64,000 nt of DNA from Centroscyllium fabricii (taxonomy: Eukaryota), in contig JBNRSN020000007.1 in the NCBI GenBank assembly GCA_051313645.2, positions 275,094,001 to 275,158,000 on the forward strand, in the 5' to 3' direction. The stretch's first letter is position 1; the number at the start of each line of letters is the position of its first letter. A model generated the notes under the pieces. It made no database searches and had not been told where the DNA came from. It saw nothing but the letters and a program-made list of their open reading frames with translations. Shown here piece by piece: positions 1-64,000 of this stretch. The translations under genes were made by a program, and so were the position numbers.

Positions 1-79
1 TCTCTGACTCTTTCCTTTACTCCCCCACAGGACCATCGCAAGCAGCTGTCCCCACTGGACAGGAGGAACAGCCTGAGCA

Positions 80-337
80 TCCAAAGATGTGCGGGTTAGG
101 TTGATTGGCCAGGATAAATTGACCCTTAGTGCTAGGGGGATTAAATATGTGGGGTTACGGGGATAGGGTGGGATATGTGTCGGTGCAGGCTCGATAGGGA
201 TCAAGGGATATGGGGACAAGGCAGGGACAGGGTACTGGGTTTGGATGATCAGCCATGATCTCATTGAATGGCGGAGCAGGCTCGAAGGGCCGAATGGCCT
301 ACTCCTGCTCCTATCTTCTATGTTTCTATGTTTCTAT
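80..337 (+). mobile_element. V-SINE (HE1-like), 5'-truncated, long CR1 tail
   Basis: TCCAAAGATGTGCGGGTTAGG core followed by GATCAGCCATGATC...TTCTATG tail. Confidence 0.85.
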
Positions 338-1241
338 GACCCCTCAGAGGAAGCTGCAATATCTGAGGACGCAGCGTCAGCAGAATTCAGCACACCCAGC
401 ACCAGCGCAGACACTCACACCTCGGGGGGACCTTCGTGATATAGAGTAGTGTTGTCACCCGGTGTATCACAGCTCACAATTGAACATCAATGGATTGTGG
501 AGACAGGGACAGCAGTGGAGAGTCCTAGACGGAGGGCGCAGGACTCTGCCAGCTCAGCTCAGCTGCATGTTGACCCTCTGCCTTTGGGTCCATCCATAAG
601 ATCAGCGGTGCTGGAACTCCAGGAACAGATGCAGGAGTGGGTGGGTGAGCAGCAGCCTGGCGCTCCTGTTGCTGCTGCTGTTGTTCCTGGTTCAGCTGGT
701 GCCGCGGCTGGTGTGGGAGCTCATCTAATGCCCAGAAAGGAATGAAATAAATGGCTTTCACGCTTCTGGAATATGCCTCCGCTGAGGAAGTGCTGGGTGA
801 AGGTGCCAAGAGGGGTTTCCCAGGGGGTCACACTGGAGATGTTTGCGAGGCTCCAAGGTGTGCTTAAGACTTCTAAATGTTATCCCAATCCTGACACAAT
901 AAGGTCCTGCCACCTGCATATGATGGCTGATTTAATCTAATAATTTATGATGGACTTGCAGCTGAGAGTCAGCAAGCCGATTTCACCGGCGGGGTTTCCA
1001 GCTGCCGGGTTTTGTGTGGGAAAAGGCTGAAAATTGCAAGGGCCCCCTAGAATGCCATTATAGATGGCAACTAATGGTGATTAAGATGCCTAAAGACCAT
1101 TTCCGCCGGTCGCGGGTAGGACTGAAGCGGGCCGACCAGACACGGCAGGGGGAAAATCGCAATGTGTGGGGAAACCGGCGGGAGGGGTCACAACCCCCAG
1201 TTTTGCAATTTTGCGGCCCGACCCGCCAAAATTCCCGCCTG
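338..1241. mobile_element. Probable Harbinger-derived remnant (ORF2-like segment plus right end)
   Basis: Ends AAAATTCCCGCC like the Harbinger MITE TIRs; subterminal similarity to the 23101 family; Ser/Thr-rich STPSTSADTHTS segment. Confidence 0.4.
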
Positions 1242-1395
1242 ACTTCTTAAGGATAATTGACCCCTCTGAGTCTGTTTCCCTTGGCTGGAGAGTCTGAACT
1301 GAGGTCATAGTCTCAGGCTAAGGGGTCAGTAATTTAGGACAGATCTGAGGAAAATTTCTTCACTCAGAGGATTGTGAATCTTTGGAATTCTCTAT

Positions 1396-2160
1396 TCAAT
1401 TCAATTCAAGTTTTATTGTCATTGCAGAGTACTAGTACAATACAACGAGACGAAGACTCGATGCTCCCGTGAGTAGTGCAAATAAATTACTTGCAAATTG
1501 CATAGAGTAAAGTACATTTTCAGGTGTGCAGGTACCGGAGTTTATTTTTAGAGTTCAGGAGTTTATTTTTAGAGTTCAGGAGACTGACAGCCCTGGGGAA
1601 GAAGCTGTTCTTAAATCTAGTCGTGCGGGTGCGAATTGATCTGTAGCGTCTCCTGGAGGGCAGGGGGGCGAACAGACTGTGGCTGGGGTGTGTGGGGTCT
1701 TTAATAATGTTCAGAGACCTCCGTATGCAGCGTTTGAGGTAGATGCTTTCCATTGACGGTAGCTGGGTACCGGTGATTCATTGGGCAGTTTTGACTACGC
1801 GCTGCAGGGTTTTCCGGTCCGAGATAGTGCAATTTCCATACCAGACTGTGATGCAGCTTGTCAGTATGCTTTCGATTGTGCAGCGGTAGAAGTTGGAGAG
1901 GATGCCGGATGACAGCCTGGCTTTCTTCAGCTTCCTTAGGAAGTACAGGCGCTGTTGGGCCTTCTTAACCAGAGAGGAGGTGTTTAGTGACCAGGAGAGG
2001 TCTTCCGAGATGTGGACCCCGAGGAACTTGAAGCTGGACATCCTTTCCACCTCAGCCCCTTGGATGAAGATAGGGGTGTGTCTTCTGCTTTCAGTCCTCT
2101 GGAAGTCCACTATGATCTCCTTAGTTTTCTTGGTGTTCAGTGCCAGGTTGTTGTCGGCAC
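1396..2160 (-). mobile_element. Rex1/Babar-clade LINE 3' fragment inserted in a CR1
   Basis: FKFLGVHISEDLSW...KKAQQRLYFLRKL...FYRCTIESILT...HPSHSLF...FKNSFFPRAVSLLN; (TTGAA)n tail; host CR1 at 1250-1395 and 2161-2362. Confidence 0.85.
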
Positions 2161-2877
2161 ACCAGAGGGCTGTGGATGCTCAGTCAATGAGTATATTCAA
2201 GGCTGAGATCGATAGATTTTTCGGCACTAAGGTAATCAAGGGATATGGGGGTAGGGCGGTAAAGTGGAGTTGATGCAGAAGATCAGCCATGATCTTATTG
2301 AATGGCAAAGCAGGCACGAGGGGCCATATGGCCTACTCCTGCTTCTATTTCTTACGTCTTATGCTTGTGATATATGCTCTGGTCATCCAGAATTATCATC
2401 ATGATGAGCAATTTCCTTCAATGGTAGCAGTTGAGAACTAGCACAGTCACCTAAATAGCAGTTCTGAGCCATTATATAACCCTATGATATAACCCAGTAG
2501 GTACCACTGTGGAAGGCAAGGTGTCCGCACCAACTCCACCACTAAACACCTGGCTCTGACACAGGTACATGAGGATTAACAACAGGTATAAGTACTCCTT
2601 TGTGCAGCCACCTAGGTGCTACTTTGTAAATTGAGGGAGCTCATAGTATTATGGGACATGTATGAAAAGCATAGGGAAATGCAAAACAAACAAGACACAT
2701 TCAGCAGCATCACTCCATAATTTAATCAAATTCAGGCACTTTCACTATACCTTACATTCTACCTTTCTTTTCATGTGCGTTAAGGAAAGTGCCAGTTGTC
2801 CAAAAGTAAAAAGAACAGAGTGCATGCATTTTTATGCAGAAATAGATAAATCAAATTGTAAAATATGTCCAATAAAA

Positions 2878-3090
2878 AGGAAAACCTGCATTTATATAGT
2901 AACTTTCACGACCTCAGGATGTCCTGAAGCATTTTACATCCAATTAAGTACTTTTATGAAGTGTAGTCACTGTTATAATGTAGGATACACGGCAGCCAAT
3001 TTGCACACAGCAAGATCCCACAAACAGCAATGTGATAATGCTTTTTTTAGGCATTGGTTGAGGGATAAATATTAGCCAGGATGTCAAGGA
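2878..3090 (-). mobile_element. DeuSINE/SacSINE1-like fragment
   Basis: GCAGCCAATTTGCACACAGCAAGATCCCACAAACAGCAATG Deu-domain-like sequence. Confidence 0.75.
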
Positions 3091-3091
3091 G

Positions 3092-3510
3092 AGCTCATTG
3101 GAGTTCAGAAGAATGAGAGGCGATCTTATTGAAACATATAAGATTGTGAGAGGGCTTGATCGGATGGATGTGGTGAGGATGTTTCCAATGATGGGTGAGA
3201 CTAGAACTAGGGGGCATAATCTTAGAATAAGGGGCTGCTCTTTCAAAACTGAGATGAGCAGAAACTTCTTCACTCAGAGGGTGGTAAATCTGTGGAATTT
3301 GCTACCCCAGAGAGCTGTGGAAGCTGCAAAATTAAATAAATTTAAAACAGAGATAGACAGTTTCCTAGAAGTAAAGGGAATTAGGGGTTACGGGGAGCGG
3401 GCAGGGAAGTGGACGTGAGTCTAGGTTCGGATCGGCCATGGTCCTGTGGGTGGCAGAGCGGGCCCAGTGGCCGTGTGTCCTACTCCTGCTCCTACTTCTT
3501 GTGTTCTAAT
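3092..3510 (+). mobile_element. CR1 LINE 3' fragment
   Basis: LEFRRMRGDLIETYKI...TRGHNL...FFTQRVVNLWN.LP. Confidence 0.9.
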
Positions 3511-3515
3511 TCTAT

Positions 3516-3950
3516 GTTAGATGTCAGGAGATGGTTCTTTTCACAGGGAGTAGTGGACCTTGGGAACAGGCTGCCAGCTGGGGCAGTGCATACTGATTCG
3601 TTGGATTCCTTCAAGAGTAAATTGGGCCTGTTCCTGGCTGGCGTGTAGATCAACTCTTACAGAAGGTAGGCACTGCAGGAAATTCGGGGCCAGAGTGATC
3701 TCCTGGACGAGTTTCGATCGCCTAGATGGGTCGGAGAGGAATTTCCCAGATTTTTTCCCCAAATTGGCCACTGGGTTTTTTACCTGGTTTTTCGCCTCTC
3801 CTGGGAGATCACATGGTTTGGGGTGGGATGGAGAGTGAAAGTGGGATGGAGAGTTGGGGCTAAGATTAGATCAACCATGATCTTATTGAATGGCAGAGCA
3901 GGCTCGAGGGGCCGATTAGCCGACTCCTGCTCCTATTTCTTACATTCTTA
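3516..3950 (+). mobile_element. CR1 3' end with extended structured 3' UTR
   Basis: RRWFFSQGVVDL...SFKSKL followed by a ~130-nt module and the common tail. Confidence 0.75.
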
Positions 3951-4403
3951 TGTTCTCTTCTTTGAAATAGTGCCACCGGATCTTTTAAATCCACGCGCGA
4001 GGGCAGATGGGGCCTCAGTTTAATATCGCGTCTGAAAGACGACACCTCTGAGGGCAGCACTCCCTCAGCACAGGAAACACTTGTTTAAACGGCACCTAAA
4101 TATCCGGTATTCTCTATTAACCGGCAAAATTCTCACACCAAAAACAACACCTCAATAACCGGCAATGTTGCCGGGTCTGAGTCTCCTGCGGTGGCCGAGT
4201 TAGTCAGCGGTGGTAGTTCTCCAAACTGCCACTACTCGGCTTCTTGGCGCTGTCGGAAGTCGGAACACCTCAAAACCCCTGTAACAGGAGTCTGACTTTC
4301 CCGCCGGTAGTTTCTTCTGGTCTGTCATTTTACGGGGGTACTGTGTGTCTCCCACGCTGCTGGTAGTCACTGCATTGCAATAGCCTCAACTGGCAGTACT
4401 GTA

Positions 4404-5398
4404 CAGGTTGAAGTTCATAATCCGGCACCCGAAAAACCGGCAGCTTCAGTTATTCGGCTCAGATTTTCCCGACTGCCCGGCGCATGCGCAGACAATTCAA
4501 AATGGCCACCGTTGGGGCTGGGCTTCCCTTTCATCTAACATATACTCACTGGATCCTGGCTTAGTGACCACCCCGATGCCGATGGTGAACCCCAGGCCCA
4601 GAAAATGAGCTGTTGCAGCCTTTCGCAGGACGCGGTACAGCCAAAACTTGGCGCCCGGCTCCCCATCGCTGCCGGAAGCTGCTGCATGCTGACGGCACTG
4701 CGTTCTGAAGCTGGCATGCGGTGGCATCACGTGAGCCAGGCTTGACCCGCGCATTGGGCCTCAGGCCCACTGGAGCCGTGCAGCCCGCTCCCTGATCCGC
4801 AGCAGAATCAATGGCTGCGTGCTGACGTTACCGCGTTCCGAAACTGGCGTGCGGTGGCGTCACGTGAGCCGGGGTTGAGCCGCGCATTGGGCCTCAGGCC
4901 TGCTGGAGCCGTGCAGCCCGCTCCCTGATCCGCAGCAGAATCAATGGCTGCGTGCTGACGTTACCGCGTTCCGAAACTGGCGTGCGATGGCGTCACGTGA
5001 GCCGGGTTTGAGCCGCGCATTGGGCCTCAGGCCCACTGGAGCCGTGCAGCCCGCTCCCTGATCCGCAGCAGAATCAATGGCTGCGTGCTGACGTCACCGC
5101 GTTCCGAAACTGGCGTGCGGTGGCATCACGTGAGCCGGGCTTGAGCCACGCATTGGGCCTCAGGCCCTCTGGAACCGTGCAGCCCGCTCCCTGATCCAAC
5201 ATGGGCAGCAGAATCGAGTGCGTCCTGTGAGTTCCACCCGACCCTAGGGCTGAAAATTACCTTCTAGGTACCGGCGACGCATGCGCAGAGCATTAAAAAG
5301 TTTGCGGTGGCCATTTTGAATGTTCTGCACATGCGCCGCCGAAGCTTCAATCATTCGGCATGGTGCTGGTCCCGACCCTGCCAGATTAACTCAACCTG
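4404..5398. mobile_element. Tigger/pogo-like MITE (inner)
   Basis: TA|CAGGTTGAAGTT ... AACTCAACCTG|TA. Confidence 0.75.
4678..5197. repeat. 133-bp GC-rich tandem repeat, ~4 copies
   Basis: CGCAGCAGAATC recurs at 4798, 4931 and 5064 (period 133). Confidence 0.95.
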
Positions 5399-6232
5399 TA
5401 CTTAATCAAGCATCTTCCGCCATCCATTTAACACAACATTCTGTAGGTGAGTACCCAATTACTGTTTACTGCATGTTTCTTGATTTTTTTCTTTTTCTTT
5501 TAAAGAAATAGCCTCGGTGGATGACCCTCTCTGTCATCCGGAATTTTTGATCAACCGGCAACAAGCCAGTCCCGTCGGTGCCGGAGCCCAAAGCGTTTCC
5601 TTTACTACACTGGAGCGTCAGCCTCGATTTTGTGCTCAAGTCCCTGGAGTGAGACTTGAACTTACAACCTTCTGACGCGGAGGTGAGAGAGGCTACCAAC
5701 TGAGCCACGGCAGACACAGATAGTAGCGGCCAGGGAGTTGGAAGGCAACAGGCTAGTGACAAAATGTGTTCCCCACTCTCTCCAAAGAGATAGTCAAAAA
5801 TGTCGCAAATAAAGATAAAAAATCAGCATTTTCTGTGGGGATGAACCCTCAAATCTCCTTCAGGAGATAAATCTTGTGCCTTCAACATTTACAACACCCT
5901 TCTGGAATCTCTAAAGCTGCCATTTTTAAAACGGAATGGATTGTCCAATGTGCTAACTAACCTTTATTGTTATTATTCTTTTGGTGTGGTCTTCTGCTCT
6001 TCCCCAGAGTATGTCAGCCGTGCCCCATATTTTGTTGTTAATTGACTCCGAGGCCCCCTTCCTATGGTTGAGGAACTGTTTCAAAATGTTCCTGTTCATT
6101 AAACTAACCCACACCAAGACTGAAAAGGAGCAAAATGCACACTTCTCAAGTGTGAGTGCCCCTGTCAAATGGTGCATGGCTTCCTCAGTAGTGATCTGAA
6201 AATGTCCGCCCCACCCCCAACCCCACACTTTC

Positions 6233-6541
6233 GAATCATAGAATCCCTACAGGGCAGCTAGAGGCCATTTCGGCCCATCGAGCCTGCACCGACATGCATC
6301 CCACCCTATCCCTGTGACCCCCACATATTTAATCCCCCTAACACTAAGGGTCAATTTATCCTGGCCAATCAACCCAACCCGCACATCTTTGGACTGTGGG
6401 AGGAAACCGGAGCACCCGGAGGAAACCCACGCAGACACGGGGAGAATGTGCAAACTCCACACAGATAGTCACCCGAGGCCCGGATTTGAACCCGGGCCCC
6501 TGGCGCTGTGAGGCAACAGTGCTAACCACTATGTCACCGTG
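6233..6541 (-). mobile_element. V-SINE, full length, short tail
   Basis: tRNA-like head with A/B boxes, V-domain, (ATTCTATG)n tail. Confidence 0.9.
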
Positions 6542-7225
6542 CAGCCTTTGCTAAGGTTTATCAATTTTTGGAGGGATAGTACTAGATGACTGGCCCTAAT
6601 CAAAATAGTTCTTATTGCTTGTGCTCCATTCCAACACTTTTTACTTATGTCTACTTTTCCATTAAAAGTCTAGAACCTTGGCCCCTGAGAACCTAAAATA
6701 ATATATTGATAGCGCGCACTATTCAGTAACTAAAGGCATCTTGGTCTTTATTGGTATTGTAACACTCATGGACAACAGGAAGAGCCATTCAAGGAAATCT
6801 TGTGCCAATGCCCTTTTGTACTGAGACACTATTATTGGACAACTTCCTGGCGGTTGTAAATAACCATTCCACAGGGAACATTTCAGAGGAAAGCAGAATG
6901 AAATACAGCTTGTCGCAACAGGATCCTCTTAAATTTAAACTAAAATATGTAAAGACAGCCAAAAATACCATCAATGTGTGCTGTTTATTGTAAAAAAAAA
7001 AAGAATCTCCATTTGATTTTAACCAGGGTGTCCAGTTCAAATTTTATACCACCATTCGTGAATGGCTGTGATTTAAGCTTCAGTTAATAACAGGTGCAAT
7101 TCACTGAAGAAACAGAATGATATGCAACATAACAGGTTCTTAGCACAATGTATTGAGTGGGTAACCAAAGCAATTAGCAATGAAATGGAGAAATGATGAG
7201 AGAAATGGAGGTTCGAGAACATGGG

Positions 7226-8015
7226 GGGGGGGTGATTTTCATGTCCCCGTGAGGCGGGATTTTGGGCGGCTGGGAGGTGAAAATAGGAAATTTTGGGGTC
7301 CCGTACCAGCCCACCGGATCACCGCTGGTTTTGCATTTTCGGACGGCCTCTTTCCCCGCCCCGAATCTTTCCCACCGGCGGCCGGCAGTGATTGTTGTTT
7401 AGGTTGTTAAGGGCCCTTAATTGGCATGTTTAATGCCATTTTAAGGGCCCTTAGCCATTTTTAGCCATTTCCCACCCATTCTCCGTCAACTTAAACCCCA
7501 CTGGGTGAAACCCAGCGGGAGCACAGCGCTGGTCATTACTTTCTCCTTCAAGGTCGTGAAGGACATGCTGCAAAATGCTTGGCATGCCTCCAGCACCCTA
7601 GAGGAGTAAATGACTCCGTGGTGGGTGCACCAGTTGTGGGCAAAAATGGAGAAATCTCAGCTTTGCACATTTCCTCACAGCCGGTGCCGAGCTGTCAAGG
7701 ATTCGGAGTCCACCCGCCCACCTGTCAGTCACCAGCACTTGACCTTTCCCATTGGTTCCACTCGACTGTGATGTCACAGTGGAGTGTTTCCATGGGAACT
7801 GTCAACAACCAGTGCTGGAACTGTCAATCAAACTGCTCGATCCCCGCTGCAGCCCCGACTCGATTGAGTTAATTACCACCGGCTGCCGCAGGTGGGGATT
7901 TAATTACTCAATTAAATGAAAATTGCGTGGGGTTCCCAGGTCTTTGGCCAGGCGGGACAGGAACCCGCCCCGACCAATCCCGCCAGGTTCCCGCACTTCT
8001 AGAAAAATCTCCCCC
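7226..8015. mobile_element. Harbinger-type MITE (~790 bp)
   Basis: Termini GGGGGTGATTTT / AAAATCTCCCCC; collinear homolog at 23101-23892. Confidence 0.75.
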
Positions 8016-9393
8016 TATGTGTGGAAATTATCATTAAATGATCCAGTTAGAAGTTTAAATTGGAGAGGTCTGTGAATGGAAAATGCATTTTTTAAATTTT
8101 AAAGTATGAAACCCTCTTCACAAAATGCATCTCCTTTCGAGTTAAGAAGATAGCATTAGATTAATGTGATTTGATAGGATGTTTGATTGCAAAATCACCA
8201 AAAAATCTTGATCCAAAATTGCTCAGCCATTCTGGCAGACTCCAGTGTAGCGGTGGCATAGGTATGCCTTGTGTCACCGGACACCCCCGTGGAAGTGGAG
8301 CCCACCTAGAGCCGAGAGTGGGATGAAAGGCTGGACCTTGGAGGATGCAAAGAACTGGAATTTCTTCTTGTTTTGCTTTTTAAAGTGGCACTTTTGTACG
8401 GAAACCACGGAAACAGATAGCGGGGTAGAATTTGATATGTGTTGAGCCTGTTTTCTGGGTGTCAAAAGGATGCAAACCACACCAATTTAGCAGTGGGATG
8501 GCCTGCGCCGAGTCTGCAACCCCCGCCACCACCACCCCCGTCCCCCCAGGACAGTCGCTTTCTGCTGTCAGTTTTGGATTGTTTGGCAGTGGGGCACAGC
8601 AGATGCACTCCCAAATTGCCAATGGCTTGTTCCGGGATGGTGGCCCCTCCCACAACCTGTACACTTCGGCTGGGTCAGTGCTGGAGTTCCACGACAGGTG
8701 CAAATCCAGCTTAAGTGCTGGGATTATGTTCGCATGGCATTTCTGGGACCTTTCCTCATAGATTTTAAGAAATTATGGAGAAAGAACCATGGAATGTGTA
8801 TTGGAGACAATTAAAGAGACAAAGAAATAATAAATAAGAAGAAATCAGAAAAAGATATAAGGATGATGAGGTTAGTATTTGTTATATTTGGTGGAAGCAA
8901 ACTTTTGAAGAATTGTTCAGGTCATTAAAAGGTGAGAATGATTGCACCATGTAGCGGATTCATAGCGAGATCTCAGTCTCCATTTCCATGCATGCATTTT
9001 TGCTCGGAGGACAGGGAAGATACCATGAGCCCTTAGATCTAGGGTACCGAGCAGAAGTAGTGCGTGATACTTGGGAGACTGAAGTTCTTTTTGTTTTGAG
9101 AGTTGAAGAACCCCAATACATTGTTTGCACTCTTGGGTAGAAATTGAACCTTGTTGCACCCATTTTATGGTCGTAAAACTGGCACAAATAGGACCAATTT
9201 CAGGGGGCAACATCCCCTGCCCAATCTGCGGCAGGGGTACAAGTGCCGCCCTATTGCCATAGGCCGCTGCCCAGACACCTATGGTGCCCACCTGAAACTG
9301 GTATTGGACCCCTTGCATATGTCAATGAGGGATCTAATGCCAGGTGAGAGAAAGAATAAGGATACATTTACGCTACTCCTATCGCATGAAGTA

Positions 9394-9572
9394 CAGGTCC
9401 GACACCGTTAATCCGGCACCGTCGGGACCAGACCGGGGCCGGACTCGTAAAAAATGCGAATGAAAGAAGCTTCAGCGAGCGCATGCGCAGACCATTCAAA
9501 ATGGCCGTGGCGCATGCCGGTGGCCATTTTGAATGGTCTTCGCATGCGCTCGCCGAAGCATCAATCGTTTGG
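9394..9572. mobile_element. Half copy of the same MITE, inverted
   Basis: Reverse complement of 10557-10735. Confidence 0.8.
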
Positions 9573-10290
9573 GCAGCAGTACGCGAAGCAGGTGCTTGGC
9601 CCCTGGCACTCAGCTTTCCCCGGCCTAAGCAATGGCTGCCACCCAAAGGTGAACTTGGTTCTTTTTAAACCTCCCTGTGGAGCTAGAAGAAGCGGCACCC
9701 CTGAAGGTCTCTGTGGACCTGCAAGTGCTCCCCTCACATTCTCCATTGTCCCTTGCCCCCTGCCGATAAAGCATACCGCTCAAATTTGAGCCAAGTACAT
9801 GGGTGAACTGCATTTGGAGGCAGGCCAAGCACAAGCAACCTCACCCCTATTGTTGCAATGAGGCCTGAGGTCCAATTCCTGACCAGCCTCGAGCCGCCTG
9901 TTTCAGACGTGCGCTAGAGGTGTAATGCCAGTTACGCTTCTGAAAATGGGCCGTATGTTTGGTTCATTCCTGCCACATGACTGACTCCGAGTATTAGTTC
10001 CCCAGCTCTCACTTTCCCAAGAGCCACAGCAGGCCACAAAGAAGTTAAAACCAACAGAAAACAATGAAACATCTCCAAACTCAGTAGGAATGTTGGAAAG
10101 CTGAATGTTGCAAGCATTCTTTCTTACAACTGGGACGATTTATGATGCATTGACAGTTTGCGAGTTTAGTGTTGGTAACTTGAAGTGTAAATTTGGTGAG
10201 CAGGCCTGAATTAACTCCAAACTAGAGCGCGACTTCATCCTTCAGGAAATCTCACTTTGCTCTGTTCTGGTGTCAAGTTGCAGGTATATA

Positions 10291-10735
10291 CAGGTCCGGC
10301 ACCGTTAATCCGGACACCGTTAATCCGGAAACTTCAGTCGTCCAGCACGAATCAGGGCCTCTCCCCGACTGGTCTGCGAATGCGCAAAATGGCCACCGCG
10401 CTTGGCTGCGCATGCCCGGGCCTCTCCCTGACTGGTCTGCGCATGCAAATATGAACTGATGTACTCTGAGGTAATTGATGGCAAAGAGGTATGATGGAAT
10501 CTAAATCTACGGGGGGGGAGGGGGTTGGTGGGGGGGAAGACTCCTATTAAGTTAGTCCAAACGATTGATGCTTCGGCGAGCACATGCGCAGACCATTCAA
10601 ATTGGCCACCGGCGTGCACGGTGGCCATTTTGAATGGTCTGCGCATGCGCTCGCCGAAGCTTCAGTCGTTCGGATTTTTTACTAGTCTGGCCCCGGCCTG
10701 GTCCCGACGGTGCCGGATTAACGGTGTCGGACCAG
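10291..10735. mobile_element. Same MITE family, internally interrupted
   Basis: Same TIRs and TA flanks; ~10450-10556 is unrelated sequence. Confidence 0.8.
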
Positions 10736-11574
10736 TACTTCATGCGATAGGAGTAGCGTAAATGTATCCTTATTCTTTCTCTCTCCTGCACTCGGCTCTC
10801 TTATTTACAGATGCAAAACAATCTCAAAATGTTTTGCTTCATTCTCCAACAACATACCAGTTCCATTATATCTATAAATTCTTAACTGACCTGTCATTCA
10901 AACAAAGTGAGGGTTCTCATCTGCAACCTGAACTCTAAGTGAACCTACCATTAATTTCAAGAATACCAAGAAATTACCTCTTCTAGTCTTAAAGGGACAT
11001 GCACATGCATTCTATTTTATATAATAGAATTTTCCTATCCTTGTAAAATAATGCATCCTACGATTTACCAAAAGCAGCATCATGGAATATTTTCTAGTCT
11101 TGCATTTTATGCATATCCTTCAGGTGTCACAGTCCAAATGTTACACTTCAAAGTGCCACAGTTTGTTACAGGTGTGAAACAATATTTTTAAAAAGATGCC
11201 GGATGGCCGGATGGGGGTCTCGTTGAGGTGGGGGCTCTGCCAAATGTGCATCTTTGCGTGTGATTTGCCTCTGCCCTCTTGTAAAAGGGGCAATGAAAAA
11301 TTTGCAACAGGCAATTCCAGACTCATGTAGCCCATGATCCTGGACTCCAGTCAGCCCCATTTCCACAGCCTGGTTGTCAGTTTCTTCTCTGCATCCAGAT
11401 TTCCAGAAGGAAAGATGGTGGAAGCTGTGGGAATTCTGGCACTGGCCTCCGATGCTCTTCCGAGTGGAGACCTGACATTTCCAGACTCCTTCCGCTGCGC
11501 TTCCATCTGATTTACATGAAAGTGCAACACAGGACCAGGGACATTTGGGACCTTACTCTTGAGTACATCGCATC

Positions 11575-11790
11575 AACCTCAGTTTTAACATTTTCAATTG
11601 ACCCCCAGCCTCAACAGTGTTTTTGGGGAGAGAGTTCCAGATTTCCACTACCCTTCGTGTGAAGAAGTGCTTCCTGCCATCACCCCTGAACGGCCTAGCT
11701 CTCATTTTAAGGTTATGCCTCCTTATTGTGGACTCCCCCACCAGAGGAAATAGTTTCTCTCTATCTACCCTATTAAATCCTTTAAGCATC
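11575..11790 (-). mobile_element. CR1 fragment
   Basis: KGFNRVDREKLFPL...FFTRRVVEIWNSLP. Confidence 0.85.
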
Positions 11791-12239
11791 ATATTTGCTG
11801 GTAAAATATTTTAGTGACTTATTGAAAATGCAATTTGAAAAACTATTTTAAAATGAAAATATCGGTCTATGTGAGGGGTCTAAGATGTACAGAGATTCTA
11901 AATAGGGTGTGTTTTACAGTTTTTTCGAGGGAGAACAAAAGAAATATTTCAAGCCTTTCAGCAAAGGGTTAAGTTGAGATCAATAACAGAAGCTGAAGTG
12001 ACAAGTAGAACTGGCATTACTGAGTAAGAGAAAGCATCTCATCCTAATCTAAGAATGCTAAAGGAAGCATAGGTGAAACTAGGGAAGTGTTGGCAGAAAT
12101 CTTTTTAAAATCAGGAGGATTTCAATGGTTTGGCGACCCTAATGTGTTATCATTACTTGCAGAAGAGGTAGAAACCCAATGCAGGGAACCACAGGCCAGC
12201 TTAGCTTTAGCTTTAGGGAAGCTAGGAGACCCCCTCATC

Positions 12240-12674
12240 GAAGGGATCTCATCGAGAGAGGGGATCTCATCGAAACATATAACATTCTGACAGGCCTGGA
12301 CAGGTTAGATTCAGAAAGAATGTTTCCAATGGCGGGGGAGTCCAGAACCAGGGGCCACAGTCTAAGGATAAGGGGTAAACCATTTAGGACAGATATGAGG
12401 AAGAATTTCTTCACCCAGAGAGTGGTGAACCTGTGGAATTCCTTGCCACAGAGGGCAGTGGAGGCCAGTTCATTAAATATATTTAAAAGGGAATTGGATA
12501 TATTTCTTCAGGCTAAAGGGATTAAGGGTTACGGAGAGAAGGCGGGGACGGGGTACTGAACTTGAAAGATCAGCCATGATCTCAGCCAAAGATCAGCCAT
12601 GATCTCATTGAATGGCAGAGCAGGCTCGAAGGGCCGAATGGCCTACTCCTGCTCCTATCTTCTATGTTTCTATG
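12240..12674 (+). mobile_element. CR1 3' fragment; tail matches the long V-SINE tail
   Basis: RGDLIETYNIL...TRGHSL...FFTQRVVNLWNSLP. Confidence 0.9.
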
Positions 12675-13699
12675 TAACAAGAGATACAGGCTACAGAAAC
12701 TTGTCAAAATGTCTTATCAAATGTGAGTAAAGGGCAGATTTGGTGAATAGCTGATATTTCTATTTCTAAAATGTTAGATGAGGTTCCTCTCTGGAGGTTT
12801 GCCAAAATGCTGAATAAAACATGATTGAAAAAGTGAAAACTGCTGTCATGAGTAAGAAATTGTTGAGTTGGGAATTACTAATAGCATACCTTGGGATCTG
12901 TCCAGATCCTCTGTCTCTACCAGCCGGACAGTGAATTTATCTATTCTACATGCATTGGCCCCTCCGTTTGGAATCTAGGAAAGTGATCAGCAAAATATAA
13001 AAGAGAATTATAATTTAGTTGGTAGAAATTGGAATGAAAATGAGAAAATGGGGTGTACCCCCTGTATCAGTGGATCTAATAAATGGGCTAGAAGGCTTAA
13101 TGACCTCTTAATTGTAAATTCCTTTAATTCTCTTCATCATAGTTGCTCACTCTAATTAATAATAATCCATTATACAGGAGTGGTACAATTTGCATAATAT
13201 TATATGCTACTCAGATGGGATATGTGGAATTAACCATTCTGGTAATTTGAGAATTTGTTGATGATACTGTATAAGATTGAATGCTATAACTTGCATCTAT
13301 TTTGAAAGTTTAAACTTTACAAATCTAGTTTCAGCGTAAGGCGAGCCATATATATTATTTGACACATAATGAAACTTGCTCGAAGTTTATTCAAATTGCC
13401 TTTGGAGTTTATTCCTTCCATGATTGGCTTTCTTGGATCTGTGGCAGGTCTAGCAGATGGAGTAGTGGGTAGGTTTCAGTTTAAAACATTTGAACAATGT
13501 AAAGCATAAACTCTTCAAACTTTTTCTGAGGTAACTTTGAAAGCAAACAAATGTATGTTATACACTAGCTGATCTCCCACAATAGTAATTGGCAGGAACT
13601 AAACACAGATGCAGCTAAAGAGAACTCCAGCAATTGAGGAAGGACTCAGGTAGGAATGCCTCTTTTAATCTACCTGTAAGGAGTCACTGGGTTGCCCCA

Positions 13700-14040
13700 A
13701 TGTCATCAGCCCCCAAAAGTCTAACAGAAGTGCCCCCTTTTTAGAGGGCACAATTAATAAAACCCAAATCATACAAAAGAAAACTTAATAAATGAAATCA
13801 TAATATTATTTCCAGTATCAACTTACACACTCAGCCCCTACGGTGCCGACCGGTCGCGGAAGGCGTCAAGGATACTGGCGGACACCGCATACTCCTTCTC
13901 CAGGGACACCTGGGCGTGGACAAGACTGCAGAAGAGAGGCAGGCAGCCAGGGCGTTTTCCCCCAAGGGCCTCATCCAACCCGGACCTACAATGGCCACCT
14001 TGGTCCAGCCCTGCAGCAGACCCACGAGGACTTGGGTGGG
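13700..14040 (-). mobile_element. Tx1/L1-clade LINE 3' fragment
   Basis: CLPLFCSLVHAQVSLEKEYAVSASILDAFRDR resembles Tx1 ORF2 C-termini. Confidence 0.55.
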
Positions 14041-14872
14041 AATGACTCAGGTCTTTTTATTTTGTACTGCGTTTCTTTCATTGATATTTATATTCTGAAC
14101 TCAAAATCCATTGTTCATATGAACAACAGTAGGGTGTGGGAAAACTGTACTGTATCCATGTTTGAATGAGATTCTGAGTAAAAATCCTGAATTTAAACAA
14201 TTGTTTAAAAATTAATTTATGTCTTGTAAGTACTGTTGCAGAGATATTTGGTAATGAAGAAAATTAGTTGACCTTTAATTTTAAGAAGTATTTATGTCCG
14301 GTACTGTGGAAAAAGTATGCAAACGTAAAAATAATGTTCAATATATAACACCCAATGGAGTTCAGTAAATTATCTGTATTTATTGTCAACCTTATAAGGA
14401 TGAAACATTTGACAGCAAAAGTACTGAAAGTAATCATTTCCTTGTCCATATCAATCATAAACTAATTAGACTTTTGAAATGTGCACAATACTCTACTTAG
14501 ATAAAATGTATAAAAATGTGTGATACAGTCAGTAAATTGAAGATCAATAACAGGAGTCATATTGTGATGTTCGAATCACTTCATCAGTTAATGTATTTTC
14601 TAAAACTAATCATCTCTTTTTAGTTCTTTGCAGTTACAGTCTATCATATGGTTGAAATTCGTTATGGTATATCGCAATTAGGCACCATATTTTGCATAAT
14701 TAAAAAATACATTTGCCATATCATTCATCATCTGTAACCCAAGAGAACACATATTTAAACTCAATTGCTTTGCCATCATGTAATTTTAGGTTGATACAGA
14801 GTTCTTTCCACAGTTCAATATTTCGACCGAACTGCTGGGACAACAATTCCTCTGATTTCTACAGCATTTTCT

Positions 14873-16043
14873 TTTATTAGCACCAGTTACACAAGCTGAT
14901 TATGTAGTATTGGCCATTGATTTAATGGCAACTTTGGTTTGTACAATTTCCATTTGGCTAATAAATATTCAGAATAAACCATTAGGCATGAATCACATAA
15001 TTAAGCGATTTTTATACAAATGATCAATAATGGAGAATAACTATCTTAATTTCTTTTGAGGTATCTTGTGTACTTAAGAGATATTGTCTATGGTTTACAG
15101 AATGATTTCTCCGTTGCACCTCAAGAAAGCTCAACTTGCAGGTTCAGAAATCCATAGTTATCACCTGGTGATCTAGATGGTTTCATAGTTTATCTCTTAC
15201 ATAATAATTGCTGAAAACTGTGTCATAGTTATACTTTTATTCACAACACATTTTAAAATAGTGTCTCAAAGGTAAATACAGCTCGTCTGTATTCTTTTGG
15301 ATATGCAAAACATTAGCATTATTAAAATAACCTTTCTACAATGTAATACATGACAAATGCTGCTCAATCCTTTTTTCCCCATTAACAATCTATGTATATT
15401 CCTGTGTACAGATTGGAAGCCTTGATCTTTTTAATATATATATTTATAGATTATAGATGAATTGATTCATCTGTTTTTAAAAAGGCAAAATATTTTAAAA
15501 GTTCTATAACAAAAAAGGAACTGACTGCATTCTTAGTATAACATTAAAATATTCAAAGCAGAAGTGAACTATCGGTCCATCGAAAGAACCAATATTTCAA
15601 CATAACATACAATAATTTCTGTTTACACTTTCCCTTTAAATTATTAAGTTATTCAGCCGAACAGGATCAGTCGTTATTACTGATCTAATGAAATTAATTG
15701 CACTCACAAATAGTTTACAAGAAGTCACTTTGAAAGAATGGTTTTGATTTCATTCATACTTTTGAGATGAACAGCATACGTTTCACTTGATCGCTTGTTG
15801 CCAGGGATGTCGAAATTTACTGATTCACAAATAAAGCTTGTACCCAGATCCGGAATCAAGAGTGTTTGCAGGAAATGCTGGGACGATCGGATATGTGAGT
15901 TTTTTTGCGGCATTTCACCAATTAGGAATACGCAATACAAATATGTGGGTTCAAGTTATTTCTTTCAACTCCTCAGGGTATCTGGGTTGTCCACTCAATG
16001 ATAAAGTAGAAAAGTTGGACCATTAGCTGCAAGAAAGACCATA
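14873..16043 (-). other. Probable GATA5 3' UTR
   Basis: AT-rich, repeat-free stretch after the stop; minus-strand AATAAA at 14873-14878, with other candidates near 15236 and 14379; true end unknown. Confidence 0.5.
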
Positions 16044-16208
16044 TTATGCCAGTGCCAAGGCACACCAAGAGTCTTGTCTGAGTGGAACATTAACTCCAGT
16101 CTGTGGGATCACAGTGGCTGAGGTATAAGAATAATCTTCGGTTACGTATTTCAACTGTGAAGGACCAGGGTTCAAGTCTTCTCGGCTTATCATTGCTGTG
16201 GGCGGAGC
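16044..16208 (-). CDS. GATA5: GATA5 last coding exon
   Basis: APPTAMISREDLNPGPSQLKYVTEDYSYTSATVIPQTGVNVPLRQDSWCALALA*; the WCALALA C-terminus is characteristic of GATA5; 165 nt. Confidence 0.95.
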   Translation of the reverse strand, partial: APPTAMISREDLNPGPSQLKYVTEDYSYTSATVIPQTGVNVPLRQDSWCALALA

Positions 16209-16564
16209 CTACAGAAATAAGAATCACTAAACTTATTCCAATAGTAACGCACAAAATTATTTACAATATTTACACTTATCCCTTTCCAACTAAAATGTGT
16301 TTGTTGCATTTTTAAATAAATATGTTGCTTATTATATAACTGTAAAATTGCTATTCTGCAATCATATTTTCATATTTTGTTTTTTTATATGTATTAAATC
16401 CATAAATGAAACTAAATTCAATAATTACTTCAAGAATTGTTCAATTATCATGTATAAAGAATCAGTTAATTGCTTATTTTACTCCAACTTTTAAATAATC
16501 AATTCTCAGGTTATGCTTGATTAGATTAAGTACAAAAGGATGTTACACTTCCTTGTTACTTTAC

Positions 16565-16689
16565 CTGAGAAACGGACACGACTGTTTGACCTGCATATGG
16601 AGAGGAGGCCAGATCAGATTCAGTTTTAATAGTTGATGCATTTTCAGAGTTCGATATAGAAGATGGGGAGTTGGTTCCCGAAGTTGTGC
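16565..16689 (-). CDS. GATA5: GATA5 coding exon 5
   Basis: Hand translation (G)TTSGTNSPSSISNSENASTIKTESDLASSPYAGQTVVSVSQ; 125 nt, phase 1 to 0; AG acceptor, GTAAAG donor. Confidence 0.9.
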
Positions 16690-16759
16690 CTTAAAGAAAA
16701 CAGAATTTGGTAATTAATTCAATTTATTAGCAGTATGAACTATAACAAAGATGATAAAA

Positions 16760-16965
16760 ACAACAGAAAATGCTGGAGAAACTCAGCAGGCCAGGCAGCA
16801 TTGGTGGAGAGAGAAACAGAGTTGACGTTTCAGGTTGAAGAGAGGTCATCGACCTGAAACGTTAACTCTGTTTCTCTCTCCACCGATGCTGCCCGGCCTG
16901 CTGAGTTTCTCCAGCGTTTTCTGTTGTTATTTTGGATTTCCAGCATCCGCAGTATTTTGCTATCG
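16760..16965. mobile_element. Palindromic mini-PLE, family B
   Basis: AACAGAAAATGCTGG...CCAGCGTTTTCTGTT inverted arms around GACCTGAAACGTT; asymmetric tail; imperfect TSD TATAACA(A/G)AGAT. Confidence 0.7.
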
Positions 16966-17179
16966 TATAACAGAGATAATTAAGTCTCATTTGATTATTG
17001 AAATATTATTTCAATTAATGTAGAAAGAACTGACATTTCTGCAACAAATTATCGGGGGGATCAAATTGATCAAAGCCTGTAGCGCAAAATGGGCCGTTAG
17101 CGAATTGGCAGTCCATTTTACCCCACGTCGAATTTTCGTTTCCATTGTGGAAAAGCTCTTCCCATCCAATTAATTATTT

Positions 17180-17480
17180 CTGAAGGGCACATAGGCAGCC
17201 AATTTTGCATATAGCAAGACTTGACAAGCAGCAAATGAGATGAATGATTAACTAGCTGTTTTTGGTGGCATTGGTTGAAGCAGGAATCTTGGGCAGGCCA
17301 TCAGCAAAAGCAATTGTTCTTATTCAAAGGGTACCATGGAAGAGAGTAACTCCAACAATTCAGCACTCCCTTCGATATTGCACGGAATTCTCAGCATAGA
17401 TTATGTGCTCAACTGGGGCTTAAATCCACAACGTTCTGATTCAGGAGGCACAAGTGATAGCAACTAAATCAATCTGGCAA
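17180..17480 (-). mobile_element. Old DeuSINE/SacSINE1-like copy
   Basis: Degenerate match to 2878-3090 and 5603-5716. Confidence 0.6.
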
Positions 17481-18109
17481 CATAACAATTAATTAGGAGC
17501 AGGGATGGATATTGTTTTTTACCTGACTAAAATACGTAACAGTAAAATGTTCCTTGAAGCAGTCACAAGACAATCTTGGCACTATCGTCAGTGAGATTTC
17601 TAAACTGATTGCATATAGTGACGGGCTACTATAGTATTAAACAATCCTGTCATCTCAAGCAAGAAAAAAACTTTTTACACATTTCCATGTACACGGATTA
17701 GGTATTCACCCGTTATCAAATCCAAGCTCTCAAAATTTACCCCAGTGAAGTTGCAACAATATTAATTATAGCAAGAGGCATGGTAGCAATAGTGTTTAGA
17801 TCACAGGACCTATCAAAAAAAATCAACTGCTGGTGGGTTTTAGAAAAGATCTGCTTGCTCTAAGTTGTTTGGGAGTATCCTTATATTAAAAAAGATATGA
17901 AAATATCCATCCTTGGTTTGATAAGTTATAAGATTGGATTTTCTTGAGGTATGTTCGAACCCAACCCCTTTCTGCATGTTTTATTTCATTCTTTACCTTA
18001 AAAAGATACCATGCACTCCAACATCTTCTGAAATGCTTAAATGTTCTTTCTTTCTTCGGTCACATAAGTTTCCATTCTTCACTCTCTATTCTTTTCAACA
18101 TTAACAAAT

Positions 18110-18783
18110 GTACAGCAGGTGATCAGGAAGGTCAATGGAATCTTGGCTTTTATTGCAAGGAGGATGGAGTATAAAAGCAGGGAAGTCTTGCTGCAGTTAT
18201 ACAGGGTACTGGTGAGGCCACACCTGGAATACTGCGTACAGTTTTGGTTTCCATATTTAAGAAAAGATATGCTTGCTCTCGAGGCAGTTCAGAGAAGGTT
18301 CACTCAGTTGATTCCAGAGATGAGGGGGTTGACTTTTGAGGAAAGGTTGAGTAGGTTGGGCCTCTACTCATTGGAATTCCGAAGAATGAGAGGCGATCTT
18401 ATCGAAACATGTAAGATTGTGAAGGGGCTTGATCGGGTGGATGCGGTGAGGATGTTTCCACTGATGGGTGAGACTAGAACTAGGGGCCATAATCTTAGAA
18501 TAAGGGGCTGCCCTTTCAAAACTGAGATGAGGAGAAACTTCTTCACTCAGAGGGTGGTAAATCTATGGAATTTACTGCCTCAGAGAGCTGTGGAAGCTGC
18601 AACATTAAATACATTTAAAACGGAGATAGACAGTTTCCTAACTGATAAGGGAAAAGGGGTTACGGGGAGCGGGCAGGGAAGTGGACGCAAGTCTAAGTTC
18701 GGATCAGCCATGATCCTATTGAATGGCGGAGCGGCCCGAGGGGCCGTATGGCCTACTCCTGCTCCTACTTCTCATGTTCTTAT
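18110..18783 (+). mobile_element. CR1 3' fragment
   Basis: LYRVLVRPHLEYCVQFW...LEAVQRRFT...RGDLIETCKI. Confidence 0.93.
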
Positions 18784-19634
18784 GGCTGACTGGCTACACA
18801 TTATTTCCACTGAATCTCAGACTCTTTTGTGTGATCTAGGCAGATGATGGGAGGCTAAGGGGGAAGCATGTTGCTGGCTGCTTTGCACACATTTGAGGTC
18901 AGAGGTAGCATTAATGTGGAAGTATGAGACTCCTTTAGTACGTATGTATTATTACATATTTAATAAAATTGAAAGCAGACTGGTAATGCAAGAGGAATGG
19001 TGAACTCAAGACCATTAAGAAGAATTACTTTTTGGAGAGGATACATATGGCAGAGCACTTGGTAACATTAAGTTGTGGGAATGTTGCTCTTTCTGACAGC
19101 TCCCTAATCTTCCTGTCCTTTTCTACTCTGGGATGTGGCTGCGGCAATAATCCTCAGCCTGCCTAATCTCCTAACTTGATGCAAGCTCAATGAGCAGCAA
19201 CTTGGCTTTCTATTAGGCACTCCTCAGCCCTCTGGCCTTAAAATTGATGTTAACAACTATAGCTCCCATTTTCATCGCACATGTTGGCAATATCGGGTGG
19301 GTATGTGAACATTTCTGGGGAAGGGGGACTGGCAGGTAGTGAGTTGGTGCGTGAAATGGGGACTCTACCCCCATCGGAACACCATACTGACAGAGTGGTC
19401 TTGGTGTCGATCTGCTTTTTTCTCTTCTACCAGAATTTGTAATTAATTTGATGGGCCTGTCCCAAGCCCTCAACCTCCCACAGGGTGCCACTCTTTCGCA
19501 CTTCTTGGAGAGGAAAATTTGCTCCCTCATAAACTCTGTTTGGAGTTTTCCTGTGTATGGTTGAAGTATGAACCAGAGCAAAATAAAGTGACTTTATTTA
19601 AGGTTTTCAAATTAATTGAAGGTGTTGATGAACA

Positions 19635-19725
19635 CATGGGAGTAGGATGTTGTTGCTATCACGGAGACATGGTTGAGGGAGGGACAGGACTGGCAGTTCA
19701 ATATTCCGGGGTATAGAATTTTTAG
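19635..19725 (+). mobile_element. CR1 APE endonuclease fragment
   Basis: DVVAITETWLREGQDWQFNIPGYRIF. Confidence 0.7.
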
Positions 19726-19729
19726 GCGA

Positions 19730-19903
19730 GACGGGGATAGGGTGGGATATGTGTCGATGCAGGCTCGATAGCGATTGAGGGATGTGGGGACAAGGCAGGG
19801 ACAGGGTGCTGGGTTTGGATGATCAGCCATGATCTCATTGAATGGCGGAGCAGGCTCGAAGGGCCGAATGGCCTACTCCTGCTCCTATCTTCTATGTTTC
19901 TAT
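19730..19903 (+). mobile_element. V-SINE 3' fragment, long tail
   Basis: Matches 160-337. Confidence 0.8.
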
Positions 19904-20236
19904 GACAGAGGCATAATTCTGAGAAAATGTTGTGGCGCAATTTTATTCTATCGGGAGAGAACCATGCCGCAGTGTGGTGGTACAGTGCGTCCTGCACCAA
20001 CACACGGTACCAGACAGTGGGAAGACACAGTTTTTGTGCCTACAACCTCTTACATGTTTAGAAAAAGCAAGACACTTCCCCAGTACACTGCTCCTACTGA
20101 CCAGCACCATTGGCTTGGTATTGGCCATCTGACCACCCTCTTGGTAATAGACTTGATGGATAGCACAGGGAAACCTAAAAAAAGTGGATGCAAATAACTG
20201 GATTAATACAAATAAGAGCATGAGTAATCCACATAC

Positions 20237-20324
20237 CTGAGGAACCTTTGGATTTGTTAACATTCTTAGGTTTTCTTTTTCTTGTCTGGATACTTTCTTT
20301 CTTCATGGCCAGTGGGCGTGCTAC
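20237..20324 (-). CDS. GATA5: GATA5 coding exon 4 (basic region/NLS)
   Basis: [29 protein letters not shown](G); cAG acceptor, GTATGT donor; 88 nt. Confidence 0.95.
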
Positions 20325-20702
20325 CTGCCAGATAAAAACACAATACAACTGTGACTCCAATCCTATACATAAAACAAATGATTGGATATTACTTTGCATG
20401 CTGCACCAAGTACGACATCAAATCAAGATTAAAACCAAATATGTTGTGGTTTTGTTTTAGGTTCAGTGGAACCCGCTCCAAATGGTGACTTGTGGGTTGT
20501 TCTCTTTTGTGCCCTGGAGATGCTTGGATTTTCACACCTATTAAGGTTCAGATCAACACCGATGCGCAACAAAAATCTCCCAATGGAACTGGTAGATGTA
20601 AACTGTCTTTAAAATTTAGTGCTGGAAATATTATCTAGATACTGATTATGAGCATCTATGGTTAACAGTAGGCACAGTTGGGGCTCATTTCTTTCAGCTA
20701 TA

Positions 20703-21184
20703 CAGGTCCGGCACCGTTAATCCGGACACCAGTAATCCGGAAACTTCAGTCGTCCGGAACGAATCCGGCCATCTGGTCTGCGCATGTGCAAAATGGCCGC
20801 CACGCCTGGCTACGCATGTCCGGGCCTCTCCCCGATTACCAGACTGGTCTGCGCTTGTGCAAAGTGGCCGCCACGCTTGGTTGCGCATGCCCGGGCCTCT
20901 CCCCGACCGCCCGACCGCTCTGCGCATGCACAAAATGGCCGCTGTGCTTGGCTGCGCATGCGCAAAATGGCCACCGCACTTGGCTGCGCATGCCCGGGCC
21001 TCTCCCCGAACAATTGATGCTTCGGTGAGCACATGCGCAGACCATTCAAAATGGCCACCGGCCTTTGCGGTGGCCATTTTGAATGGTCTGCGCATGCGCT
21101 CGCCGAAGCTTCAATCATTCGGATTTTTCACTAGTCTGCCACCGGCCGAGTCCTGCTGGTGCTGGATTAATGGTGTCGGACCTG
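20703..21184. mobile_element. Tigger/pogo-like MITE, complete (482 bp)
   Basis: TA|CAGGTCCGGCACCGTTAATCC ... GGATTAATGGTGTCGGACCTG|TA. Confidence 0.85.
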
Positions 21185-21902
21185 TACCTGTTCCCAATAC
21201 CCTTTCAGGATTCAGTAACTGTCATAGTGTTCCTCGTACCATGTCAATCTGTGATAACCCTCCTGATATTTACAGGAAGCTGCTCCTATGATTACTGGAC
21301 CATAGTAACAAATCCTATTGATGTAACAAAGTTTTGAGGTTCTGTTCATTACAATTTTGTATCATTTTTTGTGGAACAATGACACAATTATACATAAATA
21401 ATATTAGCAGATCTAACCAATATACATTCATTTTCAATACCACTTGAGAAAGGTTTGCAAATCGGAACATGTATGTATGAGATGGGTCAATGTTCAGACA
21501 ACTTGCTGGAATGAATTGTTGATTTTCTATATTCTACTGTTAGTGTTCAGTGATTTTACTTTTGAATATAACATTTCTTAATACTTGATATTAATCTACT
21601 TTAAGAATTATATATTGAAGTATTTTGTTTTCAAGCTCAGACTTAGAGAATGGAGGATATACTTTCTGTATTCTGTTTTCATAATAAGGATGCATATTAA
21701 AAATCAAAATAAATTAAGGTGAGATTACATAATACTGTATATCCTCTGACACACATAGAAGAACTTGGCACCTCCACAAAAAAAATTCTTTAAATCTACA
21801 TTAAAGCCCATTTAAACTTTCAATCCCAAAGACTGTAATAAGTCATGCTCTGGATAATCTGAAGTGAATGTGATCTGTTAGGGAACTGAGTTACAGACTT
21901 CA

Positions 21903-22425
21903 GTCAGTTTGGCTCAGTGGTAGCATTCTCATCACGGAGTCAGGAAGTTATGAGTTCATAGCCCTACTCCAAGAAAATGAAGAGGTTAAGGGTTCAAGCC
22001 CTACTTCAAGACGTGAGGAGGTTATGGGTTCGAGCCCTACTTCAAGACGTGAGGAGGTTATGGGTTGAGCCCTACTCCAAGACATGAGCACATCACTTTG
22101 AAACTGCATTGTCAGTGGTGCTGTCTTACAGATAAGATATTAAGCCAAGGTTGTGTCTACCTGTTCCAGTGGCAATAAAAGATCCCATAGCACTTTTTGT
22201 AGAAGGGCAGAGTGTTCTCCTGATGTCCTGGCTAACCTTCACCCCTTCAGCACCAAAATGAGAAATGTATTCCCTTTGCTTTTTGTGGAACCATGCTGTG
22301 CACAAATTGGACTACTGTGTTTAACTACTTAGGAGTAGTAACTAGACCTACAAATGTCATTACTTACTTGTGAAGTGATTTGATGCATCATGAGGGCATC
22401 ATAAGGTGCTATATTAATGCAATTT
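21903..22425 (+). mobile_element. DeuSINE/SacSINE1-like element with a tandem-duplicated B-box region
   Basis: TGGCTCAGTGGTAG A-box, repeated GGTTCRAGCC, Deu-like body, GCTATATTAATGCAA tail. Confidence 0.7.
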
Positions 22426-23100
22426 TGTTCTTTCTTTGTCTACTTCTGTTGAAGCATTGATAGGTGTCTTCTTGACACTTTCACTGCATTTTTCAGCTTG
22501 CTGGAAAATATCAGGAGATTCACCTCAGGCTGTTTTTACCAGCCTGATATCAATGTCAAGTTGTGTAGCATATGCCAAAATTACAAGAGGTAAGCATTCT
22601 CCTTTGATCTACCATCAGTGTTGGTGCCTCTATACTGTCTGTAGTAACACAGCATTGTTTTGGGCAGGAGGAGATCATTGGTCTTCGTTCCACACCTTCA
22701 ATCAGTTTCCTCACCTAAGGCTTTCTTTACCCTTTCCTAATAACAATTAATTTAATCTGGTTTTATAATCTGCCATGGATGTTTGTTCCACTGCTGCCAC
22801 TGATGATCTTTTCAAACACCCTCTCACAAAAAAGGCTGCCTAAATTTCCTATTGTTGTCACCCTTAAAACTGTGCCCCATAATCCTTAAACCCTACACTT
22901 GACAGAAGAACTTCCCTCGATCTAAACCTGAAAGACTTCAATCAAGTCTTCCTCTCATCATCATCCTCTCCAGAAAGTAAAGAATCTCAGTAGACAAAAC
23001 TTTCCTCACAACTCAGTCTCTGAGTTCAGGAATCAACCTTGTAACCTTCCTCTGAACTCTTTCCAACAAGTCCCCCTTTTTATTTTAATATGGAGATCAA

Positions 23101-23892
23101 GGGGGGATTTTTCTCAGTCCATGAGGGCGGCGATCCGGCGCGGCGGGGCCTAAAATCATGGAACTGGGAGGTTGCCACCGGCTTGTAAGTTTCGGGCGGC
23201 GTGTCCCGCCGTCCCGAAACTTTCCCGCCCGCCGCCGGCAGGGATGCTCGTTAATGTAATTGAGGGCCCTTAATTGGACTGGATAATGCCATTTTAAGGG
23301 CCCTCAGCTATTTTCCACCCCTTCCCACCCAAACCCTGCCATCCTGAAACCCCGCTGGTGAAACCCAGCGGGAGCACAGTGGCCTTGGTCACTTTCTCCT
23401 TCAAGGTATTGAAGGACCAAGAGCAGAATGATTTCCAGGCTTTCAATACCCTGGAGGTGTAAGTGACTCCCTTGGGTGAAGACCAGCTGTGCGAAAAAAC
23501 TTAAAAATCTTACCTTCACAGCTCCATTTTGACAGCTCCATTGAGACATGCTCCCTAGCTGTCAAAGATTTGCAGCCCGCCCGTCCACCTGTCACTCAGA
23601 GCACTTGGCCTTTCCGATTGGTTGCACTCCACTGTTATGTCACAGTGGAGTGTTTCCATGGGAATTGTCAACAAACAGTCCCTGGAACTGTCTGTCAAGC
23701 TGCTTGAACCCCGCTGGAGCTCCCTGATTGCCGACTCGATTGAGGCAATTACCAGGGGTTCCCCGCACGCGGGGATTTAATGGATTAATTTAAGGAAAAT
23801 TGAGTTGGGTTTCCAGGCCCTTGGGCGGGCGGGACAGAAACCCAACCAATCCCCGCCAGCTTCCTGCACCTCCGGGAAAATCCCCCCCCCCC
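23101..23892. mobile_element. Harbinger-type MITE (~790 bp), inserted in an old CR1
   Basis: Termini GGGGGGATTTT / AAAATCCCCCC; homologous to 7226-8015. Confidence 0.75.
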
Positions 23893-25323
23893 TTAATTCA
23901 ACACAGTACTTCAGACGTGCCCTCACCAAGGTCAGCTATGATAGCTTCAATATCACTTCTTTTTGCTTGTAAGTCACACTTCTGGCTATACATTTTATTT
24001 GTTTTCTTCACCACCTTTAAACACTGAACCAACGTTTTAATAACTGAGCCCCCAGGTCTTACTCCTGCTCAGTTACTTTAAGAAGTTATTACATAATCCA
24101 TATTCTTGCTTCTTTCAGCTAATCTCATGACTTCACACTTATACATGTTGAACTCCATCGACCACCTTTCTGCCAATGGATCTAGATCCCTTTGGGTTAT
24201 CACACATTGGTTCGCTTCACAAGTCGTTCCATTCAGTTTGGTGTTAAGTCAATATTCTGTCTTCTAAGTCATTTATTGTAAGTCTATGTGATTTACGAAA
24301 ATTATAAACTACACTGACCCCTGTGGGATTTCATGGCAACTAGTTTCCATTCTGACATCTCCCATGAACTACCATTTTTGCTGTCTGCCTTTCAGCCGCA
24401 CATCAACCCAGCCTAATACTTTTGCAGCTCTGTCATGGACACATACCGTATGAATCAGTCTGTAATGTGGGACAGGGCATAATGCCTTCATGAAATTTAT
24501 AGTTAAAATCTTTGCTGTGAGTTAAATCTAAAAAGATTTTTTTTAATGTTCATCCAAACTGAATTTATGAGAACCTGCCAAGTAGAATTGACAATCACTC
24601 TTTTGAAAATATGACCAATTTTTAAGTATGTCACCCCAGAGGTTAACATAACTCCATGCATTGAAATCTGTTTGCAGACTGGTTTACACTTGTTGATTGT
24701 AATGGACTCTGATTTTTCTCTCACTTGTGATGGAGTGGAGAAGAGAGAATGGTTTGCTGGACTTTACAGTTTCTATTTAACAATTATCATTCCTATCATT
24801 TGCCCAATGTCACCAACTTTGCTTATAACGACTGATGAGCAACTTCCAGATAACTTAGTGACTGAAAGCTGGGTGACCGCACCGAAAGCTACAGAACAAA
24901 GCTCATTTATTAAATAGCCACATAACCAAATGAAAGTCATGAACTCAGAGGCAGGTGTGGAGTCTGGGATTCATTTGAGTTTTATTGAATATCCTTTACC
25001 GATTAACTACCGCTCTGAGGAATCACTTCAACACTGGAATAAAAGCAGCTCAGGGTACGGCCAGCCTACAATTTGTCACTGGAAGTAGTCCGAAAAACAT
25101 GGACTCTGATTTTTCTCTCACTTGTGATGGAGCGGAGAAGAGAGAATGGTTTGCTGGACATTACAGTTTCTATTTAACAATTATTAGTTTCTCTTATTTA
25201 AAATAATAGTGCATTAAAGAACTTTGAAGACTGGTGGTTATATAGAAGTGATACGAACACTGGTGTAATGTTTATATTTTGCCTTTAATCAGTTCACAGC
25301 ATGTTGGCTCATCGGGTCTATTA

Positions 25324-25539
<216 letters not shown>

Positions 25540-25575
25540 CTAAATTTATTATGATCTATGCAGTTATTATATTTC

Positions 25576-25806
25576 TTGCAAGAAGTCACACAACAACAGA
25601 TTATAGTCCAACAGTTTTATTTTAAATCACAAGCTTTTGGAGCGTTCGCCCCTTCGTCAGGTGGAAAGAGAGACTCTTTCCACCTGACGAAGGGGCGAAC
25701 GCTCCGAAAGCTTGTGATTTAAAATAAAACTGTTGGACTATAATCTGGTGTTGTGTGACTTCTTGCAATTGTCCACCCCAGTCCAACACCGGCACCTCCA
25801 CATCAT
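25576..25806. mobile_element. Palindromic mini-PLE, family A
   Basis: ~95-bp inverted arms of the PLE 3' end plus ~37-nt tail; TSD ATTATATTTCTT. Confidence 0.85.
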
Positions 25807-25941
25807 TATATTTCTTAACAGTATAGCACCGCTGCAACCTCCTGAACAAGTGGCAACATGCTTTTTTATGGCTGTAATTTAACATTTCATATTCATGATT
25901 CCTCCCCGGCTGTCAATAGCATTTAGTGTTGCTATATATAT

Positions 25942-26280
25942 AAGAACATAAGAAATAAGAACATAAGAAATAGGAGCAGGAGTAGGCCAATCGGCCCCTC
26001 GAGCCTGCTCCGCCATTCAACAAGATCATGGCTGATCTGATCCTAACCTCAATTTTATTTTTACTCTCCATCCCGCCCAGACCCATGTGATCACCCGGGA
26101 GAGGCGAAAAACACAGATTAAAAACCCAGTGGCCAATTTGGGAGAAAAAATCTGGGAAATTCCTCTCCGACCCATCTAGGCGATCGAAAACTGGTCCAGG
26201 AGATCACATGGCCGATCTGAACCTAGCTTCACGTCCACTTACCTGCCCACTCACCATAACCCCTAATTCCCTTTACTTCC
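25942..26280 (-). mobile_element. CR1 3' end with structured module (partial copy at 61447-61595)
   Basis: Shares the module with 3690-3820. Confidence 0.75.
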
Positions 26281-27247
26281 ATATATAAAGATATATACAT
26301 ACATATCTAATGATTTTATTATGATGTATTCAAGTGTTTCACTCGCTCTTTATTATTCTCATTGCGTCATTGCTGTATGTTCCAATTTCGAGAAAGGAAC
26401 CGGCCACTTTGTAGAAGCGCTAAATTTGAACTCGCATGGTATCAACTATTAGAATACAACACCGGCTCAAATAGGCTGTGCCAAAGAAACGAGCCCAGTC
26501 ACAAGAGTGCGTGTTGTTTTCGCACTGAGATAAAGGATCAAGGTTCCCCTCTAGCTTATTGAAAGGCACAAGGCTAAAATAATTTATATCGTCAAGGCCT
26601 AAGTAGTTTATTCAGAATGGGGAATGGGCCTCTGAAGGGCGCCTCTTCACAACTCTGACCTTGTCAAGGAAGTTGTTGACCCCCAACATTGTGATGTAGT
26701 GTTATTTAAGACATAAAAATTATGAGTGTGTTTTGCAGACCATTCTATGCTGAATGGTGATTAAGGACAGAAAGTAAAATACATGTTTAAAGTATTGGAG
26801 TATACAAGGTAAACTGCATTTAATCTAGGAGGAGAAATAGATAAAGTTCTGCTGCATTTGGTTACAATATGGAAGGTTTAGTCAGTACCCCCATCAGTTG
26901 TCACTTTCTTGTCAGATTCCACATCCAAAATCAATGAAGCTCTGATCTCTATTCTGATTTACAATCCAGACCACCACTAAATAAATTACTGCAGTTAAAG
27001 GGAGGGGCGGAGTCACACTTAAAAAAAACAGGAAGATGATCCGTTGAAATAATCACGGAAATTTCAAAACGGGAGCAAAGATTTTATTTTTGCTGGGGTT
27101 TGTCCTTATATGGGTGGAGAGGGCCGTCCGGTCTTCAAACTTCACAGAACAGTGGGTTTTATGAGGGCTCAAAGCGTGGCGCTTGGGAGAAGCCCTGCCC
27201 TGCCAGAGACCATGACTTGCTGAGCCCGGATCCACCAGGCTGCTTAC

Positions 27248-27414
27248 CAATCTCCTTTGTGGTTTAATGAGCGGTCGGTTCATCCCGTTCATCTTGTGAT
27301 ACAATCCGCAGGCGTTGCAAAGATAATGGCCCGTCCCATCCCGTCTCCAGAGCGGAGTAGACATGGATCCACAATTCACACACTCGCGGCCCTCGGGGAA
27401 ATCTTCCAACATTT
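27248..27414 (-). CDS. GATA5: GATA5 coding exon 2 (N-terminal zinc finger)
   Basis: (E)[55 protein letters not shown]; AG acceptor, GTAAGC donor; 167 nt, phase 1 to 0. Confidence 0.97.
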
Positions 27415-30400
27415 CTATTTTTAAAAAAAAGGACGACATCAATGACATCTGGTTTGCATAATACAAGAGAGTTGTGACTGTCAGAAAAAATGCATCCTGT
27501 TAAATAAGTGTTCTAAAGAAATAAAATAAAAATGGCTCCACGTCTAATAAATTAGATTATTTATTGCCTTGCTCAGTCCTGGAGTATGTTATCTTATGTT
27601 CACTTCATGGTTGAAAAACGGAGCACAATTCTCTATCATTAAAAGGAAAATTGTTTCATTTAGATGTGAACCCTAACTTCGATTCTTGGGTTATTATTGG
27701 ATGTTCTACCAACAGCTACACTTCATAGGTTCCACTCGCAAAGGCGTCAAGATGCTTCATTTCAAACCCCACTAAAAAATATCATTAAATACCATTCTCT
27801 CTCGCATTCTGTGCACCGGTCAGAACAAACGCTGCAAATTCCTCACATACTTATCCCGGATTACACCATGATTTCTGGTGAGCATTTTTTTATGTTTATT
27901 TATCCACGGGACATCTTTACATTTCATCTTTCACCAAAGCTGCCTCCTGTCATTTGAAAAAAATAAGAGATTTAAAATAAAATATTTTGTTATACCCAAA
28001 TAATCCGTTGCATTCGAGATAGGGGGTTTTCAAATGGTTCAACATCTCAATCGATGAAGCCTTAATAAGGAGGACTCGCTGTTGTATCAGGGAGTGTGGG
28101 GGGGGGGGGGGGGGGGAGTGTGGCCATTGGCAAGTTTTACCATTCAAGCCTATTCATTCGAAAGCCAATTCGAGTACCCATATTCCTCTACCACGCTATT
28201 TTCCAGGCATTGTACGGTCGGGACAAGCTTGTTTGTGTAAGAGGATGCACATTACAAGTTTCTCGAATAAAACGAGGAAACGGGAGATCTGAAAATTGTT
28301 AGAAAATGTCCATATGGCAGGAGAAGGACGAAGCCTTTGCTTTTACTGCCTGTCTGTGAAATAAGACGAAGGTTTGGCACAGAGACTCTCAGACAACAGT
28401 CTGGCCTTTCCCTTCCAATGAGCAGTAACAACGATAATCATCTCTGAAATGAACTTTTCAGGATGTTTTCCAAATAATTGGCGAAACGTCCTTGAAAACC
28501 CTTTTTTTTTTAATTGAGAAACGGTATGTAATTCACTGTGACCAAGATGGACATCTGATGTCAACACTGTAAATATATGTGTGTGTTGTGTGGTTGAAAC
28601 ATGTCTGACAATCCAAGTTAGTGGTTACTTTGGTGGCGGGGAACAATTCTGGAAACGATAAATTTTCTTGTGATCAAAAAAAATGGCATCCAAATGTTAT
28701 GGGAGTGCCTTGTTACATAGAGACTGTAAAATAGGTTTTAGTAGAAGGCACAAATAATTTCTAAGGAGGGGAAAATAAAGATTATACTGTAGGCTTTTTT
28801 TTGGAAGAGGGTTGGTGATAGAAATCATAATGCCTTGCCAAACTTTCCCGTTTTTCATCAAAGTGTTTTTGGATGTTGACTGGTGGCGACAGGGAGGCTG
28901 GCTCACAAGACTGATGGAATGCTCATTTGTGTTACAGAACGCCCTGTGATCCGCTGCTCGGTTTATCAATCACACCTATTGCACTCGGTGACAAATGACA
29001 GCCTGTAGACGGAAAACAGGTCAACATTCTGCATTTATTCCCGCCGATCTCAAAACGTGCAGTAAACAAGACCCCCTTTAAAGGAGAGAGAAAACTTTTT
29101 ATAATTTCCCCCCACTCTGTTGCTGTGCAATTGTTATTTTTTTAAAGAGAGCGAGAAAACGGTTTATGGATCTATTCAAACGAAGCGGATTCAATATAAT
29201 TGATCCCCTATCCTCCTAGACTCCCGATTAAGCGCTGCTTCTGCAGAAAGCAAAGTTTGCATCAAATTGATTACCAGAGGAATTTCACGGGGAATTGACT
29301 GCTTATTGTGGTTTTACTGTGAGTTATATAAAGTCATCTGATCCAAATAATATCAGCATACTTCTGCTGTTTTCGAAAATTGAAATGCTTTCCCCCCGCG
29401 GGCAGCAAATTTAAAATCTTGCTAAGATTGGTGCTGGCGGCAAGTGTTGAGAACCCAATTTGTATTTAAAATAATAGCTTGGTGTGTGTGTGTGGGGGGA
29501 GTCAGGGCATTGCTAGGAGGGGAATCTTTAAAAGTCTGCGGGCAGACCGAAAAGGTGACAATATATTTGGAAATGTAAATCTATGTTCTGAATCAGTAGA
29601 ACGTAATATTCATATTAATACATTTTAAACAAAAACCCGAGACTGTGAACGCTGTCTCTCTGTCTGAAGGATAAGATCTGAGCCACTGCACTTAATATGA
29701 AACTCCTGATAGAGAAATCTTATCTTATCATTTAATAATTGAATATCGAATAACTGAAATATATTTATTGTGTGTATCTTTTTGGTGCATTTTTCCCCAT
29801 GGGCTGTTAAAATCTCTGTGCAAACCCTTCCAATAATTCTGATCGGTGACGCTTTAAAGTTGACGTTCAGTATTAACAGGTAATGAAGTGTGTTTGGTAC
29901 TTGGAATGGTTGATCAAGTTTCACTGTCTCTCGCTTCATCTGTGGTAAATAAGGGGCTGTATTTGTAGATTGTTTTGGAGATGGGGCCAGAGTACTTGTA
30001 GACTTTTTAAAGAGTCTGCACTGAGCTAATGTGATCCAGTAAAGTGCTTAATAGGCTTACAAACCATAAATTGCGAATGTTACTTTAAACATCCTCCAAA
30101 CTGTTTAGTGTTAGAAACTGACCCAGTATCCAGATTCAGCGAATCGCCATTGTTCAATGTTATCAGACAAATGACATGAATTACAGCCTTACATTTTCTA
30201 GACTGAATATTTGTAGAGATAAAAACACTTTGATTAAAACAGGTATGAAACCAGCCAATCAAATCGACTGTCCTTGGTATTTTTATTGCTTCAGAACTCC
30301 TTTAGGCTCCGAACTGGGATTGCAAAACGCCGAATAAAGTGAGGCATTATTATTTTTAATATGCCCGTGACAGGGACGTCTCCAGATCGAACTTATAACC

Positions 30401-32099
30401 TTTATTCCTTTCAATGCACCGTATATAAAACCGAATTGTAAACCCTCTTGTTGTAAACACAACTCCTGAAAGATAATTTCAATATATTATCCCTAAATAT
30501 TAACTCTACATTTTAGACAGATGCCTATCTGTGCGGCTTATTTCAATATGACGCACAGATAGGCGAGTCAAAAAGTATACTATGTTGCCCATACATTGTA
30601 TACCTGTATCTGTATCTATGCATTTTAACTATGTATGTTATGTTTTATACTTTGGCAACATAGGGATGTATCCTGTCATGCCAATAAAGTTTTTTAAATT
30701 GAAATTGAAATTGAAAATTGAATTGAGGTAAATTAAACTTCACTTTTCTATTTGCTGCTAATGCGGACTCGAGGAATAAAGTAGATTTGATCTTTCCATA
30801 TTGTTCTTGCAATGTCTTGATTACCTCGTATCCACGAAATGTATCACAAGCGCTTAACAAATGCTCAATTAGAGAACATAAAAGGCCTAAAAGGGCTTTA
30901 GTTGAGTTAACTGTTACAGAGTTAAACTGGAGCTCAATTTCCCCCGGGGACTGGCCAAATGCTAGAAACACAAACATACACCTTTCTCCTCCGGCAAGAA
31001 GCAGAGGCACGTCAGTCCCTTACTTGGAATATACAGAAACCACGCGAAGAAACAGTGCAAGTCAAACAGACACACCAATAAATTAGGTGTGGAAAGGAAT
31101 GAGAGAAACCGTACATTGCAGAAAGATCAAAGTGAAATATATAGAAACTGAAAGTATCATTGAGGCGACAGACGGTCGAAATTATTCTCTGTTAATGTCT
31201 TAAATCCAATACAATTTAAAGGTTTGCAGTTAATGTCTGGTTGGGTGAATCCCATTTTGTCAAAAATAAATATGCTCTTTCAAGGCTTGAGAGAGATTCA
31301 CAGTTATTTGTAAGGGCTATCTACCGCTTCATTATAACATGAATGTTACTGTGGTGATTTAACTAGCATGGTTTGGCCGATTGTACAACACATGCGACAC
31401 CTCTGTGCAATTCGAGTTGTCAAAACGGTATAATTATATTTGAGCAAAAAAAAGTAACTGAAATTATCCAGTTAATACAATGAGGGTTAATAAATAATAA
31501 ACTTGATTTTTTAAAATTTTCTATCCCTTAACAGAGTGTAATGAATATAGATATAGATCGGTTTTAGTGACGACATTGTTAATTTCAATGAGAATCTTTT
31601 AACTTAAGTTTTGCTAGCTACATGCACGAAACAGATTAGATAGACAAGTGGATAGAACATGGAGCATTCTTTGAAAGACATCCTTAACTGATTATCTGAA
31701 GTGAAGTCACAAGTTGAAAATAGTTTCACTATTACCAGATGTCAGTGAGTATTAATTTCGGATGAATGATACGGAGTGGAAGCCATTGCTCATCGTCATC
31801 ACTAAACTCGGGCTATTTCTGCCGAAACGGGTGAAAAGGTGGCCCATTTTTAAAACAAATGCCAGTCCAAGGGTATGATAAATCAAATGCTGACTGTAAT
31901 TTCAAGCTATTAGGTACACTGTTGCCCCCGAGGTCATACCTACTGCCCCAGCCCTCCACTGCTGCCCAGATTTGTCACAGTCATCCTACCCTTCGACCGA
32001 GACACTAATTCTGATCACACGTGGACACAGCACTGTCAGCGATTCAAAACCAAGTTCTAACCTGGCTTAGGCAGATGGAAATACCCCGTTTTTTTTTGG

Positions 32100-32196
32100 T
32101 CAAATGCAAGAAGTCACACAACACCAGATTATAGTCCAACAGTTTTATTTTAAATCACAAGCTTTCGGAGCTTCTACCCCTTCGTCAGGTGAAAGA
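32100..32196 (-). mobile_element. PLE family A 3'-end fragment (single arm)
   Basis: Matches the pLTR sequence at 57460-57550. Confidence 0.8.
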
Positions 32197-32513
32197 GAGA
32201 GACTGACTTAAAGAACGCACATGTGTGATGAAGAGAGAAATCTGATATCTCCCACATCTCACCTCAGTAGAGATAGACACACAAAGGCTTATTAACATAT
32301 TTTAAGTGTTTCATTTTTTGGTGTAACCTGATAAATATTACTCCCAAATGTTAATCGTATTGGAGGGGATGGTTTTTATAAGGTAACCTGTTGCCCTTTG
32401 GCTCAATACTTTCATTACTTATGTATTGGTATTAAGCAACATTTGCGCCTTATTGATTATTTAGCAGTCTCCCTTCTTTTTGACACATTTGAAAACAGAT
32501 TTCAGTTACCTAC

Positions 32514-33042
32514 CCAGACTGGACCTCCTCCCAGACATGGAGACTTGTCTGGCCTGTAGGCTGTGAATCATGCTGCTCTCGAAGGGTCCAGGTGGCCAGC
32601 CTGAAGTCATCTCTGGCCCGACGTAGGTAGGATATGGGCTGGAATAGGATCCATTGACCGATCTGACCAGGGCATTGCCGTATTGTTCCCGGCCACCGGC
32701 GCTGATGACTAAGGAGTTGCTATAGGCCGCATCCCTCCCGGCACCGTGGCTCATGGGAGGGCTGTGAGAGTAAGAGAAGGTGGTCGAAGGATGAGGGCTG
32801 CTGGGGTTGAACCCGGAGCTTTCGGTACCTGGTTGCGGCCAGCCTGTGTGATTGCTCAGGTGGTGACTCTGATGGGCCGACTCACAGTTCTGCAGGTACG
32901 GTATGCTGGGCAGCATGGAGGGGACCCTAGTCGTGGGCACATACACAGGTGAGCCCGTTGAAGAATGCATGAAATTACCGGAAGCGTCGTGGGAATAGCT
33001 TGACTGTCCATGGTTCGCCGCGAGTGCCAGGCTTTGGTACAT
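32514..33042 (-). CDS. GATA5: GATA5 coding exon 1 (N-terminal transactivation region)
   Basis: ATG at 33042; MYQSLALAANHGQSSYSHDASGNFMHSS...SPVYVPTTRVPS...GREQYGNALVRSVNGSYSSPYP...GRRSSL closely resembles tetrapod GATA5; 529 nt ending in a phase-1 GT donor. Confidence 0.95.
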
Positions 33043-33200
33043 TTTCGAGTCGACCTGACGCCCCGATGCGTTGCGAAACAAACGCGCACAGAAAGTTTTT
33101 TTGAGTTCGGAATATGCGCAAATTCGGTTTGATATCAGTTCATTGCTGATTTCATAAACAAGGCGGTTCGATCACAACGAGGGCGAGGAGGGAAGATAGC
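33043..33200 (-). other. Putative 5' UTR portion of the first coding exon
   Basis: Candidate acceptor tgaattaaAG|gctatc at 33202/33200. Confidence 0.45.
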
Positions 33201-34104
33201 CTTTAATTCACGTCTATCCGCGTCCTTTTGTAAGTAAGAAATTCACCTGAAACAAATAATAGATTGGAGTTACACATTATCCAACAGGTCATCACGTTCA
33301 GTTTGCTGGAATCCAGAAAAGTGAAGTACCTGGTCTGGTCTGAGTGACAACTTCCGCTCAACTCTGTGCAGCCTTTTTTATGCAACCGTTTCACTTTATT
33401 CCAACATTTTAAATTTGGAGCATTAAAATCAGATTTTTTTTTAAAAAAAGCAAGCAATTTAAAGACTCGAGCGGAGAAATGGACCTGCAGTTGACGTGCG
33501 GGGCCGCAGATTGTTTTCTAAAGCAGACATGTTTTCGCCGTGCGATTCAATAGTTCACCGAGCATGAAAAAAATGTTCCCAAATCCTGTTTCGTTTAAAA
33601 CGAATTTCTTGACAGACGCACAGCGTGATACAGTTTGCAATTTCATTATTACCGCCAACCCTCCCCGCCCCCACCCCCCACAGGATACAGACAGGTAAGT
33701 TGGTGTCCCTGCCTGCAATATTCCTGGGGATAAATCGCACAGATACCCCAAATATCTGAATCTCACTCGGCCAACTCGTACAGTTCACTCCCAGCTGACT
33801 GCGAGGCGGAACATTAAAAGAATATATCAACCCAAGGCGCCTCTGTGACAGTCTTGAACTGAAGGCGCCCAATAAAACTTTCTAGCTTGGAATGTAGTTT
33901 TTATTATCTATGATTACACAAATCACAAAACAATATCGATAACTGCGCTGCCCCAATAATAGCGCTTTAGTTCAGGCTTTACATGTATCCTCTCTATCTG
34001 CGAGATAAGGTAACCTGTCAGATAAGGACCGGGGGGGGGGGGGGGAGAACTACAGCCGACGAATTCATTGGTCTAAGAAGCACTTTTCCGCAAAAATTAC
34101 TTAC

Positions 34105-34345
34105 GATCAAATCCGGAGCGATCCGCCGCAGGGAGGAGAAAACTGAATAACTTTTTTTGAACCAAAAAAAACCCCACAAGTATCCAGAGGATTGCACGGA
34201 GGAGATTGCAATTTGTCAGTGCGATGTGCTCGGTGAAGGAACTGTTGTTGCTCCGGGTGGTTTCTGATACGGACTGACCTGTCTCCTATCTTGATAGGCG
34301 ACCAGTTTCAGAAAGCTGTCTGTGTTATTCCCCGCTTTAACGCTG
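34105..34345 (-). other. Putative non-coding first exon of GATA5
   Basis: Consensus donor GATC|GTAAGT at 34104-34099 (minus), CpG-rich, just downstream of an E-box/GC-box; vertebrate GATA4/5/6 have non-coding first exons; TSS is estimated. Confidence 0.5.
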
Positions 34346-34560
34346 CCAATTCACTGAGCTAATTGTAGCCCCGAGCCCATGTGACGCGGGCCCGCCTCCC
34401 TCTCCTCCTCCAGCCCTATTGACAGAGCAGGACATTGGATCCTGAAAGAGACAGGGAGCCCCATTTGTCGGCCTTCATAATCCAATTTGAGGAGTGTTAA
34501 CAATGTGAAAGCAGGTAACCCCCCGCCCCCCCCCCCCCCCCCCGCCCGATTAGCCATGGC
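34340..34560 (-). promoter_or_regulatory. Putative GATA5 proximal promoter
   Basis: Minus strand GGGAGGCGGGCCCGCGTCACATGG (Sp/GC box next to a USF-type E-box, ~34377-34400); CCAAT at 34346; G-tract; CpG-rich. Confidence 0.55.
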
Positions 34561-36603
34561 GTTTTCTCACCCTTTCTACAATGGGAACATGGAATCATGG
34601 AAAATAAACAGTAAAAATTAAAATGAAATGGAATGGATTCCTGAAATGAGATGTTTCAGAGTCCCTCCTCGCTAGCAGGCCTGTAGAAATCAGTTCAAAC
34701 ATTCGGCCAAAGAGGGGGAAAAAAACACATCTCAGGACAATGGCAGTTTTTACAAGGTCAATGATTGTGAAACCAGGTCTTTCGGTTTAACATTAGTAAA
34801 AGCAACGAATACGAATCTAAATGCTAGCTGCAGCGTCAAAGTCTGCTTGTGAGGGATCGGTGTTATATTGAGGGACGGTTCTGCACGATTGCATTTTAAC
34901 ATAAGAACATAAGAAATAGGAGCAGGAGTAGGCCACTCGGCCCCTCGAGCCTGCTCCGCCATTCAGTGAGATCGTGGCTGATCTGATCCTAACCTTTTCT
35001 CAAGCACTCCAATGCATTTCGGTATAGGATGGCCTTGTAGCAGAACATGACAAACCGGGCCGTCCATCCGCAATCTATTGACACGTGTCTGAAATTACTA
35101 TAAACAGACTTGTTTAAAACTTCTCAAATGTAAATCCCCCCCACCCCCCACCAGTTAACTGCAGATTTGATTTTGGGGCCGTTTAATTCAATCTTAGATT
35201 AAACAAACAGAGAACGTGTGTGCTGACAGAGACGGCGACTCAGTCAAGCATTCTTTGTAAATGCTAATTGCAGAATGGACGCATTTAATAGTCCACCGAG
35301 CTTATATTCAACAGCTCAGTCAGTTCACCTATTTAGAGCGTTCTGCTTTAAGTTCACTCTCATTTTAGCGAAGTGGGAGTTTTCGTTCATTTTGCATAAT
35401 TTGATTATATTATAAAATAGCGTGCATAATTTAAAAAAAAGCTATGTATATATGTGTTTATGTATCTAAATATACAGCATGCAACTCCCGATGTGACTTT
35501 ATTGTACATATATATTTAAAACAAATATGGCAAAAGTCATACCGATAGTGTATATCATTTGTAATATTTCAGTATTTGGTTTTAAAGGCCATGGCCTACT
35601 CCTGCTCCTATTTCTTATGTTCGAGCGTTCTTATAATAAACGTTTTCAATCGTTTTAATTATCTCTTGAACCTATAGTGCGTTCCAAGTTTCTCTCCTTA
35701 GAAACAACGAGGAGAAGCGTATCATTGCTTTTCAAGATTGTGTTGGCATGATTTATTCACACTGACCACGGGAATAGAACACATATCAGAATGAGCACAT
35801 TTTACCAATTTGAAAATCAGCGCAGGTTTCTCCAGAACCTTGTGGTTCCAGACTAGCAAGAACAGGTTGCAAACATTGGCCTTAGATTCTGCCAAAATAA
35901 AAGGAGAATTGTCATTTGTGTCACCTCTGTGGAATAATTATAGCGCATGAATTGTAAATTTAGACCAGCAAGTAAAGGCTGTTACTTTGACTTCGTTTGC
36001 AATTGCTCATCTGCCCCTTTAATTTTTAGTACAATGTAATCATTTTGTCTAACAAACCTGACAGTTTCCAAAATCTTTGTAAGGAATTCGGTTGCGATCA
36101 ATGTATTTAATTTCTACTTATAACACATATGTATTTGTGATATTCTTCACCGAGAGTAATGTTCGAGCAGTGAACACGACTTCAAGCAAATTTAAAATAA
36201 CTATGCTGCCCTTGGGTCAGCCTGAGCTGTTGCTGTTTTCCTTCCTTCATCATCCCCGACCCGGGAAAGAGCTTGAACCAAGTCATTTAACTCAGTATCG
36301 GGCGCCTTGTATGTTTTGTAATGTAATAATTGATAGAACACTCCGGTATTAATAGCTTATTGTAGATAAGCAGGATAATCTGCAAACGATTTAATAAGCA
36401 GTATCCCATTGACCTAAAAGGACCATTGGGTTATTTAAAAAAATGTTTCATACACGTCTGTTTAAAACGTTGAGATGCTCGGATCAAGTGTCATGCCTTG
36501 ACCTGCCAAGTGCTCCCCAATAAGGATTTCTCATTTACAGAGACTGTTATACTCGGCACAGAAACAATACAATCATTCTTCGCCCCATGTCCAGTGCTGC
36601 TTT

Positions 36604-36995
36604 AGAAACATAGAAACTAGGAGCAGGAGTAGGCCATTCGGCCCTTCGAGCCTGCTCCGCCATTCAATGAGATCATGGCTGATCATCCAAACCCAGTACC
36701 CTATCCCTGCCTTGTCCCCATATCCCTTGATCCCTATCGAGCCTGCACCGACACATATCCCACCCTATCCCCGTAACCCCACTTTTAATCCCCCTAACAC
36801 TAAGGGTCAATTTATCATGGCCAATCAACCTAACCCGCACATCTTTGGACTGTGGGAGGAAACCGGAGCACCCGGAGGAAACCCACGCAGACACGGGGAG
36901 AATGTGCAAACTCCACACAGATAGTACCCGAGGCTGGATTTGAACCCGGGTCTCCATAGCTGTGAGGCAACAGTGCTAACCACTATGCCACCGTG
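36604..36995 (-). mobile_element. V-SINE, full length, long tail
   Basis: Head, V-domain and CR1 tail. Confidence 0.9.
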
Positions 36996-39047
36996 CCCCC
37001 TGGAGTATACCCATTAAATGTCCCCCAGCAATTTCAAGAACAATCTAATCGACCTTTCTTTACATTTTCCGCCTTTCCCCATTAAAAAAAGGTTCCATTG
37101 CAGATAAATGCACCTCAGTCAGTGCAAGAGGTTATCTTAAAACGTACGTGTGCAATGATTTCACTTTACTCAGAAGGTGTCTTATTGGCCAGACTCTGAT
37201 AGCTGCAGCGCGATTTTGCCTCAGTGAGTTTGGGGCACATCTTGTAATGTATCCTTCCCATCGCCGGACTTGTCAATTTCAGGTTAGTTGCAGACATGCA
37301 ATGACGTAGTAACCAATCTTTAATTTGTTTTACAGTCTGTTAAACGTTACCTAACTTCAGTTTTAAGTGAAATGGCCGCACTCAGAAGGGGGAACTCTCA
37401 TTTCATCTAGTCACAAAGTTAAAATTTGATCATTTTAACGCTGGAAACAAATTATTTCTGCCGATGCGCCGAGGGAATCGTGATTAATAGACTGGGATAT
37501 CATCACAACACTGTTGCGATATAATTGTCTCGGAGATGAGGAGAAAATGAACGCATTGTATGGCGATTGGTTGTGGTGTTTGTTGTCTCATGGTTAATAA
37601 TAACTGGCTCCTGACAGCAGACGTAAATTCAATTATATCGAAACAGCAAACAGTAAAATCCTCCTTTACTGGATTATTTTAATATAATTTAGATCGGGTC
37701 GATGATTGCATTAGCCGCGTCTGCTCCGTTTCAGGGCAACAATGCCTTGTGGAGCTCGCTGACTTGTGACGTGAGGGGGAGGCTTGCAGGGAGGGGCAAT
37801 CAAGTGAAAAGAAAATGTCAGCCTGTACTGTTTGTCTTCGACTGATAATGTAAATAGCTTCTTAATTAAAGGAGACAGAGAAACAGTATGTGTGTAAGTG
37901 TGTGTGTGAAAGAGACAGAGAGGATGTTGCTGTGATTAGAGTTAGTTGCTCGTTATTACAAGCAAAACGCAGCATTTATGTTTAACAGTGTGTGTTAAAC
38001 GAATGGGTTTTCAATGCCCGTGCACAAGAGCACGGTACACAAAGCTACAAGGGAGTTATATTAGGAGTGTTTTCCAAATTCCGAAATAAAGTTAAAAAAA
38101 ACATAGATTGCCATTCTAAATTGAATCAATAAGCATGTGTAAGATCGGTAGTAATTGCAGACAAGAATAATTCTATCACTTTTAACAAACTGATCACATG
38201 GTGTACATTTACAGATGTGATGTCATTAGTTTGCATAAGTTGAACATTCTGCGTGTATCTTTTGAAATTTACTTATTTTAGATCATAACTGCGAAATGAC
38301 AGGGTTCAGCTCATTTTGCTGACTTCAGTGACTCAAACAATCACACAAAAGGACTGACAATTTCAATTGGGAATCTGTTTTCCAGCAGTTCCATTTTACA
38401 TACGAATGTAATATTCATTTTCCTAAAGTTAATGCATATCCTGACGGGATCAACAGCAGTTGTGATAAGCCACATTTATATTTAATTATATATAATTGTG
38501 TTCAGCCCCGTTATCGCTGCTCAGCTGACTGATGTGACTTTTTAACAGTAGTAGTATATCCTTGAGTATGTATATTTAATTATATATAACGTTCTTGAAA
38601 TATAAATACCAGTTGATTTGTTGTACGATGGTAGATGTTATATTCGAAATTGTGTTTATGGTTTAAATAGAAAAGAAACGTTTTTATAGTGTGATATGTC
38701 ATATTAAATGTTTTAATTTGTTATACTTTTACAATGTCTCTGTATATTATTATTGAAGCCAACTTAATGTTTCTTTATTATTCTAACAAAACGGTTACAA
38801 ATAACTGATCTGGTGTGTTGAGTCTGGTCAATGTGGCAAGTTACCGACTTTAGATAAAGTTTCTGTGTAAATACTCGACGAAAATAATATAAACCATATG
38901 GCTACAGTTTAATAGTAAATATTGAAGCTATGTATTTGTAGCTGAAATAAAAGGTTGGCATGAACCTATTGTTAAAATAAGCAGAATGTCTACATTGTCA
39001 ATCCCACAGTGTACTGGATTTTAGTCCGCTCCACGATGACTCACTGT

Positions 39048-39541
39048 CAATTCAATTCAATTCAAGTTTTATTGTCATTGCAGAGTACTAGTACAATACA
39101 ACGAGACGAAGACTCGACTCTCCCGAGAGTAGTGCAAATAAATTACATACAAATTGCATACAGTAAAGTACATTATCAGGCGTGCAGGTACCGGAGTTTA
39201 TTTTTAGAGTTCAGGAGGCTGACAGCCCTGGGGAAGAAGCTGTTCTGAAATCTAGTCGTGCGGGTGCGAATTGATCTGTAGCGTCTCCTGGAGGGCAGGG
39301 GGGTGAACAGACTGTGGCTGGGGTGTGTGGGGTCTTTAATAATGTTCAGAGACCTCCGTAAGCAGCGTTTGAGGTAGATGCTTTCCATTGACAGTAGCTG
39401 GGTACCGGTGATTCGTTGGGCAGTTTTGACTACCCGCTGCAGGGTTTTCCGGTCCGAGATAGTGCAATTTCCATACCAGACAGTGATGCAGCTTGTCAGT
39501 ATGCTTTCTATTGTGCAGCGGTAGAAGTTGGAGAGGATGTC
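39048..39541 (-). mobile_element. Rex1/Babar LINE 3' fragment
   Basis: Near-identical to 1396-1910. Confidence 0.85.
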
Positions 39542-39543
39542 GG

Positions 39544-39935
39544 TGTAGTTCTCGTTCAATTCCCTCACTCTCTGAATGAGATCTCGGTCGGAGGGCCGTT
39601 CTCTGTTTAGGATATCAATCTCTACTGGTGAAACTTTTTTTTGCACTGGTCTTCTTGAGATCTTTCTCGTCGTAAAACACGACTTCTGAATAACTTAGGA
39701 AAAGTTACTGGCCGGCCAGCTGAGGGCACCAACCAGGGAGTATAAATACTGGGGCCTGGGCCCACTTTGGACAGAGACAATCTGGAACCAGGAAGCTAGT
39801 GACTGTAAACTAGCTCTCTCTCTCTTTATGTTGTGTTATAAGTTGAATGAAGCCTTGCTTTATATCCACCAAGAGCTTAGTAAGTTTGTACTGCGTCATT
39901 TCTCACTCTATATAAACAGGTCACAGATTACTACT
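39544..39935 (+). mobile_element. Possible solo LTR
   Basis: TGTAGT...ACTACT termini, TATAAATA, degenerate poly(A) signal; no clear TSD. Confidence 0.4.
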
Positions 39936-40442
39936 TGAGGTCTTACTCTCAGAAGATGTTTGTATGTTGAGTTAATCTGAGTGGGTAAGACTGTAGAAAG
40001 GGTCTTTGGGTGTCCAGGTTTCTGTATAGAAACTCACATGCTCCTGACAGGTGCATGGCCTTCACTCCAATTGTAAGGGCTTTTGTATCATGCCTCACCC
40101 TCTATCTGGGTTCTCACTTTTTTATTGGTTTCTGTATGAGGCCACATTCTTGGACTCACACATTACATATAGGTATCCCATGCGTTCACATTATTTATGT
40201 AAGGTATCTCTATGTAGATTCACTCTCTGTTCTCTGAATGAGGTCACTCTATATCAGTGTCTTTATGTGGTCTCATTCCCTATATAGTCTGTATGGTGTC
40301 TCTCTCGATTGGGGTCTGTATTGGGTCCCAAGTTTTGTTGCTGGTGTCAGTAGGGATCCTATTCTCAGCACTGGTCTCTGTAGGTGGTCCCTCTCTTTGT
40401 ATTGGTTTCTCTATGCGCGAGAGTCTTTGCGATTCAGATTTG

Positions 40443-40683
40443 GCTACAGATCAATTCGCACCCGCATGACTAGATTTAAGAACAGCTTCTTCTCCAGGGC
40501 TGTCAGCCTCCTGAACTCGAACAAAAAACTCCAGTATTTGCACACCTGATATGTACTTTACTGTATGCAATTGTATGTAACTTATTTGCACTACTCTCGG
40601 GAGCAGTGAGTCTTTGTTTCATTATATTGTACTAGTACACTGCAATGACAATAAATTTGAATTTGAATTTTGAATTTTGAATT
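40443..40683 (+). mobile_element. Rex1/Babar 3' end (further tail copy at 48217-48361)
   Basis: YRSIRTRMTRFKNSFFSRAVSLLN plus 3' UTR and tail. Confidence 0.8.
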
Positions 40684-40799
40684 CTATCAGAAAGAGGGAG
40701 AGCCATCCATCTAGGAACTGGAAAAATCTCCTGATTGCTCATATGGCCAGTCTTCCCCTATCTACATGGGCTTTCTAACTGTATCCTTATCTCTACTGG

Positions 40800-40950
40800 G
40801 CCTCTCTGTATCGGTGTCTGTATGGGGGTCTCACTCTCTGTATTGGTGTCTGTATGGGGGTCTCACTCTCTGTATCGGTGTCTGTATGGGGGTCTCACTC
40901 TCTGTATTGGTGTCTGTATGGGGGTCTCACTCTCTGTCCTATTGTCTGTA
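40800..40950. repeat. 32-34-bp minisatellite core (TCTCTGTATYGGTGTCTGTATGGGGGTCTCAC)
   Basis: About 4 near-perfect copies; decayed copies at ~39950-41900, 47270-48570 and ~49200-49330. Confidence 0.85.
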
Positions 40951-41417
40951 TGGAGTCTCAACCTCTACTGGTGACGTTATAGGGTCTATCTCTATATTGG
41001 AGTCTGTATAGGGTCCCACCCTCTGTCACTAGTGTCTGACTGGAGTCTGACTGTCCACTAGTCTCTGTATGGGGTCTCTTTCTCTCTCTGTTTTGGTGTC
41101 TGTATGGAGTCTTTCTATTCTTGTTTCTTTATGGGGATTCACTCCCATTGTTGGTGTCTGTACTGGCTTTCTCTTGTTATTGATGCCTATGGGCTCAATC
41201 TCTCTGTCAGGAGTCTCTCTATATAGACTACAACATGCAGCCTGACTACCTGTATCTATGTATGAGATCTCACTATTGTCTGCATTGGAGTCTATTTCAC
41301 GTTATTAGTGTCTATTGGGGTTTTACACTACTGGTGTCTGTATGGAGGACTCAATCTTTGGATAGGTGTCTACATGTGGTATTTCTGAATTGCTGGATAG
41401 GGTTTCTCTATAGTGGT

Positions 41418-41622
41418 CGATACCAAAATACTGCAGATGCTGGAAATCCAAAACAACAACAGAAAATGCTGGAAAAACTCAGCAGTTCAGGCAGCATCAG
41501 TGGAGAGAAACACAGAGTCAACGTTTTGGGGAGTTCCCTTTATCGACTACCCGAAACGTCGACTCTGTGTTTCTCTCCACCGATGCTGCCTGAACTGCTG
41601 AGTTTTTCCAGCATTTTCTGTT
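41418..41622. mobile_element. Palindromic mini-PLE, family B
   Basis: Inverted arms; TSD TTTCTCTATAGTGGT. Confidence 0.75.
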
Positions 41623-42152
41623 TTTCTCTATAGTGGTGTCTGTTTAGGGTCACCCATTATTAGTATATGTATGCAGTTTCTGAAATGGGTTCTGTACAGG
41701 GTCTTCCTTTGTATTGGTGTCTTTACGGTGACTTAAGTTTCTGCAGCAATCTCTATAAGGGCTTTCCACTTCATATTGCTGCCTGAATAGGGTTTAGCTC
41801 TCTCTTTTTGTGTCTTATTAGTGTCTTTCTTTCTATATTAGTGTCTGTATGAGGCTTCTTTCTGTATTGGTGCTTGTATAGGGTCTTACTTAATACTGTA
41901 GTTGGACTTTCCTCTGATTATTGCTCATTTTGGGGTGCATTTGTGGCAATAAATGGAATAAAATAGGGCTGTGATGCTTCATGCCTACTCCCTGAAGAAT
42001 ACTGCTTCAATATTGCACCAAATTATCCTCTTAAAACAATCGCCAGTCCTCTTTAAGAACTGTCAGGGGTCCATCCTGCTGCATTTAAATGGGTCTCTGA
42101 CCCATTTTCTTCAACTTCCACCCCAAACTATTACTACCATTATTAAGTGGTA

Positions 42153-43047
42153 ATCATAGAATCATAGAATCGCCACAGTGCAGATAGAGGTCATTTCAGC
42201 CCATCGAGCCTGCACCGACACATATTCCCACCCTATCCCCGTAACCCCACATAAGGCAAGATGGTGGCGCGTGTACACGCAGTGGCTTTGCATCTCCGGA
42301 GGTAACGCTGTCCGCTGCAGTTCTGGGTCTGTTCGCTCGGAGAGGATGGCATGGTCGGCGAGGTGGTGTACCGGGGTTGGCGCGGCGGAGTTATCGGAGC
42401 ACCGGGGTGTCTGCGGTCGGAGTATCAGGGGCGCACTGAGGCCGGCATGGTAGGAGCGCCGAGGCCTTGAGGACTGAGTGTTTGGAGCCGGAGCCTGCGT
42501 GGTCGCTGAGGTCGGAGCACCGGGCCCTGCGTGGTTGGAGCGTCGGGGCCGAGGTCGGAGCGCCGGGCCCTGCGTGGTTGGAGCGCCGGGGCCTTGGTCA
42601 CCGAGGTCAGTGCGCCGGAGCCTGCGTGGTCGTGGCGCTGGAGGTTGGCGAGTTCGTAGTGCCGGGGCCTGCATGGTTGGAGCACCGGGACCGTCATGAA
42701 ATGGAACAGACTGGGACTTCAGTAGGGGACATTTTAACATCTGCGTTGTTCTTGGGGGTTTGGCAAGAACTACATTTCGTTGTATGGTGTTTGTTCGCTA
42801 TACAATGACAACTAAATTGAATCTTGAATCTATTCAATCCCCCTAACACTAAGGGTCAATTTATCATGGCCAATCAACCTAACCCGCACATCTTTGGACT
42901 GTGGGAGGAAACCGGAGCACCCGGAGGAAACCCACGCAGACACGGGTAGAATGTGCAAACTCCACACAGATAGTCACCCGAGGCCGGATTTGAACCCGGG
43001 CCCCTGGCGCTGTGAGGCAACCGTGCTAACCACTATGCCACCGTGCC
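42153..43047 (-). mobile_element. V-SINE split by a ~580-bp insertion
   Basis: 42153-42253 and 42831-43047 are contiguous SINE parts. Confidence 0.85.
42254..42830 (+). mobile_element. Non-autonomous retroposon with internal GC-rich tandem repeats and a Rex1-like tail
   Basis: Begins CAAGATGGTGGCG; GGAGCGCCGGGCCCTGCGTGGT repeats; ends AATGACAACTAAATTGAATCTTGAATC. Confidence 0.55.
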
Positions 43048-43489
43048 GTAATGGGAGCACCAATAAGCTTAGGGTTAGGATTAAGACAGATACCATTGGA
43101 GGTGTCCATTTTCTTTGCTGATATTGAAGTGTTGGTGTTACTCAGCAGCATATTGACCAGTTTGGTGCTTTGGAGGTTCTGTCAGGACCTTTGCTGCTAT
43201 TTATAGTTGTGCTGTAAAAAGTACAGCTTTGGACTGGGACATGGAATGAAGAGCAGGAAGATGATGAAATGGAAGAGGCCAGGCTGTTTGCTCTCAGAGT
43301 GAGGCATCACAGAAGATGTTTGTTGCCTACATATAGATACACACTCACTACAGCTTACAGATCAACAAGGGTCTCACTTAGACTGTATCTCAGAAAGCTG
43401 TACTGCCCCCAAATCCTATTGGGGAATATGTCAATTGTTGGCTGAAGACCTGAAGGCCTTTCCCACAGCATTTCCTGTTCCTGTCTAGG

Positions 43490-43900
43490 TTACCACTGCC
43501 TTTAATTTGTTTGCAACTGGATCCTCCCAGGCAGCATCTGGTGATCTTTGTCACATTAGTCAGTTAACATGTTACATGATTATCATGGTCACTAATGCTC
43601 ATTCAAGAGGGCTGCACAAATTATATACTTTCCAATGGAACCAGAGAAAGAGCGAGAGCTATTTAGTCCTACAGATTAGCAGAGTTCCACAGATACAAGG
43701 AGCAACTGACAGAATCCATTCAAAGCCCCATTTGATAACCCCCCTCAATTTTATGCACAGAAAAACATATAATTCTATTAATGTGATTCTAGTGTGCAAT
43801 GTCAATCACCTTATTCTGCATGAGTACCCAATACGCAGGAAGCTATCATGACAAATTCTTCATGTGACAAGCTGCCATAGCTGTCATCATGACTCAAAGC
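43490..43900 (+). pseudogene. Harbinger (HARBI1-like DDE) transposase remnant
   Basis: LNLFATGSSQAASGDLCHISQ...PQIQGATD...HRKTYNSINVILVCN resembles Harbinger motifs FATGSFQ / VQGAIDCTH / NRKGFHSINVQ. Confidence 0.8.
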
Positions 43901-43909
43901 CACGCATGC

Positions 43910-44313
43910 ATAGAAACATAGAAACATAGAAGATAGGAGCAGGAGTAGGCCATTCGGCCCTTCGAGCCTGCTCCGCCAATCAATGAGATCATGGCTGATC
44001 ATCCAAACTCAGTACCCCATCCCTGCCTTGTCCCCATATCCCTCGATCCCTGTTGAAACTGCACTGACACATATCCCACCCTATCCCCATAACCCCCACA
44101 TATTTAATCCCCCTAACACTAAGGGTCAATTTATCCTGGCCAATCAACCTAACCCACACATCTTTGGACTGTGGGAGGAAACCGGAGCACCCGGAGGAAA
44201 CCCACACAGACACGGGGAGAATGTGCAAACTCCACACAGATAGTACCCGAGGCTGGATTTGAACCCGGGTCTCTAGTGCTGTAAGGCAACAGTGCTAACC
44301 ACTATGCCACCGT
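43910..44313 (-). mobile_element. V-SINE, full length, long tail
   Basis: Head, V-domain and CR1 tail. Confidence 0.9.
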
Positions 44314-46479
44314 GTGGATGGTTGCTTCATAATGAGGGCAAATTATGCCAATAAGTCTTCCACAGACAGAGTGAGACAACAGATATAATAAAGGCCATGC
44401 AATTATAAGAAATATCATTGAGCAGACTATAGCCATTTACAAGTCTAATTTTAGGTGCTGGGATAAATCTGTTGAAGCTATGCAATAAAGCCCAACCTGT
44501 GATCCAGAATCTTTGCGGCTTGCTGCATTCCACGTAATATCAGAAAGAAGAAAGGTGTGCTGCATCCAGAAGCAGAAGAAGATGATGATGTAGATAGGAG
44601 GGTGAGCACGTCCACCATCCCCACAGCGTGGGATAGGTGCACTGGAAGGGGAGAAGGTGAACCAAGACTGCCAGCAACCAGAGAAAGGACATAACTTCTA
44701 GCGCAGTGCATTCAATGAATAGAGGTTGACACAGCAAATAAAAGCATTTCACATCTACCCATTTTCCTCCAACATCCTTTACGATGTCCCTTACTGTCAA
44801 AGAATTCTGTCAGTTTCCTTCATCAGACAGAAGTTCAAAGAAACCCATGCCATCATTCTACTCCAAAACATTGCAATGCAATGGTACACAGAAATGAACT
44901 CAGAATGCAATGTGCCCAAGCCATATTTACTTTCCTTAACACTGTGTCCACCATTTGTGCCATCTAATTTCCTAGGTTAAGCTCCTAGTCCACTAGTTTT
45001 ACAAGGTATTCCCTGAGTGAGATGAGATTTGAGTGGCTGCTGGCTGGGCTGGTTCCCTTGGAGTCTTAGAGGTCTTTTTTTTAGCCTATATAAATGCAAG
45101 TTGTTGTTGTTGTAGAAAGAAGCAGGTTCAATACCACTATCTGGAGAGACAACAACATCTACAATCAATCCTTACAGCTCACTGATGCTGGGCAAAGGCT
45201 CAGATATGCTATTGGCAAGTGTCATTACAGACAGAATTGTCTCAATCAGGTTTTGGAAGCCCTGTGTAAATGTGGCATTCAGGCTGACCCACAAAGCATC
45301 TATGGAAGCAATGGAAGTTATCACTCCAGAAGCCACCAATGTCTTTGCTACATCCTCCTTGACCTCTTTGACCATCACTCTCTCCAGGTTGTTTTGCAGG
45401 TCATGAGAAAGTTCCTGCAATGTGCTGCTGATGAGGGTAGTGAACTCCTCCCGCTTGTCAACCGTATGTGTAGAACCCATCTCTGCCACCTCCACATGTG
45501 GTTGATCTCCCTAATTGTAGCTCTTTTGAAAACTGAACATTTGAGATTTGGATCCCCAGGCTGCTCATGAAGGGAGGTTGTCTCTCAACCTTCCGTGGAG
45601 AAATGACACTCTTCCTTTCTTCCACTTCCAGGTCTTCATTCTCATTGCTTCATTCAGTGAACAACTTCTGGCTCCCCAACTACTTCCTCCAGAGCGATTG
45701 GCTCTGCTCTGATGTCGCAGCAAATAAGATGCCATGATGGCGGTGGTAATGAAGTGGCAGTGGTTGAAGATCTGGCCATGGTGACTAATTCTGCTCTGGA
45801 CATGCCTATGTGGTCACTGGAGTGGTTGGCCTCTTCCTACAAGGCATCCGCAATGATGTGAATCACAGAAGAATCTGTTTAGCTGTGCTAACTCTAGCAT
45901 ATCCCCTTGAAGAAATAGTGTTTAGATGTTAAGACAATGCGAAACTTTTGAGTAAGCATATAAAACTACCCATGATGAGCATTTCCTAGCTTTTGCCAAC
46001 TTTCTGTTGCCACCTCACGTCCAAGCTCACCACCTTCTGCAGCTTCTCATGATTCACTGCCTCTGATTTCCAGCATTCCCTGCTCATGCAAACTCAGGGC
46101 TTTCAGTAATGTGCTCCCTCCCTGATTCCCTTTCTCCGACACTGGTTATGGGCCAGCTATTCCTTTGGAGGGAGAGAAAACAATGCTCAAGGCATATGAG
46201 TGGCATAGACGCTTCCCCATGTGAGTGTCTGCATCCATGATGATGAGAGGTGGAGGTGTGTTGTCCCTTTAAATGAAGTCTACTTGAAGACTTGCAGACG
46301 CTCTTGTGGCATGCACAGTGAGCTGCCAGAGTGATTCTGAGTAAAGATGGTGCTTGAGTGTTTTCAGAGGTTTGCTTTTGCATAAGCGAGTTTCCCTGAC
46401 ACCCAGCTGCTGACAGAGTAGAGATGCATGAAGGCTGTATGAGCGGTAGAAGATGTGAATTGGCAAGAATGCTTTGACT

Positions 46480-46950
46480 TCCCTTGGCTACCTTTGAGCG
46501 GTCATTGATGCTCGTCCTGCACTGTATAGAATCATAGAATCCCGACAGTGCAGATAGAGGCCATTTCGGCCCATCGAGCCTGCGCCGACACATGTCCCAC
46601 CCTATCCCCTTAACCCCCACATATTCAATCCCCCTAACACTAAGGGTCAATTTATCCTGGCCAATCAACCTAACCCTCACATCTTTGGACTGTGGGAGGA
46701 AACCGGAGCACCCGGAGGAAACCCACGCAGACACGGGGAGAATGTGTAAACTTCACACAGATAGTACCCGAGGCCGGATTTGAACCCGGGCCCCTGGCGC
46801 TGTGAGGCAACAGTGCTAACCACGGTGCCACCGTGCCACCCTTGTATAGTTCTTGCAGTGGTGGAGATTGCACCGAAAACTTCTGGCACCTCATTCCTTA
46901 CAGCTTGAATGACCATGTCATGAGGTTTCCGGCCTGTCATGCCCAATAGC
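46480..46950 (-). pseudogene. Harbinger ORF2 Myb/SANT remnant split by a V-SINE
   Basis: EVPEVFGAISTTART then QCRTSINDRSKVAK across the SINE; TGTATAG duplicated on both sides; coiled-coil-like remnant at 45172-45495. Confidence 0.6.
46526..46838 (-). mobile_element. V-SINE, full length, short tail
   Basis: Matches 6233-6541. Confidence 0.9.
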
Positions 46951-48754
46951 CTATCCCTTCTAGCCCAACTTCAGTTAGCAACACATCCATGGGTGTCTCC
47001 GAAAATCTTGGAGTCATGTCTGCTGCTGACTCCAGTCCCCTCCCTCCTCCAAGGATGCTGCTTCTTAAGACAGCTGGCTCTCTCTAATGCTGGGAAACTG
47101 ATGACACCTTTAACTGGCTCTAAACCATATTAGGAGCCGTATTACCACTCCAAACTTGCTCTGCATAGCAAATGAGGGCCCTAGGAGGAAGGTATAGTGG
47201 GCTAGCGATGGGGGCAGTAGTCTTGCTCAGCTGCCAAACTACCAATGGGAGGAGAATCCAGTCGCCAATGTCTGTAAGGAGTCTTGCTCTATGTATTCAT
47301 TCTGTATGGAGTCTTACTTGATGTACTAGAGTCTGTATGGGGTCTTACTATCTGTTTTGGTGTTTGTATAGGGCATCTCTCTCTCTCTCTCTATTTGTGT
47401 TTGTATGACATCTCACTCTCTATCCTTGTGTCATGATGGGGTCTCCATCTCTGCAATGGTGACTGGGTTTTTCTACATTGGTGTCCGTATGGGGTGTTAT
47501 TTTCTCTACTGCTGTCACTATGGAGTCTCCTTCCTTGTACTGATGTCTGAATCTCACTGTCTGTACTCGTGTCTTTCTATGTATTGCTGTTTCTATGAGT
47601 TATCTCTTTATATAATGGTGTCAACATGGTGTATCTCTGTAGTGTCGGTATGGAGTCTCACTATCTATTGGTATTTGTATGAGGTTTCTACTCATCTGCA
47701 GACTTGGGGCCAGCTTCTCTGTTTGAATTGGTGACTGTGTGATATCTCTTTCTGTACTGATGTCTGTAGGTGGTCTATTTCTCTCTTTTGGTGTTTGTAT
47801 GGAGACTGTCTCAATGCTGGTGTCTGTTAGAAGTCTCTCTTTCTGTTTCAGTGTATGTTTGTGTTATTTCTCTGTATTGATACCTTTGTGGGTTGACACT
47901 GGCTTGGTATCTGAATATAACAAATCAAATTTATATAAAGCCTTTAATGTAGGAAAATGTCCCAAGGTGCTTCACAGGAGCGTAATCAGACAAAATATGA
48001 CAACAAGCCACAGGAGGAGACATTAGGACGAGTGACTAAAAGCTTGGTCATTGAGGTAGGTTTTAAGTAGGGAGTAGGACTTCATTCTTTCTACTGGTGT
48101 CAGTATGTTGCACTCCCTATGTTGGTGTGTGCATGGCATGTTACTCTCTGTACTTCTGTATGTATGGAGCCTCATTTTATTGGTATTTCTATGGAGCGTT
48201 ACTGTCTGTATTGGATCACCTGAAATGTACTTTACTGTATGCAATTGTATGTAACTTATTTGCACTACTTTCGGGAGCGGCGAGTCTTCGTTTCATTGTA
48301 TTGTACTAGTACTCTGCAATGACAATAAAATTTGAATTGAATTGAATTGAATTGAATTGAATATTTGGAATCTATTTGTATTGGAGTCTATATGGGGTCT
48401 TTCTCTCTCTCTGTATTGTTATCTATGGGTCACTCTTTCTGTGTTGGTATCTGTATGGAGTTTCTCAGAGACCTTACTGTCTGTATGGGGTCTCTCACTC
48501 TCTCTGTGCTACTGTCTGTAAGGCTCTGACTCACTGTGCTGGTGTCTTTGTGAAGGTTCCCTTCTCTGTATTAAGAGCAAGCCTTTGGCTTCGTCATCAT
48601 ATTCCCACCTTCGAGCTAGAAAGTGCAGGGTTCAAACCCTACCCAGACAGTCTTGGTAAGTGGAGACTGGAGTTTCCAACTCTGAATTTGGCATTGGTAA
48701 CCAGTGGGATACTGATTGTATGGGTTGTGGAAGTCCATAACAACCTCCTGCCAT

Positions 48755-49035
48755 AGAGAGACTTGCATTTATATAGCGCCTTTCATGACCTCCGGACGCC
48801 CTGAAGCGCTTTACAGCCAATTAAGTACTTTTTGAAGTGTTGTCACTGCAGTAATGTAGGAAATATGACAGCCAATTTACACACAGCAAGATCCCACAAA
48901 CAGCAATGGGATAGTGACCAGATAATCTGTTTTTAGTGATGTTGATTGAGGGATAAATATTGGCCAGGACACTGGGGATAACTCCCCTGCTCTTCTTCAA
49001 ACTAGTGCCTTGGGATCTTTTACGTCCACCTGAGA
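48755..49035 (-). mobile_element. DeuSINE/SacSINE1-like fragment (short related copy at 50380-50490)
   Basis: Matches 2878-3090. Confidence 0.75.
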
Positions 49036-49851
49036 GAGAATTAGCTACTAAGATGGTTGCAGCCATGGAAGGAGCATTCATATTCTGGTCTGTCAGACTG
49101 TTAATCATTCTACAAATCCTTCCACTATGTCAGACAGTTCTCCGAGGAAAGAGAGTGAAGATACAACAACAACTCGCTGTATTGCTGTTTCCCTGGATTC
49201 TCCCTCTCTGTATTGCTGACTATTTATACTCAGCCTCTGTGCTGGTATCTGAATGATGTTTCATTCTCTGTGCTGTATCTATATGATATCTCCCTCTCTG
49301 TCTCGCCGCTCTATGGGATGTCTGTATCTTCACACTGTATAGATCGGATAACTTCCCCGCATCTTTGCCGTGATATATACTGATCAAATAAACAGGCCAG
49401 CTTTTATCAAATGGACCGAAACCAAGCACGTCGGAGAAAGCAAATACACTTCAAAAGTGAAAGGCTTCTTTGGTGGCCTCTATCCGTTTGATTTTAAGCT
49501 GTAAACAGACACATTTTAAGCAATCCCTATTCCTAGGACAGTGAAAAATGTCTGTTGTAACTCTCTGTCGGTGTTGGGATCTAAAGGAGTCAACTATCTT
49601 TGAAAAGAAAGAGATTTTATATTTCAAAAAAAACCTATATGTCTATCTGTCTATTCCTTCCGCTGTTCTGAGTGGGCGGCGAAGAGCCGAGGTTATCTCT
49701 CCTTCAGGGAGCAACTCTGCTGGTCTTCACAGACCGTGCTGGGAAAGACTTCACCAGCCCCACATTCACTGGCCCGACAGATACCTCCCAATTTCCAGAA
49801 CATCCCCATTTGAAGTTTGAAGATGTGCTTTGTCCTCCTCTTGTGATTATA

Positions 49852-50094
49852 ATGTGGAGGTGCCGGTGTTGGACTGGGGTGGACAATTGCAAGAAGTCAC
49901 ACAACACCAGGTTATAGTCCAACAGTTTTATTTTAAATCACAAGCTTTCGGAGCGTCTGCCCCTTCGTCAGGTGATAAAGAACCTTAAGTTCTTTCTTTC
50001 TCTTCTTTCACCTGAGGAAGAAGCAGACGCTCCGAAAGCTTGTGATTTAAAATAAAACCGTTGGACTATAATCTGGTGTTGTGTGACTTCTTGC
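49852..50094. mobile_element. Palindromic mini-PLE, family A
   Basis: Inverted arms plus tail; TSD CTCTTGTGAT. Confidence 0.85.
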
Positions 50095-50506
50095 TCTTGT
50101 GATGGTCTCTGTAAATCATGCACTTCCGCTTCCCAGGCAGCCGGTTCGCATATACCTTTGGTTTACCGTTGGGTCCTGACCAAGAACAAAATACAAATCT
50201 TTGGTTGTGTTTTAATTTTAGGATAAAGACGTGACTTAATGATGTTAGCGAATTCAAACTGTTCGCCCTACTGATTTATGCACCACCATCACACCGCTTC
50301 CAGAAACCCGCTGGGCGTTGGAATAGAGCGCCAGTTCTAGAAATAGCCAAGTTACCCCGAAAGGACTCGGCGATATAATAGAAAGACTTGCATTTATATA
50401 GCGCCTTTCACGACCACCGGACGTCTCAAAGCGCTTTACAGCCAATTAAGTAATTTTGGAGTGTAGTCATTGTTGTAATGTGGGAAACAGGATTAAAAAA
50501 AATATA

Positions 50507-50673
50507 TGTAAGATGTCACACAACACCAGGTTATAGTCCAACAGTTTTATTTGAAATCACAAGCTTTCGGAGCGCAACGCTCCGAAAGCTTGTGATTTCA
50601 AATAAAACTGTTGGACTATAACCTGGTGTTGTGTGACTTCTTACATTTGTCCACCCCAGCATCTCCACATCAT
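50507..50673. mobile_element. Palindromic mini-PLE, family A (short)
   Basis: Inverted arms centred near 50576; A-rich TSD AAAAAAAATATA. Confidence 0.8.
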
Positions 50674-51111
50674 AAAAAAAATATAAGCGCTGTGGTGACA
50701 CTTGTGTGTGTTGTGTAGTATCCGTATTTAAATTGCGCGATCGTTTTTATTTGGAAGTGGAAGTTTGTTTGTAGCTAGGCGTCCTTTCGTTTAAACGGGC
50801 ACATTTAGCGATAGTTTTATTACTGGTAAAAGTGTAAAACAGAAGGCATGGAATTGCCATTTAATTATGGTTCAGATTACAGGGAAACGCTGCACAATCG
50901 GCGCCCAAGCGACAGCTTTACAATTTAGCGTTGGACAACAAAACAGCCCGAGCTGGAATATCTGAGCCATTTGGATCAAACGTTCCCTGAGATCCTTTCC
51001 AAGGGCGCTTCCCAGGTGAGGGTGAGTGAGAGAGAGGGTACACACACACACTGGAAGAGTGTTTGGAAGCAGAATAAAAAACACCCGGCGATAAATGTGC
51101 CTCTTCCAAAA

Positions 51112-51277
51112 TGCAAGAAGTCACACAACACCAGGTTATAGTCCAACAGTTTTATTTGAAATCACAAGCTTTCAGAGCGAAAGCTTGTGATTTCAAATAA
51201 AACTGTTGGACTATAACCTGGTGTTGTGTGACTTCTTGTATTTGTCCACCCCAGTCCAACACCGGCACCTCCACATC
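51112..51277. mobile_element. Palindromic mini-PLE, family A (short)
   Basis: Inverted arms plus tail; TSD TCTTCCAAAATG. Confidence 0.85.
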
Positions 51278-52185
51278 GTGTCTTCCAAAATGATCCGATG
51301 ATCCCATTTTATAATGTACTTGTGACTGACAATTTCGGATGAAGTTTTATGTACATATATAGTCATATATTAATATATGTCTGGAGACGTTTCACTACAT
51401 TAAAGGCGCTAGATAAATGCAAATTGTTGTACACACATGTGCACAAATACACACACACACACACACATTATCTACATATATACTCCTGGAAATACACCTT
51501 TCATTTCCTGGCTTTAGTCTTGACAAAGGGTCCCGACCCGAAATGTCGACTCTGTATCTCTCTCGGATGTTGCCTGGCCTGCTGAGTTTTTCCAGCGTTT
51601 TCTGTTATATAAGATATGCAACTTGTTTTGCGACAATATAAGTAACCCGGCAGCAGTTTTCTGGGATTGTCCCTTTTTATTGTGCGGTTGTAGTTTTCGG
51701 GTAAAGCAGGTTATATTCGTTACATCACTCAGACACCCCCTTGTTGGTGGGCCGTTTGCAAAGAATCTGCACCCGTGTCATTCGAACTATCTGCAAATAT
51801 CTGAACATTTCGGGAAAACCCGATCGGCGTCTGATGAAGCGAATGAGTGGACTTTCGCCATTCGCCTCATTCTTGTGCGCGGTATTTCTGTCAGGAGTTG
51901 GGAAACGCGGAGTGTGGGCAGCGCGCAGCTGATTTACGAGCAGTATTTGGAGGTGAAGTGCTCATTATTGAACGAGGACACGAAGAAACAGGAGCATTTG
52001 ATCAGAAAACAAACGGTAATCAGTCGGCCCAGCAATCTCGAGGCCTCAGAAAATAAACTAGCTTCAATAAGTAAGGCAACCAGGCTGCCTGCCCCGAGAC
52101 AGCACGGAGGGTGTGAGTTGGGAGGTGATGTTGGGACGGTGCATGAACACTATTGGCGGAACAGTCGTGTCTAATCTAATTTATG

Positions 52186-52406
52186 ATGTGGAGGTGCCGG
52201 TGTTGGACTGGGGTGGACAAATGCAAGAAGTCACACAACACCAGGTTATAGTCCAACGGTTTTATTTTAAATCACAAGCTTTCGGAGCTTTGTGTGTTCT
52301 TTAAGCCAGATTCTCATTCACCTGACGAAGGGGCAAAAGCTCCGAAAGCTTGTGATTTAAAATAAAACCGTTGGACTATAATCTGGTGTTGTGTGACTTC
52401 TTGCAT
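52186..52406. mobile_element. Palindromic mini-PLE, family A
   Basis: Inverted arms plus tail; TSD TAATCTAATTTATG. Confidence 0.85.
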
Positions 52407-55400
52407 TAATCTAATTTATGGCTGCGTTTCACATAAAACAAAGGATCTGAAAAAATTGCAACGTCAATCTCTCCATTGGTTTCACAATTTTCAAATAGTA
52501 TTTTAAGAATAAACTGTCCACACGAGTGTCTTGTTCAGTAAAACTCTATCGCTTCAACAATATTTCCCCCTAATTTGCGGGGTTCTAATTTTTATTCGAT
52601 TGCAAAATCTTCGCCGAATAAAGATGAGTTACTATATAACGAGGCAAGGGCTGATGATTCTTTTTTTTATTTTAAATAAATATATTCCCCAGCGCTTTCT
52701 TTGTCCTGGTTACAGACTTTGCGGCGCCCCCAGGACCTGGTCTTGTCCCATTCTCCCCCACCTCCTTTGATTTGTTCAGATATTTGACTAATAAAAGCCA
52801 CAGACGTGTGGGAGCTGAGACATTTGAGAGCTTGACATAGCAACTCGCCACTGAAAGCACAGCTTACAGCCACCTTCTGAAAAGGGATGCGCCCGTCACT
52901 GGGATATGTATAAAATACCATTTCAAGGCTTTATCAGAGAATGCATTTATAATAGTCATTTAAAAGCTATTCTAATAAATATTACATCTAAATGTAAATG
53001 CATTGCATCACCCTGAACTACAGAAAATAACCTGTGCGCGCTGGCGACGAAAAACACTCAAAATTCATTTGAAAAGAAATCTGCAATCAATTCGAGTGAA
53101 ATATGCCGCATTTCTCCCGCTCTCGTTTAAACACTTTTCTGGATGTAACATGGATTTTTCACTAAAATAAAATATGCCTTTCTGGTAAAATTAGAATAAA
53201 AAAATATATAATTTAAAAAAAAACAACGCGGACTTTTAAACATTGTCTTGGGGGCAAAGCCGCAGATTCTCTCGTTTCCCAAGCGAGGTAAGGTAAAGGT
53301 CTGGGCTAAGAGGAGGAAGTTATTTTCCAGTTTTAGCCTTCTTGGGGCATTGGTGAAACGGATTTCCCATCACAGTTACAGAAACCTTCAACGTTAATAA
53401 GAGAGTTTCGTTCTGAAAAAATGCGGTGAAAAAGAGGAACGATTTGAGCAAAACTTTGTTATTAATTTGTAAATTCATACATTGCACACAGACGCGACAG
53501 ATGCATCGACATTGTCCGCATGTAACTGGAAAGATAGCCCGTTTGAATGAGCAATGCATCTGTTACATTTAGCAACGAGTGTTCCAGTACACTGACAATA
53601 CAGCGGTATGGACATATTGGGAGTCCGCTTTGACAAGGGTCGCCGTGAATAGTCCTGCCATCGCTACAGTGGCTGGCAGGGAAACACCTTTGTTGCCCGT
53701 TCATCAAGACGGCATCGTAAACTTACACAAATTTAACGAGATTCCCATCCAACAACCAATTCTGGTGATACCACTAGCATCGACAATTAAATATAATCTG
53801 TAGAGCTGGGGGGCAAACCCGGTACAAGGGTCACTCTTGGATTTCAGGGTTGTGTTGTCTTTTTAATTCAGCATGATCAACATATATTAATATTTATATA
53901 ATGAAATCTTTTTAAACCCCACTCGCATTTTGATTTCTATTAAAAAGTTACTTTCATGTTATTCAAGTAATAAAGTTTCCGATAGATTCGGGGCTCCAGT
54001 TGATTTATGAAACTAACGTGAAATTGACAAAACGAATATTCCCAAAAGTTACATTGTTGATCCAATATATTCCGCGGGCGTGCATTTCACTCGTAATAGA
54101 TTTCGTGCGCAAATTAATATTTTAATCCATAACAAAAAAGTACAATTATTAAAATACTTGTTGGCACTGTCTAGAAATGAACGCGGTTGTGTTGAAATAG
54201 ACCGAGGCAGCAATGTCACCTGTAACCAGTTTATATGGGAATTATGCCACATGTAGGCGAAGACAATTTCGAAAACTCAATTAAAATTGCATGTACATTT
54301 CTTCCATTGCACCTCTGGGTGATATATACAAATAACGATGCGACAATGGACTATTTAATATTTCATCTTTCTCGCTGTTGGGGAGAGTGCATATGCGTTG
54401 CACGGTCGCCTTTTAGAAATCAAAAAATAAGCAGCGATAGAAATGCATGCACCTCTGTTAAATAGTTACCCAAATCCTAATAATCAGCTAAACGACAGCA
54501 ACTCAGCACAAAGTAAACGATTACCGAGTGGTCCCCACCCTCCAGTCCAAAGGCTGGGTGTGCTTGTGCTGAAACTGAAGACAAAGGGACTTTTACTTAA
54601 TAACTGTTTGTATTTAACGCCGAGAAACCCAAGTGGCGTTTTACTCTCAATAATGAACAGAGTTTGCAGCCAGTAATTCAGGTGCCTGGTCTTGGACGGA
54701 GAACTACTTGACACTCTCAGGGAACGACTGGACATCTCACACGACCAGCGTCACCACTAACTTGCAAAGCGATGGTCTGGATTTGTTTTTATTTAAGGAA
54801 TGTGATCAAATAATCACCCCGAAAATATTTTATTAAAACGTGACACAAAATTCCACCGGGACTGCACCCAATTCAACGTTCTTCAAAATGACTGAATCAC
54901 CATAAATTGTTTTTTGAATTCGAGCACATTCGTTGAATGCAATAAATTCAGGAGGCAGATAATGTTGCCAATATCCCCACAGGAATAGGGTACCAACAAC
55001 ATTATGACGTTCCAAAAATTGTTGTGCCAATGGTACATTATTAAATGCTGAGGGATACGATAGTCTTAAAGCCCATAGTTCTTATTTGCTAACTCCCCCT
55101 CCCCTTCCTCCCCCCATCGTCTTGTCGCCAAATATCGTAGATAATCAATGTTCAGTGTCAGTCGGAAATGCGAGTTTCATTCGGGATCAGTTCACCTTAA
55201 CACAGCGGGGGCCCGGCAGGCTTCTGAGGCTGCAGCTCGATTTCCACGTTGGCATCGATGTGGAGTGTTATTTTTGGGTGCGCTTAAACGATGACAACGG
55301 CAGCATAACTTGGGAGTTAAGCTGCAAACCTGACTCCAGAGTCCACTTAAAGCATGCATGCACATTTCTTGGTTGCCATGGAGTTCAGTGCCAGGCGAAG

Positions 55401-55598
55401 CCCCCGGTATAACTCAGGTCTGCCGGCTTGTGCGTCATGCCACCGGAAAGTGTGGTAACACTTGAACCTTTGGGTGCACTGACCACACAGCATGCGGTGA
55501 AAAGCGAGCCAATCCTATCTCAAGATTGCTGCAGTTTATGGAGAGCGAGGTGACACCGGGCCTTCTAAGCCACAGTTCCTCACGGTGAATCCAGTTTT

Positions 55599-55917
55599 AA
55601 TCATAGAATCATAGAATCCCTACAGTGCAGATAGAGGCCATATCGGCCCATCGAGCCTGCACCGACACATATCCCACCCTATCCCCGTAACCCCCACATA
55701 TTTAATGCCCCTAACACTAAGGGTCAATTTATCCTGGCCAATCAACCTAACCCGCACATCTTTGGACTGTGGGAGGAAACCGGAGCACCCGGAGGAAATC
55801 CACGCAGACACGGGGAGAATGTGCAAACTCCACACAGATAGTCACCCGAGGCCGGATTTGAACCCGGGTCTCTAGCGCTGTGAGGCAACAGTGCTAACCA
55901 CTATGCCACCGTGCCGC
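55599..55917 (-). mobile_element. V-SINE, full length, short tail
   Basis: Matches 6233-6541. Confidence 0.9.
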
Positions 55918-55929
55918 CCCTCCGGCTAG

Positions 55930-56118
55930 AACAACAGCAAATGATGGAAAAACTCAGCAGGCCAGGTAACATCCGTGGAGAGAAATAGAGAGTCGACGTT
56001 TCGGGTTCAAACCCTTTGTCAAGACTTTCTCTCCACGGATGTTGCCGGGCCTGCTGAGTTTTTCCAACATTTTCTGTTGTTATTTCGGATTTCCAGCATC
56101 TGCAGTATTTTGCTATCG
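55930..56118. mobile_element. Palindromic mini-PLE, family B
   Basis: Same arms and tail as 16760 and 41418; a single-arm copy also lies at ~51518-51607. Confidence 0.7.
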
Positions 56119-56162
56119 TACACGTTTTTAATCCGGCTATGTTCTGTTGGCATGATGTTAGA

Positions 56163-57550
56163 ATGCGGAGGTGCCGGTGTTGGACTGGGGTGGACAAATG
56201 CAAAAAGTCACACAACACCAGGTTTAAAGTCCAACGTTTTATTTTAAATCACAAGCTTTCGGAGCGTCTGCCCCTTCGTCAGGCAAAGAGAAACTGAAGT
56301 CAAAGATCACACACATGGGGGAGGGGAGAAATTTGATCCCATACATCCAACCCTAGAGCACACAGGATCTGCTCAGATGAGGAGGAACGCGACAGACACC
56401 TACAGACACTGAAAGACGCCCTCGTAAGAACGGGGTATGACACTCGACTCATCGATCGACAGTTCCGACGGGCCACAACGAAAAATCGCGTAGATCTCCT
56501 CAGAAGACAAACACGGGACACAACCAACAGAGTACCCTTTGTCGTCCAGTACTTCCCCGGAGCGGAGAAACTACGCCATGTTCTTCGCAGCCTTCAGCAT
56601 GTCATTGATGATGACGAACACCTCGCTAAGGCCATCCCCGCGCCTCCACTACTCGCCTTCAAACAGCCACCTAACCTCAAACAGACTATAGTTCGCAGCA
56701 AATTACCCAGCCTTCAGGAGAACAGCAACCACGACACCACACAACCCTGCCACAGCAACCTCTGCAAAACGTGCCGAATCATCAGCACAGATACAATCAT
56801 CACACGTGAGGACACAACACACCAGGTACATGGCACATACTCATGTAACTCGACCAATGTTGTCTACCTCATACGTTGCAGGAAAGGATGCTCCGGCGCA
56901 TGGTACATCGGCGAGACCATGCAGACACTACGACAACGGATGAACGGGCACCGCGCAACAATCGCCAGGCAGGAATGTTCCCTCCCAGTCGGGGAACATT
57001 TCAGCGGTCAAGGACATTCAGCTTCCGATCTTCGGGTGAGCATTCTCCAGGGTGGCCTTCAAGATACACGACAACGCAAAATCATCGAGCAGAGGCTGAT
57101 TGCCAAGTTCCGCACCCATGAGCACGGCCTCAACCGTGATATTGGGTTTATGTCACGCTACATGTGACCCCGCCTGGCGTGGAGTCGTCCAGACCTGAAC
57201 CATCTTCGGCTTTTTTATAAAAAAAGTAATTCTGTGGGATTTACAGCAGACTAGCGTTAGGCCCTGTGACTGCACCCTTTTGATGTGTCTTTTTTGCTTT
57301 AAAAAAGGGAAAAGAAATCACACTGTGTTTTGCAATTGTGCCCCATTGTTCGCAGACTGAGGTGTTAAGGTATGCTAATATGCTTGTGTGCTCTAGGGTT
57401 GGATGTATGGGATCAAATTTCTCCCCTCCCCCATGTGTGTGATCTTTGACTTCAGTTTCTCTTTGCCTGACGAAGGGGCAGACGCTCCGAAAGCTTGTGA
57501 TTTAAAATAAAACGTTGGACTTTAAACCTGGTGTTGTGTGACTTTTTGCA
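56163..57550 (+). mobile_element. Penelope-like element (Neptune-type), 5'-truncated, with inverted pLTR copy
   Basis: Encodes RT C-terminus plus GIY-YIG; 56200-56363 is the reverse complement of 57386-57550; TSD GCATGATGTTAGAA. Confidence 0.93.
56364..57167 (+). CDS. PLE ORF fragment: RT thumb, Cys-rich linker, GIY-YIG endonuclease
   Basis: Uninterrupted frame RICSDEEERDRHL...PCHSNLCKTC...CNSTNVVYLIRC...WYIGET...RMNGH...VGEHF...GLN; no start codon (truncated). Confidence 0.9.
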   Translation, partial: RICSDEEERDRHLQTLKDALVRTGYDTRLIDRQFRRATTKNRVDLLRRQTRDTTNRVPFVVQYFPGAEKLRHVLRSLQHVIDDDEHLAKAIPAPPLLAFKQPPNLKQTIVRSKLPSLQENSNHDTTQPCHSNLCKTCRIISTDTIITREDTTHQVHGTYSCNSTNVVYLIRCRKGCSGAWYIGETMQTLRQRMNGHRATIARQECSLPVGEHFSGQGHSASDLRVSILQGGLQDTRQRKIIEQRLIAKFRTHEHGLNRDIGFMSRYM

Positions 57551-57663
57551 TGATGTTAGAAGACTGACTGCGAAAATAAAACATACTGTTGAAACCCAAA
57601 CTGTCCAAGATCATGTGAAGGGATCAGCAGGGTTTCATTTATCCCAGTCCAACTGGAAATTAG

Positions 57664-58025
57664 ACAGAGTCACAGCTAGAGCACAGAAAGAGGCCCTTCG
57701 GCCCATCGTGTCCGTGCCGGCCATCAAGCCCCGTCTATTCCAATCCCATTTCCCAGCATTTGGTCCGTAGCCTTGTATGCTATGGCATTTCAAGTGCTCA
57801 TCTAAATGCTTCTTGAATGTTGAGGGTTCCTGCCTCTACCACCCTTTCAGGCAGTGAGTTCCAGACTCCAACCACCCTCTGGGTGAAAAAGGTCCTCCTC
57901 AAATCCCCTCTGAACCTCCTGCCCCTCACCTTGAAACTATGCCCCCTGGTTATTGACCCCTCTACTAAGGGAAAACGTTCCTTTCTATCTACCCTATCTA
58001 TGCCCCTCATAATTTTCTACACCTC
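57664..58025 (-). mobile_element. CR1 3' fragment
   Basis: MRGIDRVDRKERFPL...TRGHSFK...FFTQRVVGVWNSLP. Confidence 0.88.
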
Positions 58026-58801
58026 ATCGTTGATCTGACTCTGTTTTTTGCACATTAACTTTAATGTCCCAGCACTCCACTACAATGCTAAACCTGCTGT
58101 GTAAACCCACCAGCAATTCTTTCACAATCCCTTTAGCTAAATAGAACAAAAGGTTCTATGTCACATCAATTAATTTAGAGAAGTCTTTATCTTATTGTTC
58201 TGTTGCCAAACAGTATTATATTAGCTGGTTCAAAAATAAAAGAGATTTCTAAAAACTCCGAGTTGTAAGGAGAAATCTACAATGTCTGATTCTGATTAGA
58301 GACTGATTTTGAGCTTCTTTATGCGAGGCTGTTGGCTGCTAATAGAATGCCACACATTAATAAAATATTAGCAACACCCCAACATTCAAGATACTATCGT
58401 TATCCACATGATTCACTTAGATACTAATTTGACTTCAAGCAGAGCATTTGGGCCACTTTAGATTTAATTTCCCACACAGTTAAAATTGTTTTCAATGCGA
58501 TTGTAAACTGATAGACTACCACATTCGCATCGATATACAATCGTTTTGGTTGGGCATCAGTACTAAAGTGGTACTATAAATTGGGTGTCCAATTAATCCC
58601 AAAGGATTAGGTAATAATTTGGCTGCAGAAAAAATATGACCTAAATTGGTTTATGTTCATTGGAGTGTTGCAAAGGCAAGTGGTGCTGAACCCATGACAA
58701 GAGGCTATCTTGCAGCAGTTGGAGTTTGCATCAGTTGCATTATGACTCTAGTGTGCTAACAAGCCGCAATTTAAAAGTGCCAGGGACTCCCTGCAAACTT
58801 G

Positions 58802-59238
58802 TGGCATGGTGGCATAGTGGTTAGCACTGTTGCCTCACAGCTCTGGAGACCCGGGTTCAAATCCAGCCTCGGGTACTATCTGTGTGGAGTTTGCACATTC
58901 TTCCCATGTCTGCATGGGTTTCCTCCGGGTGCTCCGGTTTCCTCCCACAGTCCAAAGATGTGCGGGTTAGGTTGATTGGCCAGGATAAATTGACCCTTAG
59001 TGTTAGGGGGATTGAATGTGTGGGGTTACGGGGATAGGGGATAGGGTGGGATATGTGTCAGTGCAGGTTCGATAGGGATTGAGGGATATGGGGACAAGGC
59101 AGGGATAGGGTACTGGGTTTGGATGATCAGCCATGATCTCATTGAATGGCGGAGCAGGCTCGTAGGGCCGAATGGCCTACTCCTGCTCCTAGTTTCTATG
59201 TTTCTATGTTTCTATGTTTCCTGCTCCTATCTTCTATG
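58802..59238 (+). mobile_element. V-SINE, full length, long tail
   Basis: TGGCATAGTGG A-box, GGTTCAAATCC B-box, V-domain, CR1 tail. Confidence 0.9.
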
Positions 59239-59656
59239 TAACTTCATATGAATTAAGAAAGTGGCAGCATCATCTACCCTGCCCTAATGTAACATTAGAA
59301 CCCGACGGCTTGGGATAGCAGTGTAGAAGCGTGCATGTACAGAGGATCACTGTTGCTGCACCTTGCTGGTTGTCAGAGAGTATAACATGGCTCTGATGGC
59401 TGCACTGTGAAGCAAACAAGCCGCAGATCATCAGTTGCGTTTTTAGAAAAATTGACGATGAGGCAAATTTCAGTTTTCGGAACTGTTCTGCACTATTTTG
59501 CTTTACTGTCCCAAGTAGATAGGAGGCCATTTAGGAGTGAACTCAGGAAGCACTTTTTCACACAAAGGGTACTAGACATAAGAAGAACATAAACATAAGA
59601 AGTAGGAGCAGGAGTCGGCCATACGGCCCCTCGGGCCTGCTCCGCCATTCAAAACT

Positions 59657-60052
59657 GGGCGGCACGGTGGCGCAGTGGATAGCACTGTTGTCTCACAGCA
59701 CTGGAGACCCGGGTTCAAATCCGGCCTCGGGTGACTATCTGTGTGGAGTTTGCACATTCTCCCCGTGTCTGCGTGGGTTTCCTCCGGGTGCTCCGGTTTC
59801 CTCCCACAGTCCAAAGATGTGCGGGTTAGGTTGATTGGCCATGATAAATTGACCCTTAGTGTTAGGGGTTTTGAATATGTGGGGTTACGGGGATAGGGTG
59901 GGATATGTGTCGATGGAGGCTCGATAGGGATCGAGGGATATGGGGAGAGGGCAGGGGCGGGATACTGGGTTTGGATGATCAGCCATGATCTTGTTGAATG
60001 GCGGAGCAGGCTCGAAGGGCCGAATGGCCTACTCCTGCTCCTAGTTTCTATG
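59657..60052 (+). mobile_element. V-SINE, full length, long tail, inserted in a minus-strand CR1 3' end
   Basis: Host CR1 parts at 59583-59652 and 60058-60308. Confidence 0.88.
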
Positions 60053-60308
60053 TCTAATAGGATCATGGCTGATCCGAACTTCGGCTCTCATCCACTTCCC
60101 TGCCCACTCCCCGTAACCCCTTATTCCCCTATCAGTTAGGAAACTGTCTATCTCCGTTTTAAATTTATTTAATGTTGCAGCTTCCATAGCTCTCTGAGGT
60201 AGTAAATTCCATAGATTTACTACCCTCTGAGTGAAGAGAAGAAGTTTCTCCTCATCTCAGTTTTGAAAGGGCAGCCCCTTATTCTAAGATTATGGCCCCT
60301 AGTTCTAG

Positions 60309-60855
60309 TCATAGAGTCATAGAGTTTTACAGCACAGAAAGAAGCCCTTCGGCCCATCGTGTCCGTGCCGGCCATCAAGCCCTGTCTATTCTAATCCCAT
60401 TTTCCTGCATTTGGTCCGTAGCCTTGTATGCTATGGCATTTCAAGTGCTCATCTTCGTGCTTCTTGAATGTTGTGAGGGTTCCTGCCTCTACCACCCTTT
60501 CAGGCAGTGAGTCCCAGATTCCAACCACCCTCTGCGTGAAAAAGCTCCTCCTCAAATCCCCTCTAAACCTCCTGCCCCTTACCTTGAAACTATGCCCCCT
60601 TGTTATTGACCACTCTACTAAAGGGAAAAATTCCTTTCTATCTATCCTATCTATGCCCCATATAATTTTGTACACCTCAATCAGGCCCCCCCCTCAGCCT
60701 TCTCTGCTCCAAGGAAAACAACCCCAGCCTGTCCAGTCTTTCTTCATAGCTGAAGCGTTCCAGCCCAGGTAACATCCTTGTGAATCTCCTCTGCACCCTC
60801 TCCAAAGCAACCACATCCTTCCTGTAGTGTGGCGACCAGAACTGCACACAGTACT
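60309..60855 (-). mobile_element. CR1 3' fragment
   Basis: YKIIWGIDRIDRKEFFPL...WDSLP; (ACTCTATG)n tail. Confidence 0.88.
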
Positions 60856-60984
60856 ACAGCTCTAGACTCATCCATCAGTATATGGAATTATCTTCCCCTA
60901 AAAGGTTTTGGATGCTGGGGGTCAATTGAAGTTTGCAAGACTGAGATCAACAGATTTTTGTTAGGTAATGGTATCAAGGGATAT

Positions 60985-61235
60985 CTTCTTCATCTGGGGC
61001 AGTCCCTCGGAACCGAGGATGACTTGCTTCCACATTAAAATTGAGTTCTCAGGTGACTGATGAGTCCAATGCGGGACCTACAGTCTCTGTCACAGGTGGG
61101 GCAGATGGTGGTTGAAGGGGCGGGTGGGTGGGGTGTTTGGGTTGACGTGCGCTCCTTGCGCTGTTTCTGCTTGGCTTCCTCTTGCTCCCGACGAAGAGAC
61201 ATGAGGTTCTCAGCGCCTTCCCGGATGCTTCTCCG
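60985..61235 (-). mobile_element. RTE-clade LINE 3' end inserted in a CR1 tail
   Basis: C-terminus TICPTCDRDCRSRIGLISHLRT is typical of RTE. Confidence 0.75.
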
Positions 61236-62990
61236 ATATGCAGCGATATGCAGCAAAGGTGAGCACATGGGTTTGAGGTACAGATCAGCCATGATCTAAC
61301 CGAATGGTGGAAGTGGCTGGAGGGGCTAAATGGCCTCCTCCCATTCAACGTTCCCTCTGCCAGTCCCATGCAGCCTGGGATCGGATTTTTCAATGTTAAA
61401 TTTCGCGCATAAATGAAACTGTGAATGGGCCACGCAGCCCCTTAAAGAACATAAGAACATAAGAAATAGGAGCAGGAGTAGGCCAATCGGCCCCTCGAGC
61501 CTGCTCCGCCATTCAACAGGATCATGGCTGATCTGATCCTAACCTCAATTTTATTTTTACTCTCCACCCTGCCCAGACCCATGTGATCACCTGGGACCGC
61601 GCACCCCACAAAATTAGCAGTAATATTGCTTCTGTTCCTATAAAATATGATTTATAAAATCATGTCACCAGTTTGCAGGAATCCAGAAGTGTTATTGGTA
61701 CTATGAAAGTTTTAATGCTTGGCTAAATATTTTTAGGCTGGATTATTCTGTACTCTTGGAACTCAAACAAAATTCTAATCACCATCCTGAAGAGGGTCTC
61801 ATACCTCAGGGCTTCATTGCGCTCGGCTTCCTTCCAACGTATACTGTTGATGCCTGCCCAAAATGACTTTGCATCAATGCTAAAAGTTGTTATGTCAGTA
61901 TAGGCTGAGTGTGTTGTAAAAGGATGCAGAAACAGTGGTATACAGTGACATCAGATGATGTTATTGGAATAGTTTGGTTGCTAGGGAAGGTTCCCATGGC
62001 TTATATTGACCAAAGTGCATATTGATTTGTGTTTAACTCTTGCTGTGCTTTATGATACTATTTTAATAATTATCAAAGTATGCGATTCAATAAAATGTGA
62101 AGATTCCAGCAGACTGCAGGCTATGTGTGCACATATCACATTACAGTGCAAACACCAGATCCTCAGTTAAATTCACTAACCATTTGTGTTCTTCGTAGCA
62201 TATTGGAGTATACAAAATATTTCAATCTATTCTATAGCACTTAACAGCTGCAAAGTTAACAGCTATTCTGAGCTGAGCCGATAACTTTAAGCGATAAAAA
62301 GCATTTTTGTGTCACAGAAATCAATTTGTACCTCAACGGATACATTGTGAGGGAAATTCAGCAGAGAGAATTCAAATCAGCAAGTAAAATTTGCCATATT
62401 TGGCATGCACCCATATGTTTTTTTAGAATTTGATGCTCAATAACTTTCCTATTCGTGCTGTATGTTTGTACGGGGCATGTGCTTTCTAGTATTACATTGA
62501 CAAACGTTTATACATATCAAGGTGGGGGATGTCATCTTTTGGAGCCTCAAACCTTCCTGTGTGACAGGAGCACTTGAGAAACCAGAAGGGTCAGATATCT
62601 AATAAAGCTCCCAATTTTGTTTTCCTTAATTGCAACCTCAATAAAGCATTCCCTAGTGCACCACCATGAATTTATCCTTTTCCCACACCACCCATTTTCC
62701 AAGGGTCTGTAAGCAAAATTACACATTTCCACTGAATTACAGGCCGTTTGGTTTCGTAAATGAAACTGAGCTGATCTCAGGAAACCAATTTCTAGCAATA
62801 TTCTTACATGCAGCAAATAATTCCATCAGTCTGGGCGGGATTAGAATCCATTCCCCCCAATTTTCGACCGATTTGACTGAAGGTGCTAATTCATGTAGGA
62901 AATAGTTCCATGGGGAACAACAGCTCTGGTTCGAGTGGTCAGTCTTCATATGTGAGCTGAGACAGTAAATTTGACAAGGCTGTTCGACCA

Positions 62991-63243
62991 AGTCCAAAGA
63001 TGTGCGGGTTAGGTTGATTGGCCAGGATAAATTGACCCTTAGTGTTGGGGAGGTTGAATATGTGGGGTTATGGGGATAGGGTGGGATATGTGTTGGTGCA
63101 AGCTCGATAGGGATATGGGGGGGAGGGCAGGGACAGGGTGCTGGGTTTGGATGATCGGCCATGATCTGATTGAATGGCGGAGCAGGCTCGAAGGGCCGAA
63201 TGGCCTACTCCTGCTCCTATCTTCTATGTGTCTATGTTTCTAT
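62991..63243 (+). mobile_element. V-SINE, 5'-truncated, long tail
   Basis: Matches 80-337. Confidence 0.85.
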
Positions 63244-64000
63244 TGGCCTCCAACTGACCTTCACAGTGGAGAACAACTAACTCAGGATAAAGCAAGACTC
63301 CTGGGACCTTAGTGCTCCAGTAAGTGAGCTTCCTGTGTGCTTCTTACATTAAATGTTTTTTTTGCATGTGCAGACTTTATACTTTATCCTTAAACAAATG
63401 GTACAAGTAAACCACGCAATTTTTGGTAAATATATTTATCTATTTTCTGAAGTTGCGACAAAAGTAAATTGATATCTGTTTGCTCTTTAAATATAAATTG
63501 ATTATTTTGTTGTCTAAATTAAATACTGAATTAATAGTTTCAGTATGACTTCATTATATTCTTTTTATTATGTTTTAAATACACAAAACAAAATTGAATT
63601 TTGAAGAAAATAACACGTTTTACAATATCCAACAGGTAGTATTTGACCAGGGCTGGTTCATTCCCTACAGTATAAAAATATAACCAACATGCCATATTAA
63701 TTATTCTAAACATTGTGACACTAGAAATGAAACACAATACATGAACTGTGCCAAGGGAGCTTAAGATAATATTATACACTATGAGTACTGAATATCTTTT
63801 GGCATTTGCATGCTTGTTAACTGCCTAAAATGATTTTTCAAGAGCTGATATCCGAGTATTTATCATTGCGCCAAGAAGTTTGATATCTGAATATTGTGAC
63901 TTACTACAGGTACTTCAATAGTATTGCACTATGCAGGGCAGTTTGATGCACCAATAGCTCTGCACCATGCTATTGATTTGTTTTATATCTCGATAGCTTT

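Follow-up and report, generated by a model that had tools for sequence, protein, structure and literature searches.

The 64-kb window, by which we mean the whole stretch of DNA that was analysed, contains an insertion in which a sense arm (56360-57551) and an inverted arm (56163-56364) are joined head-to-head. The sense arm encodes the end of an RT region, a CX4CxxC linker and a GIY-YIG endonuclease, with a stop codon at 57167, and a candidate hammerhead ribozyme (57463-57500) lies ~300 nt 3′ of the stop codon of this ORF remnant. The parts of the insertion are as follows.

56150-56163, + strand: left target-site duplication; its 14 nt count in bases that also belong to the element ends
56163-56364, − strand: inverted, 5′-truncated partner arm; 167 nt match the sense end exactly, and a tail of ~35 nt occupies about 56163-56197
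56249-56286, − strand: hammerhead in the inverted arm, identical to 57463-57500
56360-57551, + strand: sense arm of a 5′-truncated Neptune-type Penelope-like element (PLE), with ORF residues ~621-890, 3′ UTR and a pseudo-LTR (pLTR) without tail
57463-57500, + strand: minimal type-I hammerhead, UUGC variant, assigned from its letters and the published consensus
57463-57466, + strand: 5′ strand of helix I
57467-57473, + strand: CUGACGA core
57474, + strand: extra A
57475-57488, + strand: stem II
57489-57492, + strand: GAAA core
57493-57494, + strand: GC centre of the palindrome
57495-57496, + strand: U16.1 and U17
57496/57497, + strand: predicted cut
57497-57500, + strand: 3′ strand of helix I
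57548-57561, + strand: right target-site duplication

At 57506-57545, an AATAAA 9 nt past the predicted cut, with a GU-rich stretch after it, resembles a polyadenylation signal in the pLTR. Elsewhere, the window holds degenerate ~31-nt pyrimidine-rich tandem arrays (40200-41900 and 47300-49200), a 133-nt tandem repeat of ~4 copies (4681-5197) and many copies of the repeats D1, D2, D4 and D16 (for example, 55606-55919 and 58801-59216), which we take to be SINE-like and LINE-3′-end-like families.

The letters that a first-pass annotation of this DNA had given for the motif, TTGC-CTGACGA-A-GGGGC(AGAC)GCTCC-GAAA-GC-TT-GTGA, were confirmed at 57463-57500 on the + strand. The six further copies that it had listed are all present (C3 at 25684(+), 32188(−), 49971(−), 50012(+), 52322(+) and 56282(−)), and three need correction. 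The pairing of TCAC or TTGC with GTGA claimed for them fails in the 25680 copy, which reads CCAC and therefore has a 3-bp helix I; stem II of the 50012 copy is broken; and a U.G pair closes stem II in the 32188 copy. A partner arm with G12 changed to A at 25660(−) had been overlooked, as had units near 50575, 51178 and 52288 that break off within the ribozyme. The copies outside the 57463 insertion belong to these units.

25577-25803: head-to-head mini insertion with a 12-nt duplication; hammerhead at 25680-25717 (+) intact, partner at 25627-25664 (−) with G12→A
32104-32246, − strand: single truncated arm with a hammerhead at 32155-32192
49847-50094: head-to-head mini insertion with a 10-nt duplication; hammerhead at 49938-49975 (−) intact, that at 50008-50045 (+) with stem II broken
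50506-50671: head-to-head mini insertion lacking a whole ribozyme, as both arms break off within stem II
51109-51276: head-to-head mini insertion truncated at the GAAA box, with a 12-nt duplication
52186-52406: head-to-head mini insertion with a 14-nt duplication; hammerhead at 52318-52355 (+) intact, other arm truncated in stem II

Each window unit thus listed carries at most one intact sense ribozyme, a same-strand partner inside the copy's own insertion is absent, and a transcript through a short inverted unit is predicted to fold as one long hairpin. A loose pattern matched the window 10 times (4.4 expected by chance). A structure-aware descriptor (both cores, stem II of at least 4 bp, palindromic helix III and helix I of at least 3 bp) gave 6 matches in the window, and in shuffles gave none in 299 of 300 and one match in the other; the seventh copy (50012) was missed because its stem II is broken. 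An exact 16-nt-gap pattern, whose spacing was wrong for the motif, gave 0 matches in the window. Among 30 Rfam matches in the window up to E = 10 there was no hammerhead family, the motif falling short of the gathering threshold of the Rfam hammerhead families. The miRNA-like Rfam matches were rejected as palindromic PLE units, and a weak CPEB3-ribozyme match at 49051-49123 (24.4 bits vs a gathering score of 35) is probably due to chance. Judged by its letters, the motif is real and matches the known stripped-down hammerhead ribozyme of PLE ends.

We next turn to the host element, here termed family A. Across the 7.2-Gb genome, the motif pattern has 59,708 exact matches, compared to 0 for the pattern reversed as a control. 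A 30-nt stretch from the 3′ flank of the repeat was matched 153,557 times. The ORF remnant in the window is 98.5% identical in amino acids to residues 621-890 of the intact 890-aa ORF of locus L185, and such intact ORFs occur at L022-type, L185 and L189 loci. The 890-aa protein contains an RT domain (Pfam RVT_1, E = 8e-10) and, as read from translations, a CX4CxxC linker and a CCHH GIY-YIG endonuclease C-terminal to the RT; the Pfam GIY-YIG model was unmatched in the ORFs of the element, where RT was matched, and Pfam gave no significant match on the truncated ORF of the window. By domain layout the host is a Neptune-type PLE, this layout being given for Nematis too, and the motif is located in the pLTR of an RT plus GIY-YIG element. 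A body fragment showed 97-100% identity in 46 matches, among the matches listed, and family A is therefore young.

Tandem copies also exist: L036 is a partial one, and L185 consists of two complete units arranged head-to-tail. In tandems the predicted cut falls 91 nt upstream of the ATG, just before an AATAAA, and an optional tail ends at the ATG; such tail-ATG junctions number 938 in the genome. At L185 (G000:C1:462246500-462256000), each tandem unit has an intact 890-aa ORF, and the middle and last ribozymes carry point changes. Young family A copies also lie inside or at the end of older ones (L002 1245-2427, L031 and L157). The element is covered by contigs of four sequencing runs, contigs that carry no end or strand information. 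From its repeat types, the host may be a cartilaginous fish. Among the papers listed on shark and cartilaginous-fish Penelope elements, subscription journals and Repbase aside, we found no description of family A.

To describe conservation of the fold, 96 distinct family A arms were sampled by their 3′ flank, rather than by the ribozyme itself. A whole ribozyme is present in 73, six of which were dropped because their junction lies inside helix I or at the start of the core, leaving 67. Helix I pairs 2.1-2.3 are kept in 66, 66 and 67 of these and the five stem II pairs in 63-66 (G10.1-C11.1 in 63), counts inflated by the relatedness of the copies, which do not represent independent events. The common changes turn A-U into G.U (at 10.3 in 21 of the 67 arms, at 2.2 in 5). 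N7, loop II and position 2.4 vary freely; as position 2.4 is unconstrained and the three inner pairs are kept, helix I comprises 3 bp, not 4. The core is the canonical CUGANGA in 56 arms, CUUGA in 4 and otherwise changed in 7. At the N7-G8 CpG, the tolerated outcome UG is found in 21,490 copies vs 3,073 for the core-breaking CA, the UG:CA ratio being ~13 for GGAGC stems and ~2 for GGGGC stems (a hand count, among the matches listed). Apart from the low ratio of the GGGGC stems, which weighs on the other side, these substitution patterns indicate that the hammerhead fold is under selection.

The motif agrees at every position with the published consensus for minimal hammerheads of metazoan PLEs (U-rich, NNN, CUGANGAH, G..C, GAAA, palindrome, UH, NNN, AU-rich). 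Its hallmarks, according to the available text of Cervera and de la Pena 2014 (PMC4209133), are a nucleotide between 9 and 10.1, the G10.1-C11.1 pair and a palindrome; U17 is common in the alignment given there, and a U3.G8 core is also present. The palindrome proposed to stand in place of helix III is one of these hallmarks and reads GC in 67 of 67 arms. The extra A is likewise present (A in 73 of 73 arms), but had been taken for a tolerated variant, whereas a nucleotide there is a feature of the consensus. With the consensus match, the host element and the pair-preserving variation in agreement, the original identification as a minimal type-I hammerhead in a PLE terminal repeat holds.

A second hammerhead-bearing PLE, family B, was absent from the first-pass annotation; it accounts for 1,844 exact motifs genome-wide and has left decayed copies in the window.

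55992-56025, − strand: decayed family B hammerhead (U3, G8→A) inside a head-to-head unit at ~55927-56119

Other decayed units of this older family, head-to-head or solo, lie in the window at 51517-51609, 16760-16945 and 41437-41622. The family B protein, found in 8 of 33 loci with the hammerhead downstream of the ORF, is 26-40% identical to that of family A, and the repeats share only 12 nt of sequence. The fold recurs in family B, where 2.2-1.2, 2.3-1.3, 10.3, 10.4 and helix III (CG for GC, a palindrome centre selected by the search pattern) have changed on both sides; since the core served to select the family B copies, the helices alone carry information. The covariation across genomic copies that had been proposed as a check is thus seen between families A and B, but within family A the changes are one-sided wobble changes and none is both-sided. 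Rare family-B-like hammerheads with a different stem II occur at L207, L218 and L205, the first pairing GUGUC with GACAC. When a non-G was required at 10.2, so as to reveal further families, 47 matches were obtained vs 85 in the control, and there is therefore no large third family by this pattern.

The sequence 3′ of the cut site is equally conserved, and conservation alone could therefore reflect protein binding. The fold might persist chiefly for its structure, as an RNA signal that binds protein, causes pausing or brakes expression, with catalysis vestigial in this lineage. The U3.G8 subfamily of family B (11 of 30) is consistent with such a role, as is the lack of a cleavage footprint described below. 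We nevertheless consider it unlikely, given constraints that are specific to catalysis: G8, G12-A14, U16.1 and the palindrome are fixed in families A and B despite their protein divergence (with the core-sampled family B counting only for its helices), and N7 varies while change of G8 is disfavoured.

The first-pass annotation had proposed self-cleavage after GCUU; no footprint of a cut at this predicted site is seen in the insertion ends sampled. The sampled arms cross the site and end ~55 or 90 nt beyond it, so that insertion templates were uncut or rejoined. The 5′ ends of the 96 arms do not pile up there, with 3 of 96 within 3 nt (0.43 per nt), compared to 36 in the 42 nt upstream (0.7-1.0 per nt) and 9 in the next 35 nt; the upstream excess is broad, unlike a sharp cap-like start at helix I, and no single-base peak was found among the 96 arms. 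Among 30 tail-ATG loci, the only starts near the cut site are those of L076/L077 (2 of 30, one duplicated locus), an ORF-bearing insertion beginning 2 nt from the site. HDV-like ribozymes define the 5′ end of R2 RNA, and an efficient hammerhead might set the 5′ end of the transposition RNA here, mini-copies then stemming from cut RNA. A cut 91 nt before the ATG and just before AATAAA would suit this role, as does the L076/L077 start; however, the latter is one independent event, arm 5′ ends are sparser at the site than upstream of it, and 3′ ends lie well past it, which together make this explanation very improbable. Both the uncut arms and the missing 5′-end peak count, in turn, in favour of the structural-signal explanation.

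Predicted folding and altered subfamilies bear on the same question. For the 57463 variant, of which there are 3,597 exact copies genome-wide, the model gives a probability of 0.23 for stem II and of 0.14 for helix I vs ~1.0 for the 52322 copy, and predicts that a rival hairpin is preferred. In cofolding, a 6-bp AAGCUU duplex (−17.7) is predicted to beat the catalytic 4-bp form (−15.1), and the minimum-energy dimer differs from the hammerhead. CUUGA replaces CUGA in 5,716 copies spread over three stem-II contexts, and ORF-bearing CUUGA copies are 98% identical to young family A. This subfamily of family A, with its extra base at the C3 end of the core, is seen for example at L085, L094, L188 and L191-L200. 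In the available text on the saltern variants (PMC3088659), insertions near C3 impaired cleavage. The recent amplification of both the core-insertion and the predicted-misfolding subfamilies favours the structural-signal explanation, as does the anole PLE, in which, according to the accessible portion of that report (PMC11167929), insertion was unaffected by catalytic mutants. It also raises the possibility, which we find doubtful, that ribozyme catalysis is now dispensable for spreading in this lineage, the CUUGA copies and those with the helix-I change and rival hairpin (57463 included) having amplified anyway. If true, the two altered subfamilies would make this genome a natural allelic series on whether PLE hammerheads need cutting. 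According to the accessible text of PMC4209133, minimal PLE hammerheads are inactive as monomers and of low activity as dimers (Cervera and de la Pena 2014). Weak, conditional cleavage in tandem transcripts appears the likeliest function, and the window copies are likely silent relics.

The first-pass annotation had described the short units as mini-copies of the terminal repeat. They do contain repeat sequence, but are now read as independent 5′-truncated, mostly head-to-head insertions. We compared 75 distinct inverted units, taken from the window and from loci L001-L200. Just one of the two arms has the tail in 67 of them, and the longest sequence common to both flanks measures 12-13 nt in 39 units and 12-15 nt in 46. 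No two units share a centre, and lengths grade continuously from ~60 to 4,250 nt; the hairpin mini-copies of the window therefore lie at the short extreme of a graded series of truncated insertions. A rival explanation would place the mini-copies in a non-autonomous hairpin family of their own, MITE or retrozyme-like, that carries its own ribozyme. In its favour, several units in the window form near-perfect palindromes (130-250 nt); against such a family stand the differing centres and continuous lengths, the one-tail asymmetry and ~12-nt duplication common to short and long units, and the fact that no short tandem arrays were found in the loci examined, and we give it hardly any credence. 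A non-LTR retrozyme was likewise rejected, the units being inverted or solo with variable centres and the tandems found being 3.1-kb coding units.

In the reading that we consider probable, the motif is a minimal type-I hammerhead in the pLTR of a young, very abundant Neptune-type PLE, predicted to cut slowly after GCUU and only through AGCU-paired copies or the protein of the element, while the window copies are truncated insertions, likely derived from uncut RNA and likely inactive in place. A tandem pLTR-ORF-pLTR would place two ribozymes ~3.1 kb apart on one RNA; once paired, these could form a 4-bp helix III across the two copies (A15.1-G-C-U16.1), with a cut 91 nt ahead of the ATG. The integration template would be RNA still spanning the 3′ cut site. 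A pair of nicks staggered by ~12 nt may each prime a cDNA, one copying from the tail end and the other from the pLTR end, and joining of both at their truncated 5′ ends would yield head-to-head units.

The motif itself is ordinary, being of a type routinely found at the ends of animal PLEs. This genome contributes scale, with at least 59,708 exact ribozyme motifs and 153,557 copies of the end repeat, together with material on the role of PLE hammerheads in the form of intact tandem elements and altered-core subfamilies. The count of the one-tail, 12-13-nt-duplication signature constrains the integration model, and the residual value of the variant subfamilies lies in testing whether catalysis matters.

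Several features recur in known systems. Compared to the minimal hammerheads in the available text of PMC4209133, family A shares GAAA-GC-UU with the turtle and Philodina rows and helix I UCAC/GUGA with the lamprey row, helix I being similarly short, and copies there are also mostly solo, truncated or on opposite strands. The 59,708 matches here compare with ~4,000 in coelacanth and ~9,000 in Xenopus, obtained by different search methods; the 5,716-copy subfamily whose core is one base longer at its C3 end is a further difference, and the alignment in that text is without cartilaginous fish. Non-LTR retrozymes, as presented in the available part of Li et al. 2026 (10.64898/2026.07.22.740005), also carry a type-I hammerhead of PLE origin, but are short non-coding tandem repeats, whereas the units here are inverted or solo truncations of a coding PLE. 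Neptune and Nematis EN+ PLEs, within the accessible text of Craig et al. 2021 (PMC8557442) and Arkhipova et al. 2013 (PMC3846280), share the CX2-5CxxC linker and CCHH endonuclease, and also partial tandems, an inverted 5′-truncated copy, a 30-40-nt tail at one end and short duplications. These duplications are 8-10 nt in the rotifer examples vs 12-13 nt here, and microsatellite targeting is not evident in the duplications listed here.

Poseidon of Anolis is another close system. In the available text of Frangieh et al. 2024 (PMC11167929), its ORF starts in stem II with the cut inside the ORF, unlike the ATG 91 nt downstream of the cut here, and it is without the Zn-finger linker that family A has. 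Ribozyme cleavage of the anole PLE depended on protein and was dispensable for insertion in vitro, and that study also demonstrated that reverse transcription starts at two sites and that both strands are nicked. As in family A, the hammerhead lies in the pLTR, there are two 3′ end points, with and without tail, and, in line with the model proposed here, the insertion template is uncut RNA and both strands are nicked.
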